This document shows positions 1-64,000 of a stretch of DNA of 64,000 nt, in pieces. The notes under the pieces were generated by a model, which worked only from the letters and a program-made list of their open reading frames with translations, ran no database searches and was not told the DNA's origin. Numbering within the stretch: position 1 is the stretch's first letter; each line of letters opens with the position of its first letter. The translations under genes were made by a program, and so were the position numbers. Source of the DNA: Gemmatimonadota bacterium (lineage in GTDB: Bacteria; JBHIER01; G020348925); the NCBI GenBank assembly GCA_020348925.1, contig CP070758.1, forward strand, positions 1-64,000, written 5' to 3'.

Positions 1-1
1 C

Positions 2-1795
2 TGCACAGACGGGGTGGACAACGACTGCGATGGTTACGCTGATTGCGATGACGGCGACTGTCTGGTTGATGGTGATGATGACGGGTATTATGCCGAGCCC
101 TGCGGCGGCGACTGTGATGACGGTGACCGGCTGGTGAATCCGGAGGCCACAGAGGAGTGCCATGACGGGGTGGACAACGACTGTGATGGCTATGTGGACT
201 CAGAGGATTGTGCGGTGGTGACGCAATCCTACTGTGAGAGTGTCAATGATGTGGACGAGGGGTCCATGATGTTTCCGAAATTCGACCCTGCCCAGGGGGA
301 CCTCGTGGGTGTTGACCTTTCAATTGTGGGTACCCTTCGTCAGGATGTGATGATTGAGAACGTGGATTTCAGAAATCCCACCAATGACTTTTGGCTGGAT
401 ACCTTCTTTTCGTTGCAATTTTCTATTCCCGGGTGTCCTTCCGATCCCCTTGAGCTGGAGATTGGCACCCACCTGTCGGAGATATGTTTGGCCGCCTACG
501 ATGGAGTGACTAATTATGACGGGGAGTCTGGGGTAACCTTCGAGGATCTTTTGGTGTGCAGTACGGCGACATGTGAGGTGGCTGAATATGCGCCCTATAT
601 AGGGACAGGGGATGTGAGCGTGGCGTTTTCCGGTGAATTTTCCCGTCATGAGAGCGGCTACGAAGGGGGGCAGCCCCAGTGGAATCAAAGAAATTCTTTT
701 GATGCACAAGTATGTGTGAGGTATTCGTATGAGAGACCCTTGGATGCCGATGTTCCGAGTGCTCGGTTTCCCACGATTCAAAATGCACTTGAAAGGGTTC
801 CAGATGGAGGGGTGGTAGGGATCAGGCCTGGGAGGTACGATGAGAGTCTGTGTATTGAGGGGAAGTTGGTTCATCTTGTGGGGAAAGTGGGGGATGGGGA
901 GTTGGCGCCAGAGATTGTGGGTACGGACATGGATGCAGGAGTGATCACAGTTCTTTCTGGGGGAGGTGTATCGGTCAAGGACTTACATGTGTCCGGTGGT
1001 GCATACGGGATTGCCGGTGCTCCCGATGATACGACGGGCGAGGCATTGCCAGCATCGGTTCAGCTTGAAAATGTGAGCATATATCAGACGAGTCGTGGTA
1101 TCTATGGTAATTTTTCATACCTTGAGGGAAGAGATGTTGAGATCAGCAATACAGAATGGAACGGTATGTCTATCCTGTATGCTCAACTCATTCATTTAAT
1201 GGGTTTCAATATCCACGATACAGGAGGTGTTGGGATCCTCTTGTTTAATGTCGATGAAGAAGCCTCTGGTTATTTACACGTCATTGGTGGTAAATACATC
1301 TACGGAAATTCTGGAGGCGGAATTGTTGTCGCGGGAGGTGCCAAACCTGTTCTTATCCTGGGTTGCATTATAGACGCCAATGGCGATGCAGGGATTGATA
1401 TCATCGATACCGGCGATTTAGTCATTCAGAATACTCAGGTCTTGAACACATATCCACGACCTGACACTTCATGGGGTGATGGTATCCGGATTTGGTCCTC
1501 GGAAATAGTGACGTTGATGAACTCGACAATATCTGGAAACGCCCGGGCTGGAATTAGCATCTTCGGTTGTGACCCTGATCATCACAGCAAGATGCGGCAT
1601 TGGGATAATATCTTATCATCTCATGCTTTTGACTGGGAAGCTGGAGCCTTCAATACGCAGGGAGAAAGCTGTCCGCCTGGCAGTTACGAGATCGAGCACC
1701 TGGGCGGGACGTGGTGCTTGGATGAAAACGGAAACCCACAAGAATGCCAGGTACTATCCAGTGGTCCCCCAGCATCCCCTGAACCTCTACCCTGA
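2..1795 (+). CDS. Secreted-type mosaic protein, 5'-truncated: Asp/Cys-rich 'putative metal-binding' (MopE-related) repeats + choice-of-anchor E-like domain + right-handed beta-helix
   Basis: Frame open from window start (CTDGVDNDCDG...). Repeats DGVDNDCDG and DCDDGD...NPEATEEC; FPKFDPAQGDLVGVDLSI segment; 'PTIQNALE...IRPGRYDE' start of a pectin-lyase-like helix with N-G-I repeats. Confidence 0.6.
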   Translation, partial: CTDGVDNDCDGYADCDDGDCLVDGDDDGYYAEPCGGDCDDGDRLVNPEATEECHDGVDNDCDGYVDSEDCAVVTQSYCESVNDVDEGSMMFPKFDPAQGDLVGVDLSIVGTLRQDVMIENVDFRNPTNDFWLDTFFSLQFSIPGCPSDPLELEIGTHLSEICLAAYDGVTNYDGESGVTFEDLLVCSTATCEVAEYAPYIGTGDVSVAFSGEFSRHESGYEGGQPQWNQRNSFDAQVCVRYSYERPLDADVPSARFPTIQNALERVPDGGVVGIRPGRYDESLCIEGKLVHLVGKVGDGELAPEIVGTDMDAGVITVLSGGGVSVKDLHVSGGAYGIAGAPDDTTGEALPASVQLENVSIYQTSRGIYGNFSYLEGRDVEISNTEWNGMSILYAQLIHLMGFNIHDTGGVGILLFNVDEEASGYLHVIGGKYIYGNSGGGIVVAGGAKPVLILGCIIDANGDAGIDIIDTGDLVIQNTQVLNTYPRPDTSWGDGIRIWSSEIVTLMNSTISGNARAGISIFGCDPDHHSKMRHWDNILSSHAFDWEAGAFNTQGESCPPGSYEIEHLGGTWCLDENGNPQECQVLSSGPPASPEPLP

Positions 1796-2595
1796 GCATT
1801 CATCGTGATGGGAGGAGAAAAACCCGAGCCTTTATAATATAGAAAATCTTTGAACACACCGAAATCACGCTATGTTGATGAGCAATCTCTGTTCTACTGA
1901 TGGTGTTAAAAACCTCACTAAAAATTTTAGCACATCATGGATTGTTTCTGGTGAAATATTTTAACCTGCTATAATCTGAAAAGATCGTTTGACTGGACAT
2001 CCAGGGATGAAGATTTAGGTTGGGGAGAGAGCGGAGTGTTCGTTGATGAAAGTGAACCGGGAGGTGATGTGTACCACATAGATATCTTGTAATGTCAATA
2101 CTAATCCTGCCTGTGTAATTCTCCTATTTGACAAAAATTAACTGACGCAGATTATCGTGACAGTCGGGAATCCACCAATTTTTTTAACATCGGGGGAAAA
2201 TGCGTGTTTCCGTTTTTAAAGGGTTACAGCAAACTCTGTTTCCAATCTCTGGTAATAGAGTTACAAATAAAAACTCATTGTTAAGAATAGAATAACTCAG
2301 GTCATGTGAACATACTGATAACTCAGTAATTCATATCGTCCGACAGATCGCTTCGGATATTTCAGACTATGAGAATTCTTAATAATGTTAACGTCTTAAT
2401 TTTTAGAAAAATGTGTCAACAACCATATCGTCAGTCATTCGTCCTGGCATCCGTATTACAGTCATTAATGATCGACGCAGAAGTCAAACAGTTCATCATA
2501 AGGAGGTGGTTCAAAATGTGTACCTTCAGAGTGGGACTGGAAATTTGGGCGATGACTTACTCTATGAGAAGGTGGTTAAAAGGAGGTGACGAAGT

Positions 2596-3498
2596 ATGTC
2601 ATACTTAAAAATCTTGGGAGGAATGTTTGCTCTGTTCCTTGCTCTATTGCTTTCCATCGTGTCCATTTACTCCCAGTCCTCCAGTCCTGATTACAGTATA
2701 CCCACCTCAGTGGTGGCTATGGGGGGTGGGCAGGGGAGTTCAGCCAGCTTTCATGGACGGCACTCCGTGGGTCAACCGACCGTCATCGGCAACATGCAGA
2801 GCCCAAGCTATACCATGTTTTCTGGGTTTCAACCTACTATTTTGGATGAGTTTCTCCTACCGACTGCTGAGCGGGGTGACGTCAATGGTGACGGAACCAT
2901 CGATGTGCTCGATGTGTTAGTGACGGTTAACCATATCTTAGGTACAGGTCCCTTGACCGGGGATGCTCTCCTGCGGGCTGACTGCAATGGAGATTGGGAA
3001 ATCAACGTATTGGATGCCCTGGGCATCGTAAACGTGATTCTGGGTATTGGTGATTGTTCTGGCGGAGGAACCAAGTTAAAGGTTACTCCTGAGGCCATAG
3101 AATTTCTTAAAGGACTCAGGACGTACTTCTCGGCTGAAGATTTTGACTGCCTTATGGCTCTTGTCAAGGGAGAGGTGGAGGTTCCAACGGAGTACAGTCT
3201 GGCCCAGAACTATCCCAATCCTTTTAATCCAAATACGACCATAAAATACGCCCTGCCGAGCGGAGAACGAAACACGCAAAACGGAACACGAACTCACATC
3301 ACCCTGAAGATATACAACATACTTGGACAAGAAATACAAACGTTGGTTGATGAAGCTCAGAAGGCAGGATATTACGCCGTGAGCTGGAATGGGAAGGACA
3401 GCCAAGGGAGACAGGTTCCAAGCGGGATTTATTTTTACCAGATGTCGGCGGACGGTGGAAGGTGGTTGGAGGCGAAGCAAATGGTGCTCTTGAAGTAG
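2596..3498 (+). CDS. Dockerin type I + T9SS type A sorting domain protein
   Basis: RBS aggagg; signal peptide; duplicated Ca-binding dockerin repeats GDVNGDGTIDVLD / ADCNGDWEINVLD; C-terminal QNYPNPFNP...LKIYNILGQ...SGIYFY...MVLLK. Confidence 0.85.
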   Translation: MSYLKILGGMFALFLALLLSIVSIYSQSSSPDYSIPTSVVAMGGGQGSSASFHGRHSVGQPTVIGNMQSPSYTMFSGFQPTILDEFLLPTAERGDVNGDGTIDVLDVLVTVNHILGTGPLTGDALLRADCNGDWEINVLDALGIVNVILGIGDCSGGGTKLKVTPEAIEFLKGLRTYFSAEDFDCLMALVKGEVEVPTEYSLAQNYPNPFNPNTTIKYALPSGERNTQNGTRTHITLKIYNILGQEIQTLVDEAQKAGYYAVSWNGKDSQGRQVPSGIYFYQMSADGGRWLEAKQMVLLK

Positions 3499-3676
3499 CA
3501 TCAAGATTGAGACAGGATGACCAGTCGGTTTAGGGTTCAACGGACCAAGGGAATGAAGGAGGTTGAGAACAATGAGGTTGAACATACTTGTTGTGAAGCC
3601 GATGAAAGAGGCGAAACTGGTCTTTCAGGTTCGATTTCCTCAGGAACATGAAATACAGAACCGCAGGAGGTGTGAT

Positions 3677-5416
3677 ATGGGTAGACTTATTGTAGTGATG
3701 TTGAGCGCCCTTCTTTTGATCGGTGCAGCGGTGACGGTATATGGTGCAGTACCGCAGTTCATGAACTTTCAGGGCGTCCTGTTGGATGATGAGGGGGAGC
3801 CGGTGACCATAGCCGTAGAGATTGTGTTTACCATCTGGGATGCGGAGGTTGAGGGAAACAGTCTGTGGACCGAGACGCGATCGGTGACGCCCGATGCCAA
3901 CGGGATATATAATATCCTTTTGGGTGCGTTTGAGCCGATTACGGATGATATCTTCGACGGATCGGAACGCTGGCTTGGTGTGGAAGTGGAAGGTGAAGAG
4001 ATGCCGCGCACGCGGCTGGCCTCGGTGGGATATGCTTACCGGGTGAGTACTATCGACAGCGCCTCTGGCGGCACAATCATCGGTAATCTCATGCTTAGCG
4101 ATAATGGTAATTTGAGAGCCAAACTCTATAGTCAGGGTTATGGACAAATCGAGCTTCGTGATTTTCCCGATGGAGATATCACGGTTGACCTCAGTGCTGG
4201 TATATCCAACGGCGGTAAGCTCATTCTTAACCAGGAGGATGGCACATCAGGTGCGCTCCTCAGTGGCGGCAGCACCACTTCCGGTGCCTCACTTACCCTG
4301 CATAATGCCCAGGATGTTGCTACGGTTAACTTTTACGCCGACGACGGCACCCAAGCGGAAGACGTTGGTGCATTATTAACTATGTACGACGGTGCAAATA
4401 AGACGGTCCACATTGACGCCCATGGAGTCACTTACGGCGGAGCACAGGTTTCCCTGAGCGAAAATGACGGCACCACCACTATTTCTCTCGATGCCCAAAG
4501 CGGATCGGACGGTGGCGCCCATGTTTCTCTGCGCGACAGTGAAGAACGTACCACGATCTCCCTTGATGCCGAGGAAGGATCTGCCGGTGGTGGTATTGTG
4601 AGGATGTATGACGACGATGGGGATAAAACAGTCCACATTGATGCTCACGGAGTAACTTACGGTGGCGCGCAACTTTCTCTGAGCGATCACTCCGGCGCGA
4701 CAACCGTCTCCCTCGATGCCGAGAGCGGTGCATCGAATGGCGGCGCACGCGTTACCATGACGGATGGCACGCAAACAACGATCTTGATGGATGCCAATGC
4801 CGGAGAAGGTGGTGCGGGAGTCTTATTATACAACAGCAATGGGGAATACACAATTGAACTTGACGCCGACGAAGGTGATGACGGCGTCATGCGCCTTTTC
4901 AATGACGCCGGTACAGCCACCATCGTTCTCGACGCCGACTACAACGGTTACAGCCGGGTCAGAACCGATGTTCTCGAAATCAACGGTGGATCGGACCTCT
5001 CCGAGCAATTCGATATACATACTCTTCCAGACGATGACCAACCGTCTCCAGGGATGGTCGTTTGTATCGATCCGGAGCACGCGGGCAAGCTCGTAATCAG
5101 CCGCGAGGCCTACGATTGCACGGTAGCTGGTATCATCAGCGGGGCCGGCGGTATCAAACCGGGCATGCTCATGGGTCAATCCGGCTCGGTGAGCGACGGT
5201 CAGTATGCCGTGGCACTGACCGGAAGGGTATATTGCTGGGCCGATGCCTCGTATGGCCAGATTAGACCTGGCGATCTCCTGACCACCTCGGATACTCCTG
5301 GTCATGCCATGAGAGTTGCCGATCACACTAAAGCCCAGGGTGCGATCCTGGGAAAGGCGATGACGCACCTCGAGGAAGGACAGGGTCTGGTCCTTGTTCT
5401 TGTGACTTTACAATAG
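3677..5416 (+). CDS. Secreted fibre-like repeat protein with C-terminal intramolecular-chaperone-like (peptidase G2/S74-type) domain
   Basis: Start moved to ATG 3677 (RBS caggagg). Signal peptide, then VPQFMNFQGVL; duplicated KTVHIDAHGVTYGGAQ repeats; C-terminal GSDLSEQF...PGMVV...VAGIISG...ALTGRV...PGDLLTTS. Confidence 0.6.
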   Translation: MGRLIVVMLSALLLIGAAVTVYGAVPQFMNFQGVLLDDEGEPVTIAVEIVFTIWDAEVEGNSLWTETRSVTPDANGIYNILLGAFEPITDDIFDGSERWLGVEVEGEEMPRTRLASVGYAYRVSTIDSASGGTIIGNLMLSDNGNLRAKLYSQGYGQIELRDFPDGDITVDLSAGISNGGKLILNQEDGTSGALLSGGSTTSGASLTLHNAQDVATVNFYADDGTQAEDVGALLTMYDGANKTVHIDAHGVTYGGAQVSLSENDGTTTISLDAQSGSDGGAHVSLRDSEERTTISLDAEEGSAGGGIVRMYDDDGDKTVHIDAHGVTYGGAQLSLSDHSGATTVSLDAESGASNGGARVTMTDGTQTTILMDANAGEGGAGVLLYNSNGEYTIELDADEGDDGVMRLFNDAGTATIVLDADYNGYSRVRTDVLEINGGSDLSEQFDIHTLPDDDQPSPGMVVCIDPEHAGKLVISREAYDCTVAGIISGAGGIKPGMLMGQSGSVSDGQYAVALTGRVYCWADASYGQIRPGDLLTTSDTPGHAMRVADHTKAQGAILGKAMTHLEEGQGLVLVLVTLQ

Positions 5417-5486
5417 GATATCGTTCTGGATTCAGAACCGTCTGAAGGTTCCATAAATGTGTCAATACAAAGTAGGAGATGCAACT

Positions 5487-7085
5487 ATGTCTCGCATTCT
5501 GAATACCATCTTTCACAAGAAAAAACTTAGAACGGGTTCTGTTGGAACGGTTGTTGTGGTGGGAATCTTTTTTTTCGCGATCTTTGCACAACATGGTGTA
5601 CCAGCTTCTACCGCATCGCAATTGGGTCAGCAATCGCCGTATGCCGCACGAAGGATGTACATTGGCCATAAGGTCATTCAGGTTCACATTCGGGATACGG
5701 CTGACCTTGAATTGGTTAGGGCCATGACCGATGATATCTGGAGTCGGCACGACCTGGAGGGTACAATCGATATACGGATTTCGCCGGAACAGTTCTCCCG
5801 GCTGCTTCAGACGGATTTATCATTCACAACACTTATTGAAGACCTTCAGGAACGAGTTGATAGTGAGGCTGCTGAAATAGTGGCGCGAGAAAAAATGCCG
5901 CATCTGAGTTGGTATGAGAATTACAAACAACTTAACGAAATTCAGGCCAAGATCAGTGAACTCGCCGATGAGTTTTCTAATCTTGCACAGCTCACAGAAA
6001 TCGGGCGATCAATCGAGGATCGGCCTGTTCTGTTGTTGGAGATCACCGGCACAGGTGATAGTTCCGACCGGCCGATCGTGATGATTATCGGCTGCCAGCA
6101 TGCCCGCGAGTGGGTCAGTCCTATGACCGTAATGTACATCGCTGAACAGCTGTTGGAGCAGTATACCGCCAGCTCGAAGGTCCGCGACATTCTTGATCAG
6201 GTGCAGTTTTTCATCGTCCCGATGATGAATCCCGACGGCTATCTTTACACCTGGACGACGGAACGTTATTGGCGAAAGAACCGCAATCCCAATCCCGATT
6301 TTGAATGCATGGGGGTCGATTTGAATCGAAACTGGAATTACTCCTGGGGATCAGCGGGTGCGGATTACGAGCCTTGCGAAGATGGCGAGAACAATACATA
6401 TCGGGGGACAGCTCCATTTTCCGAGCCGGAGCTGCACGGCGTGCGGGATGTGGCCCTGACTTACAGAGACCGTATCCAGGCGTTCATCGACTTTCACAGC
6501 TACAAGCAGCTTATTTTATCCCCGTGGAGCTACACGAACGAGCCACCGCCGAGTCTCGGTTTGTTCAACGTGCTTGGTGAGAACATGGCCAACGCCATTG
6601 CCGACGTTCATGGCAAAACTTATGTATACGGTCCAGGTGCAACGACAGCTTATATTGTTTCAGGAGGTGCAAAGGATTGGGGGTTCGGGGAGTTGTGTGC
6701 CCTGAGCTGGACGATTGAGCTGCGCCCGAGGTTGTCGACTGAGGGCGGTTTTTCACTCCCACCAGACCAGATTCAGCCTACAGCCGAAGAAAGCTTCGAG
6801 GCTGTCATATCGCTGACTGAAGCTCTCATGCCTCCTGAAATGGCATGGGTCGACTTCTCGTGGACAGAATCCGAGGCGGGCACGTATTCGCAACCGTATG
6901 ACATGGTTTCTGAAGGCGTGTCTGCGGTTCATGCGAAGGGTACGGTAATGATCAAAGCCGGTACGTCAGAAGAAGCACTGGTTATCACAGAACCTGTGAC
7001 GCTCAGATCGTACAAAGGGAGTGCCGTCATCGGCAGATCAGGCCTGCGTTTATCTGGCATGGATTCGCCAACACAATCGGAATGA
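5487..7085 (+). CDS. M14 zinc carboxypeptidase
   Basis: HAREW, WRKNR, GVDLNRN, FSEPE, DFHSY and TIEL motifs; start uncertain (5457/5487). Confidence 0.9.
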   Translation: MSRILNTIFHKKKLRTGSVGTVVVVGIFFFAIFAQHGVPASTASQLGQQSPYAARRMYIGHKVIQVHIRDTADLELVRAMTDDIWSRHDLEGTIDIRISPEQFSRLLQTDLSFTTLIEDLQERVDSEAAEIVAREKMPHLSWYENYKQLNEIQAKISELADEFSNLAQLTEIGRSIEDRPVLLLEITGTGDSSDRPIVMIIGCQHAREWVSPMTVMYIAEQLLEQYTASSKVRDILDQVQFFIVPMMNPDGYLYTWTTERYWRKNRNPNPDFECMGVDLNRNWNYSWGSAGADYEPCEDGENNTYRGTAPFSEPELHGVRDVALTYRDRIQAFIDFHSYKQLILSPWSYTNEPPPSLGLFNVLGENMANAIADVHGKTYVYGPGATTAYIVSGGAKDWGFGELCALSWTIELRPRLSTEGGFSLPPDQIQPTAEESFEAVISLTEALMPPEMAWVDFSWTESEAGTYSQPYDMVSEGVSAVHAKGTVMIKAGTSEEALVITEPVTLRSYKGSAVIGRSGLRLSGMDSPTQSE

Positions 7086-7235
7086 GGTGGTGGCATTCGG
7101 ATTTACTTACTTGACATTAACAAAATTTCAGGGTGCCATTCTCGACCGGACCATGTCCTCGTGCGGGAGGACGGGATTCTCTTGCCGGTCCATATGGTGG
7201 TGCATGATTGACCATGAACTCTCAAGGAAAAGGAG

Positions 7236-8240
7236 ATGATTATGAGGACAGACAGCTTGTTCCGGGACAAAGGACTAAGATCTATACTGCATTGGATGTT
7301 GGGGGTAGTGGCCGTATGCCTGATGTTACCCCTTTTTTGTGTAGCCAAGGATCGATCGGCGGATGAAATTCTTGTGGGAAGGTGTGGGGGAGTTACTGGT
7401 GTTCCGTATAAGGGCTTGGAAAAGAAGAAGTTAAAAGGCTCTGCCGGGTTGAACATTGAGGCCTCTTTCGGCACGCAACTCTCGGTGGAGGAGATAGCAG
7501 TGATTCAGCACGCGATTAGCGAATGGGAATCAATCGTGGAGGACGATGGTGTAACGCCCAATCCCTACCCCATCTCTTTCATTGCTGCAGATCTCGGGGG
7601 CTTCACTCTCGGAAGCACCGTAGTAAATTACATCCCATCTTCCGGATACCCCGTCTCTGCGGTCATCTATTTAAGTGTTCTAACTCCTTATGAGTGGTTC
7701 GTAGATCCCACGCCGGAGGATGATTCGGAGTTCGGTTCAGATCCGCCGTCAGGCTTTGATCTTCTCTCCGTCGCCAGACATGAGATCGGCCATGCCTTGG
7801 GTTGGTTTCCCGATACCAGGCGTTGGTGGGGAAATATCTCCGGAGACACATTCGACGCAGATCGTTTAAACGTTTTAATTGACTCCGACGGCATGGCCCA
7901 TGCCGATCCCAGTGCACACCCCAATGAACTCATGGTCCCGACACTGCCGAACGGAACGCGCCGATTGATCTCTCTCTATCCGGCAGCGGCGGTGGCAGCA
8001 CGCGTTTTCTATTACAGTATTCCAATGCGATTCGTCGATGGAGCAAATGATACCGGATTAGAATTCGGATCGGTCAGCGATCCGTGGAATACGTTTGAGG
8101 AGGGGCTGGACCTTACGCCTATTGGATATAATCTTCTGTTGATGCCGAATACCTATACTGTATCCGTTCCTCTTGTGCATTCGACCAGAATAACCATCAG
8201 CGCTGCACGAGGCGGCAGCGCCGTGATCAAGACACCGTGA
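7236..8240 (+). CDS. Secreted zincin/matrixin-like metallopeptidase
   Basis: HEIGHALG zinc motif, downstream His and Met-turn-like ELMVP; N-terminal hydrophobic segment. Confidence 0.75.
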   Translation: MIMRTDSLFRDKGLRSILHWMLGVVAVCLMLPLFCVAKDRSADEILVGRCGGVTGVPYKGLEKKKLKGSAGLNIEASFGTQLSVEEIAVIQHAISEWESIVEDDGVTPNPYPISFIAADLGGFTLGSTVVNYIPSSGYPVSAVIYLSVLTPYEWFVDPTPEDDSEFGSDPPSGFDLLSVARHEIGHALGWFPDTRRWWGNISGDTFDADRLNVLIDSDGMAHADPSAHPNELMVPTLPNGTRRLISLYPAAAVAARVFYYSIPMRFVDGANDTGLEFGSVSDPWNTFEEGLDLTPIGYNLLLMPNTYTVSVPLVHSTRITISAARGGSAVIKTP

Positions 8241-8348
8241 GGACAACCNNNNNNNNNNNNNNNNNNNNNNNNNNNNNNNNNNNNNNNNNNNNNNNNNNNN
8301 NNNNNNNNNNNNNNNNNNNNNNNNNNNNNNNNNNNNNNNNNNNNNNNN

Positions 8349-9988
8349 CAACCGTTGTCGTAAAGATCGTCGAGGACTGCGAGATTCTGGTCGCCTGGCC
8401 GGATACGACCTCCTACGCCTGCGGCCTGATTGAAATCCCACTCCGCATCCATCCGGACTACGATTGTCTGGCCGATCTGGATGTCACCTCGGCCTATTTC
8501 GAGCTGGACTATGACCCGAGCCTGATAACGGTTTTCGAGGTGGGCAACGAGGGACTGATCACCGAGGATTGGGGTGCTCTGACCTACAATCTGGATGAGG
8601 CGAACGGAAAGATCACGGTGGCCATGGCCGGAAACTACCCCTTGCCTCAGTGCGATCCGATCTGTACTTGGTACGATTTCCTGTATGTTGGTTTCGAGAT
8701 CAATCACGGGGTTACCAGCGAGGACAGCGCTCTCCTGTCCATAGATTATGTCAAGTTCAACGAGGATGATCCAAGATCATGCTGGGTCGACACGACGTGG
8801 CTGCACTTCCGCGATTTCTCGATTGAGGGTACGGTGCGTTACAGCGATACCGGTTTACCAATTCCTGGAGCGATCATTTATTGTTGTCCAGCGGAGACAG
8901 TCGTAAACTGTAGCGATGAGGACGGAGAGCCCTGCGACACGACCTCTTCGAATTACCAAATCTCACTCATTAGTGGATGCACTGCCTTCTGTACAGCCCC
9001 TGGAAAGGAGAACACATTGACGGTCCAGGATCAGATCGTCACCTCCTACGATGCGACACTCATCCTGCAATCCATCTCCGGAGCCGTGACGTTGAGCCAC
9101 AACGACTCCATCGCCGCCGATGTGACCGGCAGCGGGAGCGGGCCGTTCAGTTATGACATCACCGCCTTCGATGCTTCTGTCATCCTCAGATGGGTAGTGA
9201 CCGGCTACGTGGGCAATGATCTCATTCCATCCCATTCCATCGGCGATTGGGTCTTTGAATATGACGGTGTGCTGCCGCAGTATCGGTACTGGCCGTGGGC
9301 CTGCTATACTAATCTGAACAAGGATTTTCTGAACGAGGATTGGGAGGGCGTCATTATTGGTGATGTGAGCCAGAACTGGCCAGGTCCGCCGGCCAAGGCG
9401 GTGGCGGGAGAGCTGGAAGTTGAAGTTGAGGGGATGACTTTGACGGTCAATGTCGGAACGGCCAGTGCGGTGGACATGACAATCTCCGGTACTGATCTGA
9501 AGGTTGCTGATGTATCGGCTGACGGTCTTGTGGAGTGGGTCGAAAATACCGAGGGTGTAAGGATTGCCGCAGCCAGTGAGAAGGATTTTTCACAGATCTC
9601 GATCACCTTCGAGCGGTTGGTGCCTGGCGAGCTCGAGCTCACGGCCCGGATTGACGAGGGTGCCTTGATGGGCTCCGTGGTCAAGGTTGTGCCGATCCCG
9701 ACGGAGTATGCTCTGGAGCAGAACTACCCCAATCCGTTCAATCCGTTCACAGATATCAGATACCAGATAGCAGACAGCAGATTGCCTGTCCAAACTACTC
9801 TGAAGATTTACAACATTCTTGGTCAACAGGTGCGGACGCTGGTGGATGAGGCTCAGGAGCCGGGCTATTACACCGTCACCTGGGACGCGAGGGACGATGC
9901 TGGCCGCGAGTTCTCCAGTGGTATCTATTTCTATCGCTTGAATGCCGGTCAGTTCACACAAACGAAGCGTATGGTTCTCATGAAATAG
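8349..9988 (+). CDS. Cohesin-like + dockerin + T9SS sorting domain protein, 5'-truncated by gap
   Basis: IEIPLRI...AYFELDYDPSLITVFEV...KFNE cohesin-like fold; dockerin VTSYDATLIL / AADVTG...TAFDASVIL; QNYPNPFNP CTD. Paralogue of 53293..55773. Confidence 0.75.
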
Positions 9989-10159
9989 TCCACGGATTAC
10001 ACGGACTCATACCGATTCGAATCACAGACGACCGATTGAGACTGAGGACGGTGCTGCAGAAAGTGTGTGGTCGTTCAAAGGAAAAAAATATCGATTCCAT
10101 TTTACGAAAAAGGGTACCAGGAAATGAACTCCCGTAACCTTTATTCTTGAAGGAGAAAC

Positions 10160-10966
10160 ATGAAAAGCGTAATGAAAATCTGGTGCGTTCTATGGTTCAT
10201 ATTTCTGTGTGGAAGCCAACTCAGCGCTATTTCGAAGTTACCTATTATGGTTTCAGCTGCATATTCCCAGGAATACAAAGACGCCTACCAGTCGCGCCAG
10301 GACGAGTTCGATCCTCGCAAGGAGGGCATAAAAGAATTTAAGACAAAACCGGTAACCAGTGATAAAATTGTATTGCTCTCCGCTCTCATCCATACCGATA
10401 TCTCAGAACAAGCCCCAATGCCAGAGGCCATCCAGCTTGGATTCTACACTGAGCAAAGAGCTCCGGTTTCAGTCGAAATATTCTGTGAACCGAAGCTGTA
10501 CTATGTCGATCCGCTTCGTGAGAATTGGGGACCAGGTATGGCAACATTTACGTGGCCCACTGAAATTATGAAACGACATCAAATTCCAGCAGATGATCTG
10601 TATGCACGGGCGGTGCTCGTTGAACAGGCAACCCGCACTTTGTTTCCGGCCTGCATCTATTTTCGGGAGTCGCCGAGTGCAGTGCAAGTATACGAATTTA
10701 TCGTGGCCCCTCTGCGAAAAATGCAGATGCAATATTGGATTATTGATGCTGATTCAGACAGTCTCATCATCACCGGTACAGAGCAGAGCATCGGTGCCAA
10801 CAAACAGCGCAACATCACATGGGATGGCCGTGATGATTTCGGAAATGAAGTTCCTGAAGGTGAATATTTGCTCAAACTTCAGGGAACCTATAAGCCACAG
10901 TTTGGAAGACGTCGCACAATCTCAGTGAATTATCGATTCTTACACAAGACGAAGCTCGATGAATAA
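10160..10966 (+). CDS. Secreted protein with C-terminal FlgD Ig-like domain
   Basis: RBS aaggag; signal peptide; ITWDGRDDFGNEVPEGEY motif. Confidence 0.65.
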   Translation: MKSVMKIWCVLWFIFLCGSQLSAISKLPIMVSAAYSQEYKDAYQSRQDEFDPRKEGIKEFKTKPVTSDKIVLLSALIHTDISEQAPMPEAIQLGFYTEQRAPVSVEIFCEPKLYYVDPLRENWGPGMATFTWPTEIMKRHQIPADDLYARAVLVEQATRTLFPACIYFRESPSAVQVYEFIVAPLRKMQMQYWIIDADSDSLIITGTEQSIGANKQRNITWDGRDDFGNEVPEGEYLLKLQGTYKPQFGRRRTISVNYRFLHKTKLDE

Positions 10967-10999
10967 CACTTTGCCATTCGCAAGTACCAAGGCTTAACC

Positions 11000-12103
11000 A
11001 TGAAGGTAGCTGTTGACAAAATCACCCTGTTGATCCTACTGGGAATAATTGTAGTCACTACCATTGCAGTGGTAATTCTTCAATCTATTCGCCCGATGAT
11101 CACGGCTGAAATCAGAGTCACGTGCGAGCAGATCAATTTCGACACGCCAAGGCCTGAAGCCAATCACCCAAAAGTATCTCTCCTCAATTCCGGCTTGTGG
11201 ATAACCAAGGCCAAGGTCTCACAATTTGATCGGATTCTCTTCAAAGCTCCCCGTTCCATTCGAGCAACGGAACTGGCCCGCCTTTCCGACGGTACCCAAA
11301 TAGTGATTTCTCCAACTTCACCAAATGGCCACGTCACACTGAGCTCCTCTGAGGAAGCTTTTTCTCTCCGTGATGTCTTTATGGAATCAGCTGCCAGAAC
11401 TTCCTGGGGGGTACATAACACCAGCCAATACATTCTCATTCTAAACACCGAGGATCAAGATCAGGGAGAGCTATCAGCCTCTTTTTCCACAGGCGATAGC
11501 TTGCATTTCATACTATACAATTGTGCTTTTCTCAATCACAGGGGGGAAATGCTTTATCAGACCGAACAGGATGCTGAGGAGTCTTTTGCTTTTCCAGTCT
11601 CTTTCGGGCAAAGACAAGCGAACGTGGTGGCATATTCGGGTCAACTTGAACTTGAAATCGAGTCACAGCCTGAATCGTATGCGGAGAATATTGACGTGTT
11701 GAGAGAACTCCCTGTCAAGAATGTCGATTACTCAAAAAAGGAATACTCTCAGACTGGGGAGATAAGAGAGCGAAATACTATCGTAACAGGTGTCCTCAAG
11801 CGGCCCGCCTATAGCCTTGAAGATTCGGTAAAAATTCAAAAGGGAGATTTTATAACGGCGACGCCTGGTGAAGGATTTCTTGAAAGTCTAAGGGCGGACT
11901 CCAGCTCTCTTGTGGTGTCTATTAAATACGATGTGCGAAGCATGAAGATCGGGCCGTATCGCAATGCCGAACATGAGCTGGTCAGGTCGAAACTCGTTAC
12001 CCTCTGGAAAAACCAAACATTGATCATCATTTATACCGTTTCAATCGCTTTATTCAGCTTGATCACAAACTTCATTGTCAGGAGAAAAAAGGAGGAGGAT
12101 TGA
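11000..12103 (+). CDS. Hypothetical membrane protein (N- and C-terminal TM helices)
   Basis: 367-aa ORF in operon; hydrophobic termini followed by RRKK. Confidence 0.65.
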   Translation: MKVAVDKITLLILLGIIVVTTIAVVILQSIRPMITAEIRVTCEQINFDTPRPEANHPKVSLLNSGLWITKAKVSQFDRILFKAPRSIRATELARLSDGTQIVISPTSPNGHVTLSSSEEAFSLRDVFMESAARTSWGVHNTSQYILILNTEDQDQGELSASFSTGDSLHFILYNCAFLNHRGEMLYQTEQDAEESFAFPVSFGQRQANVVAYSGQLELEIESQPESYAENIDVLRELPVKNVDYSKKEYSQTGEIRERNTIVTGVLKRPAYSLEDSVKIQKGDFITATPGEGFLESLRADSSSLVVSIKYDVRSMKIGPYRNAEHELVRSKLVTLWKNQTLIIIYTVSIALFSLITNFIVRRKKEED

Positions 12104-12975
12104 TTCCCAGATATAATGTCGTGATGCTTTTAGCTGTATTTCTTATTGCAGTCAGCACAGGTATGGTATCCGGCGGTGAGGACTTTTCCAAGGTGTATGG
12201 AAAGGTAAATCAAGCAGTCGTTCTGATCGATTTTGAGGATAGAGCACGGGAGGTAGGTTCCGGAGTCATCATAGGGATTACGGTGGATGGCATCGCATTG
12301 ATTCTCACTGCCAATCATGTTGTACAGGGTTATGAGGAGGTTCTCGTATCCTTTGCAGGAATTTTAGGTCAACAATACAAGGGCATGGTCAGCCAAACTC
12401 TATTTGACGAGACGGATGATCTTGCAATCATTGAGGTTCTGGATCCCCCGTCTGATTTGAAAATCATCTCATTCAGAAAATCGGTTGCCAAAAAGGGCGA
12501 AAGTGTAGGGACTATAGGACATCCGCAGGAGAAAGCCTATACTTGGACGGATGGCTCCATAACGAATATTTTCGGTAAATATATCATGCACGACGCCGAA
12601 CTGAAAGTTGGGAGCTCCGGCGGCCCGCTTCTGGACAGATGTGGCCGCATGCTGGGGTTGAACGTGGAATTGATGCAGCCACCCGAAGAACCACTTGATA
12701 ATGAAACACAACCCACTGAGGATACTCCTGAAGTCGGCACCGGAGTGACAATCGCCTCGGGTTCCATTGTATCACTTATGGACGGCTGGCTCAGTGAAAT
12801 TTCACTTCAAGAGAAATCGAAGTTTAAGAAATATTGCTCGTTTTGGGAGAGGTTTTATAAGGATCTCCGGTATATAGGAACTGAGGTTGTCATTGCGGGT
12901 GGAATAATTTACTTGATATGGCCGAACGGCAACGGCCCGGACTCAATATTTGAACCACCACCAGACATACCTTGA
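12100..12975 (+). CDS. Trypsin-like (S1) serine protease with C-terminal TM
   Basis: LTANHV, DDLAI and GSSGGP catalytic-triad motifs; start overlaps upstream stop. Confidence 0.85.
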   Translation: MIPRYNVVMLLAVFLIAVSTGMVSGGEDFSKVYGKVNQAVVLIDFEDRAREVGSGVIIGITVDGIALILTANHVVQGYEEVLVSFAGILGQQYKGMVSQTLFDETDDLAIIEVLDPPSDLKIISFRKSVAKKGESVGTIGHPQEKAYTWTDGSITNIFGKYIMHDAELKVGSSGGPLLDRCGRMLGLNVELMQPPEEPLDNETQPTEDTPEVGTGVTIASGSIVSLMDGWLSEISLQEKSKFKKYCSFWERFYKDLRYIGTEVVIAGGIIYLIWPNGNGPDSIFEPPPDIP

Positions 12976-13425
12976 GAAAATGAATCTATAATAATAACTG
13001 CTATTAAACAATCAGTTGAAAGATGCTTAAAAAATGAAATCCATTAANNNNNNNNNNNNNNNNNNNNNNNNNNNNNNNNNNNNNNNNNNNNNNNNNNNNN
13101 NNNNNNNNNNNNNNNNNNNNNNNNNNNNNNNNNNNNNNNNNNNNNNNATTTGTCAGAGCTTATATGTTTCATTCATTTTGGAATCAGGCATACGGAATAA
13201 TTTTCTGTTTGCACATTGTTTTCTATAATTTTTGGTTGAAACATCTTATTCCACAAAGAAATTGAAAGTGCAAAATTTTTGGATATTATGCATTTTTTGA
13301 GGATGAGTCGAAAAATTATTCTGAAAAGTCCATGTTATCAAAGAAAATATGCGCTTTCACATTATTACAATAGTTGTATATTTCGTACAAAATTGACACA
13401 ATTCACATATAAACTCTGACAAATA

Positions 13426-13489
13426 TTTTAACATCTGAGATCCGTTGTGCGAACCTGGAGCTCACATCGACAGGATCGGCTGGTTAGGT
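13426..13489 (-). other. attC-like integron recombination site
   Basis: Minus strand: ACCTAAC-cagcc-GATCC(t)GTCG(a)TGTGA...TCGCA CAAC GGATC-tcagat-GTTAAAA. 64 bp, R''/R' boxes, 5/6-bp spacers, two extrahelical bases on the left arm. Confidence 0.55.
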
Positions 13490-13579
13490 TGTTCTGCGTT
13501 GAGTTGTGCAATATTAATTCCTTCCACAGAAAACCTACGAGCTACCCAGCGGTAGTTCTTCTTACCTGTGGATGCTGTG

Positions 13580-14098
13580 TCAGTTGGATGTTTTTTCTCC
13601 TCTCTCCAGACGTGATATGGGAATTATCTTGAAGTCTTCAAAGGAAACGCTACCGGGGAAATGGAACTTAAATTTCGCATTCATAATACCAGCAACTTCC
13701 ATTCCTTCAATTACTTTACAGTCGGTTGATTCGACCGAATCACGTACAGTTTCGGTCGCAGACTGGCAACCCAAAACTATCACAGCTTCATGTTGTTTTG
13801 CATATTTCTGCAGCTTTTTACGTCGTCCTGAAGTCCACACGCAAAGGAACCAATGATGATATAGTCTGCTCTTAAAAACTTTTGTATTCACTCCCCTTTC
13901 TCTTAATCGAAATTGAAGCGTTTTGATGTATTGTTCGAGAGGAACTGATTTCAGGAAACTCCTGAAAAATTGAATGAAAGGTTTTTCTTCTCTCGCGGCA
14001 ACAGTCGCTGCAGGACACATAATACATGGAACGATCAAGGCCGAATTCAATCCTGAAACTTCAGAAAGCACATCCAAGTCTTTAAAATGAATTGGCAT
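13580..14098 (-). CDS. Hypothetical protein with CxxC...C...C, possibly metal/Fe-S binding
   Basis: RBS gaagggag; LIVPCIMC, FLC, AVIVLGC motifs. Confidence 0.6.
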   Translation of the reverse strand: MPIHFKDLDVLSEVSGLNSALIVPCIMCPAATVAAREEKPFIQFFRSFLKSVPLEQYIKTLQFRLRERGVNTKVFKSRLYHHWFLCVWTSGRRKKLQKYAKQHEAVIVLGCQSATETVRDSVESTDCKVIEGMEVAGIMNAKFKFHFPGSVSFEDFKIIPISRLERGEKTSN

Positions 14099-14214
14099 CT
14101 CTCCCTTCTCCTCTTTTCAATGTTCTTCAGATCCAAACGGTTGCATTGAGGTGCGGAGCGTTTTTTATGCCGTCGTCTATAGAACGCATGGTTATACCAT
14201 AACCCCATTAACTA

Positions 14215-14502
14215 TTAACTCAAGATGTCCTTCTTCATCTGTTCAAATTCCTCTTTTGTGATCTCTCCTTTCGCATATCTCTTTTTCAGTATATCTAACG
14301 CTGATTCCGTTTCTCCATCTTCTCTGTGGTGTTCTGTCGAGCTCCACCACGGTGGTTTACAGTCTTCAGGGCCCCACCAGGGTGACCTGCGGCTCCCTCG
14401 TCCGAAAAATACGAAACAGAAAATGATCATTACTACAAACATAATCATAGGGATAATCCACATTCCACCCCAATGCCACATCCATGGTTGTTCTGGAGTC
14501 AT
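14215..14502 (-). CDS. SHOCT-domain membrane protein
   Basis: Start at 14502 (RBS ggaga); TM helix; C-terminal ALDILKKRYAKGEITKEEFEQMK. Confidence 0.85.
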   Translation of the reverse strand: MTPEQPWMWHWGGMWIIPMIMFVVMIIFCFVFFGRGSRRSPWWGPEDCKPPWWSSTEHHREDGETESALDILKKRYAKGEITKEEFEQMKKDILS

Positions 14503-14750
14503 TGTTGTTTTCTCCGTATCGATTAAAACATCGTGAAACAGTGCTGTACTACTCGCGACTAAGAGGCTTGGAAACCTGAAGTTTTCATCTACCAAGTTGC
14601 CTCAACATGTTGAAATTATTGATGACATCAGGTGGCTATAACCACATCCGATTCAAAGCGCTGGTTAGATAACAATGATAAAGCCATGTATAATATGTCA
14701 AATGTAATAGCAATTATGAGACATTATTTGCGCCGTGGAGAAAAAGTGTA

Positions 14751-14782
14751 AACATAAAGATGCCTCCGGCATCCATATCGTT
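14751..14782 (-). promoter_or_regulatory. Putative bacterial SECIS for the C-terminal Sec
   Basis: GAUGCC-GGA-GGCAUC hairpin, loop 19 nt after UGA, with an imperfect lower stem; lies mostly in the 3' UTR. Confidence 0.65.
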
Positions 14783-15188
14783 AACCTCATCCATACCAAG
14801 CTTTTTCATCCATTTCCACTTGTAAACCTGCTAATAACTTATTGAATCCACTGAATAAATCAACGACTGCCATCAATTCGAGAACGCCTTCGTCATCCAA
14901 TCCTAATTTCCGCACCGCGGAAGTGTGGACCGTAATTCAGTACTCACATCCCATTACTGCTGATACGGCCACTGCAATGATTTCCTTTGTCAGTCTGTCA
15001 AGCTTTCCTCCTTTATGCATGATGGTCATCGTTTTGTTCCAGGTTGCCTCAAGATAGTCTGGATTATGAGCCATCACTTTGTACATATTAGGAACAAAAT
15101 CGATTCCAAGCGTATGCCTGATCTCCTTGAAAATATCTTTAATCTTGCCCGTTGCCTCCTCTTCATTGATCATTTCAATTGATGCCAT
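14781..15188 (-). CDS. AhpD/carboxymuconolactone decarboxylase (CMD) family selenoprotein with two predicted Sec (135 aa)
   Basis: KEIIAVAVSAVMGCEY-TGA(14937-39)-ITVHTSAVRKLGLDDEGVLELMAVVDLFSGFNKLLAGLQVEMDEKAWYG-TGA(14787-89)-G-TAA. The frame continues as a normal CMD helix pair past the first TGA. Confidence 0.85.
14900..14930 (-). promoter_or_regulatory. Putative bacterial SECIS for the CEYU Sec
   Basis: UUCCGC-GGU-GCGGAA hairpin, loop 20 nt after UGA, lower stem GUCC/GGAU. Confidence 0.75.
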
Positions 15189-15271
15189 ATTTTCTCTCCT
15201 CCACTATGCTAGTATTCATTAGATTTCTGTCAATCGTATCATAAGACTTTTGCATTTGCATAAATTCAATC

Positions 15272-16525
15272 TCAAGTTTTGATTTGTTCATCCAGATCAG
15301 TTGGCAGGATAACCGTGAACGTACTACCTTTACCAATCTCACTTTCTACTTTTATTTCTCCTCTATGCTTCTGAATAATGTTGTAACTTGTGAATAATCC
15401 GATTCCAGCCTTCACCCGTGATCCCTTTTTTGAGAAACTTGGATCGAATAATTTCTGAATTCGTCCGGGTGAAATACCAATTCCTGTGTCAGCAATTTGC
15501 ACACATACCTTACTATTTTCATGAACCGTACGGATTGTGATTGTACCCTTTTTCTCGATTGCCTGAACCGCATTCATCAACAGGTTCATAAATACTTGGT
15601 TTATCTCTCCGGAATGACAGGCTATCTCTGGAATATCTCCATACTCTTTTGCAATATTTATATGATCTTTGAGTTCGTGTTCAAGCAAGGTCAATATGCT
15701 TTCCAGACTATTATGTACATCGGTTTTCTGAAACGATGTTTCATCCAACCTGGAGAAACTTTTCAAGCTATTAATAATTGTTGTTATGCGTTCAGTTGCA
15801 GCTGTGGTTGCAGGGCTTGCTGCTTTAAGAGCCTGCAGTGAATTTTGAAGTTGTTTGTTGTTTTTAACTTCATTATGAAATTGTCCTTTATTCATTATTT
15901 CTAAGATATTATTAACAGAGCGATTGGATATATCCGTTACACTATTGATGGTTCCGATAGGGGTGTTTATCTCGTGAACAACACCGGCAACCAATTTTCC
16001 AAGGGCTGCCATTTTTTCCGACTGCACCAGTTTTGCCTGAGTCAGCTGCAATTCTTCGAGTAGTTGTTGCAGTCTATTTTTCTCTTCCTTCAATTTGGCA
16101 ATTTTATCCACATGATTGGCCGCTTCTCCTTTGATGAGAAGCGCGCTGTCTAAAACAGATTTTATTTCATCTTCTGCAATGCCTACAGACCGAGATGCAG
16201 CAATATGTTTAACTAGATTTGAGGTACAATTAACCGCAAAGGCAGCAGCAACGGAAACCAATTCACTGATGCGCGTCGTGCTCTCCGTCTGTACCTCTCG
16301 TGTAATACCGGTTTTTCCTCCTAAATGCTTAAGGCCATGGTCTTCCATTATTGCCTCGGCATTCTTACGCACTGATAGGGCATCCGAAATTGCTTGTTTT
16401 ATTTCGTCTTCTGAAGCACCTGCTTCACGCACTTTTTCAAAGTGATGATCTATTCAGGGCTTACAACCAGCGGCAACGGATGTTCCAATATTAACCAATT
16501 CTTTTTCTTTGGAAGTCAGTGGCAT
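15272..16525 (-). CDS. Cytoplasmic sensor histidine kinase with N-terminal tandem CMD/AhpD-like domains and predicted Sec (417 aa)
   Basis: RBS aaggag then ATG 16525: MPLTSKEKELVNIGTSVAAGCKP-TGA(16454-56)-IDHHFEKVREAGASEDEI. Second CMD repeat ELVSVAAAFAVNC; HisKA QSEKMAALG...HEINTP; HATPase N/G1/G2 boxes; no TM helix. Confidence 0.8.
16412..16448 (-). promoter_or_regulatory. Candidate SECIS hairpins for the kinase Sec
   Basis: UCAU-CACUUU-GAA-AAAGUG-c-GUGA (loop 15 nt after UGA), or alternatively UGAAGC-AGGU-GCUUCA (loop 32 nt after UGA). Confidence 0.45.
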
Positions 16526-16754
16526 AACTCACTCCTTGTATCAAAAATAATATGAGTTGTTCGCATAAAGTTATAAATTCATACTGTTTTTTACAAAAGA
16601 TTTTTCACTATTCTTCTTATTTACTTTGATTTCTGAATTGCTGGGGAAATCTATTAATATTGTTCGATATCTGGCACTGAATACTATCTTTGATATTACA
16701 CATTTTGAGGATTATTACTGATGCCGCAGAGAAATTATTTTCTGCATGGATGTC

Positions 16755-17417
16755 TTATTCTGTTAGTCTTCCCTCTACTAATTGCAGTTTTCTTTGAGCA
16801 TCATCCGCTACACCTGGATTATGAGTTACCATAACCACGGTAATCCCTTCCTTGTTCAACGACTTTAGGTAGCTCACTGTTTCAACGGTTGTAGAGGGGT
16901 CTAAATTGCCTGTAGGCTCATCCGCCATAATTATCCGTGGATTATTGGCCAGGGCCCTCGCAATGGATACCCTTTGCTGTTGCCCGATGCTTAGTTCGTA
17001 AGGTTTATGGCCAAGCCTGTCCCCCAGGCCCAACTTTGCCAGCAGTTCTAACGCTCTTTCTTTTTGCCCGCCATCTGAGATTCCGTCTAAGGACAGGGGA
17101 ATCTGAACATTCTCCAGGGCGGTCAAATAGGGAATTAAATTGAAGGTCTGAAAAACGAATCCAAGATTTTTCAATCGAAAACTTGCTCGTTTCTTGACAT
17201 TCATATCATAGATAGAGATCCCATCTATGGTTACACTTCCCCCGGAAGGGTGTATCAATCCACCCAGGCACAAGAGCAATGTTGTCTTCCCGGAACCTGA
17301 TGGTCCCACTATTGAAACGAATTCTCCTTCCTTAATGGACAATGAAACGTCATTTAAAGCAGTTACAGAATTCGCCTTACCGTTAAAAATCTTTGAGAGC
17401 TTCTCAGTCTGTATCAT
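16755..17417 (-). CDS. ABC transporter ATP-binding protein (LolD/MacB-like)
   Basis: GPSGSGKT, GFVFQTFNL, LSIGQQQR, ADEPTGNLD, VTH. Confidence 0.95.
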   Translation of the reverse strand: MIQTEKLSKIFNGKANSVTALNDVSLSIKEGEFVSIVGPSGSGKTTLLLCLGGLIHPSGGSVTIDGISIYDMNVKKRASFRLKNLGFVFQTFNLIPYLTALENVQIPLSLDGISDGGQKERALELLAKLGLGDRLGHKPYELSIGQQQRVSIARALANNPRIIMADEPTGNLDPSTTVETVSYLKSLNKEGITVVMVTHNPGVADDAQRKLQLVEGRLTE

Positions 17418-18644
17418 TTATGTCTCCTGTAATATTAAAGCGGGGTCCATCTTGGCTGCTTTTCTGGCTGGCAGATACGATGCAAGTATGCTGATTCCAA
17501 CAGCCAAAAGCATCGACCATATGAAAAGTATTGGAATGGGCAACACTTTGACGCCTGCTATCTGAGGTCCCAGAATCATACCGGCCAAACTGCCAAAGAC
17601 GTAACCGGCAACCCCACCGATCAACCCCAGGATCAAGGCCTTTCCAATAAATATGTAATAGATGTCCCCGGGAGATGCACCTATGGCCAACAGAGAACCG
17701 ATCTCTTTTTTTCGCTCCTCCACATTCGACCACATATAGTTGCCTATGGATATCCCGCCTACCAGAATGATAATGATCAGGAAAATGATGGAGAATTTCG
17801 CCATGGTTTCATTGGTCTCCACCTGAGTCTGCACGATATGATTGATCGTAGTGATTTTCGTATCAGGCAGAATGTTTCTCAGGTTTCCCAAGAGACCTTC
17901 GGTGATAGCTGAACAACAGCCCATAATTTCTATGGCATTGATCACTTTTTCCTTTCCAAGGATCTTTTGGGCGGTATGAAGATGAACAAAGATGCGACCA
18001 TCATCCACAGTTCCGGTCTGAGGGAGTATCTCTGCTACCTTGAGTTTGGTCCCTCTGATTTGAATCCCAGAGTCTTTATCCACGTCCAATTGTGACGCCA
18101 CATCGCTTCCTATCAGACAGTCGTTGACACCCAGTGAATCAATGGATTTCCTCTGAAGTCTTGGATCTTCAAAGCCATGACTTCGATTCACAATGTTGTT
18201 CGGATCGCAGGCAGCCATTAAACCGGGGTCGGAAAAACCGACCGTTTGCCAGATGGGCTTTGAGGCCAGCTCATTCTTTGGAAGGATCCCGGTCAACACT
18301 AAGGAATAATCCTCAACAAAAATGCGCGCAGACAATTTGGGAGACATATTGTCCACTCCCTGAATCGTGGAACTGGCTATCCGCTCGACATATTCTTCGG
18401 GCATCTCCGGGGCGTTGATGTCAGCCGCGTAGTAGTTATCTATGGTTGTGGTTTGTGGTAAAACCAGGATATTGGCCCCCAGATTGTCCAGTTGAATGGC
18501 TACCGCCTTCTCCGAGGAATTGGACACCGATTTGACAGCAACGATAACAATGATCCCCAACAGAATGGCGATGAAACTGGTGATAAATTGCTTTTTCCTC
18601 TCCAGAAGTTCTTTCAGAATGATTTTTCCCAGATTCATTTTCAT
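17418..18644 (-). CDS. ABC permease, MacB/FtsX family
   Basis: TM + LGAN periplasmic domain; ERKKEIGSLLAIGA; PARKAAKMDP; contains GCCSA. Confidence 0.9.
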   Translation of the reverse strand: MKMNLGKIILKELLERKKQFITSFIAILLGIIVIVAVKSVSNSSEKAVAIQLDNLGANILVLPQTTTIDNYYAADINAPEMPEEYVERIASSTIQGVDNMSPKLSARIFVEDYSLVLTGILPKNELASKPIWQTVGFSDPGLMAACDPNNIVNRSHGFEDPRLQRKSIDSLGVNDCLIGSDVASQLDVDKDSGIQIRGTKLKVAEILPQTGTVDDGRIFVHLHTAQKILGKEKVINAIEIMGCCSAITEGLLGNLRNILPDTKITTINHIVQTQVETNETMAKFSIIFLIIIILVGGISIGNYMWSNVEERKKEIGSLLAIGASPGDIYYIFIGKALILGLIGGVAGYVFGSLAGMILGPQIAGVKVLPIPILFIWSMLLAVGISILASYLPARKAAKMDPALILQET

Positions 18645-18650
18645 TCTCCC

Positions 18651-19541
18651 CTAAGGCGTGCTTTTTTGTGCCTGGTTCGTGTTTGATTTCGTGGGTCCAC
18701 AGGTTTTCCCACTGCCTGGAGGACAAAATCCACTGCGCGTGACTCTGGTTGCAGCGGCCACCAGATCATCGACCTGTACTCCCCCCTCATACTTTCCAGT
18801 CACTTGCCCTTGAGGATTTAACACATAGGTGATCGGTTCAGCAGCGAGAGGATTGATCTTCAGATCTTTGATGAATCCGGCCTCTTCAGGATCGTTCATG
18901 TCAACGCTAATATATTCGGCTTTCCCTGCAAGTTTGCTTTCGGCTTGAGAGCAACAACCCCGAATCTCTTTGCAAGATGGCATATCACCATCACAAAAGC
19001 ACAGGATGACACCTTTCTTTTGCTGGATATACTTCAGAGCTTCTTCTTTCTTGGGTGACGGAAAAGCCTGTTCGATTTCCTCTACTGTGGCTACCTTTGT
19101 TAATGCTGATACTATTAAACCACTGGGCGCAGTGAGAAGCGTTAATGGAACCGAAGCGCTCTGAGTCCGCATTGATCTTACAATATCTCTATTCATCGGA
19201 TCTTTTCTGTCGATTTTGATGATCTCAATATCTTTCTTTGTCTTTTGCGCAAACGCATCCAGGTTTGTTGTCATGATCTCACAATCCGCATTTCCGGTTT
19301 CATAGAACAGCACGTAGGCATACTTGCCAGTTGAATGCGCTCGCGTCAGCTTCTGTGAGGCTTCGGAAGGCTGTCGTTGTTCCGGAATCTGTCTGGAAGA
19401 TTGCACAGGCTGTGAAACCGTTTCTTTTGCCTGCACACTGCTTACTTCCTGGTCCTTGCAGCCACTGCCGAAAATGATCATCCCGAAAGCCACAACGCCG
19501 AAGATGCCGAAAGCCCATCTGCTCTTAACTACACGAAACAT
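18651..19541 (-). CDS. Putative lipoprotein with two thioredoxin-like folds and a Cys-containing tail
   Basis: Lipobox-like FGSGC; YVLFYETGNADC and ILCFCDGDMPSC segments; tail SGFCPPGSGKTCG. Confidence 0.6.
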   Translation of the reverse strand: MFRVVKSRWAFGIFGVVAFGMIIFGSGCKDQEVSSVQAKETVSQPVQSSRQIPEQRQPSEASQKLTRAHSTGKYAYVLFYETGNADCEIMTTNLDAFAQKTKKDIEIIKIDRKDPMNRDIVRSMRTQSASVPLTLLTAPSGLIVSALTKVATVEEIEQAFPSPKKEEALKYIQQKKGVILCFCDGDMPSCKEIRGCCSQAESKLAGKAEYISVDMNDPEEAGFIKDLKINPLAAEPITYVLNPQGQVTGKYEGGVQVDDLVAAATRVTRSGFCPPGSGKTCGPTKSNTNQAQKSTP

Positions 19542-19619
19542 TTTATGCTCCTTTCTATTGCATTAATACCCATACAGTGTTGAGCTGTTCATGATATTTA
19601 TTCAAATCACGAAACACGA

Positions 19620-20027
19620 TCATACTTTGTTGTAACTTATACCGGAACACTCTACTTTTTGTCTGTTCGCAAAACCAACCACGCATGTATCACCATCTCT
19701 CAGCTTCATTCTCTGCCTCAGTCTCTCTGCATCCAAAAGAAATACAGAATCAGACAGTTGCTCCTTCAACAACTGAAAAAGTTGATTATTGAAGGAGGAG
19801 CTTTCTTTCAAAGGCGAATAATAGACCCAGGTGCCTCTTCTTTCACCTTCTACCAAGTTTGCGTTTTTCAGAATATTCAGGTGCTTTGACACCTGATACT
19901 GAGGTAATTCCAGAGCATCCACAAATTCGCATACACAAATCTGGCGATCGGTAATTGTCAATAACCTCATAATTCTCAATCTTGTCTCGTCAGACAATGC
20001 CTTGAAGATCTCTGTATAATTGTTCAT
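19620..20027 (-). CDS. ArsR/SmtB family transcriptional repressor
   Basis: FKALSDETRLRI, ICVCEF, VSKHL, RRGTWVYY; start moved to ATG 20027. Confidence 0.9.
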   Translation of the reverse strand: MNNYTEIFKALSDETRLRIMRLLTITDRQICVCEFVDALELPQYQVSKHLNILKNANLVEGERRGTWVYYSPLKESSSFNNQLFQLLKEQLSDSVFLLDAERLRQRMKLRDGDTCVVGFANRQKVECSGISYNKV

Positions 20028-20050
20028 AATACCCTTAACTCCTATATGCC

Positions 20051-20099
20051 TGTATGCCGAAATGGGCATATAATATATTCCATAATTATCTCCTGTCAA
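20051..20099 (-). promoter_or_regulatory. Sigma70 promoter overlapped by a probable ArsR operator
   Basis: TTGACA (20094-99)-N18-TATTAT (20070-75); palindrome TATGCC-N6-GGCATA immediately downstream of the -10 box. Confidence 0.6.
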
Positions 20100-20247
20100 G
20101 TTATTTTTACCTTCAGAATATTTCACCATTAAAAGAATAGAATAACCCAGGCAAACATCTTTTTTGCATACGAATCAAAGCATACCTATCTGTAACTCCA
20201 ATTGCGTTGAATGTACTCGATGGAGCTATTTATAGGTGGATCTTGAT

Positions 20248-20583
20248 TTCTGTGATTCTTGGAGTAATCAAACAGGACCGTTCAAAATCTGACAGTGCAT
20301 ATTTTCTTTGATAACTGCAATTTCTTAGAGGTCGATCGAAAATAATTTCGAAAAGTGAATATTTTCAAAGATAAACTTCAATTTCTTTCCTTCACACAAA
20401 GTCAATGTTACTGTCAAAAGAAACAGAAATTGACTTTAAGAAATTATTCCCATTTGAGTCCTAAAATAAATACACTCCCCCTTTTAATAGGTTTTCCACT
20501 TGCTTTCAAATAAGAAACCGAATAGCTTAAAATAGATCTATCCATAGCTGGATTCCTCTCAAAAGAAGGGTTGAAAGCAAACC
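20248..20583 (+). repeat. Dispersed non-coding element + promoter (copy 2)
   Basis: Homologous to ~13221-13360, 23551-23726/24141-24260, 30281-30398 and ~49840-50224. Confidence 0.7.
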
Positions 20584-23502
20584 ATGATCGGTAAAACCGT
20601 ATCTCATTACAAAATCCTCGAAAAGCTCGGTGAAGGCGGCATGGGTCTCGTCTACAAAGCCGAGGATACAAAGCTCAAGCGGACCGTTGCTCTCAAGTTC
20701 CTATCACCTGAATTATCACGGGACTCAGAAGCAAAGAGTCGTTTCATCAAAGAGGCACAAGCTGTCTCTTCCCTTCAGCACAATAACATCTGCAACATTC
20801 ATGAGATTGATGAAACTGAAGATAGGCAAATGTTCATATGTATGGACTATTATGATGGGGAATCCTTACAAGAGAAGATAGAACGAGGACCACTCAAAAT
20901 AGATGAAACGATTGATATTGGCTTACAAATAGCCGATGGTCTCTGTGAGGCCCATGAAAAAAACATTATTCATCGTGATATTAAACCTGCTAATATCATG
21001 ATAACACGCAAGGGCCAATCAAAAATCATGGATTTTGGCCTGGCCAGGTTGCGAGATCGAACGAAACTGACCAAGGAGGGAACAGCATTAGGAACTGTGG
21101 CATACATGTCGCCAGAACAGGCGCGGGGTGAAGAAGTCGATCACCGTTCAGATATATGGTCACTGGGAGTAGTAATCTATGAAATGATCACTGGTCAGCC
21201 TCCCTTCAAAGGTGAATATGAGCAAGCGATGATATTTTCCATTTTAAACGAGGAAGCTGAACCGATGACGGGGCTACGAACAGGTGTGCCGATGGAACTG
21301 GAGAGGATTGTGAATAAGGCTCTGGCAAAAAGCCCAGATGTACGGTACCAGCACGCAGATGAATTGTTGGCAGATTTGAGACGTGAGCGAAAACAATTGG
21401 AAGACGTGCAGAAGGGTCAACTCCCCTCTGAAAACGTTACAAAACAAAGGAAGAAATTTTCACCTTTATTGCTTCCTGCTGCTATTGTCTTCATTCTCGC
21501 TCTAGTCTTCCTCATATTCAAACCCTTTCAGATTGAGATAGGTCCTCAAAAAGAGCTTACGGCCGAGGAGAACCGTCTGGCGATCATGTATTTTGACAAT
21601 CTAACTGATTCTGAGGATAGCGAGAAGCTGGGTGAAATTGCAACGAACTTGTTAATAACCGACCTGACCGAGTCACAATATCTAAACGTCGTTTCGAGCC
21701 AGCGATTATATGATGTTCTCAAACTTCTGGGGAGAGAGGGTGAGAAGAGACTCGACAGGGATGTGGCCACGGAGGTGGCAACCAAGGCCAGAAGCCGATG
21801 GATGCTATTGGGGAAAATCCTTCAGGTTGAACCCCATATCATTATTACTTCCCACTTGGTTGATATAGAGACTGGTAATGCGATTGCTTCCCAGCGAATC
21901 ACAGGAGAGGTGGGTGAGAACATTTTTACCCTGGTCGATAAGCTGACAGTGGAAATCAAGAATGATCTTTCCTTACCTACAGCGGCACAAGAAGAGGCTG
22001 ATCGACCGATTGCCGATGTTACAACACATTCTCCAGAGGCATATCGTTACTATCTCGAAGGAATAGAATACGAGTCCAAGCTTTATTGGGATGAGGCTGA
22101 GAGAAGCTTTCGAAAAGCATTGGAGTACGATTCCACCTTGGCAATGGCATATTACCAGTTGATAGGATATACAACGGACTTGGAAAAGAAAAAAATGTTG
22201 GCGAAAGCGATTGAATATTCAGGCAATGCTACTCAGAAGGAAAAATTATGGATAAAAAGTAGTGAGGCTGCTCTCGAAGGAAATTTGCCCCAGTATGTCA
22301 GCATATTGGAGAGGATAGCAGAGCGCTATCCCGATGAGAAAGAGGCATTTTACCGTCTGGGAGACTATTATAAAGATTTTGAAGAGTATGAAGAAACCAG
22401 TCATTATTACAACAAAGCTATTGAGATCGATCCTTCTTATAAACTGATATATAATGAACTTGCCTATATCTATGATAGAATCGGTGACGCAGATAAATCT
22501 ATATGGGCCATAAACAAATACATAAGTCTGGCACCGGGTGAAGCGAATCCGTACGATACTCGGGGTGACCTTTATGCAAACAAAGGGAAATTGAGACAGG
22601 CGATTGAATCCTATAAGAAAGCCCTGGAAATAAAACCTGATTTCCTCGTCTCACTACCTAAACTAGGTCATATGTATCTTTTAAATTTGGAATATGCAAA
22701 AGCTGAAAGCTGTTACCAGAAAATGTGCACCAGTGTAGATAAATATACCCGATCACAGGGAAGACTATATATGTCTTATGTTCCTCTTTATCAAGGAAAG
22801 TTTGAAGAGACTTTAGGTGTATTAAATGACGGTATCGCAGCGGACAGAATGGAGCATGCTCAAGGAGGATTGTATAATATTGGAAAATACGGGATTAGGG
22901 TACTAATCTACAGGGAGAAAAAAGAGCCCGGTTTCGCCTTAAAGGAATGGAAAAAAGCATTTGATCCAGAAGATATAAGCGAGATTCGATCCATCTACGT
23001 GTTGCTTTTGGCAGAGAATAATGATCTTGAGGGGGCAGAGGACGAAGTTTTGGCCTATAAAAAAGAAATTGAGGAGAAAGCTCCCACCGAGATGTTTTAT
23101 TATTACTGGGCCATGGGATATCTTGAGTCGGTGAGAGGCAATTTCGAATCAGCGGTAACCAATTTTGAAAATGCGGCCAGAGACTACCCACATTATCCAG
23201 ATATTATTTTGTGCTTTTCGCTCGCTAAAGCATACTTGCTGGTGGGAAGATGGGGTGAATCAGTAGCTGAGTTTGAGAAGATTCTATCAAAATATGCTGC
23301 TCAAAGGCTATTTTATTCAATTATAGCTGTAAAGACCTATTACTTCTTGGGCTTAGCGTATGAAAGATCGGGTTGGACACAGAAGGCGATTGAGCAATAT
23401 GAGACTTTTCTCGATATCTGGAAAAATGCCGATCCTGGAATAGAGGAAGTTGAGGATGCAAAGGCGAGACTGGCAGCATTGAAGGGAGTTTCATCCAAAT
23501 GA
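20584..23502 (+). CDS. Hanks-type Ser/Thr kinase with TM, TolB-like domain and TPR repeats
   Basis: LGEGGMG, VALK, HRDIKPAN, DFG, YMSPE; TM LLLPAAIVFILALVFLIF; LAIMYFDN; multiple TPRs. Confidence 0.95.
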   Translation: MIGKTVSHYKILEKLGEGGMGLVYKAEDTKLKRTVALKFLSPELSRDSEAKSRFIKEAQAVSSLQHNNICNIHEIDETEDRQMFICMDYYDGESLQEKIERGPLKIDETIDIGLQIADGLCEAHEKNIIHRDIKPANIMITRKGQSKIMDFGLARLRDRTKLTKEGTALGTVAYMSPEQARGEEVDHRSDIWSLGVVIYEMITGQPPFKGEYEQAMIFSILNEEAEPMTGLRTGVPMELERIVNKALAKSPDVRYQHADELLADLRRERKQLEDVQKGQLPSENVTKQRKKFSPLLLPAAIVFILALVFLIFKPFQIEIGPQKELTAEENRLAIMYFDNLTDSEDSEKLGEIATNLLITDLTESQYLNVVSSQRLYDVLKLLGREGEKRLDRDVATEVATKARSRWMLLGKILQVEPHIIITSHLVDIETGNAIASQRITGEVGENIFTLVDKLTVEIKNDLSLPTAAQEEADRPIADVTTHSPEAYRYYLEGIEYESKLYWDEAERSFRKALEYDSTLAMAYYQLIGYTTDLEKKKMLAKAIEYSGNATQKEKLWIKSSEAALEGNLPQYVSILERIAERYPDEKEAFYRLGDYYKDFEEYEETSHYYNKAIEIDPSYKLIYNELAYIYDRIGDADKSIWAINKYISLAPGEANPYDTRGDLYANKGKLRQAIESYKKALEIKPDFLVSLPKLGHMYLLNLEYAKAESCYQKMCTSVDKYTRSQGRLYMSYVPLYQGKFEETLGVLNDGIAADRMEHAQGGLYNIGKYGIRVLIYREKKEPGFALKEWKKAFDPEDISEIRSIYVLLLAENNDLEGAEDEVLAYKKEIEEKAPTEMFYYYWAMGYLESVRGNFESAVTNFENAARDYPHYPDIILCFSLAKAYLLVGRWGESVAEFEKILSKYAAQRLFYSIIAVKTYYFLGLAYERSGWTQKAIEQYETFLDIWKNADPGIEEVEDAKARLAALKGVSSK

Positions 23503-23726
23503 TCTACAGAAAATTTTTAATTTCATAATCAAAAGACCGGTACACCTGGTTTCTGTGATTCTTGGTTGAAACATGGAGTTTATTAAATTTTGTTGAAGTG
23601 CATGTTCTCTTTGAGAATATTGATTCTTCCGATTTTTTCGCAATCCGTCTTCTCAAAAGTGCATAATGTCAAAGATATTCAACACTTTCACTGCAAAAAT
23701 GTCAGTCAATGTTTCTGTCAAAAGTA

Positions 23727-24140
23727 GGCAGCGTTTTCGATACTGGTTGCTATTTTTCTACATTATATAATATAAGGTTTTTAATAGTAGGAGGGTGCAT
23801 AGTAGATCGTGATTACTTATCGTATTGAACATGGTAAGGGAGTCTATTATGCGAAAAAAGCGTTGTGTTTTCTGCGGTAATCTTCACACTAAAAAACACG
23901 ATATCAAAAAGAAGAAAAGAACCATATCGTTCGGGAAAAGGGAGTATCATTATCAGCAATGGTTCTGTAATAGCTACAAATGATCAAGAATCCCTGGCCA
24001 TAACTGAAAAATACCCCTTGAGCTCGCTGGTGTGAACATATCTCAGATGAACGGGGTACGCTTTTCACAAAAACCCTGATATTTTTCTTATGATAACTAT
24101 TTCAACACTCCTACAGCAACCAAAATTGTATTCGCTCCCC
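23727..24140 (+). mobile_element. Internally deleted IS256-like element (non-autonomous)
   Basis: Imperfect TIRs GGCAGCGttttcgatacTGGTTGCT / GGGAGCGaatacaatttTGGTTGCT; direct repeat CAAAAGTA at 23719-26 and 24141-48. Keeps transposase N-term (MRKKRCVFCG...WFC) and C-term (PLELAGVNISQMNGVRFSQKP*). Confidence 0.8.
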
Positions 24141-24520
24141 AAAAGTAACAGAAATTGATTTTATACGATTACTTTCAGTTAAGTCCAAAAATACAAGATT
24201 CCCCCTAAAATAGGTTTTCCCTTGATTTCTAACAAAAAAGGAATAGTTTAATAATTAACCTGTTCACGTGTTGAATCTTCTGGCAGGAAATTCAACATGT
24301 AAATCGTGATCTAACTAATAATATCGAACAACATGATGTACGATGTGAAGAAACATGTACGGATAGCGTTGAGTATATGTAATTAGCCGGAACAGGAAGA
24401 GAGGACTTTTGCGGTTTAAACGTGACTGGCTGATTATCATTAAATTCATTGGAATGCGGCTAAGATGTCTAATAACATTTCCTTCAAATAGACTGTTAAT
24501 CATTATTGACAGGAGCCACA

Positions 24521-27500
24521 ATGATGAAATCTGAGAAAAGAAACCCTAAAAGAATATATGTCACACTGTTTCTACTGCTGACCGCAGTTATTGTTGGCAA
24601 ATCAGATGCTCAGGATGAGAAGCGTGTGATCATTGTCTCCGGCCAGGAGGCTCATGGTACGAATGGGGCTGTTTTCGCATCGTCCATTCCTGGACGCAGG
24701 ACCAGTATGCCTATGCCGCTTGCCATAAGCGATGAAGGAAAAGTTGTCTTCCGGGCTCGTCTCGAACCAGGGATAGGCGATGCAACGGATGATAATCAAT
24801 TTGGGATATGGGCAAAAGAAAAAGATGATTTCACCCTCTTAGCCCGTGAACAAAGCGAAGTTCCTGGTCTGGCAGGTCAAATTTTTACCAAACTCCCGGA
24901 AGTTTTTATGGATCTCGCTGGCCAGATTGGACTGGATGCGACATACTCTCCAACAGGAGAAGAACCTGAAACTCATGGATTCTTTGTTGAAGAAGATGGA
25001 GATATGGTATTGAAGGTTTATGACGGTATGACTGTATTGCCGGGAATAATTTTAGAAGGTTTTGAAGTTGCCGGATTCAATATGGGTAGAATCATAATCA
25101 GAGGTTGGTTAGAAGGTGAGGGTATCGAAAGTGACAATGATCTTATAGCGGCTAAGTTTGACCAGAGTGGGTTTAACATTCTTTTCAGAGAAGGCAATCC
25201 GATGCCAATTGTGGCTGGCGATTATGTGAATGAATGGATCGGCTTTCATACGACACTGGATATGAATGGAAACACAATTGTCTGGATACAGGGTAAAAAC
25301 AATTCAACTAATCAAAGGAAGGAAGCTGTTTATTACTGGGAACAACCAGGTTGGCTTTCACTTATACTTGACAGTGATTCAACTCCCCTGATTCCAGTTT
25401 TTGGAAACAATAACTGGAGGTTGAATGCTTCGGGGAACATAGTAAATATGGGCGATATCGGAGATGGTTATATCCTTTCAATGAAAAAGAACGGTGATTT
25501 TTTAAGAGTAGCGGCAAGAGGCGATTCGGCTGATGGTACCGACGGTGCAACCTTCACTACCTTTGGTCGCTGGATCGGCAATAACCATTATCATAAATGT
25601 GTTTTGCATGATAATAATTCAGTTTCAGTTTTAGCTGAAACTTCAGATCGTAAAACAGGCATTTGGATGGGGGATGAAACAGGCCTTAAAAAGGTGGTGT
25701 ATAGAGGAGACCAGGCATCGGGGCTGGAGGATGGCCTGTTGTTTTCCGATGTGAGTGGAATAGAGGCAAATGCCGCAGGTCAGGTAGCGATTTCTATTGG
25801 GGCTGGGGGTCGTGACAGTGATGGAAACTGGGTTGACTTTATCGGTATCTGGTTTGGAGATAGCGAAGGATTGCAGTTGGTATTAAAAACAGACGACCAG
25901 TTTGAAATCGAGCCAGAAATTTTTAAAACGATAGAATATGTCTGTATGACAAGTCTTTTGACAACACCCGTAGATAGACCCAGAACAGGTGCTGATGGGT
26001 GGCCGACCTGTGTCAATGACAATGGGGAAATTCTTTTGGCCTTAAATTTTGATGACGGTGGAAATGCCTTGATTGTTACTTCCCCAATCTACACGGAATT
26101 TGTCGTTAATTCAACGGATGATGATGTAGATAACAATCCGGGTAATGGGAAATGTGAATGCGACGGTCCTAAAATAGAGGGAAAGCCGAAATGTACCCTC
26201 CGAGCCGCCATCATGGAGGCCAATGCAAAAGAAGGAAAAGACCGGATTACATACAGCATACCCACATCTGACGCAGGCTATGATTCTGCCGCAGGAACTT
26301 TCATCATCCAACCGGGAACTGCCCTGCCTCCATGCACAGATCCGGTCGACATTATAGGAAATACGACCGAACCTCCTGAACCATTAAGCAAAATGGCATA
26401 TGGCCCCGATAGGCAGCAAGAGGGACCCGAGGAAATACTCGATGGAAGTAGACTGAATTCTGATGAGGACGGTATTCACTTCTCCTCAGGGACTGAAGAG
26501 AGTTCGATTTTAAATCATGTGATCCTCCAATTTCCTGGAAATGGAATTACTATTGAGAGTGACCATTTCAAAGTTCAAAACTGCGTTATTGGCACAGAAG
26601 ATTTACTAAGTCATGGTTTTGGCAACAGAGGATATGGCATTGAGATCAAGAACGCATCCAATGTTCTCATCGGTGGATCGACCCATTTGCCGGGATTTAC
26701 TCCAGGGAACGTGATTTCAAATAATTTATGTGGGATATTCATCAGTGGTACCCGGGCAAAAGATAACATGATAAGAGGCAATGTTATCGGTGCCGCTTTT
26801 TATAATGATCCGCCACTTGAATTGGGAAACGTGGATGGTGTAATCATAGATAATTCGCCTCATAATTTTATCGGAGGGGATGATGAACGGACACGTAATG
26901 TTATATCTGGTAATACACAAAATGGCATTGTCATTCGGGGTGAACATGCTACCAATAACACCGTGGAGGGCAATTTCATAGGCGTTGACAGAAATGGCGA
27001 AAATGCTATTGGCAACGGTGAAAGAGGTATACATATATTCGAGGCACGGGAAAATAGCATTGGCCGGAAAACTGACCGACCAGGCGTTCCTCCTGGCAAT
27101 GTCATATCGGGGAACGGGACAGGTATTGTCATCGAGCAGCAAAGTGATCATGCCGGAAATAATCGGATTGAAGGTAATCTGATCGGAACGACTGCTCATG
27201 GAGACGCAAAACTGTCGAACAAAATCGGCATACTGATCAGCCAGGCTGACAGCATTATAGTTGGTGGTAAGGATACAAAGGCACGCAATATCATCTCCGG
27301 CAGTACACAAGATGGCATTCAGATTAGAGGAGCAAACGCCACAGAAAACCGAGTGGAGGGCAACTATATTGGAACCGATTGGACTGGAGAAAAAGCCATC
27401 GGCAATGACACAACTGGTATACACATTCTTGATGCATCGGGCAACAGTATTGGGGGCCAAACAGACGTACCTGGCACTCCCCCAGGTAATGTCATTTCGG

Positions 27501-30223
27501 GTAATGGCACTGGTATTGTCATTGAAAGGGGAAGTGGAAATGCCAGAAATAACCGGATAGAGGGAAACCTGATCGGGACGACTGCTCATGGTGATACAGC
27601 TCTGGGGAATAACAGGGGTGTAGAAATACGAGATGCCTCAGGCAATAGTATTGGAGATTCTACAGTGACTGGTCGAAACGTAATTTCAAGTAGTACTATT
27701 GCAAATATATCAATTATGGGCACTGATGCCATGAATAATAAAGTTCTGGGAAATCTAATTGGCCTTTCTATCACGGGCAAAGACTCTCCTGGAAAAACAG
27801 AAATTACCACTCTCTATGGAGTATCAATAAGTGGGGGTGCATCGGAGAACTATATTGGGAGGCCGACCCCGGAACCGGGGAATCCTCCAGGGAATGTGAT
27901 TTCAGGACAAGAGATTGGTATTAAAATTGATGCGTCAAAAAACCAGGTGTTGGGTAATTTCATTGGACCAGGTATCGAAGGCATACGGACCTATCATGTT
28001 CATGAATCTGAAGATTCATTAAAACTTTTTAATGGAAATTCGCGGTACGGTATTGAGATAGCTGGAGATGATAATATAATTGGGGGGATGGATTCGACGG
28101 CCCGCAATGTAATATCCGGCAATAATTTTGAGAACCCAGATAGCTTAGAGGGTTTTGGTATTTCTATATTAGAGCATGCCGAAGGCAACAAAGTATTTGG
28201 TAACTATATCGGGGTTGGTCCTGATGGCACGACCCCAGAACCAAATGCTGGAGGTATATTGATTACAGGATTCCGGAATTATATTGGAGAACCAACGATA
28301 AATCCTGGAGATCCTCCGGGAAATATAATCTCAGGGTATGGCTACGGAATTTTATTACGTTATGGCAGTAGCGGGAATCTTGTACAAGGTAACCTTATTG
28401 GCATCGGCGCTGATGGAAAATCATTATCCAGTCGTTTTGGAATAACCGTCGAGCATAGTTGCGGCAACACTCTGGGCGGTTCAGAACCCGGAGCGGGGAA
28501 TATAATCGCCGAGAGTGATAGTTGCGGTATATCAATTTACGGTTACGAATCCTCAGAAAACGAAATTTTAGGTAATTATGTGGGACTTAATAAATATGGG
28601 ATATTGATTCATAATGCTGATCATAATACAATCGGAGCTATAAAAAGTGGAGTCGAGGATACACTCTCCCAAAACCGTATTGATGCCAATCATCTGGCCG
28701 GGATTAGGTTGGAGATATCGAGAAATAATGATATTGTGAACAATATTTTTTCCTACAATGGGATCGGAATTTGGCTGGAGGACTTGGGGAGAATGAAGGA
28801 TTACCCGGATAATAATGAGATTGCCAACAATATTTTTTCCGACAATGAGGCCGGGATTAGGTTGGAGAACTCATATAACAATGAAATTGTCAAAAATTTG
28901 ATACATTCTAACAGGAGCGGTGTCGAGTTAAACTGGTCTTGGTTCGATGTCATAATTAACAACCAATTCCGAGACAACGAGACTCATATCTTGATGGAAA
29001 CCGGTACCTCATCTCTTATTCACTCAAACAGTATAATAAATGGCAGTGGATTCAATTCGGGTATACATCTTGATAACGCACGGGCGGAAATCGTCGGCAA
29101 TTCTATCACCGACGATGCCGGGGATGGTATTACTCTGGAGAACGGCGCCGACGCCTCTGTTTTCCGAAACAACATCTTCGGTAATCAGGGTTTTGGACTG
29201 AATAACACAGACGAGTCAGTTCTGATTATTGCCCAGGACAACTGGTGGGGCAATGCCAGCGGGCCCGGCGGTGAGGGTTCCGGCTCAGGCGATGAGGTCA
29301 GCACGGGTGTAGACTATGCCAATTGGCGAACTAAGATGGTTTCGCTGGTCGTTTCGACGGGTTTCGACACTATCTACACTCCTTCAGGCGAAGCTGATTC
29401 AGTCAATGCTTTTGTCCGCAACTGGCAGTATCCCACGGAAGCGGTTGAGATGAGCGTCACAGATGATCTGGGCTGGGTGCAGGAGCCAACCACCTTCTTG
29501 GTGACACTCGATGAAAGTTTCGGAGGCAGTGCCCCAATTCAGTTTACCGTACCCGGCGACACAGAAGAAGGCACAGTGGATAACGTGACCGTCACCGCCG
29601 TTTCCCAGACCGATACAAACACAATTGAAACCGATTCGTTCTTAGTGTTGGCTTACGGACCTGTATTGACTCAAATCTTTGTAACACCGGACTCGGTCAT
29701 TCTTTCTCCGAGCGATACGGTGCAGTTTGTGGCATTGGGAATAGATCAGTTCAATTTGACTCTTGACTTTGCACCGATTTGGAGCGCCACATGTGGGACA
29801 ATAGATGAAACGGGACTGTACACGGCCGGTGAGGAAGAGGGCGTCTATGTGGTTACTGCCACGGATGCGACGGGTGCAGTACAGGGCCAAGCGCACGTGG
29901 AGATTCGAGGGGGTGTGGGTGTTGAAGGGGACGAAGAAATATCGGACCACCTAATACCTACTGAGTTTTATCTGTCTCAGAACTATCCCAATCCCTTTAA
30001 TCCTGTGACAACAATTGAGTACGCCCTGCCAGAAGCTGCGCAGGTCAGAATTAAGGTATACAATATAATAGGACAGGTCGTAAAAGTACTCATTAATTCA
30101 TCTCAACCTGCCGGTTTCCATTCAATTCAGTGGAATACTTCTGGTTTAGCCAGTGGAGTCTATTTCTACAGACTTGAAGCTGGACAATTCGTGGCCACAA
30201 AGAAAATGTTATTGTTAAAGTGA
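24521..30223 (+). CDS. Giant T9SS-secreted protein: NxxGxxAF-like repeat region + CSLREA-like domain + beta-helix repeats + Ig-like + CTD
   Basis: RBS aggag; signal peptide; NAAGQVA/NDNGEI repeats; VNSTDD...CTLRAAI; many GNVISGN/GNxIG repeats; QNYPNPFNP CTD. Confidence 0.8.
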   Translation: MMKSEKRNPKRIYVTLFLLLTAVIVGKSDAQDEKRVIIVSGQEAHGTNGAVFASSIPGRRTSMPMPLAISDEGKVVFRARLEPGIGDATDDNQFGIWAKEKDDFTLLAREQSEVPGLAGQIFTKLPEVFMDLAGQIGLDATYSPTGEEPETHGFFVEEDGDMVLKVYDGMTVLPGIILEGFEVAGFNMGRIIIRGWLEGEGIESDNDLIAAKFDQSGFNILFREGNPMPIVAGDYVNEWIGFHTTLDMNGNTIVWIQGKNNSTNQRKEAVYYWEQPGWLSLILDSDSTPLIPVFGNNNWRLNASGNIVNMGDIGDGYILSMKKNGDFLRVAARGDSADGTDGATFTTFGRWIGNNHYHKCVLHDNNSVSVLAETSDRKTGIWMGDETGLKKVVYRGDQASGLEDGLLFSDVSGIEANAAGQVAISIGAGGRDSDGNWVDFIGIWFGDSEGLQLVLKTDDQFEIEPEIFKTIEYVCMTSLLTTPVDRPRTGADGWPTCVNDNGEILLALNFDDGGNALIVTSPIYTEFVVNSTDDDVDNNPGNGKCECDGPKIEGKPKCTLRAAIMEANAKEGKDRITYSIPTSDAGYDSAAGTFIIQPGTALPPCTDPVDIIGNTTEPPEPLSKMAYGPDRQQEGPEEILDGSRLNSDEDGIHFSSGTEESSILNHVILQFPGNGITIESDHFKVQNCVIGTEDLLSHGFGNRGYGIEIKNASNVLIGGSTHLPGFTPGNVISNNLCGIFISGTRAKDNMIRGNVIGAAFYNDPPLELGNVDGVIIDNSPHNFIGGDDERTRNVISGNTQNGIVIRGEHATNNTVEGNFIGVDRNGENAIGNGERGIHIFEARENSIGRKTDRPGVPPGNVISGNGTGIVIEQQSDHAGNNRIEGNLIGTTAHGDAKLSNKIGILISQADSIIVGGKDTKARNIISGSTQDGIQIRGANATENRVEGNYIGTDWTGEKAIGNDTTGIHILDASGNSIGGQTDVPGTPPGNVISGNGTGIVIERGSGNARNNRIEGNLIGTTAHGDTALGNNRGVEIRDASGNSIGDSTVTGRNVISSSTIANISIMGTDAMNNKVLGNLIGLSITGKDSPGKTEITTLYGVSISGGASENYIGRPTPEPGNPPGNVISGQEIGIKIDASKNQVLGNFIGPGIEGIRTYHVHESEDSLKLFNGNSRYGIEIAGDDNIIGGMDSTARNVISGNNFENPDSLEGFGISILEHAEGNKVFGNYIGVGPDGTTPEPNAGGILITGFRNYIGEPTINPGDPPGNIISGYGYGILLRYGSSGNLVQGNLIGIGADGKSLSSRFGITVEHSCGNTLGGSEPGAGNIIAESDSCGISIYGYESSENEILGNYVGLNKYGILIHNADHNTIGAIKSGVEDTLSQNRIDANHLAGIRLEISRNNDIVNNIFSYNGIGIWLEDLGRMKDYPDNNEIANNIFSDNEAGIRLENSYNNEIVKNLIHSNRSGVELNWSWFDVIINNQFRDNETHILMETGTSSLIHSNSIINGSGFNSGIHLDNARAEIVGNSITDDAGDGITLENGADASVFRNNIFGNQGFGLNNTDESVLIIAQDNWWGNASGPGGEGSGSGDEVSTGVDYANWRTKMVSLVVSTGFDTIYTPSGEADSVNAFVRNWQYPTEAVEMSVTDDLGWVQEPTTFLVTLDESFGGSAPIQFTVPGDTEEGTVDNVTVTAVSQTDTNTIETDSFLVLAYGPVLTQIFVTPDSVILSPSDTVQFVALGIDQFNLTLDFAPIWSATCGTIDETGLYTAGEEEGVYVVTATDATGAVQGQAHVEIRGGVGVEGDEEISDHLIPTEFYLSQNYPNPFNPVTTIEYALPEAAQVRIKVYNIIGQVVKVLINSSQPAGFHSIQWNTSGLASGVYFYRLEAGQFVATKKMLLLK

Positions 30224-30398
30224 TTTCTGTTTTTTTAGGAAAATTAAACAGTATTATTTAATTTCCACAATTACAGAATATCTTTGACAATATAGACTTT
30301 TGGGAGTTGGGTCGAAAAAATTTCTGAGAAGTCAATATTCTCAAAGATATTCAACATTTTCCCTGCAATAATGATAGTCATTGATTCTGTCAAAATTA

Positions 30399-31542
30399 GT
30401 CAGCGTATACGATTTTGGTTGTTTAACAGTATTGAAATAGATGTCTATCATAGAAGTATCAAGGCTTTTGAGAAAAGCGTACCCAGTTCATTTTGGAGGT
30501 TACGATCCCTGCAAGTTCAAGAGGTGATTTTCCATTATTTCCTGGAATCCTTGAACAACTGAATTTGTGAAATCTGTATCGCATAATTAAGAGGCGAATT
30601 GAATTTCGGGCTGTTTGATATGATTGAAATCCACCGACTTTCTTAAGTTTCTGGTTCAACTGTTTGATGACATTTTCAACAATGTTATTATCAGGTTTTA
30701 GATTTGGGTCTTTGAAGCGCCTGACAAGGTACGGAAACCTGAGTCTGAGGATATTCATCCGCTTGATGAGCTTAGCTTTTTTGATTTCATCTTGATGGTG
30801 CTCCAAATAGTCCAGAGCTCTTAAGGCCGTCTCAAATTTCTTGCATCTGCAGATAATCCTGGTGACAGTAAGAAACCGTTGAACCCAGAGCGTGTGGCCA
30901 CCACCGGTGTAACGGTATTTGAAATAATATTCAGTGATATTGTAGGCATGATACGTGCAGAATTGATGAGGTATCCCGGCTAGCAGCCATCGAGTTGTTG
31001 CATAAAACACTTCAGCCAGATCACTGGTGATACCCGTGAATGGATATTTTATTACCCTCTTGATGATCAAGAGAAACCAAAACACATTGGCTTCGTCTTC
31101 TCTGGGAACCAGATCCCAATGGACAATATCTTGCGTCCCCAGGTCCACAGCAATCAGGAGAAACCACTTTTCACCTTTTATCCAGATGCATTTCTCATCT
31201 ATGAACAAATATCCTGACCAGCGAGGCTTTAACTCTTTGGCTACCTCTACGGTGGACTTGCAGTTGGCACCCAAAGCATTGATGATCTGGAAAATGTGAT
31301 ATGCTTTCATTCCAAGTTATCGACCAATTGCTCGATAACTGGCCTCACTGTCATAATAGAGTTCACAGGCTTTGATCTGGAGAGAAAAATTGATGGGTTT
31401 GATTTTTGTGGGAGTAAATGATTTGTTACAGTCCTTACAGAGTCAACGTCGGTACGTTCGGATCCTCTTCCCGGATGAAGTCCTTACCTTTCTCTTGCGC
31501 CGATCGTGTAGCTTCGCTCGTTTGCCACTGCAAAACGCACAC
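30399..31542 (-). pseudogene. IS256/Mutator-like DDE transposase pseudogene, truncated by gap
   Basis: Zn finger CAFC...CKDC; DEK, TSD, HQFCTYH, NNIVE motifs; in-frame TGA (31443-45) and TAA (31317-19); terminal repeat GTCAGCGtatacgatttTGGTTG at 30399. Confidence 0.8.
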
Positions 31543-31642
31543 NNNNNNNNNNNNNNNNNNNNNNNNNNNNNNNNNNNNNNNNNNNNNNNNNNNNNNNNNN
31601 NNNNNNNNNNNNNNNNNNNNNNNNNNNNNNNNNNNNNNNNNN

Positions 31643-33634
31643 CTCGCCAGGAGTAACGACAAAAACTGCATTATCTACACTAATACCAAAAAATACTCCT
31701 CCATCTATCACTAAAATGTGATCAATTAAGGAGTTCTCCAAGATAAGACGACGCAAGCCTAAAAGGTAATTATTTGTTAGATAATTGGCAGGAGTTATCA
31801 TGGAGCATCGTCCACCTGTACGAGTTAGTTTTACTCCCTTTTCCATAAAAAGATGGTATGTATCTATTTTGTAAGAAGCAGCAGAGAACTCTGAACGGTA
31901 GTATGATAGCTGTTTATCATCTCGGAACTCATCTTGGAGAAGCACATAAGGCGGGTTACCGATGATTGCATCAAACCCACCCGCCTTCATAATCTCAGCA
32001 AACTCGGTATTCCAATCGAAAACATTAATCCGATACTGTTCTTCTTCATCAAGCAAATCCATCTGACCGCTTTCATAAAAATCCGGGCCGATGAGGGAGT
32101 TGCCGCATTTGATGTTGCTGGCAAGGTCAGGCAGGGCACGCTCGCGGAAGAGCTTCTGCTGCATCTCAAGACTGTCCTGGTTTTCACCTTCAAGAACTTT
32201 CAGCAGTAAACTGAGTTTGGTCACTTCCACAGCCTGGCTGTCTATGTCCACACCATAGATATTATTCAATAATATCCGCTTCTTCTCCTGGGTGGTGAGA
32301 TACCACTGGCCTCCTGCACCCTGGTAGATCTGCTTAGTGTGCTTCTTCGGCCCACGCTTGACATACCAGTCACGATGATAGTCCAGGAGATACGTATACG
32401 CCCCAATAAGAAATGAACCGGAGCCGCAGGCGGGATCGAGGATGCGGAGGTTCGAAATCTGGCGCGGAGTTTTGCTCTCACAGAGCTTTCCCACTGTGTT
32501 CTTGACGATGTAATCGACGATATACGACGGTGTATAGTAAACACCTCCGGCCTTCTTGACCTCGGGCTTCTCCTCCACCTTGGCCTGATGGGCCGGGGTG
32601 AGGCGGATGACTTTGCCTAGGAACTGCTCGTAGACATTGCCGAGGATGTCGGCACCGAGGACGGAAAACTCGTACGGGCTTTCTGGGTAGTAGAGACGAC
32701 GAATCATCTCTTTGATGACTTTATCGTCAACTTTGAGATACGGCGTCAGCTCATCCGGCGGTTCCCTCCCTTTTTCAGACCGAAAGTGAAAGAGACCTGA
32801 ATTGTACTTATCATCAGCCAGGCCGAAGAGATACTGGAGACGGGAATAGGTCTTTTCCCCGTTCTGGAGGGCCTGCAGTTGACCGTAGGTCTCGATACCT
32901 CGATCCTCGCACATGCGAAGAAAAATGATACGGTCAATAACCCTCTGTACAGTGAAATTGAGTTCTCGCACTGATAGATCAGGATTGCGCAGGGCGATAT
33001 TTCGGGCCAACATATCCCGCCAGCCTTCGATCTCGGTGAGAAACTCTTTGTCGACCTCAGACGTCCCGCGCTTGCCTTTGGTAGAGATGGCATATTTGTC
33101 GAAGGATCCTTTACGGATGGCATCTCTTGAAAAAATATCTGCAATTTCATCCCAGCGATCAGGGTAATCCTGGTATGTCAAATACAGAATACGACCAATT
33201 CCGGGCTTATCTGAAAGTTTTGGCCGAGTATGGCATTCAAAAACGGCAAGCTCCTCAAAATCGGTGAGTATCGAAAGAGGAAGTTTGGCACTCCAGGCGT
33301 AGCGGCGTAACTGGTAGGCGGGATGAATATCCTTTTTTATATCTACTGATGGTCTTTTTGTCTCAACAAAAAATTTCCGGGTACCACCTATCCGAAAACA
33401 ATAATCAGGAGCTTTTGTTGCTCCTCCAACTTTAATGGCATCTTCATGGACAACATCCTTGTATGCTTCTGCACTTCCTTCCTTATTCTGAACGTCCCAG
33501 CCCAATGCCTCGAAGAAAGGATTGATGAACTCCTGCCGGAGCGTTGCTTCGTTGTAAGCCGGGCTGCGATAGGAGGCTATATTTCCCTCGAATCTTTCTA
33601 CGAGGTCAAGGACTATTTTTGGTGCTGTTGACAT
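31643..33634 (-). CDS. Type IIG (Eco57I-like) restriction-modification enzyme, 3'-truncated by gap
   Basis: PDY...FVETK nuclease motif; GVYYTP; LDPACGSGSF; GNPPY. Confidence 0.9.
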
Positions 33635-33669
33635 TGGTTTTTACACCTGAGTATCTACATTCACAGAAT

Positions 33670-33718
33670 GATGGGCTGTGAAGCCCATGGACAATGCGCC
33701 TCGGGTAAGATACCCGAG
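33670..33718. repeat. REP-like double-hairpin repeat
   Basis: ATGGGC-tgtgaa-GCCCAT plus CTCGGGTA-aga-TACCCGAG; near-identical copy at 35760-35810, partial copy at 34508-34533. Confidence 0.75.
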
Positions 33719-33758
33719 ACGATTATATGTATTACATCTGAGACTACCCTGTTGCCCT

Positions 33759-34340
33759 TCATCGTTTCCCCTTCTGCGCCTTTTTACGGCCATATGCGGC
33801 CCTTTTCTCCTTTACATGGAAACCGATCTCCTTCTTTTTCGATTCGCGTGGTGGGAGCAAGAGGGGCCGAATCTTTTGATATATGTCAGCCAGTGCCACA
33901 TCGTGACTCAGTAATGCTCTCTCAATCTCTGCCAGCCGTTTCTCCATGAGTTGAGTAGCGGAAAGCTGATCCCGCATCTTCACAAAAGCTCGTACAACAA
34001 AGACGCTCATTTGAACAGCCTTGAGGCTGTTGAGCACATTGGCAGCCATTATGGCGCCGTGTTCAGTATAGGCATAGGGGAGATAGCGCCTGCCACCTCG
34101 TCCAGTCTTTGAGGTTCCAATTTGGAACCTCAAAGCCCCAAGTTCTTCCCTCTTAAGCTGAAATACGAAATCGTCGGGGAACCTTTCTGCATTACGTTTC
34201 ATCGCCTTGTTCAGAATTTTCGTTTCAACGCCGTAGAGTTTGGCGAGGTCGGCATCCAGGATGATCTTTTGGCCTCGAACCTCGTAAATACATGATTCGA
34301 TGCGGATCGTCGCTGGAATGATTTCCTTTTTCTTCGGCAT
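33759..34340 (-). CDS. ORF6N domain DNA-binding protein
   Basis: RGQKIILDADLAKLYGVETK...RFPDDF...YAYTEHGAIMAANVLNS. Confidence 0.9.
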   Translation of the reverse strand: MPKKKEIIPATIRIESCIYEVRGQKIILDADLAKLYGVETKILNKAMKRNAERFPDDFVFQLKREELGALRFQIGTSKTGRGGRRYLPYAYTEHGAIMAANVLNSLKAVQMSVFVVRAFVKMRDQLSATQLMEKRLAEIERALLSHDVALADIYQKIRPLLLPPRESKKKEIGFHVKEKRAAYGRKKAQKGKR

Positions 34341-34574
34341 TGTCGTCGTCTTCCTCTCGTAATCTCAATTGTTGGAATCTATCATGAGATACGTGGCAAC
34401 CTCCATATTGATTTTCTGGGTGGATACGATTTTAATCTCGTCAGGGTATGGTCGGTAGAGTTTCATGGGGGACTCTCGTTTTTATGGACTATGAATCCCT
34501 TGGGTTTTGCGCTTCGGGTACGATACCCGAGGCGATCAATCAGCTCCAGAACTGTTTTGTGTTCCTTTGATGTT

Positions 34575-34709
34575 GCTTTCTCAATCAATTTCCAAGTCCG
34601 CAGTTGTCGCTCCAGGGTAATGCACTCAAAAATATTCACAGGATGAGGTGATGTCAAGAGAATATCGTAAAAATTTGATATTTCTTGCACTTGAGCAAAA
34701 AATTGTCAA
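34575..34709. repeat. ~135-bp direct repeat (second copy 36153-36286) containing a minus-strand promoter-like region
   Basis: CAATTTCCAxGTCCGxAGTTxTCGCTCCAGGGTA...TGTCAAGAGAATATCGTAA...AAAAAATTGTCAA is shared by both copies. Confidence 0.85.
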
Positions 34710-34722
34710 TTGACTTTGGGGA

Positions 34723-34754
34723 GTCGAAAGGTCGAAAAGTCGAAGAGTCGAAAA
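34723..34754 (+). repeat. 8-mer tandem repeat (GTCGAARR x4)
   Basis: gtcgaaag gtcgaaaa gtcgaaga gtcgaaaa. Confidence 0.8.
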
Positions 34755-34863
34755 GACTCAATGGAGCAGAGGTGCGGAGGAGAAGGGGTGAAGAGGAGAG
34801 TTCAAAGGAGATAGGGAATAGGTAATCCGTGTCTGGTGAATGGTTGGCTTTTTTGTGGCTATC

Positions 34864-35421
34864 CTATTTTTCCTTCGTTCGAAATCCAATTTGGCGGTGG
34901 GACGGTTCAGGTGGTTGCATGAGTTGTCGGATAGTTTCAAAGACAATTTTGAATTGAGCATCATACTTTTTCTCGAGTTCATTCAGTCTCTGCACCAGAT
35001 CAGCATGCGAGGTAAGAATATATCTCAAGCGGACAAAAGCACGTACCACGTAAACACTCATCAGAACGGCCCGCTTGCTTCTCAGAACATTCGCTGCCAT
35101 AAGGGCACCGTGTTCGGTGAAAGCACGTGGTAACTTGCGTTTACCACCATGTGATGAACTGATCACAATCGGTGACCAGTTTTCGTCGCATCTTGAAGTC
35201 ACATTTTGTGACTTCAAGTTTGTAACTTCTTGCCGTGTAATACGAAACGCAAAGTCTTCAGGAAACTTGTCCATGTTTCTTTTAACGGCTTGATTCAATA
35301 CTTTTGTCTCGACACCGTAAAGACGAGCGAGATCAGCATCCAGAATAACTTTTTGCCCTCTAATTTGGAGAATCACCTGCTCAACGTTCTCAACAGGAAT
35401 AAGAACTGAATCGTGAACCAT
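34864..35421 (-). CDS. ORF6N domain DNA-binding protein (paralogue)
   Basis: RGQKVILDADLARLYGVETKVLNQAVKRN...AFTEHGALMAANVLRS; RBS gaggagg. Confidence 0.9.
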   Translation of the reverse strand: MVHDSVLIPVENVEQVILQIRGQKVILDADLARLYGVETKVLNQAVKRNMDKFPEDFAFRITRQEVTNLKSQNVTSRCDENWSPIVISSSHGGKRKLPRAFTEHGALMAANVLRSKRAVLMSVYVVRAFVRLRYILTSHADLVQRLNELEKKYDAQFKIVFETIRQLMQPPEPSHRQIGFRTKEK

Positions 35422-36386
35422 TTTTTAGCCTCCTCTTTCTCGCCCTTCTGAAGTCCTTCTTTTACATGAGGAACGTTAAGTTGAAAAATACATCGGTATC
35501 TCTTAAACGAAACGATACATCCAAATTAATGCAGAAGGTTATACGAAACAAGAGATTTTTCCTATAGAAAAACCTAAACTGAGCAGAGGTGCAGAGGTGC
35601 AGGGATGGAAAGGTGAATGTGTAAATGCATATAAGCGTATATGAGAAAGCAGAGGAGAAGGGGATGGATGGTTGAATGTCATGGTAGGGTCATATCGAAA
35701 GGTCGCCTGGGACTCCCATCTTGGGACACAATTCTATAGAGTATCTGCCCACTAAGAGCGATGGGCTGTGAAGCCCATGGATCATGCGCCTCGGGTAAGA
35801 TACCCGAGGCAATCACAGAATATACTATCTTCATATAGTGACTCACCAATGCCCTGAAGCCTGAACCGTAAGACCGACAGGTGAACGGAGCGACCGTTTT
35901 TTCCGCTGTCTGAATCCCCCGCCTTGGCGGGGGATGAGTTTGGAAAAAACAGCGCAGTGAGCCGTTGACGATCTCGGCGAAGGTTTCGGGCTGGACTTTC
36001 TTTTTGCTTCTTTTTCTTTGACCAACAAAGAAAAAGAAGAGGTATTATGATCTCACTTCCCTCATATGATGAAAATAATATACCTGGCTCAGGTATCTCC
36101 ACTGCCTGGCTTTCCCTGAGGTCAATGACTATTTTAGGCGCTTTTGACATTGGCTTTCTCACTCAATTTCCACGTCCGTAGTTTTCGCTCCAGGGTAGTG
36201 CGCTCAAAAATATTCTCAGAATGAGGCGTGTCAAGAGAATATCGTAATAATTTGATATTTCGTGGACTTGTGCAAAAAATTGTCAAAACGCCAGAGAGTA
36301 GATCGCAGGTATGAGATAATAGGTGGGTGAACAAGATTAAAGATCGAAGATTAATTTGATTGCCCTCATATTCTGGTGAGAATCCA

Positions 36387-38309
36387 CTATTTATTTGCCA
36401 CCAATATTCGACCCCATTGTCCTTTGACAGGTAAACTCAGAGTGCCATTGTGTGTCTTGAAATGATCATTCTCATTCAGCACATCACTCAATTCGGCTTT
36501 GAAATTCAGCGGGACCGTGACATTGTGTGCAGCAGTACTGTTGTTCAACATGACTATGACCCTCTCACCCCCGGTTTCCCGGGAGAAGGTGTAGATGCCC
36601 TTGGTATCGTCGATGAATAGGGTTGTATAATCTCCGGACTGGAGTGCCTCGTGCCTCGCTCTGATATGGATAAGTTTTCTGTAATGGTCGTAAAGCTCCT
36701 GGTTGAATGCAACCGTATCGGAATTCGTCCTCTTGGAGCCGTCGGGCAGGTAGGCCTCGTCGTCGTAGATCAGATCCTTCCAGATCATGGGCTTGCGGCA
36801 ACAGGGATCGTTTGCCCCCCACATACCGGCTTCATCCCCGTAGTAAATCATCGGTGCCCCAAGGTACGTCATCTGAAATATGGCGAAAAGTTTCTGGATC
36901 CTGAGTTCCTCTGGAGTGGGTTTGCGTACGTCATACTTGGGATTCTCCGCCTTCGATTTCCCGAAATAGTCCCCCCAGTTCCGAAAACTGCCGAGGTTAC
37001 GATTCACAATATGAGACCCGAGACGATTGGTGTCGTGGCTGCCGAAAAGATTTTGCATTCTATACGCGACACCGAGGGGAAATGCCTGCCGGAGTTCCCG
37101 AAGCCTCCGGTCAAACTCCCCGGTCGAGATTCGGTCCTTTTTTTCAATAAAGTATTCGGCGCAGATGAAGGCGAAATTGTAATTCATAACCGCATCGAAT
37201 TCGTCTCCCTGTAAATAGGGTTTCAAGGCGGTAATTGGTTCGACGACTTCGGCTGTAAGGTATGCATCTGCATTGAGAGACTTTGCGAACTTTCGCCAGT
37301 CCACCCAGAAGGGATGGGCGATACAGAAGGCCACATCCAAGCGCCAGCCGTCTATCCCGTCGTCAGGATTGCCATCCCCATTGGGATCCATCCAGCGTTG
37401 TGTGGCAGCAAGGATGTATTGTTTGGGGCCGGCGACAATACCCTGGGCGTTCTCCCGCATCTCAGGCAGCTCCCGGACGCCGAACCACCCTTCGTACTCG
37501 AACTTCGATCCTACCGTCGGATCATCCCACGAGGTGATGGAGAACCAGTCCTTGTATTTCGATTTTTTCTGATTTTTCACTACGTCCTGAAAAGCCCAGC
37601 TGTTCAGTCCCATATGGTTAAAAACACCGTCAAAGATAACTTTCATGCCTCGGCGATGAAGTTCTTGAATAAGTTGCAACATGAGCGTGTCCGCGGATGT
37701 CCAGACCCAGGTGGATGGATCGTCCGGTGTTTCCGCTGCCGTCAGTCTTCGGTCGCCCACCGGGTCCGGGCCGAAATTGGGGTCAATGTGATGATAGGTG
37801 GCCGCATCGTACTTGTGATGGGAGGGCGCTTCGAAGACCGGATTGAGATAGATGGCGCCCACGCCCAGATCCTTGAGATAGTCGAGCTTTTCAAGGATAC
37901 CTTCGATATCTCCACCGTACCTGCGGCGCTGGATGTTGAACCAGATATCCCTCCCGTTTTCCCGCTCATAGGGCTGCAGTTCATACCAGTCGGAAATCCA
38001 GGGATGGATCTGCCACGGGGAAGTGATATCGTGAGGATACGCCCCTTTGATATCGGCCAGCATAGGATCGTTTTTCGGATTCCCGTTGCGAAAACGCTCT
38101 GGGAAAATCTGGTACCAGACGACCCGCTTGGCCCATTCCGGACCCCAATCGTCCGTAGATGAGAGTGTTATACTGTTTTGTGTCTCTTTGGTGATCATTT
38201 CAGGCCCCTTCCTCTCACGTATTGGTGATGTGTTCGAGGTCAACACCGTGATGACACAGCCTACCAGGCTGACATTCAAAACGACATGTTTACGCATAGT
38301 TTGCCTCAT
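36387..38309 (-). CDS. GH13 alpha-amylase/neopullulanase-type glycosidase
   Basis: YQIFPERF, DGVFNH, GWRLDVA, TAEV, SHD, IYYGDE; start uncertain. Confidence 0.92.
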   Translation of the reverse strand: MRQTMRKHVVLNVSLVGCVITVLTSNTSPIRERKGPEMITKETQNSITLSSTDDWGPEWAKRVVWYQIFPERFRNGNPKNDPMLADIKGAYPHDITSPWQIHPWISDWYELQPYERENGRDIWFNIQRRRYGGDIEGILEKLDYLKDLGVGAIYLNPVFEAPSHHKYDAATYHHIDPNFGPDPVGDRRLTAAETPDDPSTWVWTSADTLMLQLIQELHRRGMKVIFDGVFNHMGLNSWAFQDVVKNQKKSKYKDWFSITSWDDPTVGSKFEYEGWFGVRELPEMRENAQGIVAGPKQYILAATQRWMDPNGDGNPDDGIDGWRLDVAFCIAHPFWVDWRKFAKSLNADAYLTAEVVEPITALKPYLQGDEFDAVMNYNFAFICAEYFIEKKDRISTGEFDRRLRELRQAFPLGVAYRMQNLFGSHDTNRLGSHIVNRNLGSFRNWGDYFGKSKAENPKYDVRKPTPEELRIQKLFAIFQMTYLGAPMIYYGDEAGMWGANDPCCRKPMIWKDLIYDDEAYLPDGSKRTNSDTVAFNQELYDHYRKLIHIRARHEALQSGDYTTLFIDDTKGIYTFSRETGGERVIVMLNNSTAAHNVTVPLNFKAELSDVLNENDHFKTHNGTLSLPVKGQWGRILVANK

Positions 38310-38790
38310 TTCCCTTGAATATTTTCGAAAAGAATTTCGGACAGCACGTAACAGCGTTCCGAGACGGCACTTCTATGCCTCATCCACCGTTGTGCTTTTT
38401 CGTGCTGAATTAAGTTAGAAGTTTCTCGAGTTATGTCAAGAGGTATTTCCCCATTCAAATGCTTTCTGAGGTAACTTTTTATGCTCTTCATACATATACA
38501 CATTTTTGACATGCACGCATCAGTGCTTTTTCAAGAGCCGTATACGAATCGTAATGTCTTGCAGAAAAAGGAGTACGGTAAATTCTGCCGATTGAGGAAA
38601 AAGGACTGGACAACGCTTTCCAGGATGTATATATTGAAAAGCCCTAAAATTACGTGCTATCGGAGGTGTTGAGAACCTGTGGACTGCACCGGTCGATTTT
38701 GTGGTATGTTACGACTCCGAAAACCGCCATGACAGGTCATCTCTCGAGGTTCGTTATTCATTTTCGGTCGATTGAAAGGGTCATTTTTGC

Positions 38791-40197
38791 ATGTCAAAAT
38801 GTGTTGAAAAGATTCTCGTCCTGTGTACCGACATAATCGCCATCACCATCCCCTTTATCCTTGTCACCGTGGGCCTTCAGCTTGGAGAGCAGTTCGCCCC
38901 GAGGTGGTTTTCCGGATTTCCCATCCAGTTGGATGTAATCCTGGCTGTACTCCTGACGGTCTACTGGATACTGTTCTTTGCCATTTTCGGGCTGTACAAA
39001 TCATGGTATAACCGTTCGCGGGTGGATGAATTTTTTCAGGTGCTCAAGACCTCGTTTTTCGGTATGATTGTCCTTTCCATCGTCACCTTCAATATCAGGG
39101 GTCCGCTGCTGCTCACTGTGTTTCTTTTGGGCGTGTACTGGATTTTTCTGTACCTCTTTGTGTGTGCGGGCCGCCTCGGCATCGGCAGTTTTCAGCGTCA
39201 TCTCCTGATCTTGGGAATTGGGAGGAGACAAACCCTCATAGTCGGAGGCGGAGCCCTGGGTGAGGATCTACTGAGAAAGATCCGGGTGCAGCCCGCCCTG
39301 GGGTATGAAGTGATCGGCTTTGTCGACAAAGATCCTCACGGCGAAAAGGAGAGGCTGAACGGTTTGCCGTTCCTGGGCACCTATGAGAGCATTTCCCGTT
39401 TGGTGCAGTCATCGAAAGTGAGCGATATCATCATCGCCGTCGAATCAGGGTCCCATGAGGAAATTTTAGACATTATAGACAACTGCAACGGTCTGCCTGT
39501 GAATCTCAAGATTGTACCGGATCTTTATGATATTGCATCCGGCCACATCAAGACGCAAGAAATCACCGGTTTTCCTTTGATAGATTTGCTGCCGGAACCT
39601 TTACTGCCTCTGCAGCAGCATGTCAAAAGGACCATGGACATTGCCCTCTCACTGGCCGTGCTTCTTTTCTTCTGGCCGATGTGGGTGCTCATTGCCATGC
39701 TCATTCGCCTGGATACCAAAGGATCCATTTTCTTCACCCAGGAACGGGTGGGGAAAGATGGAAGAATTTTCACCATGATCAAATTCCGATCCATGGTACG
39801 AGATGCCGAGGAGCGTACCGGTCCTGTCTGGGCCGAGGAGAACGATCTCCGGGTAACACGCGTCGGCCGGATCATCCGAAAATACAGATTGGATGAAATC
39901 CCCCAGTTTCTAAATATTCTCAGAGGGGAGATGAGTCTCGTCGGCCCGAGACCGGAAAGGCCTTACTTCGTCCAACAACTCAGGAAAACGATCCCCCTCT
40001 ATACGAAGCGATTGAAAGTTCGGCCAGGAGTAACCGGCTGGGCCCAGACGAGGCATAAGTACGACTCGTCTCTCAACGATGTTCGTGAAAAACTGAAATA
40101 CGATCTCTATTACCTGAGGAACATTTCCCTTATGCTCGATTTGAAGATCCTACTCGAAACCGTAGCCGTTATGATCAGGGGGAAAGGGGCCCATTGA
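38791..40197 (+). CDS. Undecaprenyl-phosphate glycosyl-1-phosphate transferase (WcaJ-like)
   Basis: N-terminal TMs, CoA-binding-like domain, KFRSM, LDEIPQF, SLVGPRPE, PGVTGWAQ. Confidence 0.92.
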   Translation: MSKCVEKILVLCTDIIAITIPFILVTVGLQLGEQFAPRWFSGFPIQLDVILAVLLTVYWILFFAIFGLYKSWYNRSRVDEFFQVLKTSFFGMIVLSIVTFNIRGPLLLTVFLLGVYWIFLYLFVCAGRLGIGSFQRHLLILGIGRRQTLIVGGGALGEDLLRKIRVQPALGYEVIGFVDKDPHGEKERLNGLPFLGTYESISRLVQSSKVSDIIIAVESGSHEEILDIIDNCNGLPVNLKIVPDLYDIASGHIKTQEITGFPLIDLLPEPLLPLQQHVKRTMDIALSLAVLLFFWPMWVLIAMLIRLDTKGSIFFTQERVGKDGRIFTMIKFRSMVRDAEERTGPVWAEENDLRVTRVGRIIRKYRLDEIPQFLNILRGEMSLVGPRPERPYFVQQLRKTIPLYTKRLKVRPGVTGWAQTRHKYDSSLNDVREKLKYDLYYLRNISLMLDLKILLETVAVMIRGKGAH

Positions 40198-40319
40198 ACA
40201 ACATCTGCCAGCCCATATCTCCCCTCTCCTCGGGAAGGGGGATTCGTCTTGTCTTGACCACGTCCGTGATCCAGAGTATGTATCATCTCACTTGAAGCCG
40301 AGGCGAGAAAGGGATCAAC

Positions 40320-41591
40320 ATGTTGGATCAAAAGTTCATTCGCGAAAACAGTGACAGCGTCAAGAGGGCGATCGCTGACAAGGGTGAAACTGCAAATGTC
40401 GACGCCTTCTTAGAACTGGACAAAGAACGCAGAGGGCTCTTGATCGAGGCCGACGAGTTGCGACACGCGCGCAATGTCACTTCCGAAGAGATCGGCCGCC
40501 TGAAGAGTCAGAAGGAGGACGCCTCCGAAAAGATTAAAGTCATGCAGGAGGTGGCTCAGCAGATTAAAGATCTCGAGCAGAAGATAAGAGAGGTCGAAAC
40601 GAACATAGAGACAATTCTCTTGACCGTGCCCAACATGCCCCATTCATCGGTTCCCGTCGGAACGAGTGAGGCGAACAATGTTGAGATACGTCGCTGGGGC
40701 GAGAAAAGGGACTTAGGGTTTGAACCGCTGCCTCATTGGGAGATCGGTGAGCGTCTGGAGATCCTTGATTTCGGCAGCGCTTCACGGATGTCCGGCTCCG
40801 GGTTCGTCATATTACAGGGTCTCGGAGCGAAGCTGGAACGGGCTCTGATCAATTTTATGCTCGATCTTCATGTTCGGAAACACGGGTACACAGAATTGTC
40901 ACCACCGTTTCTCGTGAACCGCAGATCAATGGTAAATACCGGTCAGCTTCCCAAGTTGGAAGAGGATATGTATGAGTGCGAACAGGACGGTTTCTTTCTC
41001 ATTCCGACAGGAGAGGTCCCGGTGACCAATGTGCATCAGGATGACATTTTGAAGGAAAAAGAGCTTCCGAAATATTATGCGACGTATACCCCCTGCTTCC
41101 GTCGCGAAGCCGGCTCATATGGTAAAGAGACCCGGGGACTTATTCGGGTTCATCAATTCGATAAGGTCGAAATGGTGAAATTCGTCCGCCCCGAAACATC
41201 GTACGACGAGCTGGAAAGTCTCCTGAAGGATGCCGAAGAGGTGCTCCAGCTCCTGGACCTCCATTACCGTGTTGTCTCCCTGTGTACGGCTGATTTGAGT
41301 TTTGCCGCCGCAAAATGTTACGACATCGAGGTCTGGGCTCCGGGTGTCGGGAAATATCTGGAAGTCTCATCATGCTCAAATTTCGAAGCGTTTCAAGCCA
41401 GAAGGGCATCCATACGGTTCCGCCGAGAGGATACAGGTAAAGTGGAATTCGTTCACACGCTCAACGGATCGGGGCTCGCCTTACCGCGCACTGTGATCGC
41501 CCTGCTTGAAAATTATCAGACTGAAAAGGGAACCGTAGTCGTCCCTGAGGTGTTAAGGAAATATATGGACGATGCGGAAATACTCTGTTAA
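40320..41591 (+). CDS. serS: Seryl-tRNA synthetase
   Basis: [40 protein letters not shown]. Confidence 0.98.
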
Positions 41592-41641
41592 TATCTGGAT
41601 CTTGTGGGACGTGAACGTGTTTTAACCGAGACATCTCAAAG

Positions 41642-42880
41642 ATGGAGTTCCTCGCACACAGAAGCAGGTTTCGTTTTTCAGGTCGCATCCACGAGCTGTC
41701 AGCCTTTTTCAAAGGTTTTCTCTTTATTGCGGCTATTCTCCTTATCTTAGCTTTCCTCATTTACAATCAGTACGTGGTTCACAGATTGAGGAATGACGAG
41801 CGGAGACTCCTCCACGTTTACGCCAATCTGTATGCTGCGGCGACGTCGGAACTTTCCGACGGAGCTGAGTTGAACCTTATTTTCGACGAGGTCATTCGCC
41901 CCACCGATTTTCCCATAATTGCCACGACGGCTGACGGTACACCTTACGCCTGGAAGGGAATTGGGATTGATACGGACGACTCAAAGGAAAAAGCGCTGTC
42001 CAAGGCCCGGCGGATGTTAGCTAAAATGGATTCAAAAACTGAACCCATCCCTCTCTCAGTGCAGGAAACAGGCCAGGTCGTGGGCTATCTTCACTATGGT
42101 GATTCCGGTTTAGTGCGGCAACTGAGTTGGATGCCGTACATTCAAATCGTAGTTGTCGGTCTGTTCATATTCATCGGCTTCCTTGGGTACAGGAACATCA
42201 AAAAAAGCGAGCAACGGTTCATCTGGGTGGGTATGGCCAAGGAGACGGCGCATCAATTGGGTACGCCACTTTCATCCCTTATGGGTTGGCTCGAACTCAT
42301 GAGAGTGGAGGGGAGAAAGGAAGGGCGAGACAAGATACTTCAGGAGATCGAAAACGATCTCAAGCGTCTGAGCAAAATTGTGTCCCGTTTCAGTCAAATA
42401 GGTTCGGAACCTAAATTGGAGAAACAGCCCATTATCCCCATTCTCACTGAGACAGCGGGCTATTTCCGGCAGCGACTGCCACAATTGAGCAAGCGCATCG
42501 AGATCGAGGAGCACTACAAGGAGATCCCTCCCCTTTCGGTGAACAGAGAACTGTTGGGGTGGGTGTTTGAAAATCTGTTTAAAAATTCCATCGATTCCAT
42601 CGGGAAAGATGGTGGGCGCATTGAAATCACAACCGATCTCAACCACGATAAAGAGGATGTCATTATTACATTTACAGATACCGGCCGGGGTATTGATTCA
42701 AAGGTCCAGCGCAGAATCTTCGCCGCGGGTTACAGCACAAAGAAGCGCGGCTGGGGCCTGGGACTGACGTTGGCCAAACGGATCATTGAAGAGTATCACG
42801 GTGGTCGCATCCTTCTGAAGGAGAGCACACCGGAGCAAGGGACGATTTTTCATCTGACGTTACCCATAGGAAGCGAATGA
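41642..42880 (+). CDS. Membrane sensor histidine kinase
   Basis: Two TMs; MAKETAHQLGTP H-box; DTGRG and GWGLGL boxes. Confidence 0.92.
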   Translation: MEFLAHRSRFRFSGRIHELSAFFKGFLFIAAILLILAFLIYNQYVVHRLRNDERRLLHVYANLYAAATSELSDGAELNLIFDEVIRPTDFPIIATTADGTPYAWKGIGIDTDDSKEKALSKARRMLAKMDSKTEPIPLSVQETGQVVGYLHYGDSGLVRQLSWMPYIQIVVVGLFIFIGFLGYRNIKKSEQRFIWVGMAKETAHQLGTPLSSLMGWLELMRVEGRKEGRDKILQEIENDLKRLSKIVSRFSQIGSEPKLEKQPIIPILTETAGYFRQRLPQLSKRIEIEEHYKEIPPLSVNRELLGWVFENLFKNSIDSIGKDGGRIEITTDLNHDKEDVIITFTDTGRGIDSKVQRRIFAAGYSTKKRGWGLGLTLAKRIIEEYHGGRILLKESTPEQGTIFHLTLPIGSE

Positions 42881-43131
42881 GAGATCTCGTCGCACGAGGA
42901 GAGAGGGAGGGGGCTTTTGAAATTTCATTGTCTCATATCTCTGGAGCCTCCTCATTCCTTGCTGCCTCGAACCGGTTTTTCCGCCTTCGTACCGCTTTCG
43001 ATTTACCTTGACAGCACATCAATTATCAGGTATTTTTACAGCCGTTAGGGGTCCGGACAGAAGGGGAGGATGTACATATTTTTCCAGTCAAAAGAATCGC
43101 CCGGGTTTCTACCGGGCGTGTGACTTTAAAA

Positions 43132-44688
43132 ATGGCAGAACAGAAGAAAATTTTGTGGGTCGATGATGAGATTGACATGCTCCGATCCCACATTCGTTTC
43201 TTGGAGGAGCGTGGATATGCGGTTTCCGGCACAAGCAGCGGTCTTGATGCCGTGGAGCTGGTTGCGAAAGAACCTTTCGATCTTGTCTTATTGGATGAGA
43301 TGATGCCGGGGAAAGATGGCTTGACCGTACTTGCTGAAATAAAAGACCTGAGCCCTTCGTTGCCTGTGATTATGATTACCAAGAGCGAAGAGGAACGACT
43401 TATGGACGAAGCGATCGGAAAAAGAATTGACGACTATCTGACCAAGCCTGTGAATCCAAGTCAGATACTTTCGGCCTGTAAGAAGATCCTGGAAAAGCGG
43501 AGGATTCAACGGGGACAGATCACTCAGGACTACGTCATTGACTCGAACCAGATCAGAGGTCTCATCGCAGGTCCGACCTCATGGCCAGATTGGATCGAAA
43601 TCCAGAACAAATTGGTGAAATGGGACATCGAGCTGGATCAGAGCGCAGACACAGGCTTGAAGCAAAGCCATCAAGATCAAAGACGTGAATGCAATACTGA
43701 ATTTGTGAAATTTGTGGAACGGAACTACCACCGTTGGCTTGAAGAAGAGGATCGACCACCGCTGTCCGTCGATGTCATCCGGCGATTCATTCTTCCTGAA
43801 ATCAGATCTGGCAGGAACGTCATATTCATCGTCATGGATTCCATGCGCCTGGATCAATGGGCTGCCGTCGAATCACTTCTCTACGATTACTTTACCGTCC
43901 AGCGGGACTACTATTACGCCGTTTTACCCACGGCGACGCCTTTTGCCCGGAATGCTATCTTCGCCGGCCTCTTCCCCGATGAGGTCGCCCGAAGATATCC
44001 CGAACTGTGGCGAAAAGGCGGTGATGATGAGGGAAGCCTGAACCGATATGAACATGATTTGCTCAACGACCAGCTTAACACACTCGGTCTCAAACTTCAT
44101 CCGGACCCGAAGTATATTAAAATATTGGATGTGACCGAAGCGAGAGAGCTTACAAAACAAATCGTCACATACAGGGATACACCGCTGACGGCGATCGTTT
44201 TTAATTTCGTCGATATACTTTCACACGGCCGATCTGAATCCGAAATCCTTCAGGAGATAGCACCTGACGAATCGGCGCTGCGATCCCTTATTCGATCATG
44301 GTTCATTCACTCTGAACTGTTTACTATTTTAAAGACTGCCTCACAATGGGATTGTACGGTCGTTCTCACCTCCGATCACGGCTCTGTCCTGAGTACGAAA
44401 GGAACAACCGTCTATGGAGATCGGGAAACCTCAACCAATTTGCGTTACAAATACGGGCAGAATCTTCGATGCGATGATAAGCATGCCCTCCATATTAAGA
44501 AACCGGAGGAGTACAGACTGCCGAGTATTGGATTACATTCCAACTTCATCATTGCCAAGGAGGACTACTTTTTTCTCTACCCCACGAAGTATCATAAATA
44601 TAAAAGGCAGTTTCAAGGGAGTTTCCAGCACGGCGGTATCTCCCTGGAAGAGATGATTCTGCCGGTAGCCATCATGAGATCGAAGTGA
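43132..44688 (+). CDS. porX: PorX-like response regulator with PglZ/alkaline-phosphatase-like domain
   Basis: ILWVDDEID receiver; DSMRLDQW, LPTATPFARNAIF, TSDHG, QHGGISLEEM; adjacent to tsaE. Confidence 0.85.
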   Translation: MAEQKKILWVDDEIDMLRSHIRFLEERGYAVSGTSSGLDAVELVAKEPFDLVLLDEMMPGKDGLTVLAEIKDLSPSLPVIMITKSEEERLMDEAIGKRIDDYLTKPVNPSQILSACKKILEKRRIQRGQITQDYVIDSNQIRGLIAGPTSWPDWIEIQNKLVKWDIELDQSADTGLKQSHQDQRRECNTEFVKFVERNYHRWLEEEDRPPLSVDVIRRFILPEIRSGRNVIFIVMDSMRLDQWAAVESLLYDYFTVQRDYYYAVLPTATPFARNAIFAGLFPDEVARRYPELWRKGGDDEGSLNRYEHDLLNDQLNTLGLKLHPDPKYIKILDVTEARELTKQIVTYRDTPLTAIVFNFVDILSHGRSESEILQEIAPDESALRSLIRSWFIHSELFTILKTASQWDCTVVLTSDHGSVLSTKGTTVYGDRETSTNLRYKYGQNLRCDDKHALHIKKPEEYRLPSIGLHSNFIIAKEDYFFLYPTKYHKYKRQFQGSFQHGGISLEEMILPVAIMRSK

Positions 44689-45158
44689 TGACAGAGAGAG
44701 TGCAGACAGGGGAGATGAGAAATACGACTACTGTTTTCACACAAAGCCCTGAGGAGACACACAGTTTTGGCGTTGAACTTGCCAGGGATCTTGAACCTCA
44801 AACCGTCATTGCCCTCATCGGGGATCTCGGATCCGGCAAGACCTGTTTGACCCAGGGAATCTGTGCCGGACTGGAGGTGGAGGAGTATGTGACGAGTCCG
44901 ACCTTCACCCTCATCAACGAGTACCGGGGGCGGTTGCCCGTGTACCATTTCGATCTGTACAGAATTGACGACCTGAAGGAGATGCTCGACCTGGGATATG
45001 AGGAATACTTTTACGGCAACGGCGTGTGTGTGATTGAATGGGCGGAAAAGATGGAGACGCTCTTGCCGGAAAAGCGCATCGAAATTCTATTGAAGCGGAT
45101 TGGTGAAAACGAGAGGGAGTTTCGAATCACCCATTTCACTGAACATACTCGGGAATGA
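44685..45158 (+). CDS. tsaE: tRNA threonylcarbamoyladenosine biosynthesis ATPase TsaE
   Basis: GDLGSGKT, SPTFTL, HFDLYR, IEWAE. Confidence 0.95.
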   Translation: MMTERVQTGEMRNTTTVFTQSPEETHSFGVELARDLEPQTVIALIGDLGSGKTCLTQGICAGLEVEEYVTSPTFTLINEYRGRLPVYHFDLYRIDDLKEMLDLGYEEYFYGNGVCVIEWAEKMETLLPEKRIEILLKRIGENEREFRITHFTEHTRE

Positions 45159-45171
45159 GCAGATCATTGGG

Positions 45172-45861
45172 ATGATTGTTTTAGGCATTGAGACGGCGAC
45201 TTTAATTGAAGGCGTGGCCGTTGTTGACGGCGACAGGGTTGTGGCCGAACATCGATCACACGTGGGATCGACCCACGCGGAGCACCTCGTGCCGACTATC
45301 CTCCAGACCCTCGGAGCCGCAGGGTTTGGCATGAAAGAAGTGGACGGTATCGCAATTTCCATAGGGCCCGGTTCTTTTACTGGGCTTCGAATCGGACTGA
45401 GCGCCGTGAAAGGTTTGAGCCTGGCGCGAGGAATACCCGTTGTTGCTGTTCCGACACTGGACGGGCTGGCCTATCACGTTCCTTTTTGCAGGTACTCCGT
45501 TTGCCCCATACTCGATGCCAAAAGGCATGAGGTGTACACGGCTTTGTATCGTACGAGCGAGGGTGTTCCGGAACGCTTGACTGAACCTCGTGCGATCAAT
45601 CCCGAAGACCTCGTGACCGAAATCTCTGAGCCGACGATTTTTCTCGGAGATGGCGTGCCCGTTTACGCTCGCTTGATAAGGGAGCACTTGGGATCCAAAG
45701 CCCATTTCGCGCCGAATCATGTCGGCCTTCCTAGTGGTTCGGCCATCGCTCTTTTAGGGCATACACTCCTTATCGAGGGGAAGACCGTAGACATCCAAAG
45801 CGTGCAACCGTTCTATATTCGGAAATCGGATGCGGAGTTGAAGGCGATCAGAGGGGCATGA
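45172..45861 (+). CDS. tsaB: TsaB
   Basis: LGIETAT, GPGSFTGLRIG, DAKRHEVY. Confidence 0.95.
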   Translation: MIVLGIETATLIEGVAVVDGDRVVAEHRSHVGSTHAEHLVPTILQTLGAAGFGMKEVDGIAISIGPGSFTGLRIGLSAVKGLSLARGIPVVAVPTLDGLAYHVPFCRYSVCPILDAKRHEVYTALYRTSEGVPERLTEPRAINPEDLVTEISEPTIFLGDGVPVYARLIREHLGSKAHFAPNHVGLPSGSAIALLGHTLLIEGKTVDIQSVQPFYIRKSDAELKAIRGA

Positions 45862-45874
45862 AGAGCAGGTAAGA

Positions 45875-46402
45875 ATGGACGAGATGAAACTTGAGAAAAG
45901 TGATGAAATTGTGAGGATGTCTCTTCACGATCTCGAAGACGTTTTAGCCATTGAGAGGGATTCGTTTTCAAATCCTTGGCCGAAGGACCACTTTCGGCAG
46001 ATCATCTCCGATCGAAAACACGCGGTTCCTCTTGTGGCGAAACGGGATGGTGAGGTTATTGGCTATGGTATTGCGTGGCTTAAGTTCGAAACCTTCCACA
46101 TCGGTAATCTCGCCGTCCATCGTTCCTTTCGCCGTCGTAAAATTGGCCAGAGGCTGCTGCGTGCGCTTATGGAAACCGGATTGGGGAGGGATTGTCGCCT
46201 GGCTACATTGGAGGTCAGGGAGACAAACCAAGCAGCCATTTCGCTGTACCGGAAGTTCGGATTTTCGCCCGTGGCTTTGCAGACAGGATATTACGATGAC
46301 ACGGGAGAGAACGCCATCATAATGATGACGGAACTGAGGCAAGATGTTCGGACACCCCCGGGGTATCAAATGATCCCTCACGTGGAAGAGAAGGACCGAT
46401 GA
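45875..46402 (+). CDS. rimI: RimI-type N-acetyltransferase
   Basis: IERDSFSNPW, NLAVH, LEVRETN, LYRKFGF, YY...ENAIIM. Confidence 0.9.
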   Translation: MDEMKLEKSDEIVRMSLHDLEDVLAIERDSFSNPWPKDHFRQIISDRKHAVPLVAKRDGEVIGYGIAWLKFETFHIGNLAVHRSFRRRKIGQRLLRALMETGLGRDCRLATLEVRETNQAAISLYRKFGFSPVALQTGYYDDTGENAIIMMTELRQDVRTPPGYQMIPHVEEKDR

Positions 46403-46516
46403 AATCGAATGGTCAAAAAGCCCGAACGTCAGAAAGATGTGTCGTCGGAAATCGGTTTTACTTTTCGACGTTTCAACTTTTCCCCCAGGCCGAACGGCGG
46501 GGAGGGATGATGCAGC

Positions 46517-47353
46517 ATGGAGTGGTTTAAAAAGGTCAAGACAGGCCTCAAGGCCCAAGAAAAAAGGCCTATCCCCGATGGTGTCTGGGTCAAGTGTGAC
46601 ACGTGCGGTGAGATTATCTACAAAAAAGAGCTGATCCAGAACCTCTGGGTGTGCGCCAAGTGCGGATTTCATTTTCGAATCAAATCCGGTGATTATGTGC
46701 GAATCCTTTTGGATGACGGCACATTCGATGAGCTCCACAGCAACATCACGGCCGTCGATTCACTCAAGTTCAGAGATAGCAAGAAGTATACCGACCGCGT
46801 GAAAGACGCGATGAAGAAAACAGGTTTGTCCGAGGCCGCCAGGACGGGCATCGGAAAGGTCGATGGCAAATCCATTGTTCTTGGAATTCTGGCTTTTGAC
46901 TTTTTAGGGGGAAGTATGGGATCCGTCGTTGGCGAGAAGATCGCCCGGGCGACAGAGCAAGCATTGCGGGATAAAATTCCACTGATTGTTGTCTCCAGTT
47001 CCGGTGGGGCCCGGATGCAGGAAGGGGCTCTGTCTCTTATGCAGATGGCAAAAACGAGCGCACGTCTGGCTCAGTTGTCGGAGGCGAGTGTCCCTTATAT
47101 TTCAGTCCTGACCCATCCCACCACCGGCGGTGTCGCCGCCAGTTTTGCTATGCTGGGGGATATCATCATCGCTGAGCCGGGCGCCCTCATCGGGTTTGCC
47201 GGCCCTCGAGTCATTGAGCAGACCATCGGCCAGGAATTACCCGAAGGCTTTCAGCGCTCGGAATTTCTTCTCGAACATGGCTTTATCGACGTCATCGTGA
47301 ACAGAAGAGAGTTGAAACCGATCATCAGCACACTCCTCGACCATCTGACATGA
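46517..47353 (+). CDS. accD: Acetyl-CoA carboxylase carboxyltransferase beta subunit
   Basis: WVKCDTC...VCAKC, GGSMG, SGGARMQE, GFAGPRVI. Confidence 0.97.
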   Translation: MEWFKKVKTGLKAQEKRPIPDGVWVKCDTCGEIIYKKELIQNLWVCAKCGFHFRIKSGDYVRILLDDGTFDELHSNITAVDSLKFRDSKKYTDRVKDAMKKTGLSEAARTGIGKVDGKSIVLGILAFDFLGGSMGSVVGEKIARATEQALRDKIPLIVVSSSGGARMQEGALSLMQMAKTSARLAQLSEASVPYISVLTHPTTGGVAASFAMLGDIIIAEPGALIGFAGPRVIEQTIGQELPEGFQRSEFLLEHGFIDVIVNRRELKPIISTLLDHLT

Positions 47354-48648
47354 CCTACCGCGACGCACTCCGTTTCCTTTACGGACTCCAAATTTTCGGG
47401 ATAAAACTTGGGTTGCGTAATATTACGAGCGTCCTCCGTGAGATCAACAACCCCAACCACCATTTTAAGATTATTCATATTGCAGGGACAAACGGGAAAG
47501 GATCGACTGCGGCTCTGGTCGAGTCCGTGCTGCGCTCCGCAGGCTACAAAACCGGTCTGTTCACCTCGCCCCATCTTTTCGATTTCACCGAACGGATCCG
47601 CGTTGCCGGGAAACCTATTCCCAGGCGACAGGTTTCCTCCGGGATTGCTCTGCTCAAACCATATATTGAACGCTACCGTTGCACTTTCTTTGAGGCGACC
47701 ACAGCCCTTGCCTTTCAGATTTTTCAGAAAGAAGGGGTCGATGTGGCCATCATCGAGGTGGGTATGGGTGGCCGGCTCGATGCCACAAACGTGGTCACCT
47801 CGATGTGCAGCATTATTACTGATATTGACAACGATCACACCGAATATCTTGGGGAAAAATTGAAAAGCATCGCTCGGGAGAAAGCCGCTGTTATCAAGGA
47901 AAAAAGTACCGTTGTCACATCTGCAACACAGCCTGAGGTGAAGGAAGTATTACGGGCCGCGTGTATGAAGCGCGGGGCGACTCTGTACGCAACGGGCGAG
48001 CATTGCACTCTTGATATTAGAGAGATTTCATCCGAGGGATCCCGCATCACTCTTCAGACCCCTTTCAGAGTTCACACCGATCTCCAGGTTCCACTCTTGG
48101 GGAGGCATCAAGTTCGAAACGCGGCTGCGGCGGTGCTGGCGATCGATGTGCTCAATAGCAACGGTGTTGCCGTATCTGAAGGGAACGTGCGGCAAGGTAT
48201 TGCCGGAACGACGTGGCCCGGGAGACTCCAAGTCCTTCAAAAAAGACCGTTGTTTCTCGTTGACGGGGCGCATAATCCGGGCGGAATGCATGCGCTGAAA
48301 GATGCTCTTCAGGAATTCTTCACCTATAAAAATCTCATCCTCGTCTTCGGCGTTATGTCCAACAAAAGTTACACAGAGATGTTGAGGGCCATCGTCCCCA
48401 TGGCCCATCATGTCCTTCTTACAAGACCGAACATGGAAAGGGCACTGAACTGCCGCGTGCTTGCCGAGGAGGTGTCTCTGCTCACCTCACGTTTCGAGGT
48501 CATACCCTCAGTTTCTCAAGCGGTACGCAGAGCTTTCACTATTGCCGATCCCGGCGATGTTGTGTGCGCTGCCGGATCGCTTTTTCTTGTCGGTGATATT
48601 TTGAAGTCCAGAATGAAGCGGGTGGATGAGCTTTTTGGCTTGAATTGA
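47350..48648 (+). CDS. folC: Folylpolyglutamate synthase/dihydrofolate synthase
   Basis: AGTNGKGS, TSPHL, EVGMGGRLDATN, WPGR, DGAHN. Confidence 0.96.
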   Translation: MTYRDALRFLYGLQIFGIKLGLRNITSVLREINNPNHHFKIIHIAGTNGKGSTAALVESVLRSAGYKTGLFTSPHLFDFTERIRVAGKPIPRRQVSSGIALLKPYIERYRCTFFEATTALAFQIFQKEGVDVAIIEVGMGGRLDATNVVTSMCSIITDIDNDHTEYLGEKLKSIAREKAAVIKEKSTVVTSATQPEVKEVLRAACMKRGATLYATGEHCTLDIREISSEGSRITLQTPFRVHTDLQVPLLGRHQVRNAAAAVLAIDVLNSNGVAVSEGNVRQGIAGTTWPGRLQVLQKRPLFLVDGAHNPGGMHALKDALQEFFTYKNLILVFGVMSNKSYTEMLRAIVPMAHHVLLTRPNMERALNCRVLAEEVSLLTSRFEVIPSVSQAVRRAFTIADPGDVVCAAGSLFLVGDILKSRMKRVDELFGLN

Positions 48649-48661
48649 AAGGAACGAACTT

Positions 48662-49201
48662 ATGAAAATTCGCGTGCTGAACGCATCGCTGGAGGTCATC
48701 CAGGGTGACATTACTGAGGTGGACGTTGAGGCTCTTGTAACTCCGGCAAATAATCACCTGTGGATGGGAGGTGGGGTGGCTGGGATCGTCAAATCGAAGG
48801 GAGGGGAAGGGATAGAGAAAGAAGCGGTCAAGCAAGGGCCGGTGAAAATCGGATCGGCCGTAATGACAACGGGAGGTGCGTTAAAAGTCAGGCATGTCAT
48901 TCATGCCGCAGCCATGGGACAGGATCTGAAGGCGAGTGAGGAGTCCATCCGCACATCGACGCAGGCCGGCTTGCGACTTGCGGAGGAGAAAGGGATCCGG
49001 TCTCTGGCGTTGCCTGCCATAGCGACCGGTGCCGGTGGCTTTTCGCCGTATGTGTGTGCCAAAATCATGCTCGAAGAGACCATCGAATTCCTCACCAATA
49101 CTCAGACCGTTCGACAGATCCTCTTCGTTCTGTTTGATCAGAAGACGTACGATATTTTTAAGGAGGAGCTGGGGAAGATGTTCAGCAGCGGCCCGAAATA
49201 A
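48662..49201 (+). CDS. Macro domain protein
   Basis: QGDIT, ANNHLWMGGGVAG, VIHAA, PAIATGAGG. Confidence 0.92.
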   Translation: MKIRVLNASLEVIQGDITEVDVEALVTPANNHLWMGGGVAGIVKSKGGEGIEKEAVKQGPVKIGSAVMTTGGALKVRHVIHAAAMGQDLKASEESIRTSTQAGLRLAEEKGIRSLALPAIATGAGGFSPYVCAKIMLEETIEFLTNTQTVRQILFVLFDQKTYDIFKEELGKMFSSGPK

Positions 49202-49418
49202 TCTTATTCTTCGATGGCCAAATTAAAACATGAATGGTATTGCGAGCAACCGAAGGTCACGCGGCAGCTCCGCTTCATCAAAGATCTTGCTGAAAGGAAT
49301 GGAAATTCATAAGGGGGCCGGGCGGTTGCATTTCGAATATCGATAGCTGAAAAACATCTTGACTTTGGGATGACCTTTTATTAAGTTTGTGATCTCTAAT
49401 TTGATTTGAATAGAACAT

Positions 49419-49494
49419 TCCCGGGTAGCTCAGTTGGTAGAGCGGGTGGCTGTTAACCACTTGGTCGCTGGTTCGAGTCCGGCCCCGGGAGCCA
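49419..49494 (+). tRNA. tRNA-Asn(GTT)
   Basis: 76-nt cloverleaf; acceptor stem TCCCGGG/CCCGGGA; anticodon GTT; GGTTCGAGTCC; CCA end. Confidence 0.98.
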
Positions 49495-49502
49495 TACCTC
49501 CC

Positions 49503-49538
49503 CCCGGCAGTAGTAATATCCTCTGCCGGGAATTTTTT
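49503..49538 (+). terminator. Probable intrinsic terminator after tRNA-Asn
   Basis: CCCGGCAG...CTGCCGGG followed by AATTTTTT. Confidence 0.55.
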
Positions 49539-49539
49539 A

Positions 49540-49700
49540 TTTATACCTAACACGCTTGGAGTTGGAGCAAAGTAGTAGATTGTAAGCTTCTCCTCGCCGA
49601 TCTCAATCCTGTCAATGAACTTCGACAGGAATTCCCTTTTCTCTTGGGTGGCATTCCCAACGAAGACTTTGAGAAGTTTCCTCCTGCCTTTCAGCCTTTC
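49540..49700 (-). pseudogene. Fragment resembling the C-terminus of a large serine recombinase
   Basis: EKREFLSKFIDRIEIGEEKLTIYY, pointing into the tRNA 3' end. Confidence 0.45.
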
Positions 49701-50224
49701 CTGATTGAGAGAAGAAATGTTTTCTGAGATTGTATTGGTTGTTGATGCCAAAGGCACTATTGATGAAGTGCAGAAGAATGTGGTCGTAGCACTCTCCGGA
49801 TTAAATATTCAATGACGGGGGATGTAGAGGGACAACGAATGTATTTGATATTAGACATTTGAAATATTGTCAGAGAAGAGCACTCTATATTAGGGAAGAT
49901 AGGTACTTATTATTCTCGGAAAAGTGTGTGTTATCAAAGTTATTCTTTACTTTCGCTGCAAAAATGACAGTCATTGTTTCTGTCAAAAGTAACAGAATTC
50001 AACTCTAGAAAGTAACTCTCCGTCAGAATATAGTGGATTAAGGGAAAATGTCACTGTAAGTAACATTATTATTAAATAGTACAATTTCGTTTCTCATGAG
50101 ATCAAAAAGACTCTCTCCTCCCAGGATCAGCTTTTCTCCTTGATTTCAAACAAGAAACTGAATAGTTTAAACGGAGATCTATCTCTCACTGGATTCCTCT
50201 CAAAAGGAGGTCTATAAGCAAGTT

Positions 50225-52462
50225 ATGATCGGTGAAACCATTTCCCACTACAAGATCCTCGAAAAGCTTGGTGAAGGTGGCATGGGTGTCGTCTATAAGG
50301 CCGAGGACACCAAACTCAAGCGCACTGTTGCCCTGAAGTTTTTACCGCCTGAGTTGACAAGAGATCCTGAAGCTAAACAACGCTTCATCCACGAAGCCCA
50401 GGCAGCATCCGCTCTTGATTACTCCAACATTTGCACTATCTATGAGATTGATGAGACCGGGGATAACCAATTATTCATTTCTATGGCCTGCTATGGGGGT
50501 CAAAACTTAAGGGAGAAAATTGAAAAGGGGCCACTCAAGCTGGAGGAGACCATCGACATTGGTATCCAGATTGCTCAAGGTCTTTCCAAAGCTCACGAGA
50601 AGGGTATTGTGCACAGGGACATAAAACCGGGCAATATCTTGATAACAGAAGACGGACAAGTGAAGATTGTCGATTTTGGCTTGGCCAAATTACGCGGGCG
50701 TACCAAACTGACGAAAACGGGTACCGCACTGGGTACGGTGGCATATATGTCGCCAGAGCAGAGTCGAGGTAAAGAGGTTGACCATCGTACAGACATCTGG
50801 TCCTTGGGCGTTGTATTGTACGAGATGCTAACTGGACAAATGCCCTTCAAAGGCGACTACGAACAGGCAGTAGTATATTCGATTCTAAATGAAGAGCCGG
50901 AACCAATAACAAATCTTAGGAGCGATGTCCCGACAGAATTGCAGCAAGTGATGCAAAAGGCGATGCAAAAAGAGCCAACCGAGCGGTATGCAAGCATGGC
51001 TGAGCTGTTAACCGATCTTAAATCAATGAAAAAGGATCTTCAAATTGAGGATGCAAGGTCGCTTGCAGAGAAAGAAAAACCTTTGCCTTCCATCGCTGTT
51101 CTGCCCTTTGTGAACATGAGCGCCGATCCTGAGCAGGAATACTTCTGCGACGGCATGTCTGAAGAACTCATCAATGCACTGACCAAAATTGAGAATCTGC
51201 GTGTGCCTGCCCGGACTTCTGCTTTTGCCTTCAAAGGTGAGAAGATAGACGTGCGCGAAATTGGGAGGAAGCTGAGTGTCGCAACGGTTCTTGAAGGTAG
51301 CGTTCGTAAAGCAGGGAATCGTCTTCGTATCGCTGCGCAGCTCATCAATGTCGCCGACGGTTATCATCTCTGGTCGGAGCGCTTTGACCGTGAACTGGAT
51401 GACGTCTTTGCCATTCAGGATGAGATATCGATGGCAATTGTGAATAACTTAAAGGTCCGGCTATTGAGAGACGAAGAAGAGAAACTGGTGAAACGACATA
51501 CAAGGGACCCAGAAGCCTACAACCTCTATCTAAAAGGGCTCTACTTCAGTTTCAAAGCGTCTCCGGAGGGAATGGAAAAAGTCCTTCAGTATTTTAGAAA
51601 AGCGATTGATAAAGATCCAGACTTCGCTCTTACCTACACAGGAGTGGCTAATGTGTTCTTAGCTCTTGGAATCTTTAGTCTTCGGCCCACGAAGGAGATT
51701 CTGCCCAAAGCCAAGGCCGCACTCGACAAAGCCTTACATTTGGATGATACCCTTGCCGAGGCTCATGCCAATGCCGCCTTGATGGCTTTCTGGATTGAAT
51801 GGGACTGGAGAGCTGCGGAGAACCATTTCAAGAAAGCGTTAGCGCTGAATCCTAGACTGGCCTCATGCAGAGCCTGGTATGCGTGGTATCAGTTGGCCAT
51901 GGGGAGATTTGATAAGGCCATCTCCGAACTCAAAAGAGCTCAGGAGCTCGACCCGCTCATGCCTCTTTGGTATTCCCAGGGAACGGGAATTCACCTCACC
52001 GTAGGGAATCTTGATGAAGCCATGAATCAGTTTCATAAAGCCATCGAGCTCGATCCGAACTTCGGCCTTGCTTATTTCCATGTGGGCAGAGTCTATTTTC
52101 TCAAAGGAATGATGGAGGAAGCAATTTCTGCCTTTAAAAAAATGTTAGGACTAACTCCTTACCCAGGATGGGCAGAATGCTACCTCGGAATGATTTATCA
52201 TTTACAGGGGAAGAAAGAGAATGCCGAGAACCTCCTTGAGGAGATCATTGAACGGAAGAAAAAGACGTACGTTTCCTCTGTCTGCATAGCTATTCTATGC
52301 CACGAATTGGGCAAGCTGGAGTTAGCATATGAATTTTATGAAAAGGCTATTGAAGAGCGGGATATACTCATGCCCTTTATCAAGGTGCACCCGGAGCATG
52401 AAAAGCATCGCTCTGACCCCCAGTTCAAGTCCCTGCTGAAGAAGATGAGTTTAGATAAATAA
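50225..52462 (+). CDS. Hanks-type Ser/Thr kinase with TolB-like and TPR domains, no TM
   Basis: LGEGGMG, HRDIKPGN, DFG; SIAVLPFVNMS...EYFCDG...LEGSVR; TPRs. Confidence 0.95.
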   Translation: MIGETISHYKILEKLGEGGMGVVYKAEDTKLKRTVALKFLPPELTRDPEAKQRFIHEAQAASALDYSNICTIYEIDETGDNQLFISMACYGGQNLREKIEKGPLKLEETIDIGIQIAQGLSKAHEKGIVHRDIKPGNILITEDGQVKIVDFGLAKLRGRTKLTKTGTALGTVAYMSPEQSRGKEVDHRTDIWSLGVVLYEMLTGQMPFKGDYEQAVVYSILNEEPEPITNLRSDVPTELQQVMQKAMQKEPTERYASMAELLTDLKSMKKDLQIEDARSLAEKEKPLPSIAVLPFVNMSADPEQEYFCDGMSEELINALTKIENLRVPARTSAFAFKGEKIDVREIGRKLSVATVLEGSVRKAGNRLRIAAQLINVADGYHLWSERFDRELDDVFAIQDEISMAIVNNLKVRLLRDEEEKLVKRHTRDPEAYNLYLKGLYFSFKASPEGMEKVLQYFRKAIDKDPDFALTYTGVANVFLALGIFSLRPTKEILPKAKAALDKALHLDDTLAEAHANAALMAFWIEWDWRAAENHFKKALALNPRLASCRAWYAWYQLAMGRFDKAISELKRAQELDPLMPLWYSQGTGIHLTVGNLDEAMNQFHKAIELDPNFGLAYFHVGRVYFLKGMMEEAISAFKKMLGLTPYPGWAECYLGMIYHLQGKKENAENLLEEIIERKKKTYVSSVCIAILCHELGKLELAYEFYEKAIEERDILMPFIKVHPEHEKHRSDPQFKSLLKKMSLDK

Positions 52463-52842
52463 AAGTAAAGAAGTAAAACAAATGAACTGATCAAAAAAAT
52501 TAATAACTTAGAGGAGTTTACCATAAAAAACTTATTTCTATTATTCGTGGGAGTATCCTTTTTAGTTATCAGTGCTTGTGANNNNNNNNNNNNNNNNNNN
52601 NNNNNNNNNNNNNNNNNNNNNNNNNNNNNNNNNNNNNNNNNNNNNNNNNNNNNNNNNNNNNNNNNNNNNNNNNNNNNNNNNAGTACCCTGGAACCTATCA
52701 GATCCCACGGTACTACTCTTCGACGTTCAACTCCACATCCCCTGCGACAGGCTCTGGACAGATCTGACTTAGAACAGACCTTTCATCAGTGGAACCCGCG
52801 TAATACACCGAATACGCCTGAAATCCGTCCAATCCGTGGATC

Positions 52843-53093
52843 TCCTTCATCAACACCAATCGTTTCGTCGCCGAAAAATCACCCGCCGTCAAGCGGTAGA
52901 AAGAGATGCCGCAGGCAGCGTCTGATCCCTGCTCGTTTCACCCATCCCGGCTGACGGTGTAATATCCCGGTTCTTTCAACGCCTCCACCAACGTCCGTAC
53001 TTCTTGTCCAAGAACATTATAGATCTTGAGAGTGGTGGGGAGGGATGATCTACCATCTGGTATCTCATATCTAATATCTGTAAACGGATTGAA
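52843..53093 (-). pseudogene. Orphan, decayed T9SS C-terminal domain
   Basis: FNPFTDIRYEI...LKIYNVLGQEVRTLV...YYTVSRDG*...FYRLTAG...KRLVLMK; internal stop, no start. Confidence 0.75.
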
Positions 53094-53292
53094 AATAATT
53101 TTATCAAGACAGAATAAGAGGGTATCACACTCGAAAATTAGTGGAGATTCCGAAATTTATAAACGGGCGTAAAGGAGGCGTCGTGACCGGCTCTCCAACA
53201 CGCTCGTGGTCTGGCTGCACACGCCCCAGATGCAAAACTACTCACCAAGCCTATTCAATTGTTTTATTTAAAGAAGAATCCCCTGCGGATTC

Positions 53293-55773
53293 TCACTTGA
53301 GCAACAACATCCGCCTTGTGGCAGTCCATTCACCCGCTTCCAGACGGTAGAAGTATAGCCCACCGGATACTTCATTGCCGTATTCGTCCCGACCATCCCA
53401 GGTGATTATGTACGATCCCGGTTTCTGGGATTCATTCACCAGGGTCCTCACCTCCTGCCCTAAAATATTATAGATCTTCAGGGTGGTGTGGACTGCGGAT
53501 CTGACAGCTGACAGCTGATATGTGATGTCTGTCCCCGGATTGAATGGGTTGGGGTAATTTTGATGCAACGCATAATCGGAAGGGCACTCACCCATCACGA
53601 TCTTAATCGGAAAGGGAAGCTTTATTACTGTTTGTTCGTTGATTTTTACGTACAATTCGAGATCGATCTCAGCGGACTCCGCTTTGAAATCGATCTCCAC
53701 GATATCACCGCTCCCCGATATCGGCGCATTGCCGGCCATTGCAACCCGAATTTCTCCTGGATCGATTTTGTATGCCAAGGAACACCCCGAGCTCAGCTCG
53801 GTCGTCCTGGCTTCGATCGCGGTCAGGACATCCTGATCGTAGGTCACACGAAATTGAGCGGCAATGATGCCATCGGCGTTGGTGAAGGTGATGGGAAAGG
53901 TGAAGTAGTATTCCTCCTCTTCCTCCTCCTCGTGACCTCGAAATCCGAAGGAAACATCGTCCTCAACGAAGGTGCTCAACTTCTGGCTCATCACGTTGTG
54001 CCAGTTCTGGGTCACATCGCCGATGATGACCCCTTCGTAATCCTCGCCCGTGCGATTGGCCGAGAGACTGGCGTAACAGCGATAGGCCGGCTCGAATATC
54101 CACTCGCCGACGGGAGAGGCCGTCTCGAACCCGACGATCTCCCTGAGCAGCTGGGACACATCGTAGCCGGTGATTGCACCATTCCGTGTCACATCAGCGG
54201 CCAGAGAATCGTTGTGCGAAAAGGGCCACGTTCCATCCAAATGCATGAGAATGTATGCGGCGTCGAGCGAGGTGATCACCTGAGTGGGATCGGGCATCTC
54301 CAGGGGCTCCATCTGAATCCTGACGCAATAATCGGAGCACCCCAAAACCGGCGTGATTCCGTAATGGCCCATGAGATCCGTGAACACAGTATCATCGGCC
54401 GGCGGTGTCATCGTCGAATCGTTCACCCAGATCATCACCTCAGCCTCCGGTATGGGCTCACCGTTATCGCTGTAAAAAACGTCGCCTTCAATGGAGAAAT
54501 TGATGACGTGAAGCAAGCCGCCCTCCCAGCATACCCTGGGATAGGCCTCGTTGATCTTCACATGATCGATACTCAACTCGAAAATGCTGCTGCCCTCACT
54601 TGTTCCTGACACCTCATATCCCACATACAGAACAGGGGCAGGCATAGTACACCCCGTCAGGTTCCTGTTGAGGGCCTGCGAAACGACGATCCGTCCCAAA
54701 TCCTCGTTGATAGAATACGTCAACGGGCCGAGGTTCTCCGTGATCAATCCCTCGTTGCCCACCTCGAAGACATCGAGCTGTTCCGTATCGTAGCTCAATT
54801 CCCAAAAGAGGGACAGGATGTTGAGGTCCTCGAAACAGAGCCCGTAGTTCGTCTCCAGAAGGACGGGAATCTCAACCCGCCCGCAGGCGTGGTAATGGGT
54901 CGTATCCGGCCAGAAAGCGTGGAGATGGAGGGAATCGACGCACGTTGAGACGACGAGGGTATCAAAGCAGCACGAGGGTGAGCTCAGGCCGCTTGCTCCG
55001 CACGTGCTGGAGACGACGAACGTGTCGGCGTAGCAAGTTCCGGCCAGGGAATTTCCAACACGCTTGGGCGGAGCCCAACACCACCGCCATTCACCTGGTC
55101 CCAACGTATCGAACGCCGCACCGTTGGTGAGCGTCGAATCGTGAGGGAGCCAAAGGATATGTAAGCTGTCTCCGTCCGGATCAACAGCCGTGATAGTGTA
55201 ACAGAGCGTATCGCAACCCTCCTCAGGACCCTCTTTGACGTGAAACTCCGCATCATCTTCAGGTGACGTAAAATACGGTCCACTATTGACAACGACGAAA
55301 CCATCGTAGGTCATGGCCTTCGGTGAACCCTCGTTGATGACAACCGCGCTGAACTGAAGCATCGTAGAATCGCCACCACATTTTTGAACGCAGTCACCGT
55401 TTATGACAAATCCGATCCTCAAGCCGCACCCGTTGCAGTCCATCTCGTTTCCACCGACCAGCCAGATCTCGAGAGCCGTATAGGATTCATTGTGCACCTG
55501 GATGTGCCAGCCCATGGAATCGAGGCACGTGCCCTCGTAAGTCAGGGTACCATCCCAGAAGACGACGCAGGTATCGTACGTCAGGGTGAACTGGATCATC
55601 GTGATGGCCATCTCCTGATCCATACCCTGAAAGTCGACGCACACCACGATATGGGAATCCGGTTTCGCAATAGTCGTGGCGGGATCGATGGAGAGGGTCA
55701 CTTGGCCTTCGGCAGAAGCGCTGATGATCGAAAGAAGAGCGACAGTACCAAGGATGATTGCCTTGCGGTTCAT
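53293..55773 (-). CDS. Scaffoldin-like protein: about three cohesin-like domains + dockerin + T9SS CTD
   Basis: RBS aaggag; signal peptide; three xFxLxYD...(I/V)NE cohesin-like units; dockerin ITSLDAAYIL / AADVTRNGAITGYDVSQLL; QNYPNPFNP CTD. Confidence 0.75.
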   Translation of the reverse strand: MNRKAIILGTVALLSIISASAEGQVTLSIDPATTIAKPDSHIVVCVDFQGMDQEMAITMIQFTLTYDTCVVFWDGTLTYEGTCLDSMGWHIQVHNESYTALEIWLVGGNEMDCNGCGLRIGFVINGDCVQKCGGDSTMLQFSAVVINEGSPKAMTYDGFVVVNSGPYFTSPEDDAEFHVKEGPEEGCDTLCYTITAVDPDGDSLHILWLPHDSTLTNGAAFDTLGPGEWRWCWAPPKRVGNSLAGTCYADTFVVSSTCGASGLSSPSCCFDTLVVSTCVDSLHLHAFWPDTTHYHACGRVEIPVLLETNYGLCFEDLNILSLFWELSYDTEQLDVFEVGNEGLITENLGPLTYSINEDLGRIVVSQALNRNLTGCTMPAPVLYVGYEVSGTSEGSSIFELSIDHVKINEAYPRVCWEGGLLHVINFSIEGDVFYSDNGEPIPEAEVMIWVNDSTMTPPADDTVFTDLMGHYGITPVLGCSDYCVRIQMEPLEMPDPTQVITSLDAAYILMHLDGTWPFSHNDSLAADVTRNGAITGYDVSQLLREIVGFETASPVGEWIFEPAYRCYASLSANRTGEDYEGVIIGDVTQNWHNVMSQKLSTFVEDDVSFGFRGHEEEEEEEYYFTFPITFTNADGIIAAQFRVTYDQDVLTAIEARTTELSSGCSLAYKIDPGEIRVAMAGNAPISGSGDIVEIDFKAESAEIDLELYVKINEQTVIKLPFPIKIVMGECPSDYALHQNYPNPFNPGTDITYQLSAVRSAVHTTLKIYNILGQEVRTLVNESQKPGSYIITWDGRDEYGNEVSGGLYFYRLEAGEWTATRRMLLLK

Positions 55774-55937
55774 ATTTATTTCTCCTTTACGCGTAAACGT
55801 ACAACGTCCCGTTGTTGATCAGCTTGAATACTAAATAAAAAATACATCAAAGTCAATGAAAATAAGAACGCACACCACGGTTGCATGGTAAATCGATGGC
55901 ATGATTTTTTCGAATCTGTAATAGGTAGTTTTTTCAA

Positions 55938-55966
55938 TTGACAATCCTTTTCACACTACCTATAAT
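55938..55966 (+). promoter_or_regulatory. Consensus sigma70 promoter of rlmD
   Basis: TTGACA-N17-TATAAT. Confidence 0.8.
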
Positions 55967-55974
55967 TAACCGTT

Positions 55975-57285
55975 ATGATCGAACGGCTTAGATTAGAAAA
56001 AATGGTTTACGGGGGGTCGGCCCTGGGACAGCACGAGGGGAAGGCGGTCTTCGTCGCTGGCGGTATTGCCGGCGAGGAGGTCGATGTCGAGATCATCGCC
56101 GAAAAGACCGATTACTGTCTCGGGAAGGCACTTCGAATTCTCAAGCCCTCACCCGCCAGAGTTGAACCGCCATGCACCTCTTTTGGGGACTGCGGCGGTT
56201 GCCACTGGCAGCACATCGATTACCCGACCCAGCTCAAATTCAAAGAGCAGATCCTCGCCGAGCAGTTACGGCGGATCGGAGGCTTTGAAGACCCGACCAT
56301 ATTGGACATCATCGGCATGGAGGAACCCTGGCATTATCGCCACAAGAGCAGATTCGGTCTGAGGACTGTGGGAACAACCGTTACCTTAGGCTTTTACAAA
56401 CCTGGGACACGGCAGCCCGTGGAGCTGGCAGACTGTCCCATTCTGGAGAGTCACATAAGCCAGGCGTACGCAAAACTGAAAGACGATTTCAAAAGATTCT
56501 TTTCTCCCTTTCAAGGTTTTTGCACCGTTGAGGTCAGATCCTCGCCACACGAAGCCCAGATCCTGATCAATACGTCCTCACGTTTTCAAGGGCGTCTCGA
56601 TGAAGTGGTCGATGGCCTGAGAACGCTCCCCTTCGTAAAAGGGGTGCACCATCGCATTCTTCGCAAGAATGCGCCCCTGCAATACAAGACACTCTTCGGT
56701 GATCCGTTCATCACGTATACTATGGGTGAGTGGAAGTTCCAAGTCCAGCCGACATCATTTTTTCAGGTCAATATTCGCCAGGCGGAGCGCCTCTTTTCCA
56801 GGGCGATGGAGCTCATGGAGATTAAGGGAGGACGCATTCTGGATGGATACTGCGGTGTTGGAGTCCTGACGCTCATGGCCTCGAAATCTGCAGAAGAGAC
56901 AGTGGGTATTGAAGTTGTCCCGTCGGCCATCGAGGACGCCAGGAGAAACGGAGTACTGAACGGCGTCAAAAATGCGAGGTTTCTCGAAGGCCTGTTCCAG
57001 AACATGCTGCCGCAGCTCGCCCAGGAGAGTTGGGAGGGTATTATGCTCGATCCACCCAGAGAAGGTGTCGTTGTCAAGAAAACTCTGCGTCGCATAGCCC
57101 AGCTCCGGCCGCCTAAAATTCTTTATGTCTCGTGCAACCCGACAACCCTTGCCCGGGATTGTCGGCGCCTGCGTGAGGGCGGCTATACTCTCCGCCTGAT
57201 CCAACCCATCGACATGTTCCCCCACACTTACCACATCGAAGCATTGGCGCTGCTCGAAAGGGAATCAGCCCTCAATGGCTCGTGA
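55975..57285 (+). CDS. rlmD: 23S rRNA (uracil-C5)-methyltransferase RlmD/TrmA family
   Basis: TRAM domain; C-x5-CGGC; SFFQVN; DGYCGVG; DPPR; YVSCNP; DMFPHTYHIE. Confidence 0.93.
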   Translation: MIERLRLEKMVYGGSALGQHEGKAVFVAGGIAGEEVDVEIIAEKTDYCLGKALRILKPSPARVEPPCTSFGDCGGCHWQHIDYPTQLKFKEQILAEQLRRIGGFEDPTILDIIGMEEPWHYRHKSRFGLRTVGTTVTLGFYKPGTRQPVELADCPILESHISQAYAKLKDDFKRFFSPFQGFCTVEVRSSPHEAQILINTSSRFQGRLDEVVDGLRTLPFVKGVHHRILRKNAPLQYKTLFGDPFITYTMGEWKFQVQPTSFFQVNIRQAERLFSRAMELMEIKGGRILDGYCGVGVLTLMASKSAEETVGIEVVPSAIEDARRNGVLNGVKNARFLEGLFQNMLPQLAQESWEGIMLDPPREGVVVKKTLRRIAQLRPPKILYVSCNPTTLARDCRRLREGGYTLRLIQPIDMFPHTYHIEALALLERESALNGS

Positions 57286-57342
57286 GGACACTTGCACATT
57301 TATTCCCAAATCCGAAATTATAATTTTTTCAGTTAAGAAGTT

Positions 57343-57993
57343 TTACCGCAGTCCGATCCTTTTGACTAACACAAAACTGCTGAGATAGGTGGAAAGAAGA
57401 AAGAGCAACGCAAAGGTGAAGGTGTTCATGGTAAAAATGGGCGTAACGAGTTCACGCAGTATAGAAAGAATGAGAAGCGCTCCAGCGAGGTACCCGAAAT
57501 AACCGGCAATGAGTGCCAAGTGAATGTTCATAGCTATCATGGTGTTGATGGTTAGAGACTTGATGAAAAGGAAAGCAAAGATCACCTGAAAATACCGCTG
57601 CGCTGTCAGAGACATCTCCCCTGACATATGAAAAACGGGATGCAGAGTCCAAAGTAAAAAATAGAGTCCAGTAAAGACCAAGAGATTCGGTACAAGAACT
57701 GAAATGTAAAAGAGGGCCAGTGTCATCTTCTTGTGAATGGGCAACTTCAGGAAAAATGAAAGGTTCGCCGTGTTCCTCTTGATAATCTGAGATTCAATAA
57801 TGGCAATAAAGACGAATCCCACTAAAAGAAATACACCTTTGCCGACGGTGAAATCAAGTTGAGACTGAGTCCCAAAGACATAGGCCAGGCCAATGATGAT
57901 AAGAGGGGTATCAAGTTTAAAGCGCTCTAAAAATAGTTTTGAATTAAGAGAGAAAAGCTGTGCGTATCTTCCGTAGATTGAGTTCACGTTCAT
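57343..57993 (-). CDS. Multi-pass membrane protein, putative ABC permease
   Basis: About 6 TM helices; FFLKLPI motif; start overlaps upstream stop. Confidence 0.6.
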   Translation of the reverse strand: MNVNSIYGRYAQLFSLNSKLFLERFKLDTPLIIIGLAYVFGTQSQLDFTVGKGVFLLVGFVFIAIIESQIIKRNTANLSFFLKLPIHKKMTLALFYISVLVPNLLVFTGLYFLLWTLHPVFHMSGEMSLTAQRYFQVIFAFLFIKSLTINTMIAMNIHLALIAGYFGYLAGALLILSILRELVTPIFTMNTFTFALLFLLSTYLSSFVLVKRIGLR

Positions 57994-58862
57994 GATGGAA
58001 GGACCTTCAGTTTTCTTAATATAGTTTTTGACATGATGACGATCGACACACATGTTGCGAAAACCGTGACGACGAGAAATATCACTGTTATATCCACATG
58101 CTGAAGAATGAAGCGAATCCCGATACCTACTTCCTGTTGCGAAAGCATGACCTCGGACAAGAAAATGAGGGCAAGGAGGAGAAATACTCCGAAGGGGAAA
58201 CTGTGAAAAAGAGCGCTCAAAAACTTTCGCTTCGTATCCTTGAATTCCCTCAAAACTTGAAAGATCGAAATGTAGACAAAAGCGAGAACAAAGTACAGTG
58301 TAATGAGCAGTGGAGCTCCCCCGACTTTTGAGATCAGATCGAAGAGGATTGATTTCTCCAAGACAAAGGAGACAAATCTGGGTACGAACCGCCGACTGAA
58401 GGCAATGCCCGTCACCGTCGTGATGGTGTCTCCATCAGGAGCAACGGATTTGTGGAATTCAATATGCTGCAAATCCGGGAGTTTCATGAAGTGCGCGAGC
58501 AGAAGAACAAGGGCCGTGCAAATAAAAACAGCATAAATAATGGATGACAAAAGGTAGGAAAAGTAAACCTCTCGGCCCGAAACCGGCATGGCCTGAAAAT
58601 GCCGGGTTATGGGTGCGCACAATGCATTCTCATCAATATCTTTGGAACGCCGGAACATATTGCCCACAAAACAATGACTGATGACAGACAGGTACAGCAT
58701 GAGGGCAATCTGGTACTTGTCAAGGCTGCCTTCGACGTAAAAGAAGACGACGAGAATCGCTACTATTAAAAAGACCGGGTTGTTGAGTGGATTAAAAAGA
58801 AATGTTCTCAGAAAGAATATGGTTAGTGAAATATACCTTTTTAACGTTCGTCCCCGATTCAC
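57990..58862 (-). CDS. Multi-pass membrane protein, putative ABC-2 permease
   Basis: TM helices; FQAMPVSGRE motif; coupled to the ATPase gene. Confidence 0.65.
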   Translation of the reverse strand: MNRGRTLKRYISLTIFFLRTFLFNPLNNPVFLIVAILVVFFYVEGSLDKYQIALMLYLSVISHCFVGNMFRRSKDIDENALCAPITRHFQAMPVSGREVYFSYLLSSIIYAVFICTALVLLLAHFMKLPDLQHIEFHKSVAPDGDTITTVTGIAFSRRFVPRFVSFVLEKSILFDLISKVGGAPLLITLYFVLAFVYISIFQVLREFKDTKRKFLSALFHSFPFGVFLLLALIFLSEVMLSQQEVGIGIRFILQHVDITVIFLVVTVFATCVSIVIMSKTILRKLKVLPS

Positions 58863-59587
58863 CTTGATCCGCCTGCATCGATAAGACCATCAGCTGATAT
58901 GCCGTAGTTTTGAATGAACGTTTCTTCGACAGAGGACTTCAAACTCGCAATCTGCTCATCCAGGGATATTTTGCCTCCACGAATAAAAATCACCCGCTTG
59001 GCGATCTTCTCTATATCCGAAAGAATATGGGAGGAGTAAAAGATTGTTGTTCTCTGTTGAGCGTTCAATGTTTTCATTGCGCTCAGTACACTGAACCGCA
59101 TAACCGCATCGAGACCGACAAAGGGTTCATCCAGAACGAGAATCTCAGGATTGCAGCTGAAGCAGAGGGCCAGTTCTGCCAGACGCTTTTGCCCTTTGGA
59201 CATCGACCGCATGCGTTTGTCGGTCACAATGTCCCATTCGTCAATGAATCGGTCCAGCATATCCTCATCCCATGTGGGGTACAGATTCTTGTAAAGCTCG
59301 GCCATGTCCATCAGCGTCGCCCAAGGCAACAGTCCTGTTTCTTCGGCAACGAAGCCGATTCGTTCTTTCGTGGCCGCGTCGAGCCTGGCGGACGGTTTAT
59401 CCAGAATCTTCACGCTGCCTTCATCAAAGGGAAGAAACCCCATGAGTATATGCAGGAGTGTCGTCTTTCCGGCTCCGTTGGCACCGACGAGGCCGACCGA
59501 CTCACCCCTATCAACGCTTAGACTGACGCTTCGAAGGGCCTTTACCGTGATATATGTTTTCGAGAGGTTGGAGACTTCAATATCCAT
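58859..59587 (-). CDS. ABC transporter ATP-binding protein
   Basis: GANGAGKT, MSKGQK, LDEPFVGLD, SSH. Confidence 0.95.
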   Translation of the reverse strand: MDIEVSNLSKTYITVKALRSVSLSVDRGESVGLVGANGAGKTTLLHILMGFLPFDEGSVKILDKPSARLDAATKERIGFVAEETGLLPWATLMDMAELYKNLYPTWDEDMLDRFIDEWDIVTDKRMRSMSKGQKRLAELALCFSCNPEILVLDEPFVGLDAVMRFSVLSAMKTLNAQQRTTIFYSSHILSDIEKIAKRVIFIRGGKISLDEQIASLKSSVEETFIQNYGISADGLIDAGGSR

Positions 59588-59671
59588 TTTTCCTCAGCCA
59601 GTGATCCTCTCTTCGTAAATTGATAACGAGCATATTCCCCGACACAAGGGCATTCAACCCGGACAGTATTG

Positions 59672-62572
59672 TTATCTTGGCCGCAGAATAATATTCACCA
59701 CACAGACCAAGTCAAAGATGTTGATCGCATCATCCTCAATGCAGTCCGCAGCCCAGAGCTCATTGTCCGTGGGCGGACTCCCGAGCCCTAAAATGATGTT
59801 TACAGCTCTGCCGATATCAAGAACATCAATGATCCCATCCTCGTTTACATCTCCTTTTTGAGGTGAGAAACGAAACCAGGCTAAGATGTTTCGCAACAGA
59901 GCAGTTTTTTTCTGCTCATGCTGTACTCCAAAGTCCCCCATTCCCTCGAATCCAAAACCAAAATAGACAATTTTATAATGATCACTGAATCTGATAGCCG
60001 CCACATCTCCTGAGGGTGAGTACTTGAAGACGGGGAGGGCATCGGCTTGGGGAGCGATGATGTCAGGGGAATCCTGGTTTCTCGCTTCAACTCCTCCCAG
60101 ACTCCAAAAACCGAGGGTTCCGGATATGGCATCGCCGCTCACACCGATGAGAGTCAACGCCGTCGACGTATTGCCCACATAATCGGCATGGAGATAATTC
60201 CGGTAGAAATTTTGATCTGCTTCCGATCCATTCTCAACGAGGTCATAGCCAATGTTCTGCCCTGTAACGAAAAGATTGCCTCCACCATTCAAAAAAATAG
60301 CCAGATCCGTCTGCTCTTCTTCGTCTAAAGTTGATGAAGCATCATCACCGGTGAACCACACAACAACCTCGTAATGGGATAAGGTTTCTCCTGGAGTGCC
60401 GCTGGTCATCACGTCCCAGTAATCGAAGGGAGCCACTTTGTTTAAACTCGTTACGAAATAATCCTCGTATTGATCTCCATCATCATCATCCACCAAAAGA
60501 GCGATAGGAAGGCCAACATTGAGATAGAGATCATCGATACCCTGGTAGCCCTCACTCCCGGTGATCGTCACTGTGAAGTGCACGACCCGACTGTTCGCTT
60601 CGGAATCGATGGCGAACACAAAGGGGTCCTGGCTGTTGTCGGCTTCGGCGAAGTAATCCATATCACCAAAATCCGAAACACCATCGACGACAGACACGTA
60701 TGGATCATCAGTGGAAATTTGAACCGCGACACTATTTACAGGAATGGCTTTGTTGATCAAAGTGATGAAGAGAGAGACCGTTTCCCCCGGATCGGCCTTT
60801 CCGTCACTGTTGCCTTCACTGTCATCGATGGTATGTGACTGATAGGCAATCTGAGCAGAGGTTAATTGGGCCACTTCCTTCAGAATCCAATTATCCGGGT
60901 TGAGAATGATTTCCATCGGCTCCGCTTGCAGCACGAACTGATACGAGTTCAACTCCTCGCTCACGATCACTGTCTGCAGCACATCACCCTCATGGGATCT
61001 AATCACAATATCCATTGGCATCCGAAAGAGTGTGCCGGACGTTTGCATCTGACGAATAAAGAGCGTCACGACGTATTCGTCGCCAGTATCACGATAGTGA
61101 TACGTATAACCGTATTCGGGGTACCCCTCTTCGTAGATCCATTGATGAAAGTACCAATCCAAACTCTGCCCGTGAACACTTTCACAAACCGATTGAAAAT
61201 CTTCGGTACTGGCATGACCGTACGCATACGTCCGGCAGTACGTGCGCATGATGTTCCAGAAGCTGTCATCACCCACAACATATCTCAGCATGTGAAGCAC
61301 CCAGGCCCCTTTGTTGTAGATAATCCCGACAAACACCCGAAAAGGATCACTCACATCATCGAGATAGATAGTCCCGTCTCCGTAATAGGTCATGCTCGCC
61401 ATATAATTTTTGTACTCATCAAAGCCGAGAAGGTGCTCGATCCAGAGCGCCTCACAATATGATGCAAAGCCTTCATTGACCCAACCGTGATGCCACATGG
61501 AGCAGGTGATCATGTCACCAAACCACTGATGGGCCAGTTCGTGGAGAACAATCATATACCAATCCGGGCTGACACCACCCATGATGGTATTTGTTTGATT
61601 TTCGATGGCCCCGTAAAAACCTATCTCCGACATGGCGTACTTCTCCGTAACAAAGGGATACTCGAAAAATCGATCGGAGAGGAAACCGATCATGTCCACA
61701 ACATCTTCGAAGGTCTCCTGAGCTGCGTTGTAACTCTCCGGGAAGACGTAATACGGAACCTCCATTGAATCAGAATCCGAGTATGCGTAATAGTGAGAAA
61801 AGATTCGGTAATTGGACACACAAATTCCGACATAGTAAACCGGAACAGGATAGCCCTCGTGCCACCTGAAGGTCTTTGTCCCATCACCGTTATCCACGAC
61901 ATCGACCAATGTCCCGTTTGAGGAGGCGGACAACTCGTAACCGTTATACGACTCATCGGGGATAGTGATATGAATATCGACCGAATCGGGCTTATCCTCA
62001 GGGCCGTCCTTGCATGGCCACCAGGTATGAGCCAGAAAAGGCGTGGACAGGGTTGCCACGATAGGGGCATTACTGTGCTGTCTGAAATTGAATGCCTTGA
62101 CATCGTTTAAAAGCCTTGGTACGCCGTGATATGTGGTCGTAATTTCAAAAATCTCACCTGCGTTGTGCGGGCGATCGAGAGTAACTTCGAATTCTTCACC
62201 ATAGAGTTGATAGGCGTTGACATTTCCCGTGACCGCATCAATCGTAAGCGTCTCGTCAAAGTCCAGTACGACGGTTTCCAAGCCATCGACCAGACTCTGG
62301 AAGCGCCCGGTGACCGTAGCTTCAAGGTTGTTCGGATCGAGAAATACTCTCACGTGCAACTCGTAATAGAGGGCGTCGAAATTTTCTTGGGTTCGGATCT
62401 GTCTCTCTCCCCTGAGGATCAGACTCCGCCAACTCTCCATTTCCTGTTCCTTGACCTTCTGGAGCAGTTCCATCGACTCAATCGTTATCTTTCTGTTTTG
62501 AGCCAGGATTGAGGGTACGATTCCCGTCATTCCCACAATGAGAAGCAGGACGATGATTCGTTTCATGTTCAC
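59672..62572 (-). CDS. Secreted M1 aminopeptidase with C-terminal dockerin
   Basis: Signal peptide; GAIEN, HELAHQW...NEGFASY, YNKG; terminal GDVNEDGIIDVLD / ADCIEDDAINIFD; no T9SS CTD. Confidence 0.9.
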   Translation of the reverse strand: MNMKRIIVLLLIVGMTGIVPSILAQNRKITIESMELLQKVKEQEMESWRSLILRGERQIRTQENFDALYYELHVRVFLDPNNLEATVTGRFQSLVDGLETVVLDFDETLTIDAVTGNVNAYQLYGEEFEVTLDRPHNAGEIFEITTTYHGVPRLLNDVKAFNFRQHSNAPIVATLSTPFLAHTWWPCKDGPEDKPDSVDIHITIPDESYNGYELSASSNGTLVDVVDNGDGTKTFRWHEGYPVPVYYVGICVSNYRIFSHYYAYSDSDSMEVPYYVFPESYNAAQETFEDVVDMIGFLSDRFFEYPFVTEKYAMSEIGFYGAIENQTNTIMGGVSPDWYMIVLHELAHQWFGDMITCSMWHHGWVNEGFASYCEALWIEHLLGFDEYKNYMASMTYYGDGTIYLDDVSDPFRVFVGIIYNKGAWVLHMLRYVVGDDSFWNIMRTYCRTYAYGHASTEDFQSVCESVHGQSLDWYFHQWIYEEGYPEYGYTYHYRDTGDEYVVTLFIRQMQTSGTLFRMPMDIVIRSHEGDVLQTVIVSEELNSYQFVLQAEPMEIILNPDNWILKEVAQLTSAQIAYQSHTIDDSEGNSDGKADPGETVSLFITLINKAIPVNSVAVQISTDDPYVSVVDGVSDFGDMDYFAEADNSQDPFVFAIDSEANSRVVHFTVTITGSEGYQGIDDLYLNVGLPIALLVDDDDGDQYEDYFVTSLNKVAPFDYWDVMTSGTPGETLSHYEVVVWFTGDDASSTLDEEEQTDLAIFLNGGGNLFVTGQNIGYDLVENGSEADQNFYRNYLHADYVGNTSTALTLIGVSGDAISGTLGFWSLGGVEARNQDSPDIIAPQADALPVFKYSPSGDVAAIRFSDHYKIVYFGFGFEGMGDFGVQHEQKKTALLRNILAWFRFSPQKGDVNEDGIIDVLDIGRAVNIILGLGSPPTDNELWAADCIEDDAINIFDLVCVVNIILRPR

Positions 62573-62592
62573 ACTCCCCTCTTCTACAGCGA

Positions 62593-63789
62593 TTATCCCT
62601 CGGGATTGGTCTCCAGCACGTCGATGACCCTCTGCGGCCGAAGGCCGGTTTTAAAAAAGATCACCTCTCCGTCAAACTCCTCCTTCGAACAATTCAGTGT
62701 CTCGTTGACGGCGATGATCATGTCAGGGCGGCTCGCTCTTTTCAATTTAGCCAGCTTCTTCTCGAGATACTCCGGCGTCCAAAATCCCACGATTTCCATG
62801 TGGAGACGCCGTCCGTCCGGATGGGTGAATGTGAAATCCGGGATCAGGACGGTCTCTTTCAGGTCGATCACGTCGGCCTCTCGGTGAATGTGCCAATCGG
62901 TCTTTGCCGCCTGGAAAGCAGTAAAGAATTTTTCTTCCAAGCTGCTGTCAAAGGGATGCTCTTTCCTGTAAAATGTATGCAAGCCGCAGGCAGCGTCCAG
63001 GGCAAAGGTCTTCAGGCCCTGCTCGGTCTCAACGAGCGCCGACATTCGCCATCCTTTGGCCAAAAGCAGACCCGGAAGAAAGCGAGCCATATGGATGCCA
63101 TACTTTTGCGTCCGCCGCAGAACCGAAGCCGGACCATCGAGCAGTATCTCATACCCGCCCGAAGCAACGGGACGAATCTCGTGAATGAGCTGAGCGAGTT
63201 TTATGTATTTGAAAACAGGCTTAAAGTCCTGCTGTATCCATATTCTCATTCGTACTGCCCGATAAAGGATCCCCTGCGCCAGAGCCAGGTTGTATCTCCT
63301 GAGCAGCTCCCGTGGGCTCATTTCTCTTTCAGTCCCAGTGAGAATCAGGTTCTCAGACAGGTCACCATACAAGAGACCGTCAAGTCGCTCCGATGTTTCG
63401 CCAAACTCCTCACCAATCTCTTTCAGAACAAGGTGCTTTGTCGTTTGATGCAGGAGATCCGGCTGCAAAACAATGGGATAGGCCGTCTGCGCTTTTTCAA
63501 ACACTTTCTGTCTCAACTGCGAATAGTCGCCTTCCCAGATCGGGGCAAAATTGCAGTTGTCCAGGAGCAGCTTGGCCAAACCGCGATAGATCTTGAAATC
63601 GGTCGAGGTGGATTCGTACTGTTCGAGGGCATCGGAGAGCTCCTTCCGCCTTTTCCCTTCATGATCGGCGAAGATGTGAATAACCTCCCGGCAGATCCTC
63701 AGATACCGAGAGCTCTCCCGGCGTGAGATGAAAAGGGGGATGATGTGATCTCCATCAATATAATATCTGACCAAATCACTGGTAAGCAT
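62593..63789 (-). CDS. DUF790 / Bax1-like endonuclease
   Basis: MLTSDL start; YNLALAQ, LDGPAS...[23 protein letters not shown]. Confidence 0.85.
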
Positions 63790-64000
63790 CGCTGGCTCTC
63801 CTCCTGTAGGAGACACCTGTTTCCTTGGTTCCCTTGGTGATCACTTCGTACAGTAACGCCTTCTTCCCACTCCGTTTTCTCAGGATCCGGCCCAGCCTCT
63901 GCAAATGTTCGCGAGGACTGGCTGAGCCGCTCAGAATGACGGCCACATTCGCCTCGGGAATGTCGACACCTTCGTTCAGTACTTTGGAGGTGACAATGAG
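63776..64000 (-). CDS. XPB/Rad25-like SF2 helicase, C-terminal fragment
   Basis: [38 protein letters not shown]...ALLYEV; overlaps the DUF790 start; not in the ORF track. Confidence 0.85.

What the first reader, a model, noticed from the sequence alone, without database searches (positions are those of the whole stretch)
14751..15188. AhpD-like protein with two selenocysteines: CEYU and a C-terminal YGUG tail
Seen: readthrough of TGA 14937-39 completes a 135-aa CMD fold. A second TGA sits at the penultimate codon (…KAWYG-TGA-GGT-TAA). Each TGA has its own 6-bp hairpin with a GGN triloop at almost the same distance (UUCCGC-GGU-GCGGAA at 20 nt; GAUGCC-GGA-GGCAUC at 19 nt), which matches the bacterial SECIS model. 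The second hairpin is in the 3' UTR, so it is not a coding by-product. Inference: a penultimate Sec on a flexible tail, like the GCUG tail of animal thioredoxin reductase, may shuttle electrons to the CxxU centre. Annotation pipelines would miss this.
Basis: partly seen in the sequence, partly recalled or inferred. Interest (0 to 1): 0.85.

Follow-up and report, generated by a model that had tools for sequence, protein, structure and literature searches.

The report
AhpD-like protein with two selenocysteines
A small AhpD-type redox protein gene contains two apparent stop codons that most likely both encode selenocysteine, the second one next to last in the chain and served by an RNA hairpin lying after the true stop, a layout that public annotation misses.

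Summary
The gene is on the minus strand, 15188 to 14781. It reads ATG, 83 codons, TGA (motif GCEYU), 49 codons, then WYG-TGA-GGT-TAA.

Evidence that both TGAs encode selenocysteine (Sec):
- **Conservation.** Of 151 distinct homologous loci from many phyla, 145 carry TGA at both sites, 3 have Cys then TGA, 3 have Cys at both, and none has TGA then Cys.
- **Cys pairing.** At least 49 of the 120 best protein hits end in WYGCG, placing Cys where TGA2 lies.
- **What follows TGA2.** The next codon is GGN in 141 of 148 sequences, and a stop comes right after it in 120 of 148.
- **Hairpins.** Each TGA is followed by a hairpin that fits the published bacterial SECIS model. The 3'-UTR hairpin covaries strongly: 92.3% of cells paired against 78.0% in shuffles, 0 of 500 shuffles as high.
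- **Machinery.** The genome has tRNA-Sec, selA, selB and selD.

The family (AhpD-like, CxxU) is known. C-terminal Sec with a SECIS after the stop also has bacterial precedent (SaoC, KCU-star, UXX-star). The penultimate Sec in AhpD-like proteins is not in the catalogues I could read. An earlier agent of this scan (e1-2881878) reached the same conclusion on another genome.

The proposed electron-shuttle role of the tail remains untested. This is a new variant of a known kind.

The parts
14781..15188 (-). Coding sequence of the 135-residue AhpD/CMD-like selenoprotein. It runs from ATG 15188 to TAA 14783-14781, with two in-frame TGA codons.
   Evidence: Translation. Pfam CMD at 63.7 bits. Closest solved structure is 2ouw, an AhpD core, at E 1e-28. 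AlphaFold2 model has mean pLDDT 88.
14937..14939 (-). TGA1, codon 84. It is the Sec of the C81-E-Y-U84 redox motif, with His88 four residues after it.
   Evidence: TGA at this codon in 145 of 151 distinct homologous loci, and Cys in the other 6. Cys or a caller-assigned W at this position in the protein hits.
14898..14932 (-). SECIS 1, inside the coding sequence. The upper stem and loop are UUCCGC-GGU-GCGGAA (14922-14908), resting on a lower stem. The loop starts 20 nt after TGA1.
   Evidence: Fold. In alignment A3 (146 sequences, 137 distinct) the upper-stem pairs are almost always formed. Pair 21/29 switches between C-G (82), U-A (46) and U-G (9) and is never unpaired.
14787..14789 (-). TGA2, codon 134. 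It is the penultimate Sec of the tail W-Y-G-U-G.
   Evidence: TGA at this codon in 148 of 151 distinct loci and Cys in 3. At least 49 of the 120 best protein hits have WYGC here. The next codon is GGN in 141 of 148 sequences.
14758..14774 (-). SECIS 2, wholly in the 3' UTR. It reads (G)GAUGCC-GGA-GGCAUC(U). The loop starts 19 nt after TGA2 and 13 nt after the TAA stop.
   Evidence: The family consensus is GAAUGC-CGUGA-GCAUUC at the same spacing. In A2 (148 sequences, 140 distinct), 92.3% of cells are paired against 78.0% in shuffles, and all 7 pairs show changes on both sides.
14750..14757 (-). U-rich stretch (UUAUGUUU) right after hairpin 2. In this genome the hairpin may also act as an intrinsic terminator.
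   Evidence: Terminator-like site. A T-rich tail follows the hairpin in only 4 of 131 homologues with a clean hairpin.

Best explanation
This is a real gene for a 135-residue AhpD/CMD-fold thiol-selenol oxidoreductase. Both in-frame UGA codons are decoded as selenocysteine by the bacterial SelB pathway.

UGA1 gives the second residue of the active-site motif C81-x-x-U84. It is served by a SECIS hairpin inside the coding sequence. UGA2 gives a penultimate Sec in a disordered tail ending W-Y-G-U-G. It is served by a second SECIS hairpin that lies entirely after the TAA stop, at the same distance from its UGA as the first.

Shown here: conservation of both UGA codons, pairing of both with Cys in homologues, SECIS geometry and covariation, and presence of the Sec machinery.

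Inferred, not shown: the tail Sec is a third redox residue that exchanges a selenenylsulfide or diselenide with the CxxU centre, within one subunit or across subunits. In this view it is the exposed residue that meets the substrate or partner. This fits the pattern that Sec at the tail occurs with either Cys or Sec in the centre, while Sec in the centre was never seen with Cys at the tail.
For: **Sec/Cys pairing at both sites.**
- Of 160 fetched loci, 8 duplicates and 1 locus cut by a contig end were dropped, leaving 151.
- Their states are U/U 145, C/U 3, C/C 3 and U/C 0.
- Among the 120 best of 2687 protein hits: 49 are CxxC with tail WYGC; 29 read W at both sites (TGA translated as Trp by gene callers); 29 are CxxC ending at WYG; none has W in the centre with C at the tail.

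**Downstream of UGA2** (148 sequences: the window plus 147 loci).
- The next codon is GGN in 141, GCN in 5 and AGN in 2.
- The first stop is two codons after UGA2 in 120.
- A hairpin with a perfect stem of at least 5 bp and a CG-initial pentaloop is present in 131. The loop is CGUGN in 116 of those.
- UGA-to-loop spacing is 16-22 nt in 130 of 131, with a mode of 18-19 nt. This holds even where the tail is longer.
- T-rich sequence follows the hairpin in only 4 of 131, so these are not generally terminators.

**Covariation.**
- SECIS 2: 92.3% of cells paired against 78.0% in shuffles. 143 cells changed on both sides against 40.4 expected. 0 of 500 shuffles reach the observed value. Slid controls give 20-51% paired.
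- SECIS 1: the C-G to U-A switch at pair 21/29 couples a synonymous Ser codon change to an Arg/Gln change.
- All six loci with Cys in place of Sec84 have altered hairpin 1 arms.

**SECIS model.** Both window hairpins meet the published bacterial SECIS constraints (section 5 of PMC13188914, read): a 3-9 nt loop, a 4-16 bp stem, G among the first two loop positions, 16-37 nt spacing, and MFE of -7.5 kcal/mol or lower.

**Sec machinery in the same genome.** tRNA-Sec at 65.8 bits with anticodon TCA, selB at 396.5 bits, selA at 598.8 bits, and selD at 372 bits with its own TGA.

**Other genomes.** Four of five genomes with the U/U gene have selB above the cut-off. The fifth has selA at 545.7 bits.

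**TGA is an ordinary stop here.** The neighbouring kinase gene ends in TGA.

**Fold.** The AlphaFold2 model has pLDDT 88. Residues 133-135 are below 50 and residues 123-135 have no secondary structure, so the tail is flexible.
Against: - No protein-level evidence exists. No RNA or proteomic data were available.
- In the window, hairpin 2 is followed by a U-rich stretch and scores as terminator-like.
- Three of five distinct Cys/Cys loci, all from one family, still carry a hairpin-2-like element (L211, L212, L215). L216 and L201 do not. The element is therefore not strictly tied to UGA2, although recent Sec-to-Cys conversion would explain this.
- One of five genomes with the U/U gene (G399) gave no selB above the cut-off; the best match was 100 bits.
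- The 145-of-151 figure is not an unbiased frequency. The kept loci were the 80 most similar to a U/U query in each collection.
- The window's own loop (CGGAG) occurs once among 131.
- The redox-relay role of the tail rests on no test. No coordinates were available to measure the distance from the tail to the centre.
Confidence: 0.85

Rival explanations
1. Only TGA1 encodes Sec. TGA2 is the real stop, so the protein ends at WYG (133 residues). Hairpin 2 is a transcription terminator or an mRNA-stabilising element.
For: In the window the hairpin is followed by UUAUGUUU and is called terminator-like. A deposited GenBank protein of this family stops at WYG. Three of five Cys/Cys loci keep a similar hairpin.
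Against: - TGA2 aligns with Cys in at least 49 of the 120 best protein hits.
- The codon after it is GGN in 141 of 148 sequences, and a stop follows in 120 of 148. A true stop would impose no such constraint.
- The distance from TGA2 to the hairpin stays fixed while the position of the stop varies.
- Only 4 of 131 hairpins have T-rich tails.
- The loop sequence and the G-C closing pairs are conserved across phyla, and the stem covaries.
Confidence: 0.08
2. UGA2 is decoded only part of the time. The cell makes a mixture of a 133-residue form ending at WYG and a 135-residue form with Sec, in a ratio set by selenium supply. Hairpin 2 serves both as a SECIS and, in this genome, as a terminator.
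For: Hairpin 2 meets both the SECIS constraints and the terminator-like pattern in the window. That Sec insertion competes with release factor 2 in bacteria is general knowledge recalled, not tested here.
Against: Nothing here measures efficiency. Conservation of Cys at this site in homologues indicates that the extended form is the functional one.
Confidence: 0.05
3. The TGA codons reflect an altered genetic code (TGA read as Trp or Gly) or sequencing or assembly errors, not Sec.
For: Gene callers translated both TGAs as W in 29 of the 120 listed database proteins.
Against: - The same two TGAs recur in 145 distinct loci from many phyla.
- They align with Cys, not Trp, in homologues.
- The neighbouring kinase gene ends in TGA.
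- The genome has complete Sec machinery.
Confidence: 0.01

Closest known systems
AhpD-like / CMD-like CxxU selenoproteins (Zhang, Fomenko and Gladyshev 2005, PMC1088965; GOS study PMC2398784, 'AhpD-like 1' and 'AhpD-like 2'; Table 1 of review PMC13188914)
   Same: It has the same fold family (Pfam CMD). It has the same CxxU motif, with Sec at the second Cys position. It has a SECIS in the coding sequence right after the UGA.
   Different: The catalogue rows I read list one Sec for each AhpD-like, CMD-like and AhpD-related entry (passages). The passages found in PMC1088965, PMC2398784 and PMC1976440 mention no C-terminal or second Sec. Here a second, penultimate Sec is conserved. The closest NCBIfam model, TIGR01926, scores just below its cut-off and covers only half of the model.
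Bacterial selenoproteins with Sec at or near the C-terminus: SaoC (Cys-Sec-COOH), KCU-star/DUF466 and the UXX-star families (Haft and Gwadz preprint 10.1101/2022.07.06.499078, passages read; review table)
   Same: The Sec lies within a few residues of the stop, so the SECIS hairpin must lie after the stop codon. The SaoC example has a 7-bp stem with a GGU loop downstream of UGA-UAG. The preprint notes that NCBI's pipeline cannot predict a C-terminal Sec.
   Different: These are unrelated protein families; none appears among the 11 NCBIfam hits. Here the C-terminal Sec is a second Sec added to a CxxU enzyme. The 3'-UTR SECIS is documented by 140 distinct sequences with covariation.
Animal thioredoxin reductase C-terminal tail Gly-Cys-Sec-Gly (recalled knowledge, not tested here)
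   Same: A penultimate Sec followed by Gly sits on a flexible C-terminal tail of a redox enzyme that has another redox centre.
   Different: This tail has no Cys next to the Sec (it reads YGUG). The fold is unrelated, there is no flavin or NADPH domain, and the SECIS is bacterial rather than eukaryotic. The resemblance is an analogy only.
Mycobacterium tuberculosis AhpD (PDB 1knc, 1gu9) and the AhpD core protein 2ouw
   Same: The fold is all-helical AhpD-like with a CxxC-type motif. 2ouw matches at E 1e-28 over residues 1-128 and is the top Foldseek hit. A His lies four residues after the second redox residue, as in AhpD (the AhpD residue numbering is recalled).
   Different: The 2ouw alignment stops before the WYG(C/U)G tail. 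Classical AhpD has no third redox residue at its C-terminus (recalled).

Membership tests
AhpD / carboxymuconolactone decarboxylase superfamily (Pfam PF02627) | Profile match above the curated threshold | tested here: met
   PF02627 at 63.7 bits against a cut-off of 23, E 1.5e-17, residues 43-124. TIGR00778, the AhpD core domain, at 50.4 bits against 27.8.
AhpD / carboxymuconolactone decarboxylase superfamily (Pfam PF02627) | All-helical AhpD-like fold | tested here: met
   The AlphaFold2 model has six helices and pLDDT 88. The top Foldseek hits are AhpD-core and peroxidase-related structures at probability 1.00, with TM 0.53-0.72. The 2ouw superposition is loose (rmsd 14.2).
AhpD / carboxymuconolactone decarboxylase superfamily (Pfam PF02627) | CxxC-type redox motif with a nearby His | tested here: met
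   C81-E-Y-U84 followed by His88. Cys81 is nearly invariant. Position 84 is Cys, or TGA read as W, in homologues.
TIGR01926 peroxidase-related enzyme (the model named for 'AhpD-like protein' in the review table) | Score above the curated cut-off over the full model | tested here: not met
   81.1 bits against a cut-off of 81.8. Only model positions 3-92 of 178 are matched.
Bacterial selenoprotein (SelB/SECIS-dependent UGA decoding) | In-frame UGA aligned with Cys in homologues, with homology continuing past it | tested here: met
   Met at both sites. After UGA2 the continuing homology is short: Gly, then a stop.
Bacterial selenoprotein (SelB/SECIS-dependent UGA decoding) | Hairpin fitting the bacterial SECIS model (loop 3-9 nt, stem 4-16 bp, G in the first two loop positions, 16-37 nt from the UGA, MFE -7.5 kcal/mol or lower) | tested here: met
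   Model as given in PMC13188914 section 5. SECIS 1: GGU loop, 6 bp, 20 nt. SECIS 2: GGA loop, 6-7 bp, 19 nt. Both fold at -14.6 kcal/mol.
Bacterial selenoprotein (SelB/SECIS-dependent UGA decoding) | Sec machinery in the same genome | tested here: met
   tRNA-Sec with anticodon TCA, plus selA, selB and selD, all above their cut-offs.
Bacterial selenoprotein (SelB/SECIS-dependent UGA decoding) | Selenium found in the protein at the predicted residues | not testable with these tools
   This needs mass spectrometry or 75Se labelling.
C-terminal-Sec 'star' selenoprotein families (SaoC NF040734, KCU-star NF033934, UXX-star NF041114 and NF041211) | Sequence membership in one of these profile families | tested here: not met
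   None of these accessions is among the 11 NCBIfam families matched at E 0.01 or lower. Only the layout is shared: Sec near the stop and a SECIS after it.
Thioredoxin reductase-type C-terminal redox tail | Adjacent Cys-Sec pair in a Gly-Cys-Sec-Gly tail on a pyridine nucleotide-disulfide oxidoreductase | tested here: not met
   The tail reads W-Y-G-U-G with no adjacent Cys. The only fold family found is CMD/AhpD.

The most novel reading that the evidence does not exclude
The penultimate Sec acts as a swinging-arm redox residue. It forms a diselenide or selenenylsulfide with the CxxU centre of the same or a neighbouring subunit, which would make it a bacterial counterpart of the thioredoxin reductase tail that evolved independently. 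The gene would also belong to a selenium-based redox sensing module with two neighbours. One is the adjacent histidine kinase, whose N-terminal AhpD-like sensor domain itself carries a CxxU motif encoded by TGA. The other is a conserved 172-residue protein of unknown family.
Probability: 0.25. Interest if true: 0.8.

Novelty: new variant of a known kind. Interest (0 to 1): 0.6.

Why it matters
**Catalogue gap.** AhpD-like proteins are among the most abundant bacterial selenoprotein families in metagenomes; 'AhpD-like 1' had 299 sequences in the GOS study. If a large branch of the family carries a second, penultimate Sec, current catalogues and annotation describe the wrong protein. It is truncated at residue 83 or 133, or called with Trp.

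**A natural 3'-UTR SECIS data set.** Reviews state that bacterial SECIS elements lie in coding regions (PMC13188914). This family supplies about 140 distinct natural sequences of a bacterial SECIS that lies wholly in the 3' UTR, free of coding constraint. That makes it a clean data set for defining what SelB recognises.

**A testable biochemical question.** Engineered C-terminal Sec tails with a SECIS after the stop have been used to express mammalian thioredoxin reductase in E. coli (recalled). This family appears to be a natural bacterial use of the same layout. It allows a direct test of why a third redox residue is Sec.

Tried and rejected
- **Rfam scan** of 14500-16700 at E 1 or lower gave no match. 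I recall no bacterial SECIS family in Rfam, so this says little.
- **RNA sequencing runs:** no RNA holder was listed.
- **More Cys/Cys loci as a control for hairpin 2.** A class-level search found the gene in only 1 of 301 genomes, the starting genome itself. Family-level searches found it in 4 of 43, and the two calls covered the same family. The control therefore rests on five loci.
- **Scan of the window's own genome** for further UGA sites with a hairpin-2-type element gave 8 hits. Only the AhpD site has a plausible reading frame, so the element is not a general SECIS type in this genome.
- **selD SECIS in this genome** has a different shape, with a GUU loop about 36 nt after the UGA. This gives no help either way.
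- **Altered genetic code:** rejected (see rival explanations).
- **Complex prediction** was not run. It returns no coordinates and could not measure the distance from the tail to the centre.
- **Literature.** Searches for a described second or penultimate Sec in AhpD/CMD proteins found nothing (passages). Supplementary files and the BSepDB database itself could not be seen and may list such entries.

Full report
**What is in the window.** The feature is a minus-strand gene. It starts at ATG 15188, with a GGAGG box about 9 nt upstream. It has an in-frame TGA at 14939-14937 (codon 84). It ends ...A-W-Y-G, TGA (14789-14787, codon 134), GGT, TAA (14783-14781). Standard ORF calling splits it into an 83-residue piece and a 42-residue piece. 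Read through, the 135 residues match Pfam CMD (63.7 bits against a cut-off of 23) and the AhpD core domain TIGR00778. The best NCBIfam subfamily, TIGR01926, stays just under its cut-off (81.1 against 81.8) and covers only half of the model. No dedicated curated family fits.

**Sec machinery.** The window lies in a 5.04-Mb single-contig genome. That genome has a tRNA-Sec (65.8 bits, anticodon TCA). It also has selD, selB and selA next to each other (372, 396.5 and 598.8 bits, all above their cut-offs), and selD carries a TGA of its own.

**Homologues, protein level.**
- A search of the large protein collection gave 2687 hits, of which the best 120 were listed (57-79% identity for full-length ones).
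- Their C-termini fall into three groups.
  - 49 have CxxC in the centre and a tail WYGCG(G...).
  - 29 have W at both positions (CxxW and WYGWG). This is what a gene caller produces if it reads TGA as Trp.
  - 29 have CxxC and stop at WYG.
- No listed protein combines W in the centre with C at the tail.
- One protein that stops at WYG is a deposited GenBank entry named 'carboxymuconolactone decarboxylase family protein' (133 aa). Its DNA (locus L119) reads WYG-TGA-GGT-TAG.

**Homologues, DNA level.**
- I fetched 80 loci from genome contigs and 80 from metagenome contigs.
- After dropping 8 duplicates and one locus cut by a contig end, 151 distinct loci remain. Of these, 145 have TGA at both sites, 3 have Cys then TGA, 3 have Cys at both, and none has TGA then Cys.
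- By their record titles the genome contigs come from Gemmatimonadota, Zixibacteria, Desulfobacterota and other Deltaproteobacteria, KSB1, Chloroflexota, Actinomycetota, Nitrospirota, Planctomycetota, Acidobacteriota and others.
- These loci are the ones most similar to a U/U query. The proportion is therefore not an unbiased frequency.

**Is TGA2 more than a stop?** Figures are for 148 sequences, the window plus 147 loci.
- The codon after TGA2 is GGN in 141, GCN in 5 and AGN in 2.
- The first stop comes two codons after TGA2 in 120.
- A true stop would not constrain what follows it. The constrained residue (Gly) is the one that follows Cys in the Cys forms.

**SECIS 2 (3' UTR).**
- A conserved element lies downstream of TGA2. 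Its consensus is GAAUGC-CGUGA-GCAUUC.
- A perfect stem of at least 5 bp with a CG-initial pentaloop is present in 131 of 148. Most of the other 17 carry the same element with one mismatch or a loop variant. L115 shows none.
- The loop is CGUGN in 116 of 131.
- The loop starts 16-22 nt after TGA2 in 130 of 131 (mode 18-19). This holds even in loci whose tail is several residues longer, so the spacing tracks the UGA and not the stop.
- Only 4 of 131 have a T-rich stretch after the hairpin.
- On alignment A2 (148 sequences, 140 distinct), the 7-pair stem has 92.3% of cells paired against 78.0% in column shuffles. 143 cells are changed on both sides against 40.4 expected. All 7 pairs show compensatory changes. 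No shuffle of 500 reaches the observed values, and slid controls give 20-51% pairing.

**SECIS 1 (coding).**
- The hairpin ACUUC(C/U)GC-GGU-GC(G/A)GAAG is nearly invariant among the 146 sequences with TGA1.
- Pair 21/29 is C-G in 82, U-A in 46 and U-G in 9 of 137 distinct rows, and is never unpaired. That switch couples a synonymous Ser codon change to an Arg/Gln replacement.
- The six loci with Cys in place of Sec84 have altered arms.
- Because this region is coding and highly conserved, overall covariation is modest. The score is 0.174 against 0.139, with 0 of 500 shuffles as high, but 'further pair types' is not above the shuffles.

**Fit to the published model.** The bacterial SECIS model quoted in a 2026 review (section 5 of PMC13188914, read) has four requirements:
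- a loop of 3-9 nt;
- a stem of 4-16 bp;
- a G in the first two loop positions, usually followed by G or U;
- 16-37 nt between the UGA and the loop, and an MFE of -7.5 kcal/mol or lower.

Both window hairpins meet all four.

**Results that cut the other way.**
- In the window, hairpin 2 is followed by UUAUGUUU and is picked up as terminator-like. It may do both jobs here.
- Of five distinct Cys/Cys loci, three (L211, L212, L215, from one family) still carry a hairpin-2-like element. L216 and L201 do not. These genomes have selB-like genes, and their tails match longer U-form tails. Recent TGA-to-TGC conversion is a simple explanation, but the sample is small.
- Of five genomes with the U/U gene that I tested, four have selB above the cut-off. 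The fifth (G399) has selA (545.7 bits) but no selB above the cut-off.
- On their own, the window hairpins are not statistically striking (z -1.16 and -2.59).

**Structure.** An AlphaFold2 model built with 45 aligned sequences has mean pLDDT 88 and six helices. Residues 123-135 lack secondary structure and residues 133-135 are below pLDDT 50, so the tail is predicted to be flexible. The nearest solved structure by sequence is 2ouw, an AhpD core protein (E 1e-28 over residues 1-128, so without the tail). It is also the top Foldseek hit, followed by 'peroxidase-related' AhpD-family structures. I had no coordinates, so I could not measure whether the tail reaches the CxxU centre.

**Mechanism.**
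- *Shown:* two conserved UGA/Cys positions, each with a SECIS-type hairpin at the same spacing, in a Sec-competent genome.
- *From knowledge of AhpD (recalled):* the second Cys of the CxxC is the nucleophile and a His four residues later assists it. Sec84 and His88 occupy those positions.
- *Inferred:* the tail Sec is a third redox residue that exchanges with the centre. Sec at the tail with Cys in the centre exists, but the reverse was not seen in 151 loci or 120 proteins. This suggests the tail is where Sec matters most, as expected for the exposed, substrate-facing residue.
- The analogy with thioredoxin reductase is limited to 'penultimate Sec, then Gly, on a flexible tail'. There is no adjacent Cys, and the fold is unrelated.

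**Comparison with what is known.**
- AhpD-like CxxU selenoproteins have been known since 2005 (PMC1088965, passages). They are abundant in marine metagenomes (PMC2398784, passages).
- The 2026 review table lists the AhpD-like, CMD-like and AhpD-related rows with one Sec each. It also states that bacterial SECIS elements lie in coding regions.
- C-terminal Sec with a hairpin after the stop is already described for SaoC and is implied for the KCU-star and UXX-star families. The same preprint notes that NCBI's pipeline cannot predict a C-terminal Sec (10.1101/2022.07.06.499078, passages).
- Full-text searches for a second or penultimate Sec in AhpD/CMD proteins found nothing. Supplements and the BSepDB database could not be inspected.
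- An earlier agent of this scan reached the same reading for a related gene in another genome (e1-2881878). I re-derived the result independently here.

**Verdict.** Confidence is about 0.85 for both sites together. The tail's redox-relay role is plausible but untested. It is a new variant of a known kind.

Noticed in passing
window 15272-16525 (minus strand), TGA at 16456-16454: The upstream sensor histidine kinase probably starts at ATG 16525 and reads through an in-frame TGA. This gives an N-terminal AhpD/CMD-like sensor domain with the motif GCKPU. An orthologue in L064 (61% identity over 413 residues, next to its own two-Sec AhpD gene) has the same TGA and the same downstream hairpin, UGAAGC-AGGU-GCUUCA. 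Related domains in L073, L099, L093, L206 and L208 have CxxC there. This is a likely Sec-containing histidine kinase. I saw no kinase in the review-table passages returned by my term searches; the whole table was not read.
   Followed up: partly
window 13580-14098 (minus strand): A 172-residue protein with no Pfam or NCBIfam match and a CIMCP motif is a recurrent neighbour of the two-Sec AhpD gene. tblastn found it in 20 of the 160 fetched loci, on the same strand. The Atlas places it among unnamed hypothetical families. It has a weak structural resemblance (TM 0.64) to DUF5981, the C-terminal domain of methylenetetrahydrofolate reductase-like proteins.
   Followed up: partly
window 14215-14595 (minus strand): A small membrane protein with a C-terminal SHOCT domain (46.4 bits) lies between the AhpD gene and the 172-residue gene. 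SHOCT-like matches were found near the AhpD gene in only 4 of 160 loci.
   Followed up: partly
window about 13050-13170: A masked stretch reads as N, which appears as X in the ORF translations.
   Followed up: no
G000:C1:2516704-2521550 (outside the window): selD, selB and selA lie next to one another. selD itself has an in-frame TGA (motif CAGU) followed by a hairpin with a GUU loop.
   Followed up: partly
L211, L212, L215 against L216, L201: Cys/Cys versions of the gene in one family keep a relic of the 3'-UTR hairpin, partly inside the extended tail. Two others have lost it. This may record recent Sec-to-Cys conversions.
   Followed up: partly
L044, L049, L050 (G055), L026, L040 (G051), L213, L214: More distant AhpD-like paralogues (25-38% identity) in other genomes each carry one in-frame TGA. 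They are presumably the ordinary single-Sec AhpD-like selenoproteins.
   Followed up: no

What the first reader, a model, noticed from the sequence alone, without database searches (positions are those of the whole stretch)
15272..16525. Candidate selenoprotein histidine kinase with an AhpD/CMD CxxU sensor
Seen: the ORF track starts this kinase at 16432, but an RBS (AAGGAG) and ATG at 16525 give MPLTSKEKELVNIGTSVAAGCKP-TGA-IDHHFEKVREAGASEDEI in frame. That is a CMD/AhpD motif (E-L-x6-8-C-x-x-C-x-x-x-H) with the second Cys encoded by TGA, and hairpins follow it. A second CMD repeat, a coiled coil, HisKA and HATPase follow, with no TM helix. Established: CxxU motifs in AhpD-like proteins are known in bacterial selenoproteins. 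Inference: a soluble kinase that senses redox state, peroxide or metalloids through selenocysteine; I know of no characterised Sec-containing two-component kinase. Selenium shortage would also stop translation after 23 aa, tying signalling to Se supply. No cognate response regulator lies on this contig segment.
Basis: partly seen in the sequence, partly recalled or inferred. Interest (0 to 1): 0.93.

Follow-up and report, generated by a model that had tools for sequence, protein, structure and literature searches.

The report
Selenocysteine-containing AhpD-sensor histidine kinase
A soluble bacterial signalling kinase whose redox-sensing head carries the rare amino acid selenocysteine, encoded by a recoded stop codon, so gene callers cut the protein short and miss what looks like the first selenium-dependent two-component sensor.

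Summary
On the minus strand an AAGGAG ribosome site and ATG 16525 open a 417-codon frame, broken only by TGA at codon 24 (16456-16454). It reads E9-x11-C21-x-x-U24-x3-H28, the AhpD active-site motif, followed by a second CMD repeat, one long helix, HisKA and HATPase_c.

Evidence for Sec decoding:
- The genome has selA, selB, a Sec-containing selD and tRNA-Sec.
- 80 of 89 family hits have Cys at this position.
- Four other loci carry TGA at the same codon.
- In the five TGA forms, 10 of 10 amino-acid-invariant codons in codons 25-40 are nucleotide-identical. The figures are 1 of 23 in the flanks and 1 of 8 in four Cys forms. This is the mark of an in-frame SECIS.

Context:
- The next gene (14787-15188) is a known-type AhpD-like CxxU selenoprotein.
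- The head folds like M. tuberculosis AhpD.
- The same head is fused elsewhere to cyclases and a PP2C phosphatase, which marks it as a sensor module.

The searched selenoprotein literature names no Sec histidine kinase. Selenium insertion, the signal sensed and the response regulator remain untested.

The parts
16532..16537 (-). Shine-Dalgarno AAGGAG, 6 nt before the ATG
   Evidence: read directly
15272..16525 (-). full coding sequence of the Sec-containing kinase: 417 codons plus TGA stop at 15274-15272. Gene callers give only 15272-16432.
   Evidence: own database entry P0003 is the 386-aa truncated call
16454..16456 (-). UGA codon 24, read as selenocysteine (second position of C21-K-P-U24)
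   Evidence: aligned with Cys in 80 of 89 family hits and with TGA in L034, L038, L113, L114; unchanged in contigs of runs X1 and X2
16412..16444 (-). candidate SECIS: codons 28-38, two 6-bp hairpins (16444-16430 with a variable 3-nt loop; 16427-16412 with an invariant 4-nt loop AGGU)
   Evidence: nucleotide-invariant in 5 of 5 Sec forms apart from the codon-30 loop. 10 of 10 aa-invariant codons are frozen, against 1 of 23 in the flanks and 1 of 8 in Cys forms
16325..16525 (-). AhpD/CMD repeat 1 (residues 1-67) with E9, C21, U24, H28
   Evidence: Pfam CMD 3-52; motif regex; helices 5-19, 22-34, 39-67
16115..16273 (-). AhpD/CMD repeat 2 (residues 85-137) with E88-x11-C100-x6-H107; the second Cys is lost
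   Evidence: (16094-16267 CMD match); N99 and C100 invariant in A1
16001..16114 (-). signalling helix / coiled coil (residues 138-175). It is part of one unbroken helix 118-213 that joins repeat 2 to the DHp.
   Evidence: AF2 full-length model
15740..16003 (-). HisKA/DHp (residues 175-262); phospho-acceptor H184 at 15976-15974 in VHEINTP
   Evidence: (H184, E185, P189 invariant)
15299..15604 (-). HATPase_c catalytic domain (residues 308-409) with N, G1, F and G2 boxes
14787..15188 (-). neighbouring AhpD-like selenoprotein gene: 133 codons plus stop, GCEY-U-ITVH with UGA codon 84 at 14939-14937
   Evidence: (TIGR01926 81.2 bits against cut-off 81.8; ahpD_dom 50.5 against 27.8)
14895..14936 (-). 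SECIS hairpin of the AhpD-like gene: 6-bp apical stem with loop GGU at 14922-14908, on a lower stem
   Evidence: apical stem identical in 3 of 3; 2 of 19 pairs show compensatory change
14758..14774 (-). terminator-like hairpin just after the AhpD-like stop; possible end of a kinase-AhpD transcription unit
   Evidence: 3 such sites found against 2.4 expected, so position only, weak

Best explanation
The gene at 16525-15272 (minus strand) encodes a 417-residue cytoplasmic histidine kinase whose codon 24 UGA is decoded as selenocysteine. SelB and tRNA-Sec would be recruited by an in-frame SECIS formed by codons 28-38. The N-terminal 140 residues are a tandem AhpD-like six-helix domain. Repeat 1 carries the complete AhpD catalytic constellation E9 / C21-x-x-U24 / H28, with Sec at the position of the second Cys. 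Repeat 2 keeps only C100 and H107. The last helix of this domain runs on without a break into the DHp helix that bears H184. Inferred mechanism: the selenolate of U24 reacts with an oxidant, either a peroxide or an oxidised partner such as the adjacent AhpD-like selenoprotein or a peroxiredoxin. It is then resolved by C21 to an intramolecular selenenylsulfide. The resulting change in the helical bundle is passed along the continuous helix to shift the autokinase/phosphatase balance toward an unlinked response regulator. Shown here: the frame, the motif, the Sec machinery, Cys/TGA alignment across homologues, a nucleotide-frozen block after the UGA found only in TGA forms, the AhpD fold, and re-use of the module with other signalling outputs. 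Inferred: actual Se insertion, the nature of the signal, the direction of kinase regulation, and the partner regulator.
For: Frame and motif.
Domains. For the N-terminus the best NCBIfam model is NF041047, the GSU3128 family (seleno)protein, at 65.6 bits; ahpD_dom scores 47.5 against a cut-off of 27.8.
Sec machinery in the same single-contig genome: selA 598.8 bits, selB 396.5 bits, selD 372 bits with one in-frame TGA, and tRNA-Sec 65.8 bits with anticodon TCA.
The organism uses CMD selenoproteins repeatedly: 4 of 9 CMD matches carry one in-frame TGA, each at CxxU.
Family: of 89 hits to residues 1-140, 80 have C-x-x-C, 8 are ORF calls that start at V/M-x-EAGAS just after the position, and 1 is the window's own truncated call.
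DNA: of 6 full-length homologues in species-representative genomes, 2 have TGA (L034, L038) and 4 have TGY. A TGA-specific pattern found 2 further loci in metagenomes (L113, L114).
SECIS signature: in the 5 TGA forms, codons 25-40 show 10 of 10 aa-invariant codons identical, against 0 of 12 (codons 1-23) and 1 of 11 (codons 41-70). The 4 Cys forms show 1 of 8. Fisher p = 1.2e-7 against the flanks. Mean pairwise nucleotide identity over codons 28-38 is 0.945, against 0.71 and 0.63 in the flanks and 0.66 in Cys forms.
Codons 1-23 are conserved as protein but not as DNA, so they are translated.
The TGA is kept in contigs of runs X1 and X2.
Fold: pLDDT 88.1; Foldseek top hits are M. tuberculosis AhpD, TMq 0.75-0.80. 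Helix 118-213 is continuous into the DHp.
Sensor role: the same module is fused to Guanylate_cyc (P0106, P0211), SpoIIE/PP2C (P0158) and GNAT (P0157).
The adjacent AhpD-like CxxU gene is conserved next to the kinase in L034 and L066, with its own conserved hairpin.
Against: There is no direct evidence of selenium insertion or of expression.
The hairpins are thermodynamically unremarkable: z = -0.76 with 46 of 200 shuffles folding as well, and z = -1.30 with 26 of 200 for the neighbour.
All 12 predicted pairs of the kinase hairpins are invariant, so there is no covariation. Only sequence conservation supports them, not pairing.
No Rfam family matched.
The invariant 4-nt loop lies at +36 to +39 from the U of UGA. 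That is further than in the neighbour gene (+24 to +26), and which of the two hairpins binds SelB is open.
Part of hairpin 2 is favoured by the E-A-G-A-S peptide itself; Cys form L036 can form a similar stem.
Runs X1 and X2 may be the source sample, so they are not independent of the assembly.
The 8 truncated ORF calls were not checked at DNA level.
No response regulator is adjacent, and neighbourhoods of distant homologues are not conserved.
Confidence: 0.8

Rival explanations
1. The UGA is a true stop. The functional kinase is the 386-residue product from GTG 16432, and codons 1-23 are a leftover or a short leader ORF.
For: This is what ORF callers give (P0003 and 8 similar truncated calls). 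The hairpin energies are not significant.
Against: No Shine-Dalgarno precedes GTG 16432, whereas AAGGAG precedes ATG 16525. Codons 1-23 keep 12 invariant residues in 5 TGA forms although none keeps its codon, which is protein-level selection. A product from Val32 would lack helix 1 and most of helix 2 of the six-helix domain. TGA sits exactly on the CxxC column. The frozen block occurs only in TGA forms.
Confidence: 0.05
2. Sec is inserted, but the AhpD-like head is not a redox switch. It either binds a metalloid or soft metal (As, Se, Hg, Cu) through C21/U24/C100, or it works as an enzyme whose turnover is only loosely tied to the kinase.
For: The N-terminus shows weaker NCBIfam similarity to AhpD domains of arsenite-methyltransferase selenoproteins (NF041537, 47.1 bits) and to the arsenosugar-associated peroxidase-like family (TIGR04169, 27.7 bits). 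An ArsR/SmtB metalloregulator and a thioredoxin-like gene lie upstream on the same strand. C100 is invariant in the second repeat.
Against: All four AhpD catalytic residues (E, C, C/U, H) are kept at at least 90 % across 85 family members. The ArsR cluster is separated from the kinase by an ABC transporter and a 230-nt gap, and it is not conserved in homologous loci. All NCBIfam scores named are far below their cut-offs.
Confidence: 0.12
3. The TGA is an assembly or sequencing error, or a private nonsense mutation in a decaying gene.
For: One homologous copy (L066, a KSB1 MAG) does look degraded: it lacks about the first 40 codons and stops near residue 215.
Against: TGA is at the same codon in 5 loci from different assemblies. 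It is kept in contigs of two runs, including a variant strain with 14 differences in 925 nt. The rest of the frame is intact, with all kinase boxes.
Confidence: 0.01

Closest known systems
AhpD-like, CMD-like and 'distant AhpD homolog' (GSU3128 family, NF041047) bacterial selenoproteins
   Same: CMD fold unit, CxxU with Sec in the second position, and an in-frame SECIS right after the UGA. These families are listed in the 2026 AEM review table (PMC13188914, passages seen). The best NCBIfam model for the kinase head is NF041047, and the neighbour gene scores at the TIGR01926 cut-off.
   Different: Those are small stand-alone proteins. Here two such units are in tandem and fused through one helix to a HisKA/HATPase transmitter. 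The score against NF041047 is 65.6 bits, below its cut-off of 110.
Mycobacterium tuberculosis AhpD (PDB 1knc, 1gu9, 1lw1)
   Same: Predicted fold: TMq 0.75-0.80 over about 138 residues. The E-x11-C-x-x-C-x3-H constellation is shared (that this motif defines AhpD is recalled knowledge).
   Different: Only 16-19 % identity. Cys rather than Sec. AhpD is an enzyme that reduces AhpC and has no signalling output.
Thiol-switch histidine kinases (ArcB, RegB/PrrB, SrrB); named from recall, not tested here
   Same: The proposed principle is the same: reversible oxidation of a chalcogen residue controls autophosphorylation.
   Different: Those use Cys in PAS, linker or DHp regions. None has an AhpD-like head or Sec.
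Prx (Sec) fused to a PP2C-type phosphatase, from the GOS metagenome (PMC2398784, passages seen)
   Same: A redox selenoprotein domain fused to a bacterial signalling output domain. The tandem-CMD head also occurs with a SpoIIE/PP2C output (P0158).
   Different: Different redox fold (thioredoxin-fold Prx) and different output. It is not a two-component kinase.
SELENOO, a eukaryotic selenoprotein with a protein-kinase-like domain (PMC3281104, search listing only)
   Same: Sec in a protein with a kinase-like domain.
   Different: Unrelated fold and lineage. Its Sec is C-terminal (recalled). It is not a histidine kinase.

Membership tests
Bacterial selenoprotein (SelB/SECIS-decoded UGA) | In-frame UGA aligned with Cys in homologues | tested here: met
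   80 of 89 family hits have Cys at the column. 4 of 6 genome homologues have TGY and 2 of 6 have TGA.
Bacterial selenoprotein (SelB/SECIS-decoded UGA) | Conserved stem-loop (SECIS) within the coding region just 3' of the UGA | tested here: met
   Two hairpins at +13 to +45. Codons are frozen only in TGA forms: 10 of 10 against 1 of 23 in the flanks and 1 of 8 in Cys forms. Caveats: no covariation, energies are not significant, and there is no Rfam hit.
Bacterial selenoprotein (SelB/SECIS-decoded UGA) | selA, selB, selC and selD present in the genome | tested here: met
   All are over their curated cut-offs; tRNA-Sec has anticodon TCA.
Bacterial selenoprotein (SelB/SECIS-decoded UGA) | Selenium physically present in the protein | not testable with these tools
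   Needs 75Se labelling or mass spectrometry.
AhpD / CMD family (PF02627, TIGR00778) | Profile match above the curated cut-off | tested here: met
   CMD 67.8 bits against 23, two stretches. ahpD_dom 47.5 bits against 27.8.
AhpD / CMD family (PF02627, TIGR00778) | E-x11-C-x-x-C-x3-H active-site constellation | tested here: met
   E9, C21, U24 and H28 by regex. All four are at least 90 % conserved in 85 sequences. Repeat 2 has only E88, C100 and H107.
AhpD / CMD family (PF02627, TIGR00778) | All-helical AhpD fold | tested here: met
   AF2 pLDDT 88.1. Foldseek hits to 1lw1, 1knc and 1gu9 with TMq 0.75-0.80 and probability 1.00.
AhpD / CMD family (PF02627, TIGR00778) | Peroxidase or AhpC-reductase activity | not testable with these tools
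   Needs an enzyme assay.
GSU3128 family (seleno)protein, NF041047 | Score over the equivalog cut-off (110 bits) | tested here: not met
   65.6 bits. It is a relative, not a member.
HisKA-class two-component histidine kinase | DHp with H-box His, and an HATPase_c with N/G1/F/G2 boxes | tested here: met
   HisKA 28.7 bits against 26.9; HATPase_c 76.9 against 26.4. H184, E185, P189, N318, D346, G348, G350, F360 and G376 are invariant.
HisKA-class two-component histidine kinase | Cognate response regulator | tested here: inconclusive
   None is adjacent. The genome has 53 receiver matches, and the only one in the window is paired with another kinase.
HisKA-class two-component histidine kinase | Autophosphorylation and phosphotransfer | not testable with these tools
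   Needs biochemistry.

The most novel reading that the evidence does not exclude
This is the first selenium-dependent two-component sensor. A selenolate in an AhpD-like head acts as a fast, over-oxidation-resistant peroxide or redox switch. It may be fed by the adjacent AhpD-like selenoprotein in a Sec-to-Sec relay. Synthesis of the full-length sensor would itself depend on selenium supply. More broadly, the tandem AhpD-like module would be a so-far unnamed redox sensor domain, wired by evolution to kinases, nucleotide cyclases and PP2C phosphatases, with Sec and Cys versions interconverting.
Probability: 0.3. Interest if true: 0.85.

Novelty: new variant of a known kind. Interest (0 to 1): 0.72.

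Why it matters
By the reviews I could search, the known bacterial selenoprotein families are almost all stand-alone redox enzymes. A Sec residue at the sensing site of a histidine kinase would carry selenium biochemistry into signal transduction. It offers a natural Sec/Cys pair (about 13 Sec forms and 80 Cys forms in one family) for asking what Sec buys a sensor: speed, lower potential, or reversibility after over-oxidation. It also shows a systematic annotation error, since every TGA form in the protein databases is called roughly 31 residues short and lacks its sensing motif. Finally, it points to the tandem AhpD-like domain as a modular sensor used with several output domains.

Tried and rejected
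- Rfam scan of 14700-16700 at E up to 10: 5 weak chance hits and no SECIS family.
- Single-sequence folding: both hairpins are the MFE structures but are not better than shuffles.
- RNAalifold: 0 of 12 kinase pairs covary.
- Search of 40 relatives' genomes with the whole protein: only transmitter-domain matches and no full-length homologue.
- First TGA pattern, anchored on A18: it missed L034 and was replaced.
- Metagenome pattern scan: only 2 loci.
- The look-up of sequencing runs: no RNA holder listed. Only Logan contigs could be laid, not raw reads. Runs X3 and X5 cover only parts of the stretch and not the TGA.
- tblastn of seven window neighbours against nine homologous loci: only the AhpD-like gene (L034, L066) and the 172-aa ORF (L034) recur.
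- Tree of 93 rows: Sec and truncated rows cluster, but neither a single origin nor several can be told apart (4 changes; starred branches force 1).
- Promoter and terminator scan: counts are at chance level.
- Literature: no paper on a Sec histidine kinase or an AhpD/CMD-kinase fusion in searches, nor in passages of PMC13188914, PMC13326102, PMC2398784, PMC2702500, PMC9312934 and PMC1976440. Supplementary tables were closed and could list such a gene under 'CMD-like' or 'AhpD-like'.
- Complex prediction was not used. It takes code-11 proteins only, and both partners need the UGA read through.
Full report
OBSERVATION

On the minus strand the sequence reads AAGGAG (16537-16532), six bases, then ATG (16525-16523). 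With TGA read as U, the frame from 16525 to 15272 is open for 417 codons. Its only interruption is TGA at codon 24 (16456-16454), and it ends at a second TGA. Mechanical ORF listing gives only 15272-16432, a GTG start and 386 aa. The public protein collection holds exactly that truncated form for this genome (P0003).

Pfam finds these domains:
- CMD in two stretches (67.8 bits, cut-off 23)
- HisKA (28.7 bits, cut-off 26.9)
- HATPase_c (76.9 bits, cut-off 26.4)

A regular-expression check gives E9-x11-C21-x-x-U24-x3-H28 in the first repeat and E88-x11-C100-x6-H107 in the second. The highest 19-residue hydropathy mean is 1.24, so no membrane helix is expected.

IS THE UGA DECODED AS SELENOCYSTEINE?

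(a) Machinery. The window lies in a single 5.04-Mb contig, 96.3 % complete. It encodes:
- selA (598.8 bits)
- selB (396.5 bits)
- selD (372 bits, with one in-frame TGA of its own)
- a tRNA-Sec (65.8 bits; ARAGORN gives anticodon TCA)

Four of the nine CMD-domain matches in the genome carry one in-frame TGA. In each that I read, it sits at C-x-x-U.

(b) Sec/Cys pairing.
- A search of 5.8 billion proteins with residues 1-140 returned 89 proteins of the same CMD-CMD-kinase architecture.
- Of these, 80 show G-C-x-P-C at the aligned place.
- Eight are ORF calls that begin at V/M-x-EAGAS, just past it.
- One is the window's own truncated call.
- Across 85 aligned members, E9, C21, C24 and H28 are each at least 90 % conserved.

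(c) Independent TGA forms.
- The scan of species-representative genomes found six full-length homologues.
- L034 (an uncultured-bacterium MAG) and L038 (a Calditrichia MAG) have TGA at codon 24.
- L033 (Krumholzibacteriia), L035 (Latescibacterota), L036 (Aminicenantes) and L037 (Eiseniibacteriota) have TGT or TGC.
- A degenerate pattern requiring TGA at that codon matched only the three known TGA forms among 112 loci in hand.
- The same pattern found two more in the metagenome collection, L113 and L114.

(d) SECIS signature. In the five TGA forms, codons 28-38 are nucleotide-identical except for the middle codon of a 3-nt loop.
- Over codons 25-40, 10 of 10 amino-acid-invariant codons use the same codon.
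- Upstream (codons 1-23) the figure is 0 of 12.
- Downstream (codons 41-70) it is 1 of 11.
- In the four Cys forms over codons 25-40 it is 1 of 8.
- Fisher p against the flanks is 1.2e-7.
- Mean pairwise nucleotide identity over codons 28-38 is 0.945 in the TGA forms, against 0.71 and 0.63 in their own flanks and 0.66 over the same codons in the Cys forms.

The frozen block folds into two 6-bp hairpins. The second has an invariant four-base loop. Suppression of synonymous change confined to the roughly 35 nt after the UGA, and only in UGA-bearing genes, is what a coding-region bacterial SECIS predicts.

(e) Upstream coding. The 12 invariant residues of codons 1-23 all vary in codon, so that stretch evolves as protein. 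No ribosome site precedes GTG 16432.

(f) Assembly. Logan contigs of runs X1 and X2 cover 16454-16456 and 14937-14939 with no change listed. The X2 contig differs at 14 of 925 positions, so it is another strain. Both runs are from one study that may be the source.

WEAK POINTS
- The hairpins are not more stable than shuffled sequence (46 of 200 and 26 of 200 shuffles fold as well).
- None of the 12 pairs varies, so pairing itself is not demonstrated.
- Rfam has no match.
- The EAGAS peptide partly favours hairpin 2.
- There is no expression or selenium evidence.

WHAT THE PROTEIN IS

AlphaFold2 on a nine-sequence alignment of residues 1-140 gives six helices at pLDDT 88.1. Foldseek places the model with M. 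tuberculosis AhpD (1lw1, 1knc, 1gu9; TMq 0.75-0.80; probability 1.00).

The best NCBIfam model for the head is NF041047, the GSU3128 family (seleno)protein, at 65.6 bits against a cut-off of 110. The 2026 AEM review lists this family as the 'distant AhpD homolog' CxxU selenoprotein. The AhpD core-domain model scores 47.5 bits against a cut-off of 27.8.

In the full-length model (85 sequences, pLDDT 83.9), the last helix of repeat 2 continues unbroken from residue 118 to 213. It passes through a coiled-coil stretch into the DHp helix with H184, and a standard CA domain follows.

A profile of the head searched against 1.84 billion cluster representatives gives 1290 hits at E <= 1e-3, 325 at <= 1e-10 and 52 at <= 1e-30.
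- Most of the 150 listed are stand-alone 150-200-aa tandem-CMD proteins.
- Of the 148 listed apart from two family members already in hand, 122 keep E-x11-CxxCxxxH.
- The module also occurs fused to nucleotide cyclase domains (P0106, P0211), a SpoIIE/PP2C phosphatase (P0158) and a GNAT (P0157).

Re-use of one small domain with kinase, cyclase and phosphatase outputs is the usual mark of a sensor module.

SURROUNDINGS

Eighty-three bases downstream lies a 133-codon AhpD-like gene (14787-15188).
- It reads GCEY-U-ITVH, with the UGA at 14939-14937.
- A 6-bp hairpin with a GGU loop lies 24-26 nt after the UGA, and a terminator-like hairpin follows the stop.
- It scores 81.2 bits on TIGR01926 (cut-off 81.8), the model the review gives for the known AhpD-like selenoprotein family.
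- Homologues of 76-80 % identity, with TGA at the same codon and the same apical hairpin, lie directly beside the kinase gene in L034 and L066.

A 172-aa CxxC protein with no family (13580-14098) also recurs next to the kinase in L034. Upstream on the same strand are an ABC ATPase, a MacB/FtsX permease, a double thioredoxin-like protein and an ArsR/SmtB regulator. These are not conserved in other loci.

The only receiver domain in the window (43120-44688, Response_reg+PglZ) follows another kinase (41642-42880). This kinase is therefore an orphan by position.

MECHANISM (INFERENCE)

Sec occupies the second position of CxxC. In M. tuberculosis AhpD that position is the nucleophile; this is recalled and was not tested here. 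The likeliest working model has four steps:
1. The U24 selenolate is oxidised, by a peroxide or by an oxidised partner such as the neighbouring AhpD-like selenoprotein or a peroxiredoxin.
2. C21 resolves it to a selenenylsulfide.
3. The bundle rearranges.
4. The continuous helix 118-213 transmits this to H184.

I put about 0.9 on Sec insertion and about 0.5 on this particular switch. A metalloid- or metal-binding role of C21/U24/C100 is the main functional rival. A by-product would be that full-length sensor is made only when selenium is available. Whether re-initiation at GTG 16432 gives a headless kinase in selenium shortage is open.

EVOLUTION

In a 93-row tree the eight truncated ORF calls fall with the DNA-verified TGA forms. 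For example, a clade with 99 % support holds L114, L034 and P0083-P0086. All Sec and truncated rows lie in one half of the tree. The Cys label needs four changes, but well-supported branches force only one. By this sample roughly 13 of 93 family members are Sec forms, 5 of them verified at DNA level.

COMPARISON WITH THE LITERATURE

I found no Sec-containing histidine kinase and no AhpD/CMD-kinase fusion in six full-text searches.

Term look-ups in papers gave the following:
- PMC13188914: the terms 'two-component', 'sensor' and 'signal transduction' occur 0 times; 'kinase' occurs only for PSTK.
- PMC13326102: the same result.
- PMC9312934: 0 occurrences of all five terms searched.
- PMC1976440: 0 for the signalling terms.
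- PMC2702500: kinases and selenoproteins are mentioned separately.
- PMC2398784: describes Prx fused to a PP2C phosphatase, the nearest precedent.

I saw only passages of these papers, not whole texts, and supplements were closed. Automated Sec/Cys screens may already hold such genes under 'CMD-like' or 'AhpD-like'.

VERDICT

This is a real feature and very probably a genuine selenoprotein. It is a new variant of a known kind: an AhpD-like CxxU selenoprotein domain used as the sensor of a two-component kinase. It is mis-annotated wherever it occurs.

Noticed in passing
window 14787-15188 (-): A second selenoprotein candidate lies right after the kinase. It is an AhpD-like protein of 133 aa with GCEY-U-ITVH (UGA at 14939-14937) and a conserved GGU-loop hairpin. 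ORF callers stop it at 83 aa.
   Followed up: yes
window 13580-14098 (-); L034 4396-4917: A 172-aa protein with a P-C-x-x-C-P-A motif and no Pfam or NCBIfam family. A 48 %-identical homologue sits directly downstream of the Sec kinase in L034, so it may belong to the same system.
   Followed up: partly
own genome, L115 (C1:545863-546066) and L116 (C1:4158000-4158206); L009 selD: Two further CMD genes with in-frame TGA at CxxU (GCYG-U-IEYH and GCYP-U-MEHY), and a selD with TGA at its active-site position. The organism has at least five Sec-candidate genes.
   Followed up: partly
L066 2603-3214 (KSB1 MAG): A homologous kinase copy lacks about the first 40 codons, including the Sec codon and the frozen block, and stops near residue 215. 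The adjacent AhpD-like Sec gene is intact. This is either a decaying gene or a misassembly.
   Followed up: partly
P0106, P0211, P0158, P0157 (other organisms): The same tandem AhpD-like head is fused to adenylate/guanylate cyclase, SpoIIE/PP2C phosphatase and GNAT domains. Several stand-alone or fused representatives (P0101, P0145, P0161, P0196, P0238) start just after the CxxC/U position and may be further uncalled Sec forms.
   Followed up: partly
window 16755-20129 (-): Upstream on the same strand lie an ABC ATPase, a MacB/FtsX permease, a 296-aa protein with two thioredoxin-like halves and an ArsR/SmtB regulator. This is a possible thiol or metal stress cluster, not conserved in homologous loci.
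   Followed up: partly
window 41642-44688 (+): A HisKA/HATPase kinase is followed by a response regulator with a PglZ output domain. Seryl-tRNA synthetase lies just upstream (40320-41591).
   Followed up: no
window 20584-23502 (+): A 972-aa Ser/Thr protein kinase with a long TPR region and a FlgO-like segment.
   Followed up: no
window 14215-14502 (-): A 95-aa protein with a hydrophobic, Trp-rich N-terminus and a C-terminal SHOCT domain, between the AhpD-like gene and the 172-aa ORF.
   Followed up: no
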